Made by a program: the position numbers and the translations under genes. The notes beneath the pieces are model-generated. The model was not told the origin of the DNA. It ran no database searches and worked only from the letters and a program-made list of their open reading frames with translations. A stretch of 27,424 nucleotides of DNA, taken from positions 1 through 27,424 of the forward strand of contig JBKJRA010000073.1 in assembly GCA_046594975.1 (NCBI GenBank). The letters are read 5' to 3'. Source of the DNA: Pyrinomonadaceae bacterium. Its GTDB lineage: Bacteria; Acidobacteriota; Blastocatellia; Pyrinomonadales; Pyrinomonadaceae. Position 1 is the stretch's first letter. Every line of letters starts with the position of its first letter. Below, one piece after another: positions 1-27,424 of the stretch.

Positions 1-117
1 TCGCGTGGTTATCCATTCATCGTTAGTATCGACCATCTTTTCCAGATCGGCATTTGTTAAAATGCCTTCCGGATAAGAGTGTCCCATCCCGATGATTCCC
101 GCGTTTTGTGCTGTCAT
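1..117 (-). CDS. fabH: Beta-ketoacyl-ACP synthase III, 5' part only (runs off window)
   Basis: Manual translation from ATG at 117: [39 protein letters not shown], the typical FabH N-terminus (TNxDLxxxVDTxDEWIxxR); directly downstream of rpmF. Not in the ORF track. Confidence 0.9.
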
Positions 118-159
118 TGATTAGAATTAGAACTCAAAAATCCGTAAATTTCAAAAGGT

Positions 160-345
160 CTATTCGGAGTCTTTGACATCGATTATCTGACGGCCCTTGT
201 ACATACCCGTCTTAGGATCGATGCGGTGCGGCTGTTTTGCTTCACCCGTGTCTTTGTCGGCGTAAAACTGTGGTGTCGTCAGGGCATCATGAGCACGGCG
301 CTGGCGTGTTCGTGAATGTGAATGTCGTCGTTTAGGATTTGGCAT
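160..345 (-). CDS. rpmF: 50S ribosomal protein L32 (no zinc-binding cysteines)
   Basis: MPNPKRRHSHSRTRQRRAH N-terminus, 61 aa, yceD-rpmF-fabH context. Confidence 0.92.
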   Translation of the reverse strand: MPNPKRRHSHSRTRQRRAHDALTTPQFYADKDTGEAKQPHRIDPKTGMYKGRQIIDVKDSE

Positions 346-377
346 AATTAAACCTCGCTACATTGGCCGCTCTTCGG

Positions 378-887
378 CTAATTCAAATTTTTTAGTGCGG
401 CCCACCGAGGGTCTTCTGTCTTTTCTTCGCACTTACAATCTATCAAATTTCGGTTCTCGCCGCATTGCGGGCATAAACCTTTACAATCTTCTTTGCACAG
501 GACCTTTTCCGTCGTCGCAAGTATCAACTGCTCGCGAACGACATCGGCCATGCTAATTTCATCACCTTCGATCAGAGATTCGTCTAGTGCATCCGATCCG
601 AGTTCGATCTCCTCGTCGGTAGGCTCCGCCGCCGCATCAACGAAAATGTCTTCAAAATCAACGTCGATCTCTTTGCCGACCGGTTCGAGACATCGGTAAC
701 AATCGGTCTCGACGCTGGCTTTTATAGCACCTCGAACATGCGTCTTGCTGTCCTCGCGGCTGATGTCACCTGCGAACTCGGCTTTCGTTGTCAATCTCGT
801 GCCATCGCCAAGGTCTATCTCGTCCGGTTCAAACGCAAGTTCGAACGGTTTCGGATTCTTTCGCAGACTGGCCAACTCGATGATCAT
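378..887 (-). CDS. yceD: YceD/DUF177 family protein (23S rRNA accumulation)
   Basis: CYRCLEP and LCKEDCKGLCPQCGENRN...C.C...DPRWAAL motifs; upstream of rpmF. Start placed at ATG 887 (MIIEL) rather than 923. Confidence 0.88.
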   Translation of the reverse strand: MIIELASLRKNPKPFELAFEPDEIDLGDGTRLTTKAEFAGDISREDSKTHVRGAIKASVETDCYRCLEPVGKEIDVDFEDIFVDAAAEPTDEEIELGSDALDESLIEGDEISMADVVREQLILATTEKVLCKEDCKGLCPQCGENRNLIDCKCEEKTEDPRWAALKNLN

Positions 888-986
888 TACAAACAACTTT
901 CTCTTCTGCCTAAATCTCTGCAAAAGGCAAAACGATAATTATATCGTCTTGAGCAAAACTGTCAAACAATTAACAGCACGAAAAAG

Positions 987-2051
987 CTACATCGCAACAT
1001 CCGAACCAACTGCTTCGTCCAAAGATTCAAATCCGCGCTCCTTTAATATGCCCGCCAAACCAACATTGACATCTCCCGCAAACGACGGCCCACCGTAAAC
1101 AAAACCTGTATAAGCCTGTATCAGTGACGCTCCGGCAGCGATCTTTGCAAACGCATCCTCTGCCGTAAAAATCCCGCCGATGCCGATAATTGGCAACTTT
1201 CCTTTTGAATAGCGATAGATCGACGATATAATTTCGGTTGAGCGTGCCGTCAACGGTTTACCGCTCAAACCGCCATCGCCAATGTCGCTAACATCTGTTT
1301 TCAGCCCGTCGCGAAAGATTGTTGTATTTGTCGCGATCACTCCGTCGATCTCAAATCGCAAACAAATATCTACAATTGATTCGATCTCGGCTTCGGTCAG
1401 ATCCGGTGCTATCTTGACCAATAATGGCTTGCGTCCACGCTCGTTGTTTCCCGCGGTCAAAGAACTAAGTAGTTCTACCAAACTGTCAGCCTTTTGCAAT
1501 TCACGCAGATTCGGCGTATTTGGCGAAGAGATATTTACCGCCACATAATCCGCGACTGGATGAACCAGATCAAAACTTTTCAGATAGTTCTCAGTCGCTT
1601 CTTCGTTCGGAACACTTTTATTTTTGCCGATATTCACGCCGACGATGCATTTGCGATCAAGTTTTCGCAATCTCTCAGCAACAACCGCTGCACCGTCATT
1701 ATTAAACCCAAGTCGATTTATCAACGCCTTATCTTCCGGCAGACGAAACATACGCGGTCGCGGATTTCCCGGTTGCGGCTCGAATGTAACCGTTCCGACC
1801 TCGACGAAACCAAATCCGAGTGACGCAAGTTGATTGACGACAACGCCGTTCTTATCAAATCCCGCCGCGATGCCTAAGGGATTGGCAAACTTCAACCCGA
1901 ACCGCTTGATCTCGCCAAATGATGCAGTCTTGCCGTTTGCAAACGGTGGAGCCAAACCCATTCGCAGAGCCTCGAAGCCCAGCTCGTGTGCCCGCTCAGA
2001 ATCGAGTCCGAACATCATCGGCCGCATCAATTTTTGCCACAATTTGCTCAT
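987..2051 (-). CDS. pyrD: Quinone-dependent dihydroorotate dehydrogenase (class 2)
   Basis: [32 protein letters not shown] and GGLSGKP motifs. Start probably ATG 2051; the frame extends to TTG 2093. Confidence 0.95.
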
Positions 2052-2148
2052 CACGCGTTCGCTCAATTCTAACGTTCTCTTCGCATTCGCCAAACTTGTG
2101 ATCTGTAACTTTGAACTTATGCCCGCCCTTTGTTACTTTTGTATTCGA

Positions 2149-2718
2149 ATGGGTGACGAAATAAATTTGGTTGAAAAGTCGCGGATTATGGATTCCGTCG
2201 AGATGAAACGTGCGATGCGTCGGCTTGCTACCGAGATCGTCGAGAATAATCACGGTGCAAAAGACCTCTATCTGGTCGGCATCCGCCGGCGAGGTGTGCC
2301 GCTTGCCGAACAGCTCCGAGACAAGATCGAGGCTCTCGAAGGCGAAGCACCGCTCTACGGTATCCTCGACATCACGCTCTACCGAGACGATCTCTCGACA
2401 GTCGGTGCAAATCCGGTCGTCAACCGCACCGAGCTCGAACATGATATCGAAGGCAAAAATATCGTCCTCGTCGATGACGTCCTCTACACGGGACGTACGA
2501 TTCGTGCGGCTATGGACCAGTTAATGGATTTTGGCCGTCCGAAAAAAGTTCAGCTTGCTGTGCTGATCGACCGTGGCCGCGAGCACCGCGAATTGCCAAT
2601 CCAAGCCGACTTTATCGGCAAGCTCGTCCCGACCAAGCAAAACGAGATAATCAAAGTCATGCTCAAAGAATATGACGATGTCCAAGCCGTAGGGATTTTT
2701 GAACGGCCAACTGATTAA
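2149..2718 (+). CDS. pyrR: Bifunctional pyr operon attenuation regulator / uracil phosphoribosyltransferase
   Basis: [34 protein letters not shown] and [10 protein letters not shown] motifs. Start taken as ATG 2149; the extension to 1834 overlaps pyrD antisense. Confidence 0.95.
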
Positions 2719-2725
2719 TTTTTCG

Positions 2726-2752
2726 AAGCAAGGTTAACGCCTTGCTTTTTTT
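2726..2752 (+). terminator. Intrinsic terminator-like hairpin between pyrR and pyrB
   Basis: GCAAGG-TTAACG-CCTTGC stem-loop (2728-2745) followed by T7 (2746-2752). Confidence 0.7.
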
Positions 2753-2762
2753 ATAACTGCTG

Positions 2763-3788
2763 ATGGAAAAACCTTTTCGCCGAAGAGATCTCCTTGGAAT
2801 TCGCGACCTGACCGCCGCGGAGATCACCGGCATTTTGGACACGGCAGAAAATTTCAGCGAGATCTCGACCCGCGAGGTTAAAAAAGTTCCGGCACTTCGC
2901 GGCAAGACCGTCATCAATCTCTTTTTCGAAGCCTCGACCCGCACGCGCACGTCATTTGAATTAGCCGCCAAACGCCTGTCTGCCGACGCGGTCAATATCA
3001 GCGTGTCTTCGTCGAGCGTCAGCAAAGGCGAGACTCTGCTCGATACGGCAATGAATCTTGACGCGATGGCACCTGACTGCATCGTCGTCCGCCATTCGTC
3101 GGCAGGCGTGCCGCACCAACTGGCAAAGGTCAGCAAGGCCGCGATCGTCAACGCCGGTGACGGAGCCAACGAGCATCCGACGCAAGCCTTGCTCGACGCG
3201 ATGACCATCCGCGAACACAAAAAGCAGATCGCAAACCTCGAAGTAGCCATCGTCGGCGACATCCTCCACAGCCGCGTCGCGCGCTCAAATATTCATCTCC
3301 TAACAAAAATGGGAGCCAAGGTCCGCGTCGCCGGCCCCGGAACTCTAGTTCCCATGGATTTCCAGTATCTGATCGATTCGAATTCGGCATCTCAAAACTC
3401 CCCTCCTTACGAAGGAGGGGTGACAGCGGCTTCCACTGACGTGGTGGTTCTCCCGTCGCAATTGGAAGTGTGCAACAACGTCGAAGACGCCATCACGGGA
3501 GCCGACGTGGTCATGATCCTGCGTATCCAACGAGAACGTCAGGACGCCGCGTATTTCCCTTCGCTTCGCGAATACTCGATCCACTACGGCCTGACAAATG
3601 AGCGGCTAGACCTGGCTAAAAAAGACGCCATCGTTCTGCATCCGGGTCCGATGAATCGCGGTATTGAAATTTCTTCGGACGTTGCCGACAGCTCTCGTTC
3701 GCTAATTTTGGATCAGGTAAAATATGGCGTCGCCGTGCGAATGGCGGTTCTTTACTTAGCAACGGGAGGCACTGCATCAGGCTCATAA
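2763..3788 (+). CDS. pyrB: Aspartate carbamoyltransferase catalytic subunit (with in-frame insertion)
   Basis: [28 protein letters not shown] and HPGPMNRG motifs. Confidence 0.97.
3396..3452 (+). repeat. Palindromic REP-like element inserted in frame in pyrB
   Basis: Perfect CCCCTCCTT-ACG-AAGGAGGGG palindrome (3400-3420) plus a weaker CAG...CTG hairpin; encodes [19 protein letters not shown] inside a region longer than in typical PyrB. Confidence 0.7.
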
Positions 3789-3791
3789 GTT

Positions 3792-5075
3792 ATGAAGTTA
3801 TTGATCAAAAACGGCCATCTTATTGACCCGGCTGAAAGCCAAAACAGCGGTATGGATATACTCATCGAGGATGGCAAGGTCACGGCTTGGCTGGGGCGTG
3901 ATGATGAAAAACCGACGGATGTTGAGACATTTGACGCGAGTGGTTTGATCGTCGCACCAGGGTTTATCGATATGCACGTGCATCTGCGGGAGCCGGGGCA
4001 AGAGCACAAGGAAACTATCGCGTCGGGCTGTGCGGCGGCTGTGGCAGGCGGTTGGACTAGCGTTTGTCCGATGCCGAATACAAATCCGATCAATGATAAT
4101 GCCGCGATCACTCGCTACATGATCGAGCAGGCTGAGCGAGCTGGGCTCGCGAATGTTTTCCCTATCGGAGCAATAACAAAATCATCAGACGGAGCCGAAC
4201 TTGCCGAAATGGGTGAGATGAAAGCCGCGGGTGCGGTTGCCGTTTCGGATGACGGTCGTCCAGTACCGAACGCAGGTATTATGCGGCGTGCAATGCAGTA
4301 CGCCCGTGATTTCGACTTGCCGGTGATCGATCACTGCGAGGACAAATCGCTCTCCTCCGGCGGCGTTATGCACGAAGGTCGCGTTTCTCTTCTGCTCGGC
4401 CTCAAAGGTATGCCGGCTCTTGCCGAAGACATCGACGCCGTCCGCGACATCATCCTCGCAAAAGATACCGGAGCCCACATCCACATCGCCCACGTCTCGA
4501 CCGCGGGTGCAGTCGAAGCCGTCCGACGAGCCAAAGCCGAGGGGATAAATGTTACATGCGAGGTCACCCCGCACCATTTCACGCTGACCGACAAAGCTGT
4601 CGAGGGCTACGACACCAACACAAAAATGGCACCGCCGCTTCGTAGCGAAGAGCATCTCGCCGCGGTAATTGAAGGTATTAAAGACGGCACGATCGACGCT
4701 ATTGCGACCGATCACGCACCGCATCACGCCGACGAAAAATCTCTCGAATATGACCGTGCCCCAATGGGCATCACCGGATTGGAGACCGCTCTAGGACTCG
4801 CTTTTAATGAACTCGTCCATAAAGGCGTAATTGATTTAAGACGGCTTATCGAGCTTTGTTCGTCAAATCCGGCACGCATTTTCAAGCTTGAAAGACGCGG
4901 CACACTCACGGCAGGTTCGATTGCTGACATAACGATCATTGACCCAGATCTGGCTTGGACTTACAATGGGTCAGACTCACGTTCGAAATCAAAAAACTCG
5001 CCTTTTAATGGCTGGAGTTTTACCGGAGCGGCTGTCGCGACGGTTGTCGGCGGAAAAATCGTTTATCAGAGATAA
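3792..5075 (+). CDS. pyrC: Dihydroorotase
   Basis: [17 protein letters not shown] and ATDHAPH motifs; follows pyrB by 3 nt. Confidence 0.95.
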
Positions 5076-5088
5076 ATAGGAGAAAAAT

Positions 5089-5604
5089 ATGAAGCTAATT
5101 CTTTCAGCAACGATCTTGACTGTTCTGTTTGCTTTCCCAGCATTTGCACAGAACAAGAGTGTTTATACAAGTACAAAAACAGGTGCCTGCCGGACCATAT
5201 CGTCAAATCCGGACGAAGCCGGTTCTTACGAAGGCGAATGTGCAGGCGTCGGCGGTTACAAAGTTCGCCTGCTGGAGGGCGACATCCGTCAAACTATCAA
5301 TATCATCACGCCCGGCAAAAAGAAATTTGAGCTTAATTTTTGGGGATTCTACAGTGGTTTTTCATCGATCGGCGAAAAGATCGAATGGCGAACAAAAGGC
5401 GGTGTACCGGTCGCATTAATCGCACGCTTCAACGTAGCCGGCGCCGAAGATTCGTCAAAGAGCACCTCTTATCTTATGATCTCAAAGATCAGCAAAACTT
5501 CGTCATGCGTCGTTGATGTCATTATGCCGGGAGCAAAACAGAACGATAATGCTCGTGTATCGGCTGACTTGGCATCTACTAAACCCTGCAAATCACCTGA
5601 ATAA
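5089..5604 (+). CDS. Secreted hypothetical protein
   Basis: AGGAG RBS at 5078-5082, signal peptide ending AFA-Q, four cysteines. Confidence 0.75.
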   Translation: MKLILSATILTVLFAFPAFAQNKSVYTSTKTGACRTISSNPDEAGSYEGECAGVGGYKVRLLEGDIRQTINIITPGKKKFELNFWGFYSGFSSIGEKIEWRTKGGVPVALIARFNVAGAEDSSKSTSYLMISKISKTSSCVVDVIMPGAKQNDNARVSADLASTKPCKSPE

Positions 5605-5606
5605 TT

Positions 5607-6371
5607 ATGGAATGGGTCTCTGATCCGCAGATCTGGATAGCGTTTGTGACTTTATGTGTGCTTGAGCTGGTGCTCGGCATCGATAATGTCATTTTTGTGT
5701 CTATACTTTCGGGCAAGTTGCCCGAAAAAGATCAGCCACGTGCACGGTTCATCGGTTTGTCACTCGCACTCATAATGCGAGTAATATTGCTGTTTTCACT
5801 GACGTGGGTGATGGGATTGACGGCTCCGCTGTTCTCGATATGGAACCAGCATTTTTCGGGCCGCGATCTCATTTTGCTTGCCGGCGGACTGTTCCTTATC
5901 TACAAGGCCACACACGAGATACACGGTTCGCTTGAGGGTTCCGAAGGCGAATCATCTCGTAAAGTTTACGCCGGTTTTGCGGGCGTCATTATCCAAATAA
6001 TGCTGCTCGATATCGTCTTTTCGCTCGATTCCGTCATTACGGCGATCGGCATGGTCGATAATGTCTGGATCATGATCTCGGCGGTCGTGTTTTCGATCAT
6101 CGCGATGATGTTGTTTGCCGGTTCGATCGGGGCTTTTGTTCAACGGCACCCTTCGATCAAGATGCTTGCCCTGTCGTTTTTGCTAATGATCGGCCTTACG
6201 CTCATCGCCGAGGGACTCGAATTTCATATTCCGAAAGGCTACGTCTATGTAGCGATGGCGTTTTCAGTTTTTGTCGAAATATTGAATATAAGGCTTCGGA
6301 AAAAGACCGCTGTTGTGCAATTGCACAATGAGTTTTCTGACGAGGACGAACGCAAAGCCATCGAAGAGTAA
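5607..6371 (+). CDS. TerC family membrane protein
   Basis: LELVLGIDN and DIVFSLDSVITA motifs; multiple TM segments. Confidence 0.92.
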   Translation: MEWVSDPQIWIAFVTLCVLELVLGIDNVIFVSILSGKLPEKDQPRARFIGLSLALIMRVILLFSLTWVMGLTAPLFSIWNQHFSGRDLILLAGGLFLIYKATHEIHGSLEGSEGESSRKVYAGFAGVIIQIMLLDIVFSLDSVITAIGMVDNVWIMISAVVFSIIAMMLFAGSIGAFVQRHPSIKMLALSFLLMIGLTLIAEGLEFHIPKGYVYVAMAFSVFVEILNIRLRKKTAVVQLHNEFSDEDERKAIEE

Positions 6372-6488
6372 AAATTTATCGACAACGCCGCAGATATATC
6401 GCAGCATCAATTAGCACAAGGTCTCGCGGGGAGCGTTCTAGCATTACCATTTGCACCTCACTTTTCCATCACTAAAGGCGGTCAAAAT

Positions 6489-7484
6489 ATGCGGATCAGG
6501 AATTTACAGCTTGCGGCAATCGCTCTCACATTTTTATTCGTTACATTTTCTTACGGACAAAATGACATACGAGAAAATGCGATCTCCGGTGCTGGTTGGC
6601 AATGGCCGGCAAACAGCAACGGCATCACCTACATTCCTGTTTGCTGGGAAAATCCTAACGGATATGCCACTGAAACAGCTCTCGTCAAAGACAAGATCCT
6701 ACATACTTGGGCCGCCGTCGCCAACATCAATTTCTACGGCTGGGCTGCCTGCACACCGGCTAGCAAAGGCATCCGTATTCTCGCAACTGATACCCGCTCC
6801 AATTCGGGCATCGGCAAATACATGAACGGATCCGTGAACAGCATGGAGCTTAATTTTACATTCAAAAATTTTTCCCCTAGTTGCCAGGCCGCAAACCGAA
6901 GACCATACTGCATAACCTCTATCGCTGTCCATGAGTTTGGCCACGCACTCGGTCTGATGCACGAACAGGACCGCTCGGATTCGACCTGCAAGACCGAAAG
7001 ATACGCTAGTGGCGGTTGGCTATTGACTGCCTACGATCCGGATTCTGTAATGAATTACTGCAATCCTCGTTGGAACAACGACGGTAATCTTAGTGCATTG
7101 GACGCTCAGGGCATCCAAAAGCTTTATGGTGCGAGAGCGATGCCCACAACCGGCAGGATCGCTGTAACCGACGAATTAAACATCCCGGCTGGCCAAAAAT
7201 GGGAACATATTATTATGCAGATCGGCGGCCCTGCATCGCGGCGCGATTTTGTCTTACAAGACACGATCACGAAACAGACCAATACCTGGAGCTATCCTGA
7301 TGGTGGTAAATATTGCTACAAGATCTGGTCAAACACGCTCTACACCAGCGGCGTATATCGCGACGGCTACGGCGAGGGTTGCTACACACTCGAGCCGGGC
7401 AAAAACTACAATTGGCAGATTGCCTTCAAAAAAGGCACGGGCAGTGCTTTTTTTAATATCGTGTTAGAAGCGGCTAGGAAATAG
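6489..7484 (+). CDS. Secreted zinc metallopeptidase, metzincin/astacin-like (M12), with C-terminal extra domain
   Basis: Signal peptide; HEFGHALGLMHE (HExxHxxGxxH) and YDPDSVMNY Met-turn. Confidence 0.85.
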   Translation: MRIRNLQLAAIALTFLFVTFSYGQNDIRENAISGAGWQWPANSNGITYIPVCWENPNGYATETALVKDKILHTWAAVANINFYGWAACTPASKGIRILATDTRSNSGIGKYMNGSVNSMELNFTFKNFSPSCQAANRRPYCITSIAVHEFGHALGLMHEQDRSDSTCKTERYASGGWLLTAYDPDSVMNYCNPRWNNDGNLSALDAQGIQKLYGARAMPTTGRIAVTDELNIPAGQKWEHIIMQIGGPASRRDFVLQDTITKQTNTWSYPDGGKYCYKIWSNTLYTSGVYRDGYGEGCYTLEPGKNYNWQIAFKKGTGSAFFNIVLEAARK

Positions 7485-8445
7485 CCGCCTTAAAATCTAT
7501 CGCAGTTTCAAAATCTAACGCCTCGCGTGTCACCGGATGTGCAAACGCCAGCCGATGTGCGTGTAGACAGAGTCGATGATATTCCCGCCCGCCACGCTGA
7601 ATGTCGCCGACTATTGGATGGCCGATCAATTCGCAGTGGATCCGCAGTTGATTCGTCCGACCTGTGACCGGCTCCATCTCGATCAGCGTCGTTGACGCAC
7701 CCCTTTCGCGAACCCAAAACCTCGATTCCGAATGCTTGCCGTCCTCTTTAACGCTCCACTGTTTTAGATCCGCAAACCGCCCTATCGGGGCCTCAATAGT
7801 TCCCTCTTCTTTTTCAACGATGCCGTCAACTAACGCCAAGTAACGCTTTTCGACACGCTTTTTCATAAAATCATTAGAAAGGTGGCGATGCGTGTAAGCT
7901 GTCTTTGCGACGACGACCAAGCCCGATGTTTGCTTATCAAGACGATGCGGCAATCCAGGTCTTATGATTGCGGATTGCGGATTGCGGATTGCTGAGTCCC
8001 GATCATTATTCTCCAATTCCTTTGCGATCTTTGCGTTTTTGCGTCTTTGCGTTAAAACTTTCTTATTGAGGTAATACGCAAGTGCATTCAGCATCGTTTG
8101 ATTATTTTCACGATGCGATGGATGGACAAGCATCCCTGCGGGCTTATTGACAACGATTAGGTCGGAGTCTTCGTAAACGATCACAAGCGGAATATTTTCA
8201 GGCTTCATCGCCGTCACGCGGGTCTGATCGACCGTCACCTCGATTAGATCATTTTCACGCAGACGATAGCCGCGATTTTCCCAACGCCCATTTACCTCGC
8301 ACCGCTCGGTTTTCACTATATCGCGCAGATACATCTTGCTCAGATCACTAAAACGGTCAAGCAAAAAATCCTCAAGCCGCATTTTCTGGGCATCTGCGGC
8401 AACTACGATCACAACTTTTTCTTCCACTTTTCTATTGTATCGCAA
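7474..8445 (-). CDS. RluA/RluD-family pseudouridine synthase with S4 domain (with in-frame insertion)
   Basis: VVNKPAGMLVHP, HRLDKQTSG (catalytic Asp) and PVTGRTNQLR motifs. Start uncertain (TTG 8445 or GTG 8427). Confidence 0.92.
   Translation of the reverse strand: MRYNRKVEEKVVIVVAADAQKMRLEDFLLDRFSDLSKMYLRDIVKTERCEVNGRWENRGYRLRENDLIEVTVDQTRVTAMKPENIPLVIVYEDSDLIVVNKPAGMLVHPSHRENNQTMLNALAYYLNKKVLTQRRKNAKIAKELENNDRDSAIRNPQSAIIRPGLPHRLDKQTSGLVVVAKTAYTHRHLSNDFMKKRVEKRYLALVDGIVEKEEGTIEAPIGRFADLKQWSVKEDGKHSESRFWVRERGASTTLIEMEPVTGRTNQLRIHCELIGHPIVGDIQRGGREYHRLCLHAHRLAFAHPVTREALDFETAIDFKAAIS
7967..7994. repeat. Heptamer tandem repeat (ATTGCGG x3 + ATTGCTG) inside the RluA-family gene
   Basis: Read directly; encodes SAIRNPQSAI on the minus strand. 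Confidence 0.9.
8021..8053. repeat. 8-9-nt tandem repeat (TTTGCG core x4) inside the RluA-family gene
   Basis: tttgcgatc tttgcgtt tttgcgtc tttgcgtt; encodes TQRRKNAKIAK on the minus strand. Confidence 0.85.
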
Positions 8446-8454
8446 CCAATTAGC

Positions 8455-10068
8455 ATGGGTCGTTTAGCCCACAAGATTGTCGTCAGAATTATTACCGCTT
8501 ATAATCAGGCATTGAGGATAAGTCCTACAATTTTGTCACAAATATCTAATTACAATTTAAGCATTCTGACCGGTATCAGTTTGGTCACAGCCGATTCTCG
8601 TGGCATTCGTACCGACTGCGGACTGATCCTAGATACTCTTAAAAAAGAGCTTGATGTCATATTTGGATTCGTCGGCATCCTACAAACCGAGACTGATAAA
8701 TTCGACATTATCGCAGCGACGGGCCTCGATGCTGCCGATTTTCGCCGCCTAGAGACACGCGCAGGATCGAGTGCCCTTATGCGTGTTTTTGACCTGCGGG
8801 AATCGATTACGTTGCTTGTAAATGACGAGCCTTCGCTCGATTTTCTTTCTAATCCGGCGATCGTCGGCGAGTTGATTTCCGCGCCAATAATACTTTCGCA
8901 GGCATGTGTTGGGTCGATCTCGCTAGCATTTGATAAGACAAAGTTTAAAGACCGCAGCAATGTCATACATTTGCTTGAGATCGTCGCGGCTATGATCGCA
9001 CAATCCTTACGTGCCGAGCGGCTCGAACGCGAAGAAAGCCGCAAGCTTGCCGAAGAAAACACGCATCTCAAGCAGGAGCTCAAAGAAAAATATGATTTCA
9101 GCCATCTGATCGGTAATTCAAGCCCAATGCGGCAAGTTTACGATCAAGTGACCCAGGTCGCCCGTTCAAATGCCACCATTATGATTCGCGGCGAGAGCGG
9201 CACCGGCAAAGAGCTGATCGCGAACGCTATTCACTACAATAGCCTTCGTTCCAAACGACCTTTTATAAAGTTAAACTGTGCCGCCCTGCCCGAGACACTG
9301 ATCAAATCGGAGTTGTTCGGCTACGAGCAGGGTGCATTTACCGGTGCCGCAAAGCGTAAAAAAGGCCGTTTCGAGATGGCCGAAGGTGGAACAATATTCC
9401 TCGACGAGGTTGGCGACCTGCCTCCGCAAACTCAGGTAAAACTGCTTCGCGTGCTTCAGGAGCGTGAGTTCGAACGCCTCGGCGGTACCGAAACTATTAA
9501 GGTAAACGTCCGCCTCATCACCGCGACGAACAAAGATCTGGAGGCATCGATAATCAATAACTCTTTTCGCGAAGACCTTTTTTACCGTCTCAATGTCTTC
9601 ACTATCTTCTTACCGCCCCTTCGCGAGCGCAAAGCTGACATTCTCCAACTCGCCGAGCATTTCATGAAAAAATACGAGGCGGAGCACGGTAAACGCATCC
9701 TGCGAATATCGACGCCGGCGATCGATATGCTGACGGCGTATCATTATCCGGGCAATGTCCGCGAGCTTGAAAACGCTATCGAACATGCTGTGCTCGTCTG
9801 CGATTCCAATGTAATTCACGGGCATCATCTGCCCCCGACGCTGCAGACCGCTGAGGTGAGCGGTACCGAAACTCGCGTCACGCTCGAATCTGCCGTCGCC
9901 GCTTTTGAACGCGATCTGATCCAGGACGCCTTGAAATCGACACGCGGCAACGTAACTAAAGCTGCAAAAATGCTCGATTCGACGGAACGTATCCTCGGCT
10001 ACAAGATAAAAAAGTACGCAATTGATACAATTCGATTTCGGAAATGGAACGCAAAGAATTTCTCATAA
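8455..10068 (+). CDS. GAF-domain sigma54-dependent Fis-family activator (NifA-like architecture)
   Basis: GESGTGKE Walker A, GAFTGA, FLDEVG Walker B, YPGNVREL, C-terminal HTH. True start may be later (e.g. TTG 8533). Confidence 0.9.
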   Translation: MGRLAHKIVVRIITAYNQALRISPTILSQISNYNLSILTGISLVTADSRGIRTDCGLILDTLKKELDVIFGFVGILQTETDKFDIIAATGLDAADFRRLETRAGSSALMRVFDLRESITLLVNDEPSLDFLSNPAIVGELISAPIILSQACVGSISLAFDKTKFKDRSNVIHLLEIVAAMIAQSLRAERLEREESRKLAEENTHLKQELKEKYDFSHLIGNSSPMRQVYDQVTQVARSNATIMIRGESGTGKELIANAIHYNSLRSKRPFIKLNCAALPETLIKSELFGYEQGAFTGAAKRKKGRFEMAEGGTIFLDEVGDLPPQTQVKLLRVLQEREFERLGGTETIKVNVRLITATNKDLEASIINNSFREDLFYRLNVFTIFLPPLRERKADILQLAEHFMKKYEAEHGKRILRISTPAIDMLTAYHYPGNVRELENAIEHAVLVCDSNVIHGHHLPPTLQTAEVSGTETRVTLESAVAAFERDLIQDALKSTRGNVTKAAKMLDSTERILGYKIKKYAIDTIRFRKWNAKNFS

Positions 10069-12860
10069 AAGATTTGCCCGACCCAGAATCGGCGAGGCGA
10101 TTCCTCGGCCAGCTGGCTGAGGCACATGCGACGCATCACGCTAAGTTGCTCAAAAATGAGAGCCTGCAGTCTGACGTGCTGACCCTCGTCTCGTTCAGCC
10201 CTTTGCTTGCGACGACCTTACTGCAAAATCCGGATTACATCGGCTGGCTCGACCGCAAACGCCTCGATTCGGGTGTTCGCGGCAAAGAAGAATTGCTCGA
10301 ATCCCTCGCCCGTTTTTCGCTGACAAATTCGCAATTGGAGCCGCAGGTACTCTTCGCCAGATTTCGCCGCCGAGAATTATTGCGTATTTACCTCCGCGAC
10401 ATTCGCGGTCTCGCGACGATCGCCGAGATCACCGAAGAGATATCGCACCTCGCCGACGCCATTCTCGAAGCCGCTCTTAAAACCGCCCGCCGCGAGATGG
10501 ACAATCGTTTCGGCTCGCCGCAGGAGACTGACGAAAAAGGCCGTGCGGCGTCTGCGCGTTTCTGCATTGCTGCCCTTGGCAAACTCGGTTCCCGCGAGCT
10601 TAATTATTCGTCGGACATCGACCTGCTTTTTCTATATTCCGACGAAGGCACGACCTCCGGCAGCGGCACTCGCGGTGCGGTGACAAACCGGGAATATTTC
10701 ATCAAACTCGCCGAATACACCGCCAAACTCGTGGCAAGCTCGTCCGGCGAAGGTGCCGCCTACCGCGTCGATCTTCGCCTGCGTCCACACGGCACGCTCG
10801 GTGCTCTGGCATTGTCTGTCAAAGACCTCATCCGCTATCACAAAGTCGAAGCCCGCCCTTGGGAACGTCAGGTTTTGATCCGTTCGCGAGGATGTGCAGG
10901 CGACATAGATCTGTTTCGCGAGTTTTTCTTACAGGTCGAGGATCTTGTCTTTTCGACTACCGAGACCGTCGCGTCCTCGCTTCGCAACGTGCGTCTTTCT
11001 AAACAAAAGATCGATCTTGAGATGATAAACCGGCGTGGTTACGACGTAAAACTTGGCCGCGGCGGCATTCGCGAGATCGAGTTTATTGCTCAGGCTCTAC
11101 AGCTTGCACACGGCGGCCAGGACAAATGGCTTCGTTCGCCGCACACTCTGATCAGCCTCGACCGTCTTGCGGACAGGCGTCTGCTGACCGAAGCCGAGCT
11201 TACAGGTCTCGCTGCCGCGTACGAATTTCTTCGCCGCACGGAGCACGTCCTGCAGATGGAAAACGGTGTGCAAACGCATACGGTCTCAGACGATACTGAA
11301 AAACGCGAAGTCTTGGCGCGAAGGATAGAATTCATCGACGACGGCGATTTCGAACAGAACCTGAAAAAACACACGGACTGTGTTGCGGGAGTTTTCACGC
11401 GGGTGTTTGGAGTTTCGCCTTTAAGCGGCCAGCATGAGGAAGAGCCGACTGAACTTGGAACTCCGAACGCTGAGATCCCCGACCTGCAGAAACGCACGCT
11501 GTCTCACGTGATGGCGTCGATAGAAAAATCCGACGTTGCCTACGCGGCAGACGAAACAAGTGTCGCTGTTCTGACCCGCATCACCGCCGTTTCGCCGCAT
11601 TTTTCGGCGATGCTTGCGGCAAATCCCGACCTCGCCGCAAGTCTTCCCGACCCCGAAGCCGAGTTTGCCGAACCGGATTACGCCGTCGAGATGATGGATG
11701 CGGTCGAATCCACGCGCGATTTCGGCCAGCGTTTATCGGCGATGCGAAAGGCCTGGTCGCATCTTTTGATGGAGATCGTCGTGCGGGATATTTTCGAAAA
11801 GATCACGATCAGCGAAGCCAAACGCCTGCAGACCAAGCTTGCCGAGGCGTCCATCGCCGCCGCTTTGCGGGCCGTTCGCGACGAGCTTGCGCACCGTTAC
11901 CACGACGAAAGCACTCATCTCGACCTCGCGATACTCGCTCTTGGCAAACTCGGCGGCCGCGGGCTCGATTACGACAGCGACCTCGATCTGGTCATCGTCT
12001 ACTACGACCCCAAAGAGCCTCTTACCGACGTCACGCCGGCCGAATTTTACTCGCGTGCGGTCGAGCTTTTCGTCACCGCTCTGTCGTCGATGACCCGCGA
12101 CGGCAATCTCTACCGCGTCGATCTTCGCCTGCGTCCCTTCGGCAGCAAAGGAATGTCCGCGATGTCGATCGATGCATTTCTCGGCTACATGCAGGACACG
12201 GCGGCAATATGGGAAATGCTGGCGTTTGTTAAATTACGTTTCGTCGGCGGTGACCTGAGCATCGGATTTAACGTCGAAAACGAAACCCGCCGCCTGATCC
12301 ACGAACGAGCTGCCGCCGCTGATCCGGCTGAGCTTCGAGCCGAAACCCTACGCGTCCGTCACGCCCTCGAAGAGCAGCGTGCCCGCTCCGCTCGCGGCAA
12401 GGACATCGACATCAAATACGGTTCCGGCGGCCTTCTCGACGTTTATTTCGCCATGCGTTACCTACAACTCCGCTACAACATCCCGGATAGCGACGTTGAA
12501 GAAGAGCGTGAGACTAATAGCCGCTCGACCTTAGCAATGCTCAATCGTCTCCACAAACTTGCGGAAAAGAACGAAGTGGAAAATGGAACTCTCCCTGTCC
12601 CCTTTTCCCCTCTTCCCCTTTTCTCCTCTGCTATCGAGCTATTAACCGAGAGCTACACCTTCCTCGCCGCTCTCGACCACAATCTCCGCCTCACCGTCGG
12701 CCGCACGACCCGCGTTCCCGTCGCCAACGACAACGCCCTAAAGACCATCGCCGCCCGTATGCATCTCGCCAGCCCCGCCGACCTCCTCGAACACCTTACC
12801 ATCCACCGCCTAAACATCCGCTCCGCCTTCGACACGATCCTCGCCGACCCGAAAGCGTAA
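10044..12860 (+). CDS. glnE: Glutamine synthetase adenylyltransferase / adenylyl-removing enzyme
   Basis: Two nucleotidyltransferase modules (GKLGSRELNYSSDIDL; GKLGGRGLDYDSDLDL), each followed by YRVDLRLRP; 938 aa. Confidence 0.9.
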   Translation: MERKEFLIKDLPDPESARRFLGQLAEAHATHHAKLLKNESLQSDVLTLVSFSPLLATTLLQNPDYIGWLDRKRLDSGVRGKEELLESLARFSLTNSQLEPQVLFARFRRRELLRIYLRDIRGLATIAEITEEISHLADAILEAALKTARREMDNRFGSPQETDEKGRAASARFCIAALGKLGSRELNYSSDIDLLFLYSDEGTTSGSGTRGAVTNREYFIKLAEYTAKLVASSSGEGAAYRVDLRLRPHGTLGALALSVKDLIRYHKVEARPWERQVLIRSRGCAGDIDLFREFFLQVEDLVFSTTETVASSLRNVRLSKQKIDLEMINRRGYDVKLGRGGIREIEFIAQALQLAHGGQDKWLRSPHTLISLDRLADRRLLTEAELTGLAAAYEFLRRTEHVLQMENGVQTHTVSDDTEKREVLARRIEFIDDGDFEQNLKKHTDCVAGVFTRVFGVSPLSGQHEEEPTELGTPNAEIPDLQKRTLSHVMASIEKSDVAYAADETSVAVLTRITAVSPHFSAMLAANPDLAASLPDPEAEFAEPDYAVEMMDAVESTRDFGQRLSAMRKAWSHLLMEIVVRDIFEKITISEAKRLQTKLAEASIAAALRAVRDELAHRYHDESTHLDLAILALGKLGGRGLDYDSDLDLVIVYYDPKEPLTDVTPAEFYSRAVELFVTALSSMTRDGNLYRVDLRLRPFGSKGMSAMSIDAFLGYMQDTAAIWEMLAFVKLRFVGGDLSIGFNVENETRRLIHERAAAADPAELRAETLRVRHALEEQRARSARGKDIDIKYGSGGLLDVYFAMRYLQLRYNIPDSDVEEERETNSRSTLAMLNRLHKLAEKNEVENGTLPVPFSPLPLFSSAIELLTESYTFLAALDHNLRLTVGRTTRVPVANDNALKTIAARMHLASPADLLEHLTIHRLNIRSAFDTILADPKA
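11405..11471. repeat. Degenerate heptamer repeat with complementary arm in the GlnE interdomain linker
   Basis: gaacttg gaactcc gaacgct (11451-11471); GTTTGGAGTTTC (11405-11416) can pair with 11457-11468 (12 bp including G-U). Confidence 0.5.
12561..12631. repeat. Pyrimidine-rich octamer tandem repeat x5 with purine-rich arm, in frame in glnE
   Basis: tccctgtc cccttttc ccctcttc cccttttc tcctctgc (12592-12631), preceded by gcggaaaag...ggaaaatgg; encodes LPVPFSPLPLFSSA. Confidence 0.75.
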
Positions 12861-12871
12861 GCTTCCTCTCC

Positions 12872-12905
12872 TGTCAGAACCGGAATCGGCAGCGACAGGG
12901 TTCTT
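12872..12905 (+). repeat. 34-nt palindromic REP-like repeat, copy 1
   Basis: TGTCAGAACCGGAATCGGCAGCGACAGGGTTCTT; 30/34 identical to the reverse complement of 15180-15213; AGAACC/GGTTCT arms. Confidence 0.85.
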
Positions 12906-12978
12906 GCTCTGAAAATCGGTTAATGCTAAAGTTTGCGGTGCGGGAAGCCGTCTTGGACGTAGGAGGTTGGGTTTCGAC

Positions 12979-13254
12979 ATGGCCTCGTCCCGCATCATCC
13001 CAAATGAATATTTTGCACTAGTGCGACAACGTACAGACAGGATTTTACTTCAAGCACAGGCTCAGTCTATGACCTCGCCTCACCCTACCATTGCTCAACG
13101 CGTCGCCACGCATCTTATAGACTACCCGCTCGCCGAACCGAGTGATGCCGCCATCCCGTCCGAGCAACTCCTAAATGATGTGTTAGATCACCTCCGCATG
13201 TTCCATCCCGGAGCTTACGACCACTTTGTCCCTCCAGTTCTACCAGTAGAATAA
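12979..13254 (+). CDS. Hypothetical protein (~91 aa)
   Basis: ORF; AGGAGG at 12961-12966, ATG at 12979; no recognisable motif. Confidence 0.45.
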   Translation: MASSRIIPNEYFALVRQRTDRILLQAQAQSMTSPHPTIAQRVATHLIDYPLAEPSDAAIPSEQLLNDVLDHLRMFHPGAYDHFVPPVLPVE

Positions 13255-13428
13255 AACTATGAGCTTAAAAGCGATCAAGAACACCATTGTGCTCTAATTG
13301 ATTTTAAGGTTCGTTGGCGTTCGACCGATCTTTCAAAAGCGATTAGGTTAGATGGCATACTACTGATACGCTCAGCGTATAGCGGACGACCCATATAACC
13401 TTCCGATCCGCTGCATTGCAAGCTACCA

Positions 13429-13653
13429 ATGAAAGACAAGATCGACTTTTTGTTAAAAAGGGTCACGAAGTTTCAGACGCAGACGAAAAACTCGCTTGAT
13501 AGCGAAGCGTTCGCGCTTGTCCGCCGTTCGCTGGAAAGTATAAAGCTCGAAATTTCTCATGGCACCCCAATCGACCCCGCGACTATTGATAGCATAGAGA
13601 CAAGACTCCTGCGACTTGAAAATATCTTTAAAAATCAGAATAAAATGCTCTGA
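13429..13653 (+). CDS. Hypothetical helical protein (74 aa)
   Basis: ATG ORF with amphipathic, helix-like composition; no recognisable motif. Confidence 0.5.
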   Translation: MKDKIDFLLKRVTKFQTQTKNSLDSEAFALVRRSLESIKLEISHGTPIDPATIDSIETRLLRLENIFKNQNKML

Positions 13654-13712
13654 TCAATAAGGTGGAGCGAGGTGATCCTCAACGTCTCCCACACCGTCAA
13701 AGGCCTCGCTCG

Positions 13713-13880
13713 ATGCTCGACGCGACAAGGGCCTTGTATATACTCGACAAACTCGAAGCGATGCGTCCCACGCTTAGCAACGATCCCACCGTCGTTGCAC
13801 AGTTTGAGCAAACTCTCGCCGAATGCCACGAAGCCCTGCGTCTCGACGCCGAGGCTCGCGGCCTTCCAGGAAAGATGTAA
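13713..13880 (+). CDS. Hypothetical helical protein (55 aa; 72 aa if GTG 13662 is used)
   Basis: ORF with C-ending codon bias like real genes nearby. Confidence 0.45.
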   Translation: MLDATRALYILDKLEAMRPTLSNDPTVVAQFEQTLAECHEALRLDAEARGLPGKM

Positions 13881-13921
13881 ATACTGGCTAAAATGCAATC
13901 TCAATTGATCTCTACGACGGA

Positions 13922-14152
13922 GGAAATCGTTTCCACGAAGGGGGTAAACGCTCTGACGAAGCTCGCAAATGCTCTGACGACGGGGGCAAACGCTGTGTGA
14001 AGTCGGGCAACCGTTACGGGGAGACGGGCAACTGCCGCGGAAAGACGGGCAAACGCTGCGTGGAGTCGGGCAACTGCTGCGGAGAGACGGGCAACTGGTG
14101 CGGAGAGACGGGCGAACGCTACGGGGAGACGGGTAAACGGCGCGGGGAAGAG
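13922..14152. repeat. Tandem array of 11 degenerate 21-nt units (consensus about GGCAAMYGCTGCGGRGAGACG)
   Basis: Units start at 13922, 13943, 13964, 13985, 14006, 14027, 14048, 14069, 14090, 14111 and 14132; contiguous, no spacers. Confidence 0.92.
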
Positions 14153-14179
14153 GAAAATGCTGGCGGCGACAAATATCTG

Positions 14180-14208
14180 TTGACGTCAAGGCTCTTTTTG
14201 AATATAGT
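14180..14208 (+). promoter_or_regulatory. sigma70-type promoter with a perfect palindrome over the -35
   Basis: TTGACG-N17-TATAGT; TTGACGTCAA (14180-14189) is a perfect 10-bp palindrome; AGGAGG RBS at 14246-14251. Confidence 0.6.
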
Positions 14209-14261
14209 TGGTATCGTTCCAAAACAAAAGACAAATAATTTTTTTAGGAGGACATTCGAAA

Positions 14262-14957
14262 ATGGCAGATAGAGACTGGTATCCACGCAGCAGGGAGGCT
14301 CTGGCTATTTGGTGGGCGAATTTTACATTGCGGAGGCCGGATTTTGAGGCGAAGTATCCGATACTTGGGACGCTGAAAAACGAACTCAACGCGGCGGGGG
14401 CGTGGATGGATTACTGGGCCTCGGCTATGCATATTTTCAGCGACCTTGGGCAGCAGATGTCCAAATATTTTAATACTATCGCCGGTAATGATAAAAGCGC
14501 CGATCCGCCGCAGCCGATAAAGTGGACGATCCCGCCAGGAATGCCTGCGGAGGTGCCGCCGGGAATCGAAAAGATAATACGCGACGTTCGGCGCGATGTC
14601 GTCGGACAGATCGATTACGCGGTGGCCGACGGCGAAGCGTTGGGATTTGAAACCGTCGGTGCTAAGGCACTGAACCCGGATGTTCTAACCGCTGCTTTCG
14701 AGGTCAAAACGCTCGTCGGGTTTGAACTGCAGATGACCTTTAGAAAGTACGGAATGGACGCGATGCGGTTTGAGTTTCGATACAAAGGCGGCGACTGGCA
14801 GAGCGCCGGAACCCTCATTAACAGCGCCGGCGTGCTCCATATCCTGCCCCAAACACCCGGCCAGGCCGAACAGATCGAACTTCGCGCCGTCTATCTCAAG
14901 GGCAACGATACATTCGGCAACTACTCCGACACAAAAACCGCCCTCATCGCCCCGTAG
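14262..14957 (+). CDS. Hypothetical protein, 231 aa (helical N-terminus, Pro-rich middle, predicted beta-sandwich/Fn3-like C-terminus)
   Basis: Strong RBS, ATG 14262, clean codon usage. The fold assignment is an inference from alternating hydrophobic strands (MRFEFRYK, IELRAVYL, GNYSD). Confidence 0.85.
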   Translation: MADRDWYPRSREALAIWWANFTLRRPDFEAKYPILGTLKNELNAAGAWMDYWASAMHIFSDLGQQMSKYFNTIAGNDKSADPPQPIKWTIPPGMPAEVPPGIEKIIRDVRRDVVGQIDYAVADGEALGFETVGAKALNPDVLTAAFEVKTLVGFELQMTFRKYGMDAMRFEFRYKGGDWQSAGTLINSAGVLHILPQTPGQAEQIELRAVYLKGNDTFGNYSDTKTALIAP

Positions 14958-14967
14958 ATGATTGAAA

Positions 14968-15165
14968 TCAGGCTATGGTCGTTTTTCGACTGTTAATATC
15001 TTCGAACCAGCACCGCGTGCAGAAGCGGTGCTTTTTTCTTTGCGTTAGCGGATAGTCGGCGGACATCGGCAGACGTTCGACGAGCATTTGCTGTTCGAGG
15101 TCGAGTTCGTCCCAATCCTTCATTTTCGGCAAGCCGCACTTTGGGCAGGTGTTTTTGTCTATCAT
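14968..15165 (-). CDS. Small CxxC...CxxC (zinc-ribbon-like) protein
   Basis: CPKCG and CTRCW motifs, 65 aa. Confidence 0.7.
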   Translation of the reverse strand: MIDKNTCPKCGLPKMKDWDELDLEQQMLVERLPMSADYPLTQRKKHRFCTRCWFEDINSRKTTIA

Positions 15166-15179
15166 TGTGCTGAAGATGA

Positions 15180-15213
15180 AAGAACCCAGTCGCTACCGCT
15201 CCCGGTTCTGACA
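15180..15213 (-). repeat. 34-nt palindromic REP-like repeat, copy 2 (inverted relative to copy 1)
   Basis: Minus strand TGTCAGAACCGGGAGCGGTAGCGACTGGGTTCTT; folds as a hairpin with AGAACC/GGTTCT arms and a GC-GGTA-GC tip. Confidence 0.85.
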
Positions 15214-15284
15214 ATCTGAATCATTTGTTATACTTTTCGCGTATCAAAGCTGTCCCGATGTTATCAAATCTCGTCTAACCGATT

Positions 15285-18152
15285 ATGAAAACTAGAATAA
15301 TTCTGTTCGCTGCGACTATCTGTATTGTCTTTGCGCAATTTGCGTTTGCCCAGGACCCACTCAATGAGAAATTTGATTTCTACAACCGGGGCGATTACAA
15401 AGCCAATGTACCGCGTCCGCAGAGCATACTGCACTACGACGTGGGCGATTTTCATACGACCTACGCACAGATGGAAAAAGTGATCGAGTCGATCGCCGCC
15501 GCTTCGCCTGACCGTGTGAAGATAATGGACATCGGACTGACGAACGAGCATCGAATGCAGCATTTGATAGCGATCTCTTCGCCCGAGAATATCGCACGGC
15601 TCGACGACATCAAGGCGAATATCGCTAAGCTCACCGATCCGCGTAAAACCTCTGCCGCTGAGGCGAACACTATTGCACAAAACACACCCGCTATTGCGTG
15701 GATGGCCTACACCATTCACGGCAACGAATCAGCGTCGTTTGAGGCGATGATGCAGGTTATGTATCAGCTCGCCGCGTCTAATGAGCCGACAACGCTCGAA
15801 ATTCTTAAAAACACCGTTGTCCTGCTATTACCCGGCGAAAATCCTGACGGACACGAGAGATTTGTTACGTGGTATAACTCTGTCGCAATAGGCGACGCCA
15901 ACCGCTCCGCCCTCGAACACCGCGAGCCTTGGAGCATTTACGGAAGGCTCTCGCACTATCGTTTTGACCTCAACCGCGACACGCTTGCGATGACGCAGAT
16001 AGAAACGCAGCACATGGCAAAGGCGTTTCAGGAATGGAATCCGCAGGTATCGGCTGACCACCACGGACAGCCTTCGCAGTACTTTTTTCCGCCCGACGCA
16101 CTGCCGATCAATCCTAATCTGCCGCAGCCTGCATTTGGCAAATGGAACGAAATGTACGGTCGTGCCAACGCAAAGGCCTTTGACGCGAACAAGTGGGATT
16201 ACTACGTCCGAGACGTGTTTGACGCTTTCTATCCGGGATATTGGGATATGTACCCGTCGATGAACGGCGCCATAGGTATGACGTTCGAAACGGATGGCGG
16301 CGGCACCAAAGGACTGCGATGGACACGCGATGACGGCACGATCGCCACGCTCCGTTCGGCGATAGCCAAGCACTACACGGCATCTATGACGACGATTGAG
16401 ACGACTGCGAGAAATAAGGTCGAGCGTCTCAAGGATTTCTACGATTTCCGTGCGGGCGGCATGGCAGGTTATGCAGCCGGAAAGATGAAACGCGTCGTAA
16501 TATTGCCGCAAAAAGACCCCGTCAAAGCCGCCGAGCTCATCGAGGTGCTCAACCGTTCTAAGATCGAGGTCAAGGTCGCGGACAGTGCGTTCACCTCCGC
16601 GTCCGCCCACACATACGGCACGGCGAATGCATCCGTCGAGAGCAAAACATTCCCTGCCGGTTCGTATATCGTCGATCTAAACCAGCCGCAGCGGATATTG
16701 ATCAAATCGATCCTCGAACCCGACACACCGCAGGATAAGGCGTTTGTCGATGACAATATGGGCCGATTCAAACGCAACCAGATGAAAGGTGCCGGGCAGT
16801 CGAAAGAAGATTATGGTTTTTATGACATAACTGCTTGGTCGATGCCGCTTGCATTTGGGCTCGATGCGTATTGGACGGAGGACGGCGGTAATGCGTCGGG
16901 CACACTTGCGACCGACGAGACCATCGCCGCAGCAAAACGCGGTACGTATCCGGGTCGCGCCCAGATCGCGTACATTATTCCGTACGTTACCGATACAGCA
17001 AGTGCGATGGTTATGAAGATGCTCCAGGATGGTTTTCGCGTCGCCGTAGCCACAAAAACGCTCAACGCCGCTGGTCGCAACTGGCCGCGCGGCACATTCG
17101 TGGTCCGCGTCACGCGAAACACCGAAGCCCTTCATAACGAGGTCGCAAAACTCGCAATAGATATGGGCATCAATGTCACCGCTGTCAACACCGGATTTGC
17201 CGACGAAGGCGACACCGGCGTCGGCGGCCAGAATGTTATATCGCTGCAAGCCCCAAAGATCGCGATCGTCGCCGACGAAGCGGTCGATCAAACATCTTAC
17301 GGCTCGATCTGGTGGACGCTCGACCGCTACGGCATTAAATTTACGCCAATGACCATACGCTCGATCAAAAGCGGCGGCCTGAAAGATTACAACGTGTTGA
17401 TAATGCCCGACGGTTCGGCGAGCCAGTATATGTCGCTATTTGGCACAGGAGGAGTCTCAAGCCTGAAAGAATCGATATCGGACGGCGGAACGCTTGTCAC
17501 CTCACGCGGAGCGTCCGTTTTTGCGACGCTAAAAGATGTAGGGCTGACAACCTCCAAGCTCGTCGGCAGCGTCGAAGATGAGGAAAAAGGCAAGAAAACG
17601 GATGCTGAGGAAGAGAAAAAACCAACGCCGTCGCCAACGCCTGCGACTTCTGTAAGGCGTGCGGATAATAAAAATATACCGGTCGAGCCAAATCCAAACC
17701 CGTCAAGCGAAGAGCTAAAGTCCGACAAAGCCGATGGCGTCTCACCGAGCCTGCCGCCGATAGCATCGCCTTCGGCGGATGCTAACAAGGTTCCGGTCGC
17801 CCTGCCAGGTTCGATAATGCGTGCAACGGTCGATCGTACAACCTACTTAACCTACGGCCTCGAACAGGACGAACTGCCGGTTTTGCTCGCAAGCGGTTTC
17901 TTCTTCCGCTATTCAAAGGAAGGCTCGAACGCCATCGTCTTTGACGCGAAACCTCGGAGACCTCTAACGCTGTCGGGCTTTGTATGGGCAGGCAATACCG
18001 AAAGATTACTGTCCGGCACGGCTTACGTTATAGACGAACCGCGCGGTTCAGGCCACACGATCCTCTTTGCCGAGGAACCATTTTTTCGCGGCATCTTTAG
18101 ATCGAACACACGGCTGTTCTTTAATTCGATACTATTCAACGGAGTGTTCTAA
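15285..18152 (+). CDS. Secreted M14-family zinc carboxypeptidase-like protein
   Basis: Signal peptide; IHGNE, NPDG, DLNRD and DHHG motifs; long C-terminal region. Confidence 0.85.
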   Translation: MKTRIILFAATICIVFAQFAFAQDPLNEKFDFYNRGDYKANVPRPQSILHYDVGDFHTTYAQMEKVIESIAAASPDRVKIMDIGLTNEHRMQHLIAISSPENIARLDDIKANIAKLTDPRKTSAAEANTIAQNTPAIAWMAYTIHGNESASFEAMMQVMYQLAASNEPTTLEILKNTVVLLLPGENPDGHERFVTWYNSVAIGDANRSALEHREPWSIYGRLSHYRFDLNRDTLAMTQIETQHMAKAFQEWNPQVSADHHGQPSQYFFPPDALPINPNLPQPAFGKWNEMYGRANAKAFDANKWDYYVRDVFDAFYPGYWDMYPSMNGAIGMTFETDGGGTKGLRWTRDDGTIATLRSAIAKHYTASMTTIETTARNKVERLKDFYDFRAGGMAGYAAGKMKRVVILPQKDPVKAAELIEVLNRSKIEVKVADSAFTSASAHTYGTANASVESKTFPAGSYIVDLNQPQRILIKSILEPDTPQDKAFVDDNMGRFKRNQMKGAGQSKEDYGFYDITAWSMPLAFGLDAYWTEDGGNASGTLATDETIAAAKRGTYPGRAQIAYIIPYVTDTASAMVMKMLQDGFRVAVATKTLNAAGRNWPRGTFVVRVTRNTEALHNEVAKLAIDMGINVTAVNTGFADEGDTGVGGQNVISLQAPKIAIVADEAVDQTSYGSIWWTLDRYGIKFTPMTIRSIKSGGLKDYNVLIMPDGSASQYMSLFGTGGVSSLKESISDGGTLVTSRGASVFATLKDVGLTTSKLVGSVEDEEKGKKTDAEEEKKPTPSPTPATSVRRADNKNIPVEPNPNPSSEELKSDKADGVSPSLPPIASPSADANKVPVALPGSIMRATVDRTTYLTYGLEQDELPVLLASGFFFRYSKEGSNAIVFDAKPRRPLTLSGFVWAGNTERLLSGTAYVIDEPRGSGHTILFAEEPFFRGIFRSNTRLFFNSILFNGVF

Positions 18153-18229
18153 GTTCAGAAAACTCGATGCAGCGCGTATTCTAGTGTACAGATGGGACTC
18201 AATTAATAGAGTATTCTAAATTAGTCATT

Positions 18230-18715
18230 ATGTTCACGGTCAAGGCAGGTTACAGCAGCGATATTGAGATCAGGTCTAGCGTCGATAAGGTGCGGGAATT
18301 TTTCTTGAACATCACCAACTTCGCCGAGATGATGCCCGGTGTTGAGCAAGTTCACACTGATGCCAAGGGCATCGCTCATTGGAAAGTTCAGACCGAGGTT
18401 CCGGTCGTCGGGCATATCCTCCAAAAATTTGCGCTTGAGCTAGCCGAAAACACCGAAGACCGCGTCGAATGGTCACCGCTCAGGACCGAAGCCGAAAATT
18501 TCCTTCGGTATTCGGCCGATTTTCTCGAAAAAGCCAAAGACGTAACCCTCGTTCATTTTTCCCAAGCCGTCGAACTCCGCCGCAAGTCCTCCCGCGACCT
18601 GCATTCCCTCGCCTGGATGGCAGGCGAATCCATCATCTCGAACGAAATGACAAAAAGCATCACAAAAATGATCAAAATATTTATAGACCGTGCAAAGGAA
18701 AAGCTTGAAAAATAA
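18230..18715 (+). CDS. SRPBCC/START-like (CoxG-like) protein
   Basis: 161 aa; 'SSVDKVREFF...FAEMMPGVEQV...AHWKV' pattern typical of SRPBCC N-termini. Confidence 0.65.
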   Translation: MFTVKAGYSSDIEIRSSVDKVREFFLNITNFAEMMPGVEQVHTDAKGIAHWKVQTEVPVVGHILQKFALELAENTEDRVEWSPLRTEAENFLRYSADFLEKAKDVTLVHFSQAVELRRKSSRDLHSLAWMAGESIISNEMTKSITKMIKIFIDRAKEKLEK

Positions 18716-18724
18716 AACTACGGT

Positions 18725-19474
18725 TTAGGTTATCGCTCCGCCGTCGACGATGACGACTTCACCGCTCATAAAGCTGTTGCGGTCGCTGGTCATGAAGGCG
18801 GCGTATTCGGCTAGTTCTTCCGGGCGGCCGAGACGGCCTTTGGAGACCCAAAAATCGTGCATTTGTAGCAGGCGTTCAGGCAGGGTGTTGCCGAGATCCG
18901 TGTCGAAAATGCCGGCGGCAATGGCATTAACAGTTATGCCGAAATTAGCGGCTTCGCGTGAGAGGCACTTAGTAAAACCGATCATCGCTGCTTTTGAGGT
19001 AGCGTAATGCACAGATGTGGGCAGGCTCCGCATCGCTCCAACCGAGGTGATATTAAGTATCGAGCCCGCGCGTTCGCGGATCATTTGTTTATAAAAAGGT
19101 TTGGTGACGGCAAACAGGCTGCCGACATTGGTATCGACAACGTAGTCCCAGCTTTTATCGGTAGTCGTTGCGAAATTGTCGGGTTTATTGACCGCCGCAT
19201 TATTGACCAGAACATTGATCGACCCCCATGCATCCTTGATCTCGCGGGCGATGTGTTTCATACCGACGCGGTCGGTAACGGAAACTTTGAATGCGAGAGC
19301 ACGGCGGCCGTGAGCCTCGATCTTTCGTTTTATTTCCTCGGCGAGGTCGTCACGCGAGTGATAATTGAACGCCACATCTGCACCCTCACGGGCAAAGACT
19401 TCGCAGATAGCGGCTCCGATGCCACGCGTTCCACCCGACACAAAAGCACGTTTTCCTTCAAGTAAAAGACTCAA
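18725..19474 (-). CDS. SDR family oxidoreductase (FabG-like)
   Basis: SGGTRGIG, VNNA and YATSK motifs; TTG start with GGAG RBS. Confidence 0.92.
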   Translation of the reverse strand: MSLLLEGKRAFVSGGTRGIGAAICEVFAREGADVAFNYHSRDDLAEEIKRKIEAHGRRALAFKVSVTDRVGMKHIAREIKDAWGSINVLVNNAAVNKPDNFATTTDKSWDYVVDTNVGSLFAVTKPFYKQMIRERAGSILNITSVGAMRSLPTSVHYATSKAAMIGFTKCLSREAANFGITVNAIAAGIFDTDLGNTLPERLLQMHDFWVSKGRLGRPEELAEYAAFMTSDRNSFMSGEVVIVDGGAIT

Positions 19475-19562
19475 GCTAATTTCTCCAGCAGTGAATAAAA
19501 CACTAATTGAAAGGTTAATTAAATCGCGGTGTCATGACAAGTCGCGCTATCTAAAATAGTTT

Positions 19563-20738
19563 TTAGACAGGCGGTGCGGCGGCCTGTGCCTTTGGCCAAA
19601 GGGCATTGATCTCGTTGATGATATATTCAGTCGAATTTGGCATTGTCATCCCAATGGTCGCGGCTTTCATTCGCGAGTACTGACCGTTATCAGCGATAAG
19701 ATTCTGGATGGTGGGGACAATATCGATGGAGCGTTTGAGCAAAATGCCTGCACCGCGCCGTTCGATAAGATGCGAAGTTCCAGCTTCCTGCGGCATCGGC
19801 GGTGTCGTCAAGTCTGCAATGATCGGCAATCTACATGCTAATGCTTCGAATGTCGTCAATCCGCCAAGTTTTGAGATCATCACGTTGGCTGATTGCATAA
19901 CTTTTTCGATCTCGTCGGAATAGCCAATGACCTTGATCGGAAATTTGGCGGTCTTGGCGAGACGCTCGGCTTCGAGCCGAAGTTCTTCGTTTTTACCCGC
20001 GAGAAAGATCGCCTGAACGTCAAATTCACCGCGGACAAACTCTTTGAAGATCTTAGGAATATTGCCACCGCCGATCCAACCTGCATTAACGAACACCGTA
20101 AATTTGTCAGGGTCGAGTCCATAAACCCGACGGGCGTTTTGAGCGTCCTGCTCATCGATCTCGTGAAATTTCGGATCGACCGGCATACCCGATATCTTGA
20201 TCCGCTCGGGCGATATACCGTAATCGACGAGTTGACGCTCGGCATCCTCATTTGCCACCAGGTAAAGTGATACATCATCACACGCCCAGCCTTTCCAAAA
20301 CCCGTAACATGGATCAGTTACAACAGTTACAAGTGGAACCTTATCTATCAGATTAAGTTCGCGAAGGATGCGTGCAAAGATATGCTGCGTCAGAGGATGC
20401 ACGCTAACGACGATATGCGGACACCATTTTTCAAATTGACCCCGAACATACCCAATGCAGCGTTTGTGAAAAAACTCACGAGTCTCAGGGCGTATTTTAT
20501 TCATCGCCCAATAGAGATATTTCATCCAATGCTGCTTGTGTTGCAGCGTCCAGTTATATAGATTGACGAGCTTTTCTGTAACGTGATGCGAATCCTCAAC
20601 CGCCTTTATCGTCCGGACCGCCGCAGACTCGCCTTTCCAAAATTTCTCTAATCCATCGGCGATCGTTTTAGCCGCAGAGCGGTGCCCGCCACCGGTATCG
20701 GAGGAAATTATTAGAATTTTTGGAGTATTGGGCTGCAT
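19563..20738 (-). CDS. MGDG synthase / UgtP-like diacylglycerol glycosyltransferase (GT28-like)
   Basis: SSDTGGGHRSAA, PLVTVVTD, GMPVDPKF and SKLGGLTTFEA motifs. Confidence 0.85.
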   Translation of the reverse strand: MQPNTPKILIISSDTGGGHRSAAKTIADGLEKFWKGESAAVRTIKAVEDSHHVTEKLVNLYNWTLQHKQHWMKYLYWAMNKIRPETREFFHKRCIGYVRGQFEKWCPHIVVSVHPLTQHIFARILRELNLIDKVPLVTVVTDPCYGFWKGWACDDVSLYLVANEDAERQLVDYGISPERIKISGMPVDPKFHEIDEQDAQNARRVYGLDPDKFTVFVNAGWIGGGNIPKIFKEFVRGEFDVQAIFLAGKNEELRLEAERLAKTAKFPIKVIGYSDEIEKVMQSANVMISKLGGLTTFEALACRLPIIADLTTPPMPQEAGTSHLIERRGAGILLKRSIDIVPTIQNLIADNGQYSRMKAATIGMTMPNSTEYIINEINALWPKAQAAAPPV

Positions 20739-20747
20739 TGAAATAGA

Positions 20748-20978
20748 ATTTGGTGTGGTGGGATTTCAACCCACATGCCGTGCTTTCGCTCACAATTTTT
20801 CGGATTTAGTCACCAGCGTATCAGTATTAATGTCTTCGCCGGATCGTGAGCCAAGTCCCCTAAAGAGCGGTCCGGTATAGCTCCGGTAGGCAATGCATCC
20901 TCTTGCGCATGCTGACTTCATATCAGGCATCTCTGCCCACCACTCACTCATGCGGTTCGCACCCGCTGCACACCAAAT
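20748..20978 (-). ncRNA. Unclassified 231-nt structured RNA-like element
   Basis: Perfect 10-bp terminal pairing ATTTGGTGTG/CACACCAAAT; hairpins GCGG-GTGCGAA-CCGC, GGCA-GAGA-TGCC and GTGGG-TTGAAAT-CCCAC; 9-bp helix GCTCACGAT/ATTGTGAGC whose G-U pair exists only on the minus strand. Confidence 0.55.
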
Positions 20979-20980
20979 AT

Positions 20981-22141
20981 TTATGCCTTTAACGCAACTT
21001 CCTTAGCCGCGAGAAAGCTAGCATTTTTTGCGGCTTTCTTCATTTGCCCCTCGAGTTTGATGATATTTATCAAATGCCCGGGATTTAGAGGCAATGACGG
21101 GTAGAAACAGTTTGACTCGTGTGTACAGTAACAGCCATCTGCGACCTCTTTACGGCGCTCTTTCATTAGGTTGGTTTTCCAAGCGGCCTGAAAATCCCAT
21201 TCGTAATCGCGTAAATTGAGCACGTCGGTCTTGTTTTCGCATGACGAAAGGGCACCGTTGTCGTATATCACGGCACCTGCCGAGCCGGCGTAACATTTGA
21301 GCTGCGCCTTGCCTTCTTCCTTAGTTTTGGCAATGATATCGTGCATGTAAATATCGACCGCCGCCTTAAAAAAGCCCGAATTACCGCCGTAATTATTTTT
21401 GAGAGTTGCGTCTTTAGTATCCTCCAGGATCATCTGAGATAACTGCTGATAACGCTTGTGGTCAAACTGCAATTCGATCGGATCGGCCGACGGCGGGCGA
21501 ATATAGTTGATGTTCACCTTATCCGGTTTGAGGTCATATTTTAGAAAATCGTACCAGTCAAAGATCGTGTCCTCGTTTGAGTGCATCACGCATGTACAGG
21601 TTTGAATGTCGAGCCGCGGATATTGCTCTTTTTTCATCTGCTGTAAGGTCCGGGCCGTATGGATAGCTTTGTCCCAGCTCCCCTCTTTGCGGCGGATCTT
21701 TTCATGAGCGTCTTTCATACCGTCGATGCCGAGCGCAACGCTGACGTTTAGATTCGGGCATTCGTCCATTATCTGAGCTACATCCGGGAAAATTCGCGGA
21801 TGGATCTGGCCGTTTGACATCAGATACACCGAATCGAGTTTGTTGTTTTCGTAGAATGCACGGACGATCTGCGGCAGGTCCTTTCGCGTAAACGGCTCAC
21901 CTCCGGCGAGCACGAGCACACCGAGATTACCGCCAAGCGTTTCTGAGATCTTCGCGATCTCGTCGGTCTTCATCTGCAGCTTTTTACGCGGCCTGTCGTC
22001 CAATTCTTCAGTAAAAAAGCAGTGCGTGCAGCGCATGTCGCAGACGCTTGTCACCAAAATATTCAAAAACACAGGCGAGATCGGTCGTCCGACCAAAATG
22101 CCTGCGTATCTCTTAAAGATCTCTTTTGTTGCAAAATCCAT
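20981..22141 (-). CDS. Radical SAM protein with C-terminal SPASM/twitch-like cysteines
   Basis: CDMRCTHC (CxxxCxxC), GGEPF, CYAG...SSCE...GCYCTHE. Confidence 0.9.
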   Translation of the reverse strand: MDFATKEIFKRYAGILVGRPISPVFLNILVTSVCDMRCTHCFFTEELDDRPRKKLQMKTDEIAKISETLGGNLGVLVLAGGEPFTRKDLPQIVRAFYENNKLDSVYLMSNGQIHPRIFPDVAQIMDECPNLNVSVALGIDGMKDAHEKIRRKEGSWDKAIHTARTLQQMKKEQYPRLDIQTCTCVMHSNEDTIFDWYDFLKYDLKPDKVNINYIRPPSADPIELQFDHKRYQQLSQMILEDTKDATLKNNYGGNSGFFKAAVDIYMHDIIAKTKEEGKAQLKCYAGSAGAVIYDNGALSSCENKTDVLNLRDYEWDFQAAWKTNLMKERRKEVADGCYCTHESNCFYPSLPLNPGHLINIIKLEGQMKKAAKNASFLAAKEVALKA

Positions 22142-22436
22142 TATCTTTTCCTGTTACTAATTGCCTTAGCCGCATTAAGCGAAAGAACAATTATTATCTT
22201 CCAATGTAACTTATTTGAGTCTTTTACGGCAACAACCGCTTTCCAACTCCTACCATCTCCACAGCTACTTAGATGCCGATATTTGACGCAGGTTCCTATC
22301 TATTTATCCTAGGCAGTCAGGCGTTGTGATAAAATCTGTTCAAATAAGCTCGATGGAGGCCTCGCGCTATGCTCGGCGTACTTAATAACTCGGTCTTGGC
22401 CTATGCAAATCGACAAGAAATAAAGTTTAGAGTTAC

Positions 22437-23615
22437 ATGTTTCGTCGTATTTATCTTGATAATAGTGCAACCACGCCCGTCGATCCTTTGGTCGTTGAGG
22501 CGATGCTTCCTTATTTGATGGGCAAATACGGAAACGCGTCAAGCATTCATTTTTTCGGTCAGGAAGCCCGTGCCGCCATCGACAAGGCCCGTCATCAGGT
22601 AGCAGCTCTGATAAATGCACGTCCGAATGAGGTCGTATTTACTTCAGGTGGTACCGAGTCTAATAATCTCGCGATCCGCGGACTTGTCGAATCGAATAAT
22701 AAATACGGCAGGCACATAATCACATCTGCGATCGAGCATTCTGCCGTGCTTAACGTCTGCCAAGATCTCGAAAAGCAGGGATATACAGTCACTTATCTGC
22801 CCGTGTATGAAAACGGCATTATTAGAACTGATGATCTAAGAGCTGCGGTAAAAGAAGATACGATCCTACTCTCAGTTATGACTGCAAATAATGAGATCGG
22901 CACGATCCAGCCGGTGGGTGAGATCGGGCATCTTGTAAAAGATCTGCGTGCTGACGGTAAAAAAATCTGGTTTCATACCGATGCAGTTCAAGCCGCAGGA
23001 AAAATGCCGCTCGATGTCGAAGATATTGGCTGCGATCTTTTGTCTATTTCAGCCCATAAAATATACGCACCGAAAGGCGTTGGAGCGTTGTACGTTCGCC
23101 GAGGCGTGCGGCTGCATTCGCAAAATATCGGTGGCCATCAGGAACGTGAGCTTCGAGGCGGCACGGAGTCCGTGCCCAACATAGTCGCTTTTGGTAAAGC
23201 CGCAGAAATGGCACAGCAAGATCTGGCCAATGCCTCAAAATCGTTGAAAGCGATGCGCGACGAATTTGAAAACAAGGTCGGCGAGGCGATTCCCGATATT
23301 GTTTTCAATGGCGAACGCGAACAACGCCTTCCTAATATCTCAAACATATCTTTTCGAGCTGTCGAGGGGGAGGGACTCTTGATCAATCTCGATATGCAGG
23401 GCGTTGCCGTTTCGACCGGTTCTGCCTGCTCGTCCGGATCGCTCGAACCGTCTCCAGTCATCCGAGCCCTCGGCCGCGACGACGAACTAGCTCGCGGTGC
23501 GATCCGCTTTAGTTTTGGCCGTTATAATATTGCCGGAGACATTGAGCATGTGTTGAGCGTCCTCCCCGCTGCTGTCGAAAACCTCCGAAGTTTGTCGCCT
23601 TTGCATCGAAAATAA
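22437..23615 (+). CDS. iscS: Cysteine desulfurase (IscS/NifS group I)
   Basis: YLDNSATTP, HTDAVQA, HKIYAPKG (PLP lysine) and STGSACSS (catalytic Cys) motifs. Confidence 0.9.
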   Translation: MFRRIYLDNSATTPVDPLVVEAMLPYLMGKYGNASSIHFFGQEARAAIDKARHQVAALINARPNEVVFTSGGTESNNLAIRGLVESNNKYGRHIITSAIEHSAVLNVCQDLEKQGYTVTYLPVYENGIIRTDDLRAAVKEDTILLSVMTANNEIGTIQPVGEIGHLVKDLRADGKKIWFHTDAVQAAGKMPLDVEDIGCDLLSISAHKIYAPKGVGALYVRRGVRLHSQNIGGHQERELRGGTESVPNIVAFGKAAEMAQQDLANASKSLKAMRDEFENKVGEAIPDIVFNGEREQRLPNISNISFRAVEGEGLLINLDMQGVAVSTGSACSSGSLEPSPVIRALGRDDELARGAIRFSFGRYNIAGDIEHVLSVLPAAVENLRSLSPLHRK

Positions 23616-23649
23616 AAAAAACGGCCTATCAATTTAATGACAGAGCCGT
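23614..23649 (-). terminator. Intrinsic terminator of the small peptide-precursor gene
   Basis: Minus strand ACGGC(T)CTGTCA-TTAAAT-TGATAG-GCCGT followed by a T-run. Confidence 0.75.
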
Positions 23650-23685
23650 CTTCTGTTATCTCCCGGTGTGGAAAGTCGGTGTTAA

Positions 23686-23928
23686 CTAGTCGCTGATAAG
23701 TATGCCCACTTTCGATGTGTCGGCACATGTCGGAGTTTTTTCGCCGATGATGACGTATCCGAAGATGATGATGCCGGTTTTGCCAAAGATGATGATGCCG
23801 TCATTTTTGGTTTCGGTCTGAGTGCAAGGTGTTGCAACGACATCACTGATGAGGATACCGGCGTTTGCGAAAGTTGCTCCGAAGGTCATTACGAGGGCGA
23901 GGGTTAAAGTTGCTATTGTCTTTTTCAT
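23686..23928 (-). CDS. 80-aa secreted protein with repeated short hydrophobic cores (candidate peptide precursor)
   Basis: AGGAG RBS 6 nt upstream, signal peptide ending ANA, GILISD x2, GIIIFG x2, own terminator. Confidence 0.88.
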   Translation of the reverse strand: MKKTIATLTLALVMTFGATFANAGILISDVVATPCTQTETKNDGIIIFGKTGIIIFGYVIIGEKTPTCADTSKVGILISD

Positions 23929-23987
23929 TTTTTTCTCCTAAAGTTTTTTTGTTTTGCGAGCACAATTGCTTCGCTCTGCCCTCTCTA

Positions 23988-24016
23988 TTACAACCAGCGT
24001 GCCAAAGCGTGCCAAA
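23988..24016 (-). promoter_or_regulatory. sigma54-like -24/-12 promoter with a duplicated -24 element
   Basis: Minus strand TTTGGCACGC TTTGGCACGC TGGTTGTAA; TGGCACG-N4-TTGT is one mismatch from TGGCACG-N4-TTGC. Confidence 0.5.
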
Positions 24017-24314
24017 GATTAACACAATTCCATAAACAATGTATTTGCAACATTTACAGACGTTTATATTGCTCACAAATGCTTATTCTGTTTTGTGGAA
24101 TATTTGTATACCTTGTAACCAATCCTCGGCGACGTTTCTCCTAAGATGTTTCTTTCCAGTCATTTACCGAATTGAATACTTTCTATACATTCTTAGTGTG
24201 GATAATCGGTATACACCTTTGCTTTAGTTACGCGGATTTTTATAGCTTTTTAGACGTTAAACGTGTTAAACTTCAAATAATGGGTGTATAGCCCTCACAC
24301 ATCCCAATACTGCC

Positions 24315-26582
24315 GTGTCAACAGTCTCGCCGTTTGCCCCCGATATGGACCGTGAAACCCTCTCAAAAAATGCCAAAGGCATGATAATCGCCGCCGGGGC
24401 AATTTGTTTTGTGTTGGCGTGCGCCGGCATGTTTAGCCCCCGTCTGAATATTGGATTTATTTTGGTTTTGGCATTCTCCGTTATCGTTGCTCCGCGCATG
24501 AGCCTCGCACTTCCGCACTCCAGATTTGCGATCAGCTTTTCAGATGCGGCTGTATTTCTGACCTTTTTGCTTTACGGTGGGCCGGCAGCTATCGTTGTCG
24601 CCGCCCTTGAGGCTCTCGCAAGCTGTCTTTACCTGCGTTCTAAAGGATATACATTCACGCGATTAATGATCCCGACTAATATCTCGATCAATGTCGTCTC
24701 GATAACGATGACCTATTTGGTGTGGCTAAGTGTGCCGCAAGCTCCTTTTATTACGCCCGATGTCGGCACCACTCAACATTTGATCGCGACAGTTGGCAGC
24801 CTCGCAATAGTTCAGTTCGTGGGTGGATCTATCATTACCTCAATATTTCTTAGCCTTCGTGATGGTTCGAGCCCGTGGGTTATTTGGAAACGAGACTGCT
24901 TTTCGAGTTCAATGACGCAGATCGTCGGAGCCGGACTCGCGGGAATGATCTTTAAGCTCATTAATTTTGGAGATCTAGTCACGGGTATTATCGCTTTTGC
25001 GGCATTGGCTATCGCATATTTGAGTTATCGCCAGTCACTAAAAGAAGCTAACAACGCGATGGGGCAGGCCGAATCAGCCGAACGTGAGCGTGCAGAGGTC
25101 GAACGCGCTCGCCGACGGGAGGCTGAAAAACATGCAGAGCAACTGACATTTTCTCTTCAAAAAGAAGAGCTTGCTAACAAAGCCCTACGCAAAAGCGAAA
25201 AGGACCTGCAGCACGCAGCTCTATTCGATTCGTTGACAAATCTGCCAAACCGCAAGCAATTCGGAGACATACTTGGAAAGCTGATCGACAAGTACAAGGA
25301 CGATCCTTCTCTCAATTTTCACGTGTTGTTTCTCGATATATGTAAATTCAAAAATATCAACGACAGTCTTGGTCACACACTGGGCGACAAAGTACTGATG
25401 ATTGCCGCAAAGCGTTTTGTGAGAATGCTCAATACATCAGATATGGTCGCTCGTATCGGCGGAGACGAATTTGCGATCATCCTTAAGGATCTGAAAACCG
25501 TCGGCAAGGCCCAAAAAGTAGCTCGCCGTATTCTCGATAATATTGCTCAACCTTTCTCATTGAGCAGTAATCGCATCTCGATCAGCGTAAACGTGGGCAT
25601 TGCTCCATGCGACGCCGAATACAACACGCCCGAGGAAGTACTTCGCGACGCGGATATCGCGATGCATTACGCCAAAGAGAAAAGCCTCGGGGTAGCAGTA
25701 TTTACGAAAGAGTTACGCGTACGCTTTCTTGAACGCGTACATTACGAAAACGACCTACGGAATGCTATCGACCGCAATGAGTTGTCGATGCATTATCAGC
25801 CGCTTGTTGACTTACGGGACGGTCATTTGATGGGTGTCGAGGCTCTGTTGCGATGGCATCACAGCGAATTTGGAAATATCCCGCCAAATAAATTCATCCC
25901 CATCGCCGAAGAATCCGGGCTAATTATTCCGATCACTGTGTGGATACTAAAGGAAACAACCATGCAGTTAGCCAGGTGGCAAAAGATCGGAACCGCTCAC
26001 AAAAACCTAGTAGTTAGTGTAAATATCTCCGGCAAGCATCTGTCTAATGACGACCTGATCGACGATGTCGAAAATGCTCTCGCAATATCCGGGCTTGCCC
26101 CGCAACATCTCAAGCTCGAGATCACCGAAAGCTCCGCGATGGAAAATGCCGAGCATACGATAAACATGCTCAACCGTTTGAAACAACTCGGCGTCCAGCT
26201 TAGCATCGATGATTTCGGCACCGGCTATTCCAGTCTCAGTTATTTACATCGTCTGCCGTTCGACACGCTTAAGATCGACCGCTCATTCGTTTACAGCGTC
26301 GGCGAAAGCGGAGAAAATTCTGAAATACTGCAAACTATCATCTCACTCGCCAAAAGCCTGAAAAAGAAAGTCATCGCCGAAGGCATCGAAACCGAATCGC
26401 AGCTTTCTCTGCTGCAAAACCTCGGTTGCGACTACGGTCAGGGCTATCTGATGTCGCGTCCGCAAACCCGCGAAAATTTAGAGACCGCTCTCTACGAGGG
26501 CCGCAACTGGTTACCAGTCCAGATCGAAGATACGATTATCTGTGACCACGTCGAAGTTGAGGAAGCTCTACCAGTTTTCTAG
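24315..26582 (+). CDS. Membrane-bound GGDEF-EAL protein (diguanylate cyclase / phosphodiesterase) with multi-TM sensor
   Basis: About 7-8 hydrophobic segments, a coiled coil, FDSLTNLPNR, GGDEF, EAL and DDFGTGYSS intact; RxxD I-site absent (NTSD). Start GTG 24315 or ATG 24345. Confidence 0.93.
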   Translation: MSTVSPFAPDMDRETLSKNAKGMIIAAGAICFVLACAGMFSPRLNIGFILVLAFSVIVAPRMSLALPHSRFAISFSDAAVFLTFLLYGGPAAIVVAALEALASCLYLRSKGYTFTRLMIPTNISINVVSITMTYLVWLSVPQAPFITPDVGTTQHLIATVGSLAIVQFVGGSIITSIFLSLRDGSSPWVIWKRDCFSSSMTQIVGAGLAGMIFKLINFGDLVTGIIAFAALAIAYLSYRQSLKEANNAMGQAESAERERAEVERARRREAEKHAEQLTFSLQKEELANKALRKSEKDLQHAALFDSLTNLPNRKQFGDILGKLIDKYKDDPSLNFHVLFLDICKFKNINDSLGHTLGDKVLMIAAKRFVRMLNTSDMVARIGGDEFAIILKDLKTVGKAQKVARRILDNIAQPFSLSSNRISISVNVGIAPCDAEYNTPEEVLRDADIAMHYAKEKSLGVAVFTKELRVRFLERVHYENDLRNAIDRNELSMHYQPLVDLRDGHLMGVEALLRWHHSEFGNIPPNKFIPIAEESGLIIPITVWILKETTMQLARWQKIGTAHKNLVVSVNISGKHLSNDDLIDDVENALAISGLAPQHLKLEITESSAMENAEHTINMLNRLKQLGVQLSIDDFGTGYSSLSYLHRLPFDTLKIDRSFVYSVGESGENSEILQTIISLAKSLKKKVIAEGIETESQLSLLQNLGCDYGQGYLMSRPQTRENLETALYEGRNWLPVQIEDTIICDHVEVEEALPVF

Positions 26583-26591
26583 TCCAAGATT

Positions 26592-26639
26592 TTGTAATAG
26601 CCACCTCGCGTTCTATACTTATCGAAAATCTTTTCGATA
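26592..26639 (+). promoter_or_regulatory. Putative sigma70 promoter followed by a 20-bp palindrome (operator or hairpin)
   Basis: TTGTAA-N16-TATACT (26592-26619), then TATCGAAAA-TC-TTTTCGATA (26620-26639) abutting the AGGAG RBS. Confidence 0.45.
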
Positions 26640-26655
26640 GGAGAATTAGTGCGTT

Positions 26656-27424
26656 ATGTTCAAGAAGTCATTTTTGTTTCTTATAGTATGTGCATTTTTA
26701 GCGTTGAGCGTCCCGGCTCAGAAATTTGATTATCCGAAACCCCGTCGTGGCGATCAGGTTGATGATTATCACGGAGTAAAGGTTGCGGACCCGTATCGCT
26801 GGATGGAGGACGTTGATTCCGCTGAAACAAAGGCTTGGATCGACGCAGAGAACAAGTTAACTAACTCATACCTTTCAACCATCCCTCAGCGTGAAGCATT
26901 AAAGGCCCGCCTAACGGAATTAACAAACTACGAAAAGATATCGGCACCGTCAAAGATCGCTGAGGGCTTTTACCTCTATTCGAAAAACGACGGCCTGCAA
27001 AATCAGAGCGTGCTTTATAAAGCGACCTCGATCAATGATCCGGGAGCCGTTTTCTTTGACCCGAACAAGATCCTCGCCGACGGCACCGCTGCATTGAGCG
27101 GCTCAAATTTTACCGACGACGGCAAATTATGGGCTTATGGCGTTGCAATTGCAGGCAGCGACCGAACCGAATGGCACGTGATGGATGTCGCGACCGGCAA
27201 ACTGCTGTCCGACACGCTCGCACCTAACCGCCAAGGCGTAAACGCCTGGCTCAAGGACAACTCAGGCTTTTACTACACCGGCTATGCCCCGACGGAAAAG
27301 GGGGCTGAGCTAAAGGCTGCGACGAAATTTCAAAAAGTGTTTTTTCATAAATTAGGAACGCCGCAATCGGCTGACTACGTCGTTTATGAGCGTCCCGATA
27401 ACGGTGACTACTTTAGCGGCGTTG
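26656..27424 (+). CDS. Secreted prolyl oligopeptidase (S9A), 5' part only
   Basis: Manual translation from ATG 26656: MFKKSFLFLIVCAFLALSVPAQKFDYPKPRRGDQVDDYHGVKVADPYRWMED, the classic S9A N-terminus; open to the window end. Not in the ORF track. Confidence 0.92.
   Translation, partial: MFKKSFLFLIVCAFLALSVPAQKFDYPKPRRGDQVDDYHGVKVADPYRWMEDVDSAETKAWIDAENKLTNSYLSTIPQREALKARLTELTNYEKISAPSKIAEGFYLYSKNDGLQNQSVLYKATSINDPGAVFFDPNKILADGTAALSGSNFTDDGKLWAYGVAIAGSDRTEWHVMDVATGKLLSDTLAPNRQGVNAWLKDNSGFYYTGYAPTEKGAELKAATKFQKVFFHKLGTPQSADYVVYERPDNGDYFSGV

Follow-up and report, generated by a model that had tools for sequence, protein, structure and literature searches.

The 22-bp iterons of plasmids R6K and pPS10, and the R1 parC site bound by ParR, typify direct repeats of some 20-22 bp, all phased to one face of the helix and clustered beside or across the promoter of an adjacent gene. 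Such iteron and partition sites have a defined sequence, occupy plasmid origins or centromeres, and are read by the DNA-binding product of the adjacent gene. Curved DNA upstream of promoters reportedly modulates transcription or attracts nucleoid proteins, as a 1994 review by Perez-Martin, Rojo and de Lorenzo is said to describe; in classical promoter curvature, A-tracts are phased about every 10-11 bp. Promoter contingency VNTRs vary in copy number between close strains, altering the -35/-10 spacing or the reading frame.

The closest described relatives of the repeats considered here are an "enigmatic group" of bacterial tandem repeats, constant in size and variable in sequence, reported by Subirana and Messeguer (PMC8161180). 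Units measure 20-21 or 52 nt, and 20-23 nt across many bacterial groups according to the J Bacteriol 2020 work as summarised there (PMC8161180). The repeats are generally non-coding, species-specific and without known function (PMC8161180; IJMS 2021), and those of one species share a short characteristic motif (PMC8161180). Two roles have been proposed: a protein may polymerise along the repeat DNA, or the repeats may be transcribed to give small RNAs; the 52-nt repeats of Bacillus coagulans are reported to be transcribed (PMC8161180, PMC8625621). In the available text of PMC8161180, promoters, upstream position and any link to a gene family are absent, and neither "promoter" nor "upstream" occurs. 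Full-text searching brought up no relevant literature on 21-bp repeats, or on tandem repeats at large, in Acidobacteria or Blastocatellia.

The array described here is a member of this class. It lies in the window, whose 27,424 nucleotides are the full length of contig C240 in a Pyrinomonadaceae assembly of 2.28 Mb and 70% completeness (Table 1). A preliminary examination, the sequence-only reading, had noticed a 21-nt tandem array that stops 27 nt before the -35 element of a 231-aa gene. Tandem Repeats Finder (TRF) and unit register confirm the array, and place about 28 nt between its last clear unit and the TTGACG-N17-TATAGT site. The unit consensus is GGGCAAACGCTGCGGGGAGAC; a GAC-GGGCAA block is nearly invariant across units, and the remaining 11 unit positions are variable. 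Autocorrelation gives an identity of 0.71 at lag 21, versus about 0.3 at other lags, and TRF detects a higher-order period of 63 nt with 85% match. As in the Subirana and Messeguer class, the unit is 21 nt long, present in at least four copies (eight well-kept, about twelve in total) and non-coding, and several arrays in the same genome share unit length with unrelated sequence. One difference is apparent: 73% of one gene family has an upstream array here, a link that the class as published does not have. A second is possible, in that no motif is common to the arrays, which were compared between genomes; the published motif is a property of one species.

Table 1. Features of the window around the 21-nt array (coordinates from the first letter of the contig)
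Feature	Position	Strand	Basis or remark
glnE	10044-12860		
Left copy of 34-nt inverted pair I1	12872-12905		88% complementary (repeat search)
Second open minus frame, 199 aa, TTG start; judged no gene	13635-14234	-	ORF listing
Open frame of the sequence-only reading, 94 codons; judged no gene	13901-14185	-	without start or Shine-Dalgarno; without synonymous excess
Tandem array, twelve 21-nt units	13921-14172	none	TRF, units in register; repeat family D1
Array core, 8 well-kept copies	13984-14151		TRF; units at edges degenerate
Sigma-70-type promoter-like site TTGACG-N17-TATAGT	14180-14208	+	10/12 consensus match
RBS AGGAGG, 10 nt before ATG	14246-14251	+	sequence
231-aa gene, large uncharacterised family	14262-14957	+	helical N-terminal domain, Fn3-like C-terminal beta-sandwich
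Terminator-like hairpin after 231-aa gene	15009-15032	+	sequence scan
Right copy of 34-nt inverted pair I1	15180-15213		repeat search
M14-peptidase gene	15285-18152		

The sequence-only reading had asked whether arrays also accompany homologues of the 231-aa gene, and the answer is strongly positive. Seventy homologous loci from related Acidobacteriota were oriented by the gene, and TRF was applied to the upstream DNA with a cut-off of at least 60 nt. An upstream tandem array is present at 51 loci (73%); no array was detectable by TRF at the remaining 19. At every locus save one, the array ends 39-700 nt ahead of the start codon; at the exception the distance is 1317 nt. Autocorrelation is strongest at a period of 21 nt in 48 of the 51 arrays, whose GC content ranges from 19 to 67%. 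The unit consensus sequences are unrelated, 42 units falling into 40 groups. As a baseline, the window's own genome has 2268 open reading frames of 150 aa or more, of which only 14 (0.6%) have an array within 700 nt upstream. Arrays are thus enriched about 100-fold upstream of this gene family.

More distant or incomplete loci add some detail. Four distant family members come from metagenome contigs: one of these contigs begins within a 21-nt array, a second shows degenerate periodicity at 21/42, and the remaining two show neither. Both other family copies in the window's assembly touch contig ends (C130:4995-5854 and C175:1-185). The last 42 nt of contig C130 resemble two 21-nt units, which sit just upstream of a TTGACA-N17-TATATT promoter; this contig end suggests that such arrays break short-read assemblies. 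At loci L016, L020 and L021 (genomes G106, G098 and G086), array and gene are about 650-1300 nt apart. Between them are 7-nt repeats (GAGTGAC) and a 5' leader-like segment, the latter conserved and found also at L026 and L061. Locus L073 (G275:C28, about 10650-11200) carries a compound array of more than 500 nt, in which at least three 21-nt unit types abut, including CTCCGCCAAGTGGTCAGCGGG and CGCCGGCAAGCACTCGCTGGA. It lies near a contig end, and the assembled side has no family gene within 1.5 kb.

The sequence-only reading had instead seen in the array an apparently selected, amphipathic heptad frame on the minus strand, with no ATG, GTG or TTG codon and with many unit-to-unit changes that are silent. 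As far as its letters go, that account is accurate: between 14185 and the TGA at 13903-13901 the frame runs for 94 codons without a stop, its translation is exactly the one quoted, and it carries two recurring hydrophobic columns, with V/F and L at fixed positions in every heptad. It has no usable start, as had been said; a single GTG does occur, at codon 84, and would leave 11 codons. No Shine-Dalgarno sequence accompanies the ATA/ATT codons near the 5' end of the frame. A few of the unit changes are silent as well, without amounting to an excess. Ten units differ from their consensus by 46 changes in all; each was scored in all six frames, and the counts were set against 2000 simulations in which the same base changes were placed at random positions carrying the same base. 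In the minus frame 15 of the 46 are synonymous and 31 non-synonymous, against a null expectation of 13.6 (P=0.36). None of the six frames is outstanding (P=0.38 for the maximum over frames), and the highest synonymous count belongs to another frame, one that contains stops.

Open frames of this kind come readily from the repetition itself. Of the six frames, three run open through the window array, as expected for a repeated 21-mer that has no stop: the frame just described, the 199-aa minus frame (13635-14234) and a plus frame at about 13890-14272, which reads GETGNxx heptads. The amphipathic heptad is the consensus unit LPAAFAR translated over and over, and the second codon positions of the minus frame are C/T-rich because the plus strand is G/A-rich. 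When the window unit is dinucleotide-shuffled, 70% of the products have at least one of six frames that is free of stops and places hydrophobic residues at i and i+3/4; for random 21-mers the figure is 85%. The 199-aa minus frame has no Pfam match, and no conserved counterpart in 69 homologous loci save one low-complexity match.

Nor is any frame or strand regularly open in the 51 homologous arrays: every antisense frame is closed in 11, every sense frame in 14, and all six frames contain stops in 5. Counts of open frames equal those of dinucleotide-shuffled consensus units (sense, 92 versus 92.2; antisense, 101 versus 98.7). An apparent excess of open antisense frames over a column-permutation null (67 versus 49.5) was discarded as a composition artefact, since it is gone under the dinucleotide-preserving null. 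Column variability is without a period-3 component (mean z 0.00; P<0.05 in none of 38 arrays); within a unit, the variable columns tend to lie side by side (mean z 0.56; P<0.05 in 6 of 38). For A/T content, the period-3 harmonic if anything falls short of the random level. Autocorrelation across the arrays reveals no lag-3, no clear lag-7 and no lag-10/11 signal. There is a faint bump at lags 7-8 and 13-14 (a 7 x 3 heptamer substructure of the 21-mers), and lag 42 stands above lag 21, which indicates that alternating unit subtypes are common. Within genes, 21-nt repeats likewise have units of seven codons and frames that stay open; those, however, sit in annotated genes conserved across species, whereas the window array has no start, no frame conservation, no period-3 signal and no synonymous excess. 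The array is non-coding, and the hidden peptide is a chance by-product. With the selected frame falls the alternative of a decaying gene, which fails on the same evidence.

The arrays are also indifferent to the direction of the gene. Related units stand in opposite orientation to homologous genes in two pairs of loci, L004/L009 (17 of 21 positions matching) and L005/L006 (19 of 21), where the background maximum is 13-14 of 21. These loci belong to different species (G151, G090, G290 and G259), and their genes are 50-59% identical at the protein level; only the arrays and the gene bodies can be aligned between them, not the other intergenic DNA. Such inversion argues against a strand-specific role tied to the gene, be it as peptide or as leader RNA. 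The array is a double-strand, orientation-independent DNA element.

Within the units, little points to a reader. No 4- or 5-mer is common to 38 units of different genomes beyond shuffle expectation, and by eye the arrays of the window's own genome share no short sequence. Dyad symmetry is marginally enriched across units; the window unit itself has no dyad with an arm beyond 3 bp. Neither A-tract or 10.5-nt compositional phasing nor A/T clustering was found in the units. With no common k-mer, weak dyads and no phasing, there is no pointer to one binding protein or to selected curvature. As for RNA, the window array folds no better than shuffles on either strand (z +0.45 and +1.31), and has no Rfam match.

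A strong AGGAG-type ribosome-binding site precedes nearly all 70 homologues, no sigma-54 -24/-12 match lies between array and gene in the window, and the terminator-like hairpin makes the 231-aa gene look monocistronic. A slightly longer segment that includes this hairpin (15005-15036) is found with different flanks in several metagenome contigs, as a dispersed palindromic element. The family comprises 53 close homologues of about 230 aa, which bear the NCBI labels of "Chloracidobacterium sp." MAGs, and 1038 clusters at 50% identity in a profile search (E<=1e-3). It is present in 32 of 301 genomes of the class, almost all of them of the window's genus, with up to nine copies per genome. The 231-aa protein has no match in Pfam, NCBIfam, PHROGs or PADLOC. 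An AF2 model (pLDDT 84) gives Fn3 matches at E of about 4e-4, no fold match for the helical N-terminal domain, which is the most conserved part of the family, and no match to a helix-turn-helix (HTH), ribbon-helix-helix (RHH) or other known DNA-binding fold. The protein is acidic, with a pI of 5.3; the family median is 4.97, and 83% of members lie below pI 8. From its charge and modelled fold, the protein is unlikely to bind DNA, which weighs against the earlier suggestion that the neighbouring protein binds the array. The likeness to iterons and parC, which lies in the length of the direct repeats (about 20-22 bp), their helical phasing and their place beside a promoter, is accordingly a partial one: unlike those sites, the array is chromosomal (between glnE and the M14-peptidase gene) and free in both sequence and orientation, and the adjacent product, if the model is right, lacks a match to the DNA-binding folds (wHTH, RHH or HTH) of Rep, ParR and ParB.

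Comparison of gene neighbourhoods indicates that the array and the gene arrived together. The 2.4-kb interval between glnE and the M14-peptidase gene holds orphan small ORFs, the array, the 231-aa gene and a small divergent zinc-ribbon gene, and the 34-nt inverted pair encloses a 2.3-kb block that comprises the array, the 231-aa gene and the zinc-ribbon gene. In the relative G305 (L080) about 120 nt separate glnE from the M14 gene, and in six other relatives only the zinc-ribbon gene lies between them. The short interval in these relatives implies that most of the block with array and gene is an insertion. Searches of 69 homologous loci and of the rest of the genome turned up no conserved counterpart of the small ORFs at 12967-13254, 13429-13653 and 13662-13880 or, the low-complexity match mentioned above aside, of the 199-aa minus frame; none of these has a match in Pfam, NCBIfam or PHROGs. 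For lack of conserved counterparts, the small upstream ORFs and the 199-aa minus frame were dropped as candidate partners of the array. At 13659-13711 lies an element of about 52 nt whose inverted arms are GAGCGAGG...CCTCGCTC; copies of it are present in metagenome contigs from soil and sediment, and their many different flanks mark it as a dispersed REP-like repeat. The ORF at 13662-13880 starts inside this repeat and is probably not a gene.

Over short evolutionary distances the arrays are both preserved and replaced. Three species with proteins 93-94% identical keep the unit core (TTGCGCAAATGAATT...) and 10-12 copies, where flanking non-coding DNA is 72-78% identical. Short-read soil-metagenome contigs from two runs carry the window array again, differing at three bases that all fall within a single unit. 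A relative whose gene is about 91% identical has 116 other letters in place of 244 nt of the array, as pieced together from short-read contigs, none of which spans the array by itself. Homogenisation alone can keep units alike without selection.

Nor is the genomic distribution wholly that of a promoter element. The 2.28-Mb assembly contains 17 arrays with periods that are multiples of 21; the non-coding ones have unrelated units, and at least two (on C98 and C324) lie in Gly-rich coding frames. Well-kept arrays of 20-21-nt units, again unrelated in sequence, occur between convergent gene ends (C14:10327-10564, C100:1109-1302, C309:890-1083 and C322:4054-4144), in contexts that include the region after purD and that between secG-like and argB-like genes. 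The class is therefore not purely promoter-linked or limited to the 231-aa family. Genome-wide, array periods pile up at multiples of 7 (31 arrays of period 7, 15 of 14, 16 of 21, 6 of 42 and 2 of 63); the 21-mers themselves have almost no internal 7-nt periodicity.

Why 21? Geometry offers one answer, explored here in a rough model with two approximate sets of dinucleotide step angles. For the window array, the predicted net axis deflection is 9.6 degrees per unit, versus 2.5 +/- 1.4 for shuffles, in one set, and 24.9 versus 6.2 +/- 2.8 in the other; 34 and 32 of 40 real arrays, respectively, exceed their own shuffles in this rough calculation. In modelled 168-nt arrays of random units, deflection peaks at period 21 in both sets, because no whole number of base pairs below 21 completes whole helical turns. 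Lesser predicted peaks fall at periods 10-11 and 31-32, and in the Bolshoy-type set period 32 is almost as high (87 versus 89 degrees at 21). Periods 11 and 31-32 are not seen as arrays, though predicted to be curved. Summed step twists per unit, compared with 720 degrees, give an outcome that shifts with the parameter set. The peak at 21 would thus follow from geometry, and the model is no proof that curvature is selected. The array resembles promoter-upstream curved DNA in its place just before the -35 element, the critical helical phasing and the strong net curvature predicted by this rough model; it differs from classical curved DNA in having no A-tract or 10.5-nt phasing, so that any curvature would come from repetition of an arbitrary 21-mer.

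These observations suggest a general model, to which we assign a probability of roughly 55%: a non-coding 21-bp array and the 231-aa gene form a module, in which the array serves as a helically phased upstream promoter element. The descriptive part alone, a non-coding, period-defined, gene-linked DNA array, is very nearly secure. Identical units spaced every two helical turns would present the small bend or the protein-contact surface of each unit on the same face of the DNA. The array would then be a coherently curved stretch, or a one-sided docking stretch, just upstream of the -35 element, and could tune transcription of the presumably strongly expressed downstream gene. Any such promoter effect would be mediated by intrinsic curvature or by a bound protein. 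Slippage, unequal exchange and conversion would grow, shrink and homogenise the arrays in 21-bp steps, and so keep the phase. A promoter contingency VNTR differs in this respect, for the present array is wholly upstream of the -35 element and steps of 21 bp preserve helical phase. Linkage, period, orientation and the coding tests all support the third alternative of the sequence-only reading, a DNA-level array in which 21 bp make two helical turns. Several observations count against a promoter element, among them a distance from array to gene that ranges from 39 to more than 600 nt, the 19 of 70 loci and two of four distant ones without a detectable array, the arrays between convergent genes, and the want of a common motif or phasing in the units.

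The serious rival is a satellite, neutral or selfish, that persists by slippage and unequal exchange and has no role for the gene, the 21-nt period reflecting a mutational or structural bias. This is the expected behaviour of units that look random, share no motif or phasing, have dyads barely above chance, adopt either orientation, turn over as fast as in the 91% identical relative and lie between convergent genes too; it would also suit a published class without known function (PMC8161180). What such a satellite would leave unexplained is the enrichment at one gene family (73% versus 0.6%), the hold of period 21 in 48 of 51 arrays despite their range of base composition, the unit core and copy number preserved in three species, the related units beside paralogues only 50-59% identical, and the movement of array with gene in an inserted block. 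On balance the satellite seems unlikely, if well worth keeping in view. A role in RNA has less to recommend it. Twenty-one nucleotides falls within the size range of small guide RNAs, a speculative point in its favour. The array would be transcribed, and the repeat RNA or small RNAs derived from it would act as regulator or sponge, much as considered for the transcribed 52-nt repeats of Bacillus coagulans (Subirana and Messeguer; PMC8161180, PMC8625621). The lack of folding beyond that of shuffles, and of an Rfam match, speaks against this, as do the unconserved orientation to the gene, the absence of a consistent strand asymmetry (GC skew is positive in 31 of 51 arrays), and the fact that the sole promoter-like site facing the array from upstream is a weak 9/12 match (13717-13744). 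We regard an RNA role as quite improbable.

More improbable still is a private binding platform of iteron or centromere type, on which the 231-aa protein of each paralogue recognises its own array. Co-inheritance of gene and array, a unit sequence particular to each paralogue, and the clustering of variable and conserved columns within units would all be expected of it. An acidic protein, modelled as a helical bundle with an Fn3-like sandwich and no DNA-binding fold, is a poor candidate for the task; its most conserved domain, the N-terminal one, cannot read unrelated sequences, and arrays of the same class lie far from any family gene. Least credible of all is the start-less minus frame as a selected, membrane-active peptide of amphipathic heptad repeats. 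The 94 open codons, the fixed V/F and L columns and the few silent differences gave that idea its appeal. Against it stand synonymous changes at the null level, two further frames equally open over the array, the lack of start codon and Shine-Dalgarno sequence, a pattern that 70-85% of random units reproduce, homologous arrays that keep no frame open and show no period-3 signal, and inversion of arrays relative to the gene.

The promoter-element model can be extended, tentatively. The arrays may be the cis half of an undescribed, widespread module for gene control or genome organisation, with the helical and Fn3-like family of about 231 aa (roughly 1000 clusters) as the other half; selection would act on period rather than sequence, and the module would move as a unit and work in either orientation.

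Together, these results yield a clean negative: the open heptad frames that such arrays inevitably show are no genes. They also provide a rule for one genus of soil Acidobacteriota, about 100-fold enrichment before one orphan family, whatever the sequence or orientation of the units. This rule turns the descriptive puzzle of fixed-length repeats into a testable question, where the prior catalogue gave neither a function nor a genomic rule (PMC8161180). If true, the module reading would supply the first gene-linked, experimentally testable function for constant-size repeats.

What the first reader, a model, noticed from the sequence alone, without database searches (positions are those of the whole stretch)
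20748..20978. 231-nt closed, multi-branched RNA-like element with a tRNA-like 3' arm filling an operon junction
Seen (minus strand): it starts 2 nt after the radical SAM stop and ends 9 nt before the glycosyltransferase ATG. The ends pair perfectly over 10 bp. The last hairpin is a 5-bp stem with a 7-nt loop (GTGGG-TTGAAAT-CCCAC) stacked directly on the closing helix, the T-arm/acceptor geometry of tRNA and tmRNA. It also has a GNRA hairpin (GGCA-GAGA-TGCC), a 5' GCGG-GTGCGAA-CCGC hairpin, a TGA-TATGAAG-TCA hairpin, a 9-bp long-range helix with a strand-specific G-U pair, and a possible ATGAGTG/CACGGCAT helix. No target duplication or ORF is evident. Inference: the GTGCG...GCATGAGTG start and following hairpins recall group IIC intron domain I, but I see no domain V or RT. 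It may be an undescribed ncRNA class, an RNase P-type mRNA processing signal, or a non-autonomous mobile element.
Basis: partly seen in the sequence, partly recalled or inferred. Interest (0 to 1): 0.75.

Follow-up and report, generated by a model that had tools for sequence, protein, structure and literature searches.

The report
Large tRNA-shaped RNA in operon slot
A 231-base stretch between two genes of a soil acidobacterium encodes a conserved folded RNA built on a transfer-RNA-like frame with two greatly enlarged arms; it matches no catalogued RNA family and sits where related species carry toxin-antitoxin genes or nothing.

Summary
Window 20748-20978 (minus strand) is non-coding and closed by a 10-bp helix. 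It lies 2 nt after the radical SAM stop and 9 nt before the glycosyltransferase ATG.

It is a real, selected RNA element:
- Four other species of the genus (Pyrinomonadaceae, 5 of 191 species genomes) carry a 79-87 % identical copy in the same junction, where flanking third codon positions are only 40-59 % identical.
- The consensus fold has 62 pairs and 97 % of cells paired. Seven pairs show compensatory changes (0/500 shuffles).
- There are 21 G-U cells against 3 A-C, which points to the operon sense strand.

The frame is tRNA-like:
- A 7-bp acceptor-like helix stacks on a 5-bp/7-nt T arm.
- A 2-nt connector leads to a D-like hairpin.
- A 38-nt arm replaces the anticodon arm, and a 136-nt branched domain replaces a class II variable arm.
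- There is no anticodon loop and no encoded CCA.

Rfam and ARAGORN do not recognise it. A model built from it otherwise finds only class II tRNAs, and selC in its own genome.

The junction is a hypervariable cassette slot. Other species have it empty or filled with HicAB, Uma2 or RelE-like genes.

The group II intron resemblance is not supported. Excision by RNase P and a function in trans are inferred, not shown.

The parts
20748..20978 (-). Whole tRNA-shaped non-coding RNA element (231 nt)
   Evidence: Conserved block in 5 species; conservation starts and stops at the ends of the closing helix. No Rfam or ARAGORN hit.
20969..20978 (-). 5' strand of the closing, acceptor-like helix P1. It is 10 bp here, 9-10 bp in three other species and 7 bp in G201.
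   Evidence: Two compensatory changes: U-A to C-G at alignment columns 6/230 and 9/227.
20748..20757 (-). 3' strand of P1. It directly follows the T arm and is not followed by CCA.
   Evidence: The host's own tRNA genes all encode CCA.
20952..20966 (-). D-arm-like hairpin GCGG-GUGCGAA-CCGC. A 2-nt connector (CA) follows P1 and 1 nt (A) follows the hairpin.
   Evidence: The stem is invariant in 5 species, so there is no covariation evidence for it. It aligns to the D arm of a real tRNA-Tyr.
20913..20950 (-). Arm 2, in the position of the anticodon arm. A UGA/UCA base is followed by a purine-rich internal loop with possible tandem G-A pairs and a hypervariable tip hairpin (20924-20939).
   Evidence: The tip hairpin covaries: 2 double and 3 single-sided changes, with G-U pairs. 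Its loop is 4-6 nt and variable, so it is not an anticodon loop.
20777..20912 (-). Arm 3, in the position of a class II variable arm. A 7-bp stem (20905-20912 with 20777-20783) opens into a four-way junction with hairpins at 20887-20902, 20872-20886 and 20858-20867, plus a long hairpin at 20785-20854.
   Evidence: Compensatory changes occur in the basal stem (1) and in hairpin 20887-20902 (2). The other helices are invariant or change on one side only. In the window's own copy the basal stem has two mismatches.
20797..20812 (-). Conserved 16-nt asymmetric internal loop UGACUAAAUCCGAAAA in the long hairpin. It is a candidate contact site for a partner.
   Evidence: UAAAUCCGA is the longest invariant unpaired run.
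20758..20774 (-). T-arm-like hairpin GUGGG-UUGAAAU-CCCAC. The loop is UUCAAAU in G201.
   Evidence: Invariant stem, identical to the T stem of the host's tRNA-Ser(CGA) and tRNA-Sec. In the G201 copy this hairpin matches the T arm of the Rfam tmRNA model (tRNA clan) at 11 bits.
20981..22141 (-). Upstream gene: radical SAM protein (context)
   Evidence: Pfam Radical_SAM 3.5e-16. No NCBIfam match reaches its curated cut-off.
19563..20738 (-). Downstream gene: MGDG-synthase/diglucosyl-DAG-synthase-like glycosyltransferase (context)
   Evidence: Pfam MGDG_synth 1.3e-20. NCBIfam PRK13609 gives 1e-46, which is below its cut-off.
18725..19474 (-). Third gene of the operon: FabG-like SDR (context)

Best explanation
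The element is a genuine structured non-coding RNA of about 230 nt under purifying selection. It is transcribed on the sense strand as part of the radical SAM > glycosyltransferase > SDR operon.

Its frame has the shape of a class II tRNA:
- A 7-bp acceptor-like helix stacks on a 5-bp/7-nt T arm.
- A 2-nt connector leads to a D-like hairpin, followed by 1 nt.
- An enlarged arm sits where the anticodon arm would be.
- A 136-nt branched domain sits where the long variable arm of tRNA-Ser/Sec would be.

It has no anticodon loop and no encoded CCA, so it is a tRNA mimic and not a decoder. It is one of several alternative cassettes (HicAB, Uma2, RelE-like, or none) that occupy this one junction in the genus.

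Most likely mechanism (inferred): the acceptor/T minihelix is recognised by RNase P at the 5' side and by the tRNA 3'-end machinery. These cut the RNA out of the polycistronic transcript. The result is a stable tRNA-shaped RNA whose conserved loops (UGACUAAAUCCGAAAA and the purine-rich loop of arm 2) bind an unidentified partner. As a by-product, the upstream and downstream mRNAs are separated.

Shown: existence, conservation, fold, strand, tRNA-like frame, cassette context. Inferred: processing, stability, action in trans.
For: - Homologues: 4 full-length copies (81-85 % identical by BLAST) in 190 other species of the genus, all in the same junction.
- Selection: element pairwise identity is 79-87 %, against 40-59 % at third codon positions of both flanking genes, including the 60 codons nearest the element.
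- Fold: the consensus has 62 pairs with 97.1 % of cells paired. Seven pairs carry changes on both sides, in helices 1, 4, 5 and 6. No shuffle of 500 matches this, and slid controls give at most 2.
- Strand: 21 G-U cells against 3 A-C cells. The alignment fold scores -75.3 kcal/mol on the sense strand and -64.1 on the antisense strand. No promoter-like or terminator-like site lies on that strand near the element.
- No conserved ORF.
- tRNA likeness: connectors of 2, 1, 0, 2 and 0 nt, as in class II tRNAs. P1 is exactly 7 bp in G201, whose T loop is the canonical UUCAAAU.
- Model hits: apart from a few short local matches to one hairpin, the model's only matches in about 450 acidobacterial genomes (all global, E<=0.01) fall on class II tRNAs wherever checked: tRNA-Ser(CGA), tRNA-Ser(UGA) and tRNA-Tyr, at 20-31 bits. 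In its own genome the only other hit is selC.
- Sequence match: the 3' 33-37 nt match the genus tRNA-Sec best in 4 of 5 copies.
- Independence from the downstream gene: in G154 another small ORF separates the element from the glycosyltransferase.
- Precedent: irregular tRNA-Sec-like RNAs in Acidobacteria, some with five-stem junctions, lie near toxin-antitoxin genes and have been suggested to be regulatory RNAs (PMC5389517; PMC7609411).
Against:
- Only five sequences exist. The D-like stem, the T stem and helices 3, 7 and 10 never vary or vary on one side only, so they have no covariation support.
- tRNA finders and the Rfam tRNA-clan models do not call the element.
- Several tRNA hallmarks are missing: position 8 is C not U, the D loop lacks GG, T-loop position 56 is G in 4 of 5 copies, and P1 extends beyond 7 bp in 4 of 5.
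- Much of the model's score on real tRNAs comes from the near-identical T arm.
- The window's own copy is the most divergent and has two mismatches in the basal stem of arm 3.
- Single-sequence fold z-scores are modest and do not distinguish the strands.
Confidence: 0.5

Rival explanations
1. It is a purely cis-acting operon element. A tRNA-like 'punctuation' or stabiliser structure is cut or bound so that the radical SAM and glycosyltransferase mRNAs get different stabilities or translation rates. The excised RNA has no function of its own.
For: The element fills the junction exactly, 2 nt after the stop and 9 nt before the ATG. It has no promoter or terminator of its own. In relatives without it the genes are 6-23 nt apart or the cassette stop abuts the ATG, which suggests translational coupling that the element must replace. 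The acceptor/T minihelix is the known minimal RNase P substrate (established knowledge).
Against: A processing signal needs only the minihelix, yet about 175 further nucleotides are conserved, including invariant unpaired runs. 186 of 191 species genomes run the operon without it. In G154 it is not next to the glycosyltransferase.
Confidence: 0.2
2. It is a non-autonomous mobile DNA element (MITE-like, or a tRNA-derived SINE-like element). Its terminal inverted repeats are recognised by a transposase or recombinase encoded elsewhere.
For: It has a perfect 10-bp terminal inverted repeat and sharp boundaries. Its distribution over the genus tree is patchy, and sister species have other content in the slot.
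Against: Each of the 5 genomes has one copy, always in the same junction, and there is none elsewhere in 190 genus genomes by BLAST or in about 450 genomes by the model. There is no target-site duplication. The terminal repeat shows compensatory changes and shrinks to 7 bp in one species. G-U pairs are strand-specific. The internal helices covary.
Confidence: 0.08
3. It is a ligand-sensing riboswitch or leader that controls translation of the downstream glycosyltransferase. The branched arm 3 would be the aptamer, and P1 and the T arm would occlude the start region.
For: It is large, multi-branched and closed by a P1 helix that ends 9 nt before the start codon. It has conserved internal loops.
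Against: No Rfam riboswitch match even at E<=10. In G154 a different ORF and about 230 nt lie between it and the glycosyltransferase. No alternative expression-platform pairing or terminator is present. Most species regulate the same gene without it.
Confidence: 0.07
4. It is a decaying relic: a class II tRNA, tRNA-Sec or allo-tRNA pseudogene that picked up insertions, or the tRNA-derived attachment scar of an integrated element. It would have no present function.
For: The 3' end resembles the genus tRNA-Sec and tRNA-Ser. There is no anticodon loop and no CCA. It is rare in the genus. The window's copy has two mismatches in one stem.
Against: Identity of 79-87 % is kept across species whose synonymous sites are near saturation. 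Seven compensatory pairs keep the fold, and the conserved region includes the 'inserted' domains.
Confidence: 0.05
5. It is a fragment or miniature of a self-splicing or self-cleaving RNA (group IIC intron domain I, group I intron, or a new ribozyme).
Against: No Rfam intron or ribozyme match at E<=10. There is no domain V and no RT or maturase. The GUGCG lies in the loop of the D-like hairpin, 16 nt inside the element. At 231 nt it is far below the size of known group II introns (established knowledge).
Confidence: 0.03

Closest known systems
Irregular tRNA-Sec-like RNAs of Acidobacteria (allo-tRNAs and inactive allo-tRNA-like sequences; Mukai et al. 2017, PMC5389517; review PMC7609411)
   Same: Same phylum. 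They share a tRNA-Sec/Ser-like frame with a long variable arm and some predicted five-stem junctions. Many are probably not used in translation. They lie in or near toxin-antitoxin loci and have been suggested to be regulatory RNAs.
   Different: Those RNAs are about 90-100 nt, have an anticodon loop, and have an 8/4 or 9/3 acceptor/T branch. This element is 231 nt with a 7/5 branch (P1 extended to 9-10 bp in most copies), has no anticodon loop, and has a 136-nt branched domain in the variable-arm position. No sequence homologue was found outside its genus.
Class II tRNAs (tRNA-Ser, tRNA-Sec, bacterial tRNA-Tyr)
   Same: The connectivity of the arms matches. The T stem GUGGG/CCCAC is identical to the host's tRNA-Ser(CGA) and tRNA-Sec. 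The variable-arm 3' strand and the ...CAAG junction are similar to tRNA-Sec. The model's only global matches elsewhere fall on such tRNAs.
   Different: There is no 7-nt anticodon loop, U33 or CCA. U8, G18 and G19 are missing, and position 56 is G in 4 of 5 copies. It is not called by ARAGORN or by the Rfam tRNA-clan models.
tmRNA
   Same: It is a large RNA whose 5' and 3' ends form an acceptor helix stacked on a T arm, with extra domains between them. In the G201 copy the T arm hits the Rfam tmRNA model locally at 11 bits.
   Different: There is no tag reading frame, no pseudoknot series, no G3-U70 and no CCA. ARAGORN's tmRNA search is negative. The genome has its own 372-nt tmRNA.
Bacterial Y RNAs with a tRNA-like domain (YrlA; own knowledge of Chen et al. 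2014)
   Same: Both are non-decoding RNAs that mimic the tRNA acceptor/T/D arms and carry an extra protein-binding module.
   Different: In YrlA the ends lie in the Ro-binding stem, not the acceptor, and the gene sits beside rsr. No TROVE/Ro protein was found in any of the five carrier genomes, and there is no Rfam hit.
tRNA-like processing signals inside longer transcripts (mascRNA/MALAT1, mitochondrial tRNA punctuation and plant t-elements, RNase P sites in E. coli operon mRNAs; own knowledge)
   Same: A tRNA-shaped module embedded in a longer transcript could be cut out by RNase P and RNase Z, which defines the ends of the flanking RNAs.
   Different: Those modules are of tRNA size or smaller. 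Processing is not demonstrated here, and the element carries about 140 nt of extra conserved structure.
Engineered tRNA scaffolds and aptamer-tagged tRNAs (PMC7590224, abstract seen; tRNA-scaffold expression of RNA inserts, own knowledge)
   Same: Both have a foreign structured RNA domain grafted onto an arm of a tRNA frame, which in the engineered cases gives processing and stability.
   Different: Those are man-made. This would be a natural counterpart, and that reading is unproven.

Membership tests
tRNA (canonical or class II, incl. tRNA-Sec) | 7-bp acceptor stem coaxial with a 5-bp T stem; 7-nt T loop | tested here: met
   P1 (minimum 7 bp, in G201) directly abuts GUGGG-UUGAAAU-CCCAC.
tRNA (canonical or class II, incl. 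tRNA-Sec) | Anticodon arm: 5-6-bp stem with a 7-nt loop carrying U33 | tested here: not met
   The arm in that position is 38 nt, and its terminal loop is 4-6 nt of variable sequence.
tRNA (canonical or class II, incl. tRNA-Sec) | Conserved tertiary nucleotides U8, A14, G18G19, U54-U55-C56 | tested here: not met
   Position 8 is C. The D loop is GUG(C/U)GAA without GG. Position 56 is G in 4 of 5 copies.
tRNA (canonical or class II, incl. tRNA-Sec) | 3' CCA encoded, as in all detected tRNA genes of this genome | tested here: not met
   The host's tRNA genes shown all end in CCA. The element is followed by AAU, AAA, AAG or UAA.
tRNA (canonical or class II, incl. tRNA-Sec) | Recognition by tRNA detectors or models | tested here: not met
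   ARAGORN finds nothing at default settings, even with introns allowed. It gives only inconsistent calls on both strands at 70 % threshold. Rfam finds nothing at E<=10 in the window.
allo-tRNA (Mukai 2017) | 12-bp acceptor branch in 8/4 or 9/3 configuration, size about 90-100 nt, anticodon loop present | tested here: not met
   The T stem is 5 bp and the total length is 231 nt. There is no anticodon loop. Definition taken from PMC5389517.
tmRNA | Tag-peptide reading frame, pseudoknots, alanine identity G3-U70, CCA end | tested here: not met
   ARAGORN -m is negative in all 5 copies. Position 3-70 is G-C. There is no CCA.
Group II intron (IIC) | 5' GUGYG at the intron boundary, catalytic domain V, domain VI bulged A | tested here: not met
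   No Rfam Intron_gpII match at E<=10. The GUGCG lies 16 nt inside the element, in a hairpin loop.
MITE / non-autonomous transposon | Multiple dispersed copies per genome, with target-site duplication | tested here: not met
   Each carrier has one copy, all at the same junction, with no duplication at the borders.
Riboswitch / cis-regulatory leader | Constant position directly upstream of the regulated gene, with an expression platform | tested here: inconclusive
   It is adjacent to the glycosyltransferase start in 4 of 5 copies and separated from it by about 230 nt and a small ORF in G154. No terminator is present.
Bacterial Y RNA (YrlA) | Ro (TROVE) protein partner, usually encoded nearby | tested here: not met
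   PF05731 was not found in any of the five carrier genomes (68-97 % complete); the controls were positive.
RNase P substrate (tRNA-like processing signal) | Cleavage by RNase P at the base of the acceptor-like helix | not testable with these tools
   Only the geometry (acceptor stacked on T arm) is shown.

The most novel reading that the evidence does not exclude
This is a new class of large tRNA-scaffolded RNA, a natural counterpart of the engineered 'tRNA scaffold'. A class II tRNA frame carries an aptamer-like or protein-binding domain of about 136 nt in its variable arm. Under this reading it is cut out of a host operon transcript by the tRNA-processing enzymes. It travels as a promoter-less RNA-only cassette that competes with toxin-antitoxin and nuclease cassettes for one operon-embedded slot, which suggests a role in the same conflict or addiction biology (for example as a decoy or cofactor for a tRNA-directed enzyme).
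Probability: 0.3. Interest if true: 0.75.

Novelty: new variant of a known kind. Interest (0 to 1): 0.6.

Why it matters
Non-decoding tRNA mimics are few: tmRNA, Y RNAs and the poorly understood irregular tRNAs of Acidobacteria. This one is unusually large and has clear comparative support for its fold. It also sits in a well-defined natural 'swap' experiment, since sister species carry HicAB, Uma2 nucleases or nothing at the very same junction. That makes several questions testable:
- Can a bacterium use the tRNA-processing machinery to release a stable non-coding RNA from inside an mRNA?
- What do the added domains bind?
- Are RNA-only cassettes part of the toxin-antitoxin and defence gene pool?

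The family is rare (5 of 191 species genomes of one genus) and no function is shown, so its importance is still open.

Tried and rejected
- Rfam 15: the window gave no match at gathering score, and the region gave none at E<=10. In the G201 copy only the T arm gave a local 11-bit hit to the tRNA clan.
- ARAGORN tRNA/tmRNA search, with introns allowed: negative at default thresholds. At 70 % threshold it gave inconsistent calls on both strands, which I disregarded.
- Group II intron reading: rejected. There is no domain V, and the GUGCG lies in a hairpin loop.
- Coding reading: the 53-aa ORF is frame-shifted in two species and has no relative in the protein database.
- Nested second tRNA-Sec copy inside arm 3: one alignment was suggestive, but the score did not differ from shuffles or from other tRNAs, so I dropped it.
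- Metagenome scan with a 17-nt invariant block plus a gapped tail: the 12 hits were all chance matches in GC-rich coding DNA, and none matched the model.
- Viral contigs, phage records and plasmid records: no match.
- Genome contigs pattern scan: only the four copies already known.
- Model search of 150 genus, 150 class and 150 phylum genomes: no further member.
- Y RNA idea: no Ro protein in the carriers.
- Single-sequence fold z-scores do not separate the strands. The strand call rests on G-U counts and the alignment fold.
- Host-tree versus element-divergence comparison: too few sites to distinguish vertical descent with many losses from horizontal exchange.

Full report
**What is there.** On the minus strand, the radical SAM ORF (22141-20981) ends with TAA at 20983-20981. 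Two nucleotides later the element begins at 20978. It ends at 20748, 9 nt before the ATG (20738) of an MGDG-synthase-like glycosyltransferase, which is followed by a FabG-like SDR. The ends pair over 10 bp. No promoter-like or terminator-like site lies on this strand near the element, so it is presumably co-transcribed with the operon. The contig comes from a 70 %-complete MAG. Titles of homologous contigs place the genus in the soil Acidobacteriota family Pyrinomonadaceae.

**Is it more than chance?** Folding of the single sequence is only modestly better than shuffles: z = -2.2, and -1.8 to -3.0 in the homologues, with the antisense strand similar. The strong evidence is comparative.
- BLAST over all 190 other species genomes of the genus found four full-length copies (81-85 % identical to the window). 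The tool's handles for these genomes are G095, G205, G154 and G201. There is one copy per genome, each between the same two genes.
- Pairwise identity among the five elements is 79-87 %. Third codon positions of the flanking genes are 40-59 % identical, and this holds in the 60 codons next to the element. Conservation begins and ends exactly at the closing helix. The element itself is therefore under purifying selection.
- The RNAalifold consensus has 62 pairs in 11 helices, with 97.1 % of cells paired.
- Seven pairs changed on both sides and stayed paired: two in the closing helix, two in the tip of arm 2, one in the basal stem of arm 3, and two in a small hairpin. No shuffle of 500 reaches this, and partner-slid controls give at most two.
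- There are 21 G-U cells against 3 A-C cells. The alignment fold scores -75.3 kcal/mol on the sense strand against -64.1 on the antisense strand. Both point to the operon sense strand.
- The 53-aa ORF in the window copy is broken by 1- and 2-nt indels in two species and has no relative among 5.8 billion predicted proteins.
- Caveat: with five sequences, the D-like stem, the T stem and helices 3, 7 and 10 never vary or vary on one side only, so they carry no covariation evidence.

**Anatomy.** P1 closes a five-way junction. In order along the RNA:
- P1 5' strand, then the connector CA
- hairpin GCGG-GUG(C/U)GAA-CCGC, then A
- arm 2 (38 nt): a UGA/UCA base, a purine-rich internal loop with possible tandem G-A pairs, and a tip hairpin that covaries and whose loop varies in length and sequence
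- arm 3 (136 nt), with no connector before it: a 7-bp stem opening into a four-way junction with three small hairpins and a long hairpin that carries an invariant asymmetric loop (UGACUAAAUCCGAAAA)
- two nucleotides, then GUGGG-UUGAAAU-CCCAC
- P1 3' strand, with no connector

This is the connectivity of a class II tRNA: acceptor, 2 nt, D arm, 1 nt, anticodon arm, long variable arm, T arm, acceptor. In G201, P1 is exactly 7 bp and the T loop is the canonical UUCAAAU.

**How tRNA-like is it?** I built a covariance model (R1) from the five copies.
- Apart from a few short local matches to one hairpin in the genus search, R1's only matches at E<=0.01 in 150 genus, 150 class and 150 phylum genomes are global ones. 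Every one I checked lies on a class II tRNA gene: tRNA-Ser(CGA), tRNA-Ser(UGA) or tRNA-Tyr, at 20-31 bits.
- In the window's own genome the only other match at E<=1 is the tRNA-Sec gene, at 15 bits.
- The T stem is identical to that of the host's tRNA-Ser(CGA) and tRNA-Sec. The 3' 33-37 nt (variable-arm 3' strand, T arm, and in G201 the acceptor strand) align best with tRNA-Sec in four of five copies.
- Much of these scores comes from the T arm, so I read them as showing a tRNA-derived or tRNA-mimicking frame, not membership.

It fails the defining tests for a tRNA. There is no 7-nt anticodon loop, no U8, no G18G19, and G instead of C56 in four copies. There is no encoded CCA, although the host's tRNA genes shown all end in CCA. 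It gets no call from ARAGORN, even with introns allowed, and none from the Rfam models. It is not a tmRNA: ARAGORN -m is negative, and there is no tag frame. It is not a Y RNA: no Ro/TROVE protein is present in any carrier. An apparent collinearity of the long hairpin with the 5' half of tRNA-Sec did not differ from shuffles.

**Context: a cassette slot.** I compared the junction between the same two genes in 34 species of the genus.
- It is 6-23 nt long in 11 species, including two of the window's closest relatives (15 nt). That is a true empty site.
- In the others it holds HicB-HicA pairs, Uma2 nucleases, a RelE-like pair, a TPR protein, a long palindrome, or combinations of these.
- The protein cassettes are all co-oriented and seamlessly packed. 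They start 1-5 nt after the radical SAM stop, and in most of them the stop abuts or overlaps the glycosyltransferase ATG.
- On the glycosyltransferase tree the five RNA carriers are scattered, and each has sister species with other content. The window's sister carries a Uma2 gene.
- In G154 a 68-aa Cys-rich ORF lies between the RNA and the glycosyltransferase, so the RNA is not tied to that start codon.

The element is thus an RNA-only occupant of a fast-turning, operon-embedded accessory slot. The data cannot tell whether it spread horizontally or is ancestral and often replaced.

**Mechanism.**
- Shown: a selected, folded, sense-strand RNA with a tRNA-like acceptor/T/D frame and two large conserved additions, riding on an operon transcript.
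- Inferred from established knowledge: RNase P, RNase Z and the CCA-adding enzyme recognise the acceptor/T minihelix. On that basis the element is probably cut out of the polycistronic RNA into a stable tRNA-shaped RNA. The conservation of about 175 nt beyond the minihelix, including unpaired invariant runs, suggests that it binds a partner and does not serve only as a cleavage signal. I give this reading about 0.5.
- Rivals: a purely cis-acting punctuation or stabiliser role (0.2), a MITE-like element (0.08), a riboswitch (0.07), a functionless relic (0.05), and an intron or ribozyme fragment (0.03).

**Comparison with the known.** The nearest precedent is the set of irregular, tRNA-Sec-like 'allo-tRNAs' and inactive allo-tRNA-like sequences of Acidobacteria. 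Some of these have five-stem junctions, are often found next to toxin-antitoxin genes, and have been proposed to be regulatory RNAs (Mukai et al. 2017, PMC5389517; PMC7609411). The present RNA shares the phylum, the tRNA-Sec/Ser flavour and the toxin-antitoxin neighbourhood. It is more than twice as long, has a 7/5 branch rather than 8/4 or 9/3, lacks an anticodon loop, and has no sequence relative outside its genus. I class it as a new variant of a known kind (tRNA-mimic non-coding RNAs), not as a member of any described family.

**Limits.** There are only five sequences from one genus. The window's own copy is the most divergent and has two mismatches in the basal stem of arm 3.

Noticed in passing
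Loci L003-L031 (junction between the radical SAM and glycosyltransferase genes); window 20739-20980 is the equivalent place: The junction is a seamless accessory-gene slot across the genus. It holds HicB-HicA, Uma2 nucleases, a RelE-like pair or a TPR protein. All are co-oriented and start 1-5 nt after the upstream stop, and in most the stop abuts or overlaps the downstream ATG (TAAATG, TAATG, TGATG). How cassettes are exchanged so precisely is unexplained.
   Followed up: partly
L035:1270-1476 (-), genome G154: A 68-aa Cys-rich (zinc-ribbon-like) ORF with no Pfam match lies between the RNA element and the glycosyltransferase. The slot therefore holds two cassettes there.
   Followed up: partly
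L028 (genome G001), the 82-nt junction: The junction is filled by an imperfect palindrome with a stem of about 30 bp (REP-like). This is another kind of non-coding occupant.
   Followed up: no
L021 (genome G051), the 215-nt junction: This 215-nt spacer is unrelated to the element. It has no conserved ORF or family match, and its nature is unknown.
   Followed up: no
L062:80-1589 (genome G238, same class, 9.5 Mb): An array of 13 tRNA genes lies within 1.6 kb, including four tRNA-Leu and two tRNA-Ser genes. It is reminiscent of phage or island tRNA clusters.
   Followed up: no
L079-L093 (other acidobacterial families): tRNA-Ser(CGA) genes there are unusually long (95-98 nt) because of a long variable arm. 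They are the best foreign matches of the element's model.
   Followed up: partly
Own genome, contig C363:2746-2843 (-): The genome encodes a 98-nt tRNA-Sec (selC), so the organism probably uses selenocysteine. This gene is the element's closest relative within the genome.
   Followed up: partly
window 22437-23615 (+): A class V aminotransferase (the NifS/cysteine desulfurase family fold) is transcribed divergently from the operon. Any link to the radical SAM enzyme or to selenium or sulfur metabolism was not examined.
   Followed up: no

What the first reader, a model, noticed from the sequence alone, without database searches (positions are those of the whole stretch)
23686..23928. Multi-core secreted peptide precursor (GILISD x2, GIIIFG x2): candidate new signalling peptide or RiPP
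Seen: after a signal peptide ending ANA, the mature chain starts with GILISD and the protein ends with GILISD. The two copies differ at 5 of 6 codons, all synonymously (GGT ATC CTC ATC AGT GAT vs GGC ATA CTT ATC AGC GAC), so the peptide, not the DNA, is conserved. Between them lie GIIIFG twice and a YVIIG variant, flanked by two Cys (C35, C68). Three cores are preceded by K-x(1-2). The gene has its own RBS, promoter and terminator. Established: Phr/PapR, AimP and SHP signals are short peptides cut from small secreted precursors. Inference: this precursor releases several G-I-[IL]-I-x-[DG] peptides that act as extracellular signals.
Basis: partly seen in the sequence, partly recalled or inferred. 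Interest (0 to 1): 0.85.

Follow-up and report, generated by a model that had tools for sequence, protein, structure and literature searches.

The report
Hexapeptide-repeat peptide beside c-di-GMP sensor
A small exported protein built from near-identical six-residue hydrophobic units is conserved in one family of soil Acidobacteria next to a membrane-embedded c-di-GMP enzyme; it is probably that sensor's input signal, which would be the first ligand proposed for this type of sensor domain.

Summary
The ORF at 23686-23928 (-) is a real gene. It has a Shine-Dalgarno site, a terminator and a conserved sigma-54-type promoter, not a sigma-70 one.

It belongs to an unnamed family of more than 110 sequence clusters, found in only one acidobacterial family. 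The layout is stereotyped: signal peptide, one unit, Cys, 2-4 units, Cys, 1-2 units. Units within a protein are identical in 53% of pairs, against 3% between proteins, yet their codons are nearly randomised. Selection therefore acts on the peptide.

The gene lies beside one clade of polytopic (MASE9-like by fold) GGDEF-EAL proteins. New here: the same G-h-h-h-x-D units form perfect tandem arrays of 4-15 copies at the C-termini of secreted S8 subtilases in these genomes. Those genes also carry sigma-54 promoters, and sister clades of the same receptor follow them.

Best reading (about 0.45): the protein supplies a hydrophobic hexapeptide ligand sensed in the membrane by the adjacent receptor. 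Release of free peptides is unproven (about 0.3).

Main rival: an intact structural or self-assembling beta-repeat module. This rests on the conserved Cys pair and the borderline Hexapep match of the S8 tails.

RiPP is not supported.

The parts
23686..23928 (-). Gene for the 80-aa exported hexapeptide-repeat protein (stop codon 23686-23688)
   Evidence: Homologues. Single copy in its own genome.
23860..23928 (-). Sec-type signal peptide, residues 1-23, ending A-N-A. It is the most conserved part of the family.
   Evidence: Alignment A1 has invariant K2, T19, A21, N22, A23, G24 and I25. AF2 predicts a helix at 2-22. The cleavage site is inferred from the -3/-1 rule; no predictor was run.
23842..23859 (-). 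Outer unit 1, GILISD, the predicted mature N-terminus
   Evidence: In 126 of 150 family proteins a unit starts within 2 residues of the predicted cleavage site.
23824..23826 (-). Cys35, the first of the conserved Cys pair
   Evidence: 118 of 126 family proteins have exactly two Cys bracketing the inner units.
23743..23799 (-). Inner units: GIIIFG (23782-23799), spacer KT, GIIIFG (23758-23775), and the degenerate YVIIG (23743-23757)
   Evidence: A 2-residue spacer is the commonest in the family (157 cases).
23725..23727 (-). Cys68, the second of the conserved Cys pair
23689..23706 (-). Outer unit 2, GILISD, the exact C-terminus
   Evidence: 112 of 126 family proteins end exactly with a full unit.
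23934..23939 (-). Shine-Dalgarno AGGAGA, 5 nt before the ATG
   Evidence: Read. GGAG-type sites stand at the same place in the other loci.
23989..24004 (-). Sigma-54-type promoter, TGGCACG-N4-TTGTA, 61-76 nt before the ATG. A second TGGCACG half-copy lies 10 nt further upstream.
   Evidence: It is the only match in the 27.4-kb window, where about 0.16 would be expected. The same element lies 63-110 nt upstream in 44 of 46 loci from many genera.
23608..23663 (-). Intrinsic terminator hairpin followed by a U run. It also faces the convergent nifS-like gene.
   Evidence: -27.5 kcal/mol, z -5.35, and 0 of 200 shuffles fold as well.
24315..26582 (+). Divergent partner gene: a 755-aa polytopic membrane protein with a coiled coil and intact GGDEF and EAL domains. 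The sensor part is roughly 24315-25050.
   Evidence: Pfam finds GGDEF and EAL and nothing for residues 1-262. The AF2 model has pLDDT 80. Its fold resembles MASE9-domain proteins (TM 0.65, E 2e-8). Adjacency to the peptide gene is conserved across genera and is clade-specific.

Best explanation
The gene encodes a Sec-exported carrier of several copies of a short hydrophobic unit, G-[ILV]-[ILV]-[ILV]-x-[DG]. I propose that this unit is the input signal of the adjacent GGDEF-EAL protein. That protein's only sensory part is a membrane-embedded, MASE9-like domain with very short periplasmic loops. Transcription comes from a sigma-54 promoter, so it needs an activator protein. After export and signal-peptide cleavage, the units are most likely freed by periplasmic or secreted proteases; the co-regulated S8 subtilases are candidates, and they carry arrays of the same kind of unit. 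The freed units would partition into the membrane, bind the sensor domain and shift c-di-GMP synthesis or breakdown.

Shown: the gene, its family, peptide-level selection on the units, the promoter, and the clade-specific pairing with the receptor. Inferred: binding. Only conjectured: proteolytic release (about 0.3 overall) and action between cells.
For: 1. Peptide-level selection. Units within a protein are identical in 53% of pairs against 3% between proteins. Identical units still differ at 46% of codons, where 57-65% is expected for independent codon choice; the ratio for the window gene is 1.07.

2. The unit is a defined entity. 112 of 126 proteins end exactly on a unit, and the mature N-terminus starts on one.

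3. Some members are too small to fold. Members of 39-52 aa without Cys sit at the same place beside the receptor. AF2 finds no fold for the mature chain.

4. Pairing with the receptor. Adjacency holds across many genera and in three different arrangements: divergent, upstream and downstream. All 30 receptors next to small peptides form one clade with 100/99 support. The 29 receptors next to S8 genes with unit arrays form the other side of the tree.

5. A recurring module. 27 of 41 such S8 genes in the genus have a receptor paralogue within about 2.2 kb downstream on the same strand. The same holds in other genera and in one other family.

6. Ligand and receptor conservation run together. S8 arrays are aa-identical with scrambled codons: 603 pairs, 10 of them DNA-identical. 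The receptor clade whose partner unit is conserved (GVL[VI]GD) has a more conserved sensor domain than the clade whose partner varies: 54% against 45% identity, higher in 58 of 66 species pairs.

7. Shared regulation. Sigma-54 promoters precede both the peptide genes and the S8 genes.

8. The sensor domain. The literature proposes that MASE9 binds its unknown ligand within the membrane (bioRxiv 10.1101/2021.11.05.467447). The fold has a distant likeness to ECF S-components, which bind small ligands.
Against: No direct evidence of processing, binding or export across the outer membrane exists.

The Cys pair conserved in 118 of 126 proteins has no role in a simple cut-and-release model.

Residues flanking the units are heterogeneous: T, D or E before, and R, K, A, F or L after. 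No single cleavage rule is apparent.

The S8-tail version of the unit scores 26.7 bits against Pfam Hexapep, whose cut-off is 27. It may therefore simply be a beta-helix domain.

Genome G020 keeps an intact peptide gene but has lost the receptor of this clade. Some genomes have a close homologue of the window's receptor sensor domain (clade not checked) but no peptide gene was found next to it. In a few genera the two genes are unlinked.

The direct co-variation test was inconclusive: partial Mantel r 0.24, p 0.06, n 16.

Adjacency within one bacterial family is partly inherited synteny, and related genomes are not independent samples.
Confidence: 0.45

Rival explanations
1. The protein is a structural or self-assembling repeat module that acts intact. 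The hexapeptide units would be beta-strands, forming a left-handed beta-helix-like or cross-beta/amyloid-like assembly. The small protein would be a stand-alone version of the C-terminal tail of the S8 subtilases, for example a matrix, surface-active, anchoring or docking element. Its adjacency to GGDEF-EAL genes would reflect c-di-GMP control of a secreted protease and matrix programme, not ligand sensing.
For: The GVLVGD x9 tail of the genome's own S8 gene matches Pfam Hexapep at E 4e-6, 26.7 bits against a cut-off of 27, and weakly matches an LbH domain. Read as V-G-D-G-V-L, the unit fits the hexapeptide-repeat consensus (my own knowledge). The conserved Cys pair and the fixed order unit-Cys-units-Cys-unit suggest that the intact chain matters. 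Runs of Ile/Val flanked by Gly are typical steric-zipper segments (my own knowledge). In-register stacking would reward identical units. G020 keeps the peptide gene without the receptor.
Against: In the small proteins the units are out of hexad register. The spacer is 2 residues in 157 cases and 0 in only 4, and long linkers vary from 5 to 33 residues. The number of inner units varies from 2 to 4, which is incompatible with one fixed disulfide-closed sheet topology. Members of 39-52 aa without Cys exist. Some species have Pro inside the unit, such as GIYPIG and GIVPVG. AF2 gives no fold (pLDDT 51). Pfam Hexapep does not match the small protein even at E 10. Natural beta-helix domains do not need perfectly identical repeats. 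No amyloid secretion or nucleator genes are nearby.
Confidence: 0.3
2. The intact mature protein is a periplasmic modulator of the receptor, in the manner of YfiR acting on YfiN. The 57-residue disulfide-looped protein would stay in the periplasm and present its hydrophobic units to the membrane sensor. Redox state or proteolysis of the loop would serve as the actual cue, with no diffusible peptide.
For: A Sec signal alone places the protein in the periplasm of a diderm cell. The conserved Cys pair fits periplasmic disulfide formation and redox sensitivity. The gene pairing and the clade-specific association hold as for the best explanation. A periplasmic prolyl oligopeptidase with its own signal peptide lies just downstream of the receptor in at least 22 genomes, and Pro often precedes the Cys.
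Against: The receptor's periplasmic loops are very short, so there is little surface for a protein partner. The minimal Cys-free members and the S8-fused arrays do not fit a folded modulator. The complex prediction gave no answer, which is not evidence either way.
Confidence: 0.15
3. The protein is a RiPP precursor whose cores are modified by neighbouring enzymes (the radical SAM protein at 20981-22141, the NifS-like enzyme, the prolyl oligopeptidase).
For: A radical SAM/SPASM-like gene, a cysteine desulfurase and a prolyl oligopeptidase lie within 3 kb. Multi-core precursors are known among RiPPs (my own knowledge).
Against: The N-terminus is a classical Sec signal, not a leader. The radical SAM gene heads a separate operon with a glycosyltransferase and a reductase, and it matches no peptide-maturase model above cut-off (best 64.9 bits against 425). 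In many genera the peptide gene lacks nifS next to it but keeps the receptor. The oligopeptidase is also found in genomes without the peptide: 104 of 151 genomes have it.
Confidence: 0.03

Closest known systems
Multi-copy secreted pheromone precursors (yeast prepro-alpha-factor; Bacillus Phr precursors with repeated pentapeptides)
   Same: They have a Sec signal followed by several identical copies of a short mature peptide separated by spacers. Identity is kept at the peptide level. Basic residues often flank the copies here too: K or R lies 2 residues before about 29% of units and directly after about 36%. Phr peptides are cut out by secreted S8 subtilases (my own knowledge), and S8 subtilases are the other carriers of these units here.
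   Different: The organism is a diderm acidobacterium. There is no RRNPP receptor, no regular dibasic site, and a conserved Cys pair. The putative receptor is a membrane GGDEF-EAL enzyme. Processing is unproven.
SHP/Rgg short hydrophobic peptides and enterococcal sex pheromones
   Same: They are very hydrophobic Ile/Val/Leu-rich peptides of 6-8 residues, often ending in Gly or starting with Asp. The peptide gene lies next to the receptor gene and is often divergent from it.
   Different: Those precursors are about 20-25 aa with a single copy, are exported by PptAB and cut by Eep, and are sensed in the cytoplasm by Rgg or PrgX after Opp import. None of these components lies next to this gene.
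AgrD/AgrC- and ComC/ComD-type systems (peptide sensed by a polytopic membrane domain)
   Same: The peptide gene neighbours a receptor whose sensor is a multi-helix membrane domain. Peptide variants are species-specific and the sensor is fast-evolving.
   Different: The output here is c-di-GMP turnover, not a histidine kinase. The sensor fold is MASE9-like. The precursor is multi-copy and Sec-dependent.
YfiR-YfiN (TpbB) and NspS-MbaA: periplasmic partners controlling membrane GGDEF(-EAL) enzymes
   Same: A small exported protein is encoded next to a membrane c-di-GMP enzyme and controls it from the periplasm. YfiR is sensitive to its disulfides.
   Different: Those receptors have sizeable periplasmic domains and those partners are folded proteins. 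Here the loops are minimal and the partner is a repeat peptide without a predicted fold.
Bacterial transferase hexapeptide repeat (left-handed beta-helix, Pfam PF00132)
   Same: The period is six residues, with an aliphatic residue followed by Gly/Asp-Gly. The S8 tail arrays reach 26.7 bits against a cut-off of 27.
   Different: The small protein does not match the model. Its units are separated by 2-residue spacers and long linkers. The units are perfectly identical and hydrophobic on both faces, which is unusual for soluble beta-helices.
Chaplins and other small secreted amyloid-forming proteins
   Same: They have a signal peptide and a mature hydrophobic protein of about 50 aa, often with one conserved Cys pair.
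   Different: There is no sequence relation, no rodlin or curli-type accessory genes, and the gene is tied to a signalling enzyme.

Membership tests
RRNPP-type signals (Phr, PapR, NprX, AimP) | Small secreted precursor with an N-terminal export signal | tested here: met
   n-, h- and c-regions with A-N-A, conserved across the family.
RRNPP-type signals (Phr, PapR, NprX, AimP) | Cognate cytoplasmic TPR receptor (Rap, PlcR, NprR or AimR) encoded next to the peptide gene | tested here: not met
   The neighbours are a NifS-like enzyme and a GGDEF-EAL membrane protein. No TPR or HTH receptor is in the window.
RRNPP-type signals (Phr, PapR, NprX, AimP) | Mature peptide of 5-10 residues cut from the C-terminal part and re-imported by Opp | not testable with these tools
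   This needs peptidomics and genetics.
SHP/Rgg | Unprocessed precursor of about 20-25 aa without a Sec signal, with an adjacent Rgg regulator | tested here: not met
   The precursor is 80 aa with a Sec-type signal, and there is no Rgg.
RiPP precursor | Leader peptide plus a co-conserved modifying enzyme in the same cluster | tested here: not met
   The N-terminus is a Sec signal. The radical SAM neighbour scores far below every maturase cut-off and is not kept next to the peptide in other genera.
Hexapeptide-repeat / left-handed beta-helix (PF00132) | Match to the Pfam model at or above the gathering score | tested here: not met
   The small protein gives no hit at E up to 10. The related S8 tail reaches 26.7 bits against a cut-off of 27.
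Hexapeptide-repeat / left-handed beta-helix (PF00132) | Contiguous units in hexad register (18 residues per turn) | tested here: not met
   Spacers are 2 residues in 157 cases and 0 in 4; the others are 5-33. The feature is met by the S8 tails.
MASE9 sensor domain (for the partner receptor) | Match to the sequence model | tested here: not met
   Pfam gives no relevant hit for residues 1-262 at E up to 10.
MASE9 sensor domain (for the partner receptor) | Polytopic fold with an intramembrane hairpin, short loops, and fusion to c-di-GMP output domains | tested here: inconclusive
   The AF2 model (pLDDT 80) resembles MASE9-named AFDB clusters (TM 0.65 and 0.53, E 2e-8 and 1e-4). It has a short helix pair at 77-109 and the description fits. 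Both structures are predictions.
Functional amyloid systems (curli, Fap, chaplins) | Dedicated nucleator or secretion genes nearby, or sequence relation to CsgA, FapC or the chaplin domain | tested here: not met
   There is no Pfam or NCBIfam match, and the neighbours are unrelated. Fibre formation itself cannot be tested here.

The most novel reading that the evidence does not exclude
One acidobacterial family runs a set of parallel 'polyprotein pheromone' circuits. Sigma-54-driven secreted carriers hold 4-15 identical copies of a hydrophobic hexapeptide. The carriers are either a small stand-alone precursor or the tail of an S8 subtilase that may cut itself. The hexapeptides are released and read inside the membrane by a dedicated clade of MASE9-like GGDEF-EAL enzymes, with one hexapeptide 'dialect' per receptor clade. 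This would be peptide signalling in a diderm phylum where none is known. It would couple directly to c-di-GMP, and it would be the first ligand class for a MASE-type domain.
Probability: 0.3. Interest if true: 0.92.

Novelty: new variant of a known kind. Interest (0 to 1): 0.8.

Why it matters
Ligands of the membrane-embedded MASE sensor domains are unknown. Peptide signalling is essentially undescribed in Acidobacteriota, and it is rare in diderm bacteria generally. This locus, with its two or three sister modules per genome, gives a concrete and cheap experiment: add synthetic hexapeptides to a cloned receptor and read out c-di-GMP. If the units prove structural instead, the perfectly identical, codon-scrambled hexapeptide arrays on secreted subtilases are still an undescribed repeat domain under unusually strict selection. 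Either way, a conserved sigma-54 regulon linking secreted proteases, a repeat peptide and c-di-GMP enzymes has been defined in a widespread soil lineage.

Tried and rejected
Complex prediction. Sensor domain residues 1-262 were folded with the mature peptide. The result was 'no answer', score 0.00, and the controls were not run. This is not evidence either way.

AF2 of the peptide with 39 homologues found no fold beyond the signal helix.

The ESM Atlas feature search gave only weak generic 'secreted protein' clusters, score 0.80.

Pfam and NCBIfam gave nothing for the peptide.

The Rfam search found no riboswitch. In particular there is no c-di-GMP riboswitch in the intergenic region. The two snoRNA-like sub-threshold hits lie antisense within the ORF and look like chance.

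The sigma-70 promoter scan found none.

Expression could not be checked. No RNA run was listed, and only soil, sediment and aquatic DNA runs hold the locus.

The co-variation test of units against the sensor domain, controlling for NifS distance, gave r 0.24, p 0.06, n 16, which is inconclusive.

Literature searches for the motifs and for a peptide/c-di-GMP link in this family found nothing relevant.

Readings rejected:
- Ile-rich attenuator leader peptide. The gene has a signal peptide and its own terminator, and no downstream gene follows on that strand.
- RiPP (see rivals).
- Recent gene conversion or slippage as the cause of unit identity. The codons are scrambled.
- My interim assumption that the receptor next to the S8 gene in genus g28 is the orthologue of the window's receptor. 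The tree places it on the S8-linked side.

Full report
**Observation.**
- It has a Sec-type N-terminus ending A-N-A.
- GILISD is the first six residues after that site and also the last six residues of the protein.
- GIIIFG occurs twice, separated by KT, followed by a degenerate YVIIG. Cys sits at residues 35 and 68.
- The two GILISD copies differ at 5 of 6 codons and the two GIIIFG copies at 2 of 6, all silently.
- AGGAGA lies 5 nt before the ATG.
- A strong hairpin with a U run follows the stop (-27.5 kcal/mol, z -5.35).
- No sigma-70 consensus promoter was found.
- A sigma-54-type element, TGGCACG-N4-TTGTA, lies at 23989-24004 (-). It is the only such match in the window.

**The family.**
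- Neither Pfam nor NCBIfam names the protein. It is nevertheless not an orphan.
- A word-indexed search found 47 relatives. An exhaustive HMMER search found 115 representative clusters at E below 0.001. Two of these are spurious long repeat proteins and the rest are 60-170 aa.
- The gene is single-copy in its own incomplete genome.
- It is present in 19 of 24 genomes sampled from the same genus, and in about a third of genera of the same family (19 of 60 at E up to 0.01, a few of them weak).
- It was not found in 373 genomes of about 96 other families of the phylum.
- One source names a member's host 'Pyrinomonadaceae bacterium'. The family assignment is an inference from that name.
- The signal peptide is the best-conserved part: K2, T19, A21, N22, A23, G24 and I25 are invariant in A1.

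**Anatomy across 126 scorable members**.
- 112 end exactly on a full unit.
- 118 have exactly two Cys.
- The order is fixed: one (rarely 2-3) unit, Cys, 2-4 units, Cys, 1-2 units. In 110 of 118 proteins, units occupy all three compartments.
- The commonest spacer is 2 residues (157 cases). Zero spacers are rare (4). The Cys-bearing linkers vary in length and sequence.
- There are 107 different hexamers.
- Two units from one protein are identical in 53% of pairs. Two units from different proteins are identical in 3%.
- Each species has its own unit: GIIVAG, GIIVSD, GIIILG, GIIIAK, GIIIDN, GIIING, GILITD, and even GIYPIG and GIVPVG.
- In 36 of 110 proteins, including the window's, the inner units differ from the outer ones.

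**Selection, not gene conversion.** Among 242 pairs of aa-identical units in 45 genes, 46% of codons differ and only 15 pairs are DNA-identical. Independent codon draws would give 57-65%. The median observed/expected ratio per gene is 0.8, and for the window gene it is 1.07. Identity is therefore maintained on the peptide. A minority of genes show partial recent homogenisation.

**No fold.** AF2 with 39 homologues gives pLDDT 51, and only the signal helix is confident. The profile missed some divergent members that lie beside a close homologue of the window's receptor sensor domain (clade not checked). These are only 39-52 aa and have no Cys, for example two or three copies of a 6-7-residue unit after a signal peptide. 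They are too small to be folded proteins.

**The partner.**
- The divergent gene at 24315-26582 encodes a 755-aa protein with intact GGDEF and EAL domains. Its 260-residue N-terminal polytopic region has no Pfam match.
- An AF2 model of that region (26 homologues, pLDDT 80) most resembles AFDB clusters named MASE9, and other GGDEF, HD-GYP and MCP N-termini (TM 0.65, E 2e-8). It resembles ECF-transporter S components more distantly.
- MASE9 was defined as a membrane sensor with an intramembrane hairpin and an unknown ligand, proposed to bind within the membrane (bioRxiv 10.1101/2021.11.05.467447). I call the domain MASE9-like, because membership by sequence was not met.
- The peptide gene lies next to this receptor in most loci of the genus and in many other genera. 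The arrangement is usually divergent, but in one genus the peptide gene is upstream and co-directional, and in one genome it is downstream.
- The NifS-like gene on the other side is often not conserved.
- Exceptions exist. G020 keeps the peptide gene but has lost this receptor. In a few genera the two genes sit on different contigs. Some genomes have the receptor with no adjacent peptide gene found.

**A wider system (new here).**
- In one genus the gene upstream of such a receptor is an 881-aa secreted S8 subtilase. Its C-terminus is a spacer-free run of the same kind of unit.
- Such subtilases turned out to be general in the family, with 2-3 per genome. Their tails carry 4-15 units and end in a conserved GD[ND]TxxM.
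- The window's own genome has one with GVLVGD x9 (contig C329). It has another with GILMSD plus GILISD x5 (contig C91). GILISD is the same hexamer as the window peptide's outer unit; given the small sequence space, this may be coincidence.
- In 25 tails, 603 pairs of aa-identical units include only 10 DNA-identical pairs, and 57% of codons differ against 63% expected.
- A DNA pattern for four tandem units is present in 26 of 27 sampled genomes of the family, in 1 of 2 genomes of one sister family, and in 3 of about 370 other genomes of the phylum. The reversed control pattern matched nowhere.
- 27 of 41 such S8 genes in the genus are followed within about 2.2 kb, on the same strand, by a paralogue of the MASE9-like GGDEF-EAL. 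Most of the rest lie at contig ends or are the first of two tandem S8 genes.
- The same adjacency is seen in other genera (coordinates), in a genome of another family in reversed order, and with a PAS-type GGDEF-EAL in a soil MAG.

**Receptor tree and conservation.**
- A maximum-likelihood tree of 59 sensor domains splits cleanly. All 30 receptors next to small peptides form one clade (100/99). All 29 next to S8 arrays form the other side, with sub-clades that each go with one type of array: GVL[VI]GD, or G[ILM]L[VI][SG]D.
- For the same 12 species, the sensor domain is more conserved in the clade whose partner unit is conserved (54%) than in the peptide-linked clade whose units vary (45%). 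It is higher in 58 of 66 pairs. These pairs are not independent.

**Regulation.** TGGCACG-N4-TTG[TA]A lies 63-110 nt upstream of the start codon in 44 of 46 peptide loci from many genera. The same element stands before six of eight S8-array genes examined. Both carriers therefore belong to sigma-54-dependent, activator-controlled transcription. A sigma-54 activator gene is in the window at 8455-10068, beside glnE, but nothing links it specifically to this promoter.

**Interpretation.** The robust result is a module repeated three or more times per genome: a sigma-54-driven secreted protein carrying identical G-h-h-h-x-D/G units, plus a dedicated clade of membrane-sensor GGDEF-EAL. I think the units are the receptor's input.

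Arguments that they act as released peptides:
- The unit is kept strictly identical at the peptide level.
- The units sit exactly at both mature termini.
- The minimal members are too small to fold, and no fold is predicted.
- The units are fused to a protease in the sister modules.
- A free unit is about 600 Da, small enough to pass porins, whereas a 57-residue chain would stay in the periplasm (my inference).

Arguments against release:
- The Cys pair is conserved.
- The flanking residues are heterogeneous.
- The S8 tails give a borderline Hexapep match.
- The peptide gene survives without the receptor in G020.

I put the ligand-receptor relation at about 0.45 and free-hexapeptide signalling at about 0.3. 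An intact structural or self-assembling module gets about 0.3, an intact periplasmic modulator about 0.15, and a RiPP about 0.03.

**Limits.**
- All evidence is comparative or predicted.
- Many genomes are fragmented MAGs, and related genomes are not independent.
- The signal-peptide cleavage site is inferred by rule.
- Unpublished genomes: G057 (locus L033) is one of the 46 loci in the promoter count, one of the 45 genes in the codon count and one of the 30 rows in the peptide-linked receptor clade. G183 (locus L059) is one of the loci where no adjacent peptide gene was seen. G072, G150 and G168 appear only in tallies.

Noticed in passing
Own genome outside the window: G000:C329 (L084:1336-3948) and G000:C91 (L088:1261-3291): Two secreted S8 subtilases end in perfect tandem hexapeptide arrays: GVLVGD x9, and GILMSD plus GILISD x5. 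The units are aa-identical but their codons are scrambled. The first gene is followed by a GNAT gene and then a paralogue of the window's receptor. The second has no receptor gene beside it, yet it carries the same hexamer as the window peptide's outer unit.
   Followed up: yes
window 24005-24018 (-): A second TGGCACG half-site lies 10 nt upstream of the sigma-54-type -24 element, making a direct repeat CTTTGGCACG x2. A comparable duplication is seen in L007 and L008 only. It could be a regulator site or a duplicated -24 box.
   Followed up: partly
window 26656-27423 (+), runs off the window: A prolyl oligopeptidase (S9) with its own signal peptide starts 74 nt after the receptor gene. This receptor-oligopeptidase pair is kept in at least 22 genomes of several genera, including genomes where no peptide gene was found. 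The enzyme is also present in many genomes without the receptor. It may be a processing enzyme or only conserved synteny.
   Followed up: partly
L007 (G020:C3): This genome of the same genus keeps an intact peptide gene (GIIVSD x6) directly beside the oligopeptidase gene. It has lost the receptor of the peptide-linked clade; only paralogues at 24-28% identity remain.
   Followed up: partly
L053, L055, L058, L061, L066 (other genera): These are minimal, Cys-free relatives of 39-74 aa beside a close homologue of the window's receptor sensor domain (clade not checked), missed by the family profile. One has a 16-residue mature chain made of two copies of an 8-residue unit. Another begins and ends with the same ADIIQP.
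   Followed up: partly
window 8455-10068 (+): A sigma-54 enhancer-binding protein (AAA+ and HTH_8 domains, with an unannotated 217-residue N-terminus) lies directly upstream of glnE. It shows that the genome uses sigma-54 activators. No specific link to the peptide promoter was found.
   Followed up: no
window 18725-22141 (-): A radical SAM/SPASM-like gene, an MGDG-synthase-like glycosyltransferase and a short-chain reductase form one co-directional set. This looks like lipid or glycolipid chemistry, not peptide maturation.
   Followed up: no
window 15285-18152 (+) and 6489-7484 (+): A 955-aa M14 zinc carboxypeptidase and a small metzincin-like protein are also encoded in the window. Neither was tested for co-occurrence with the peptide gene.
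   Followed up: no
G111:C7:4887-5824; G067:C22; G118:C1 (L038-L040): Some genera carry two or three tandem copies of the small peptide gene. In L040 the two copies encode the same units.
   Followed up: no
window 23743-23789 (+): Sub-threshold Rfam matches to archaeal C/D-box snoRNAs (21.5 bits against a cut-off of 38) lie antisense within the peptide ORF. They are most likely chance.
   Followed up: yes
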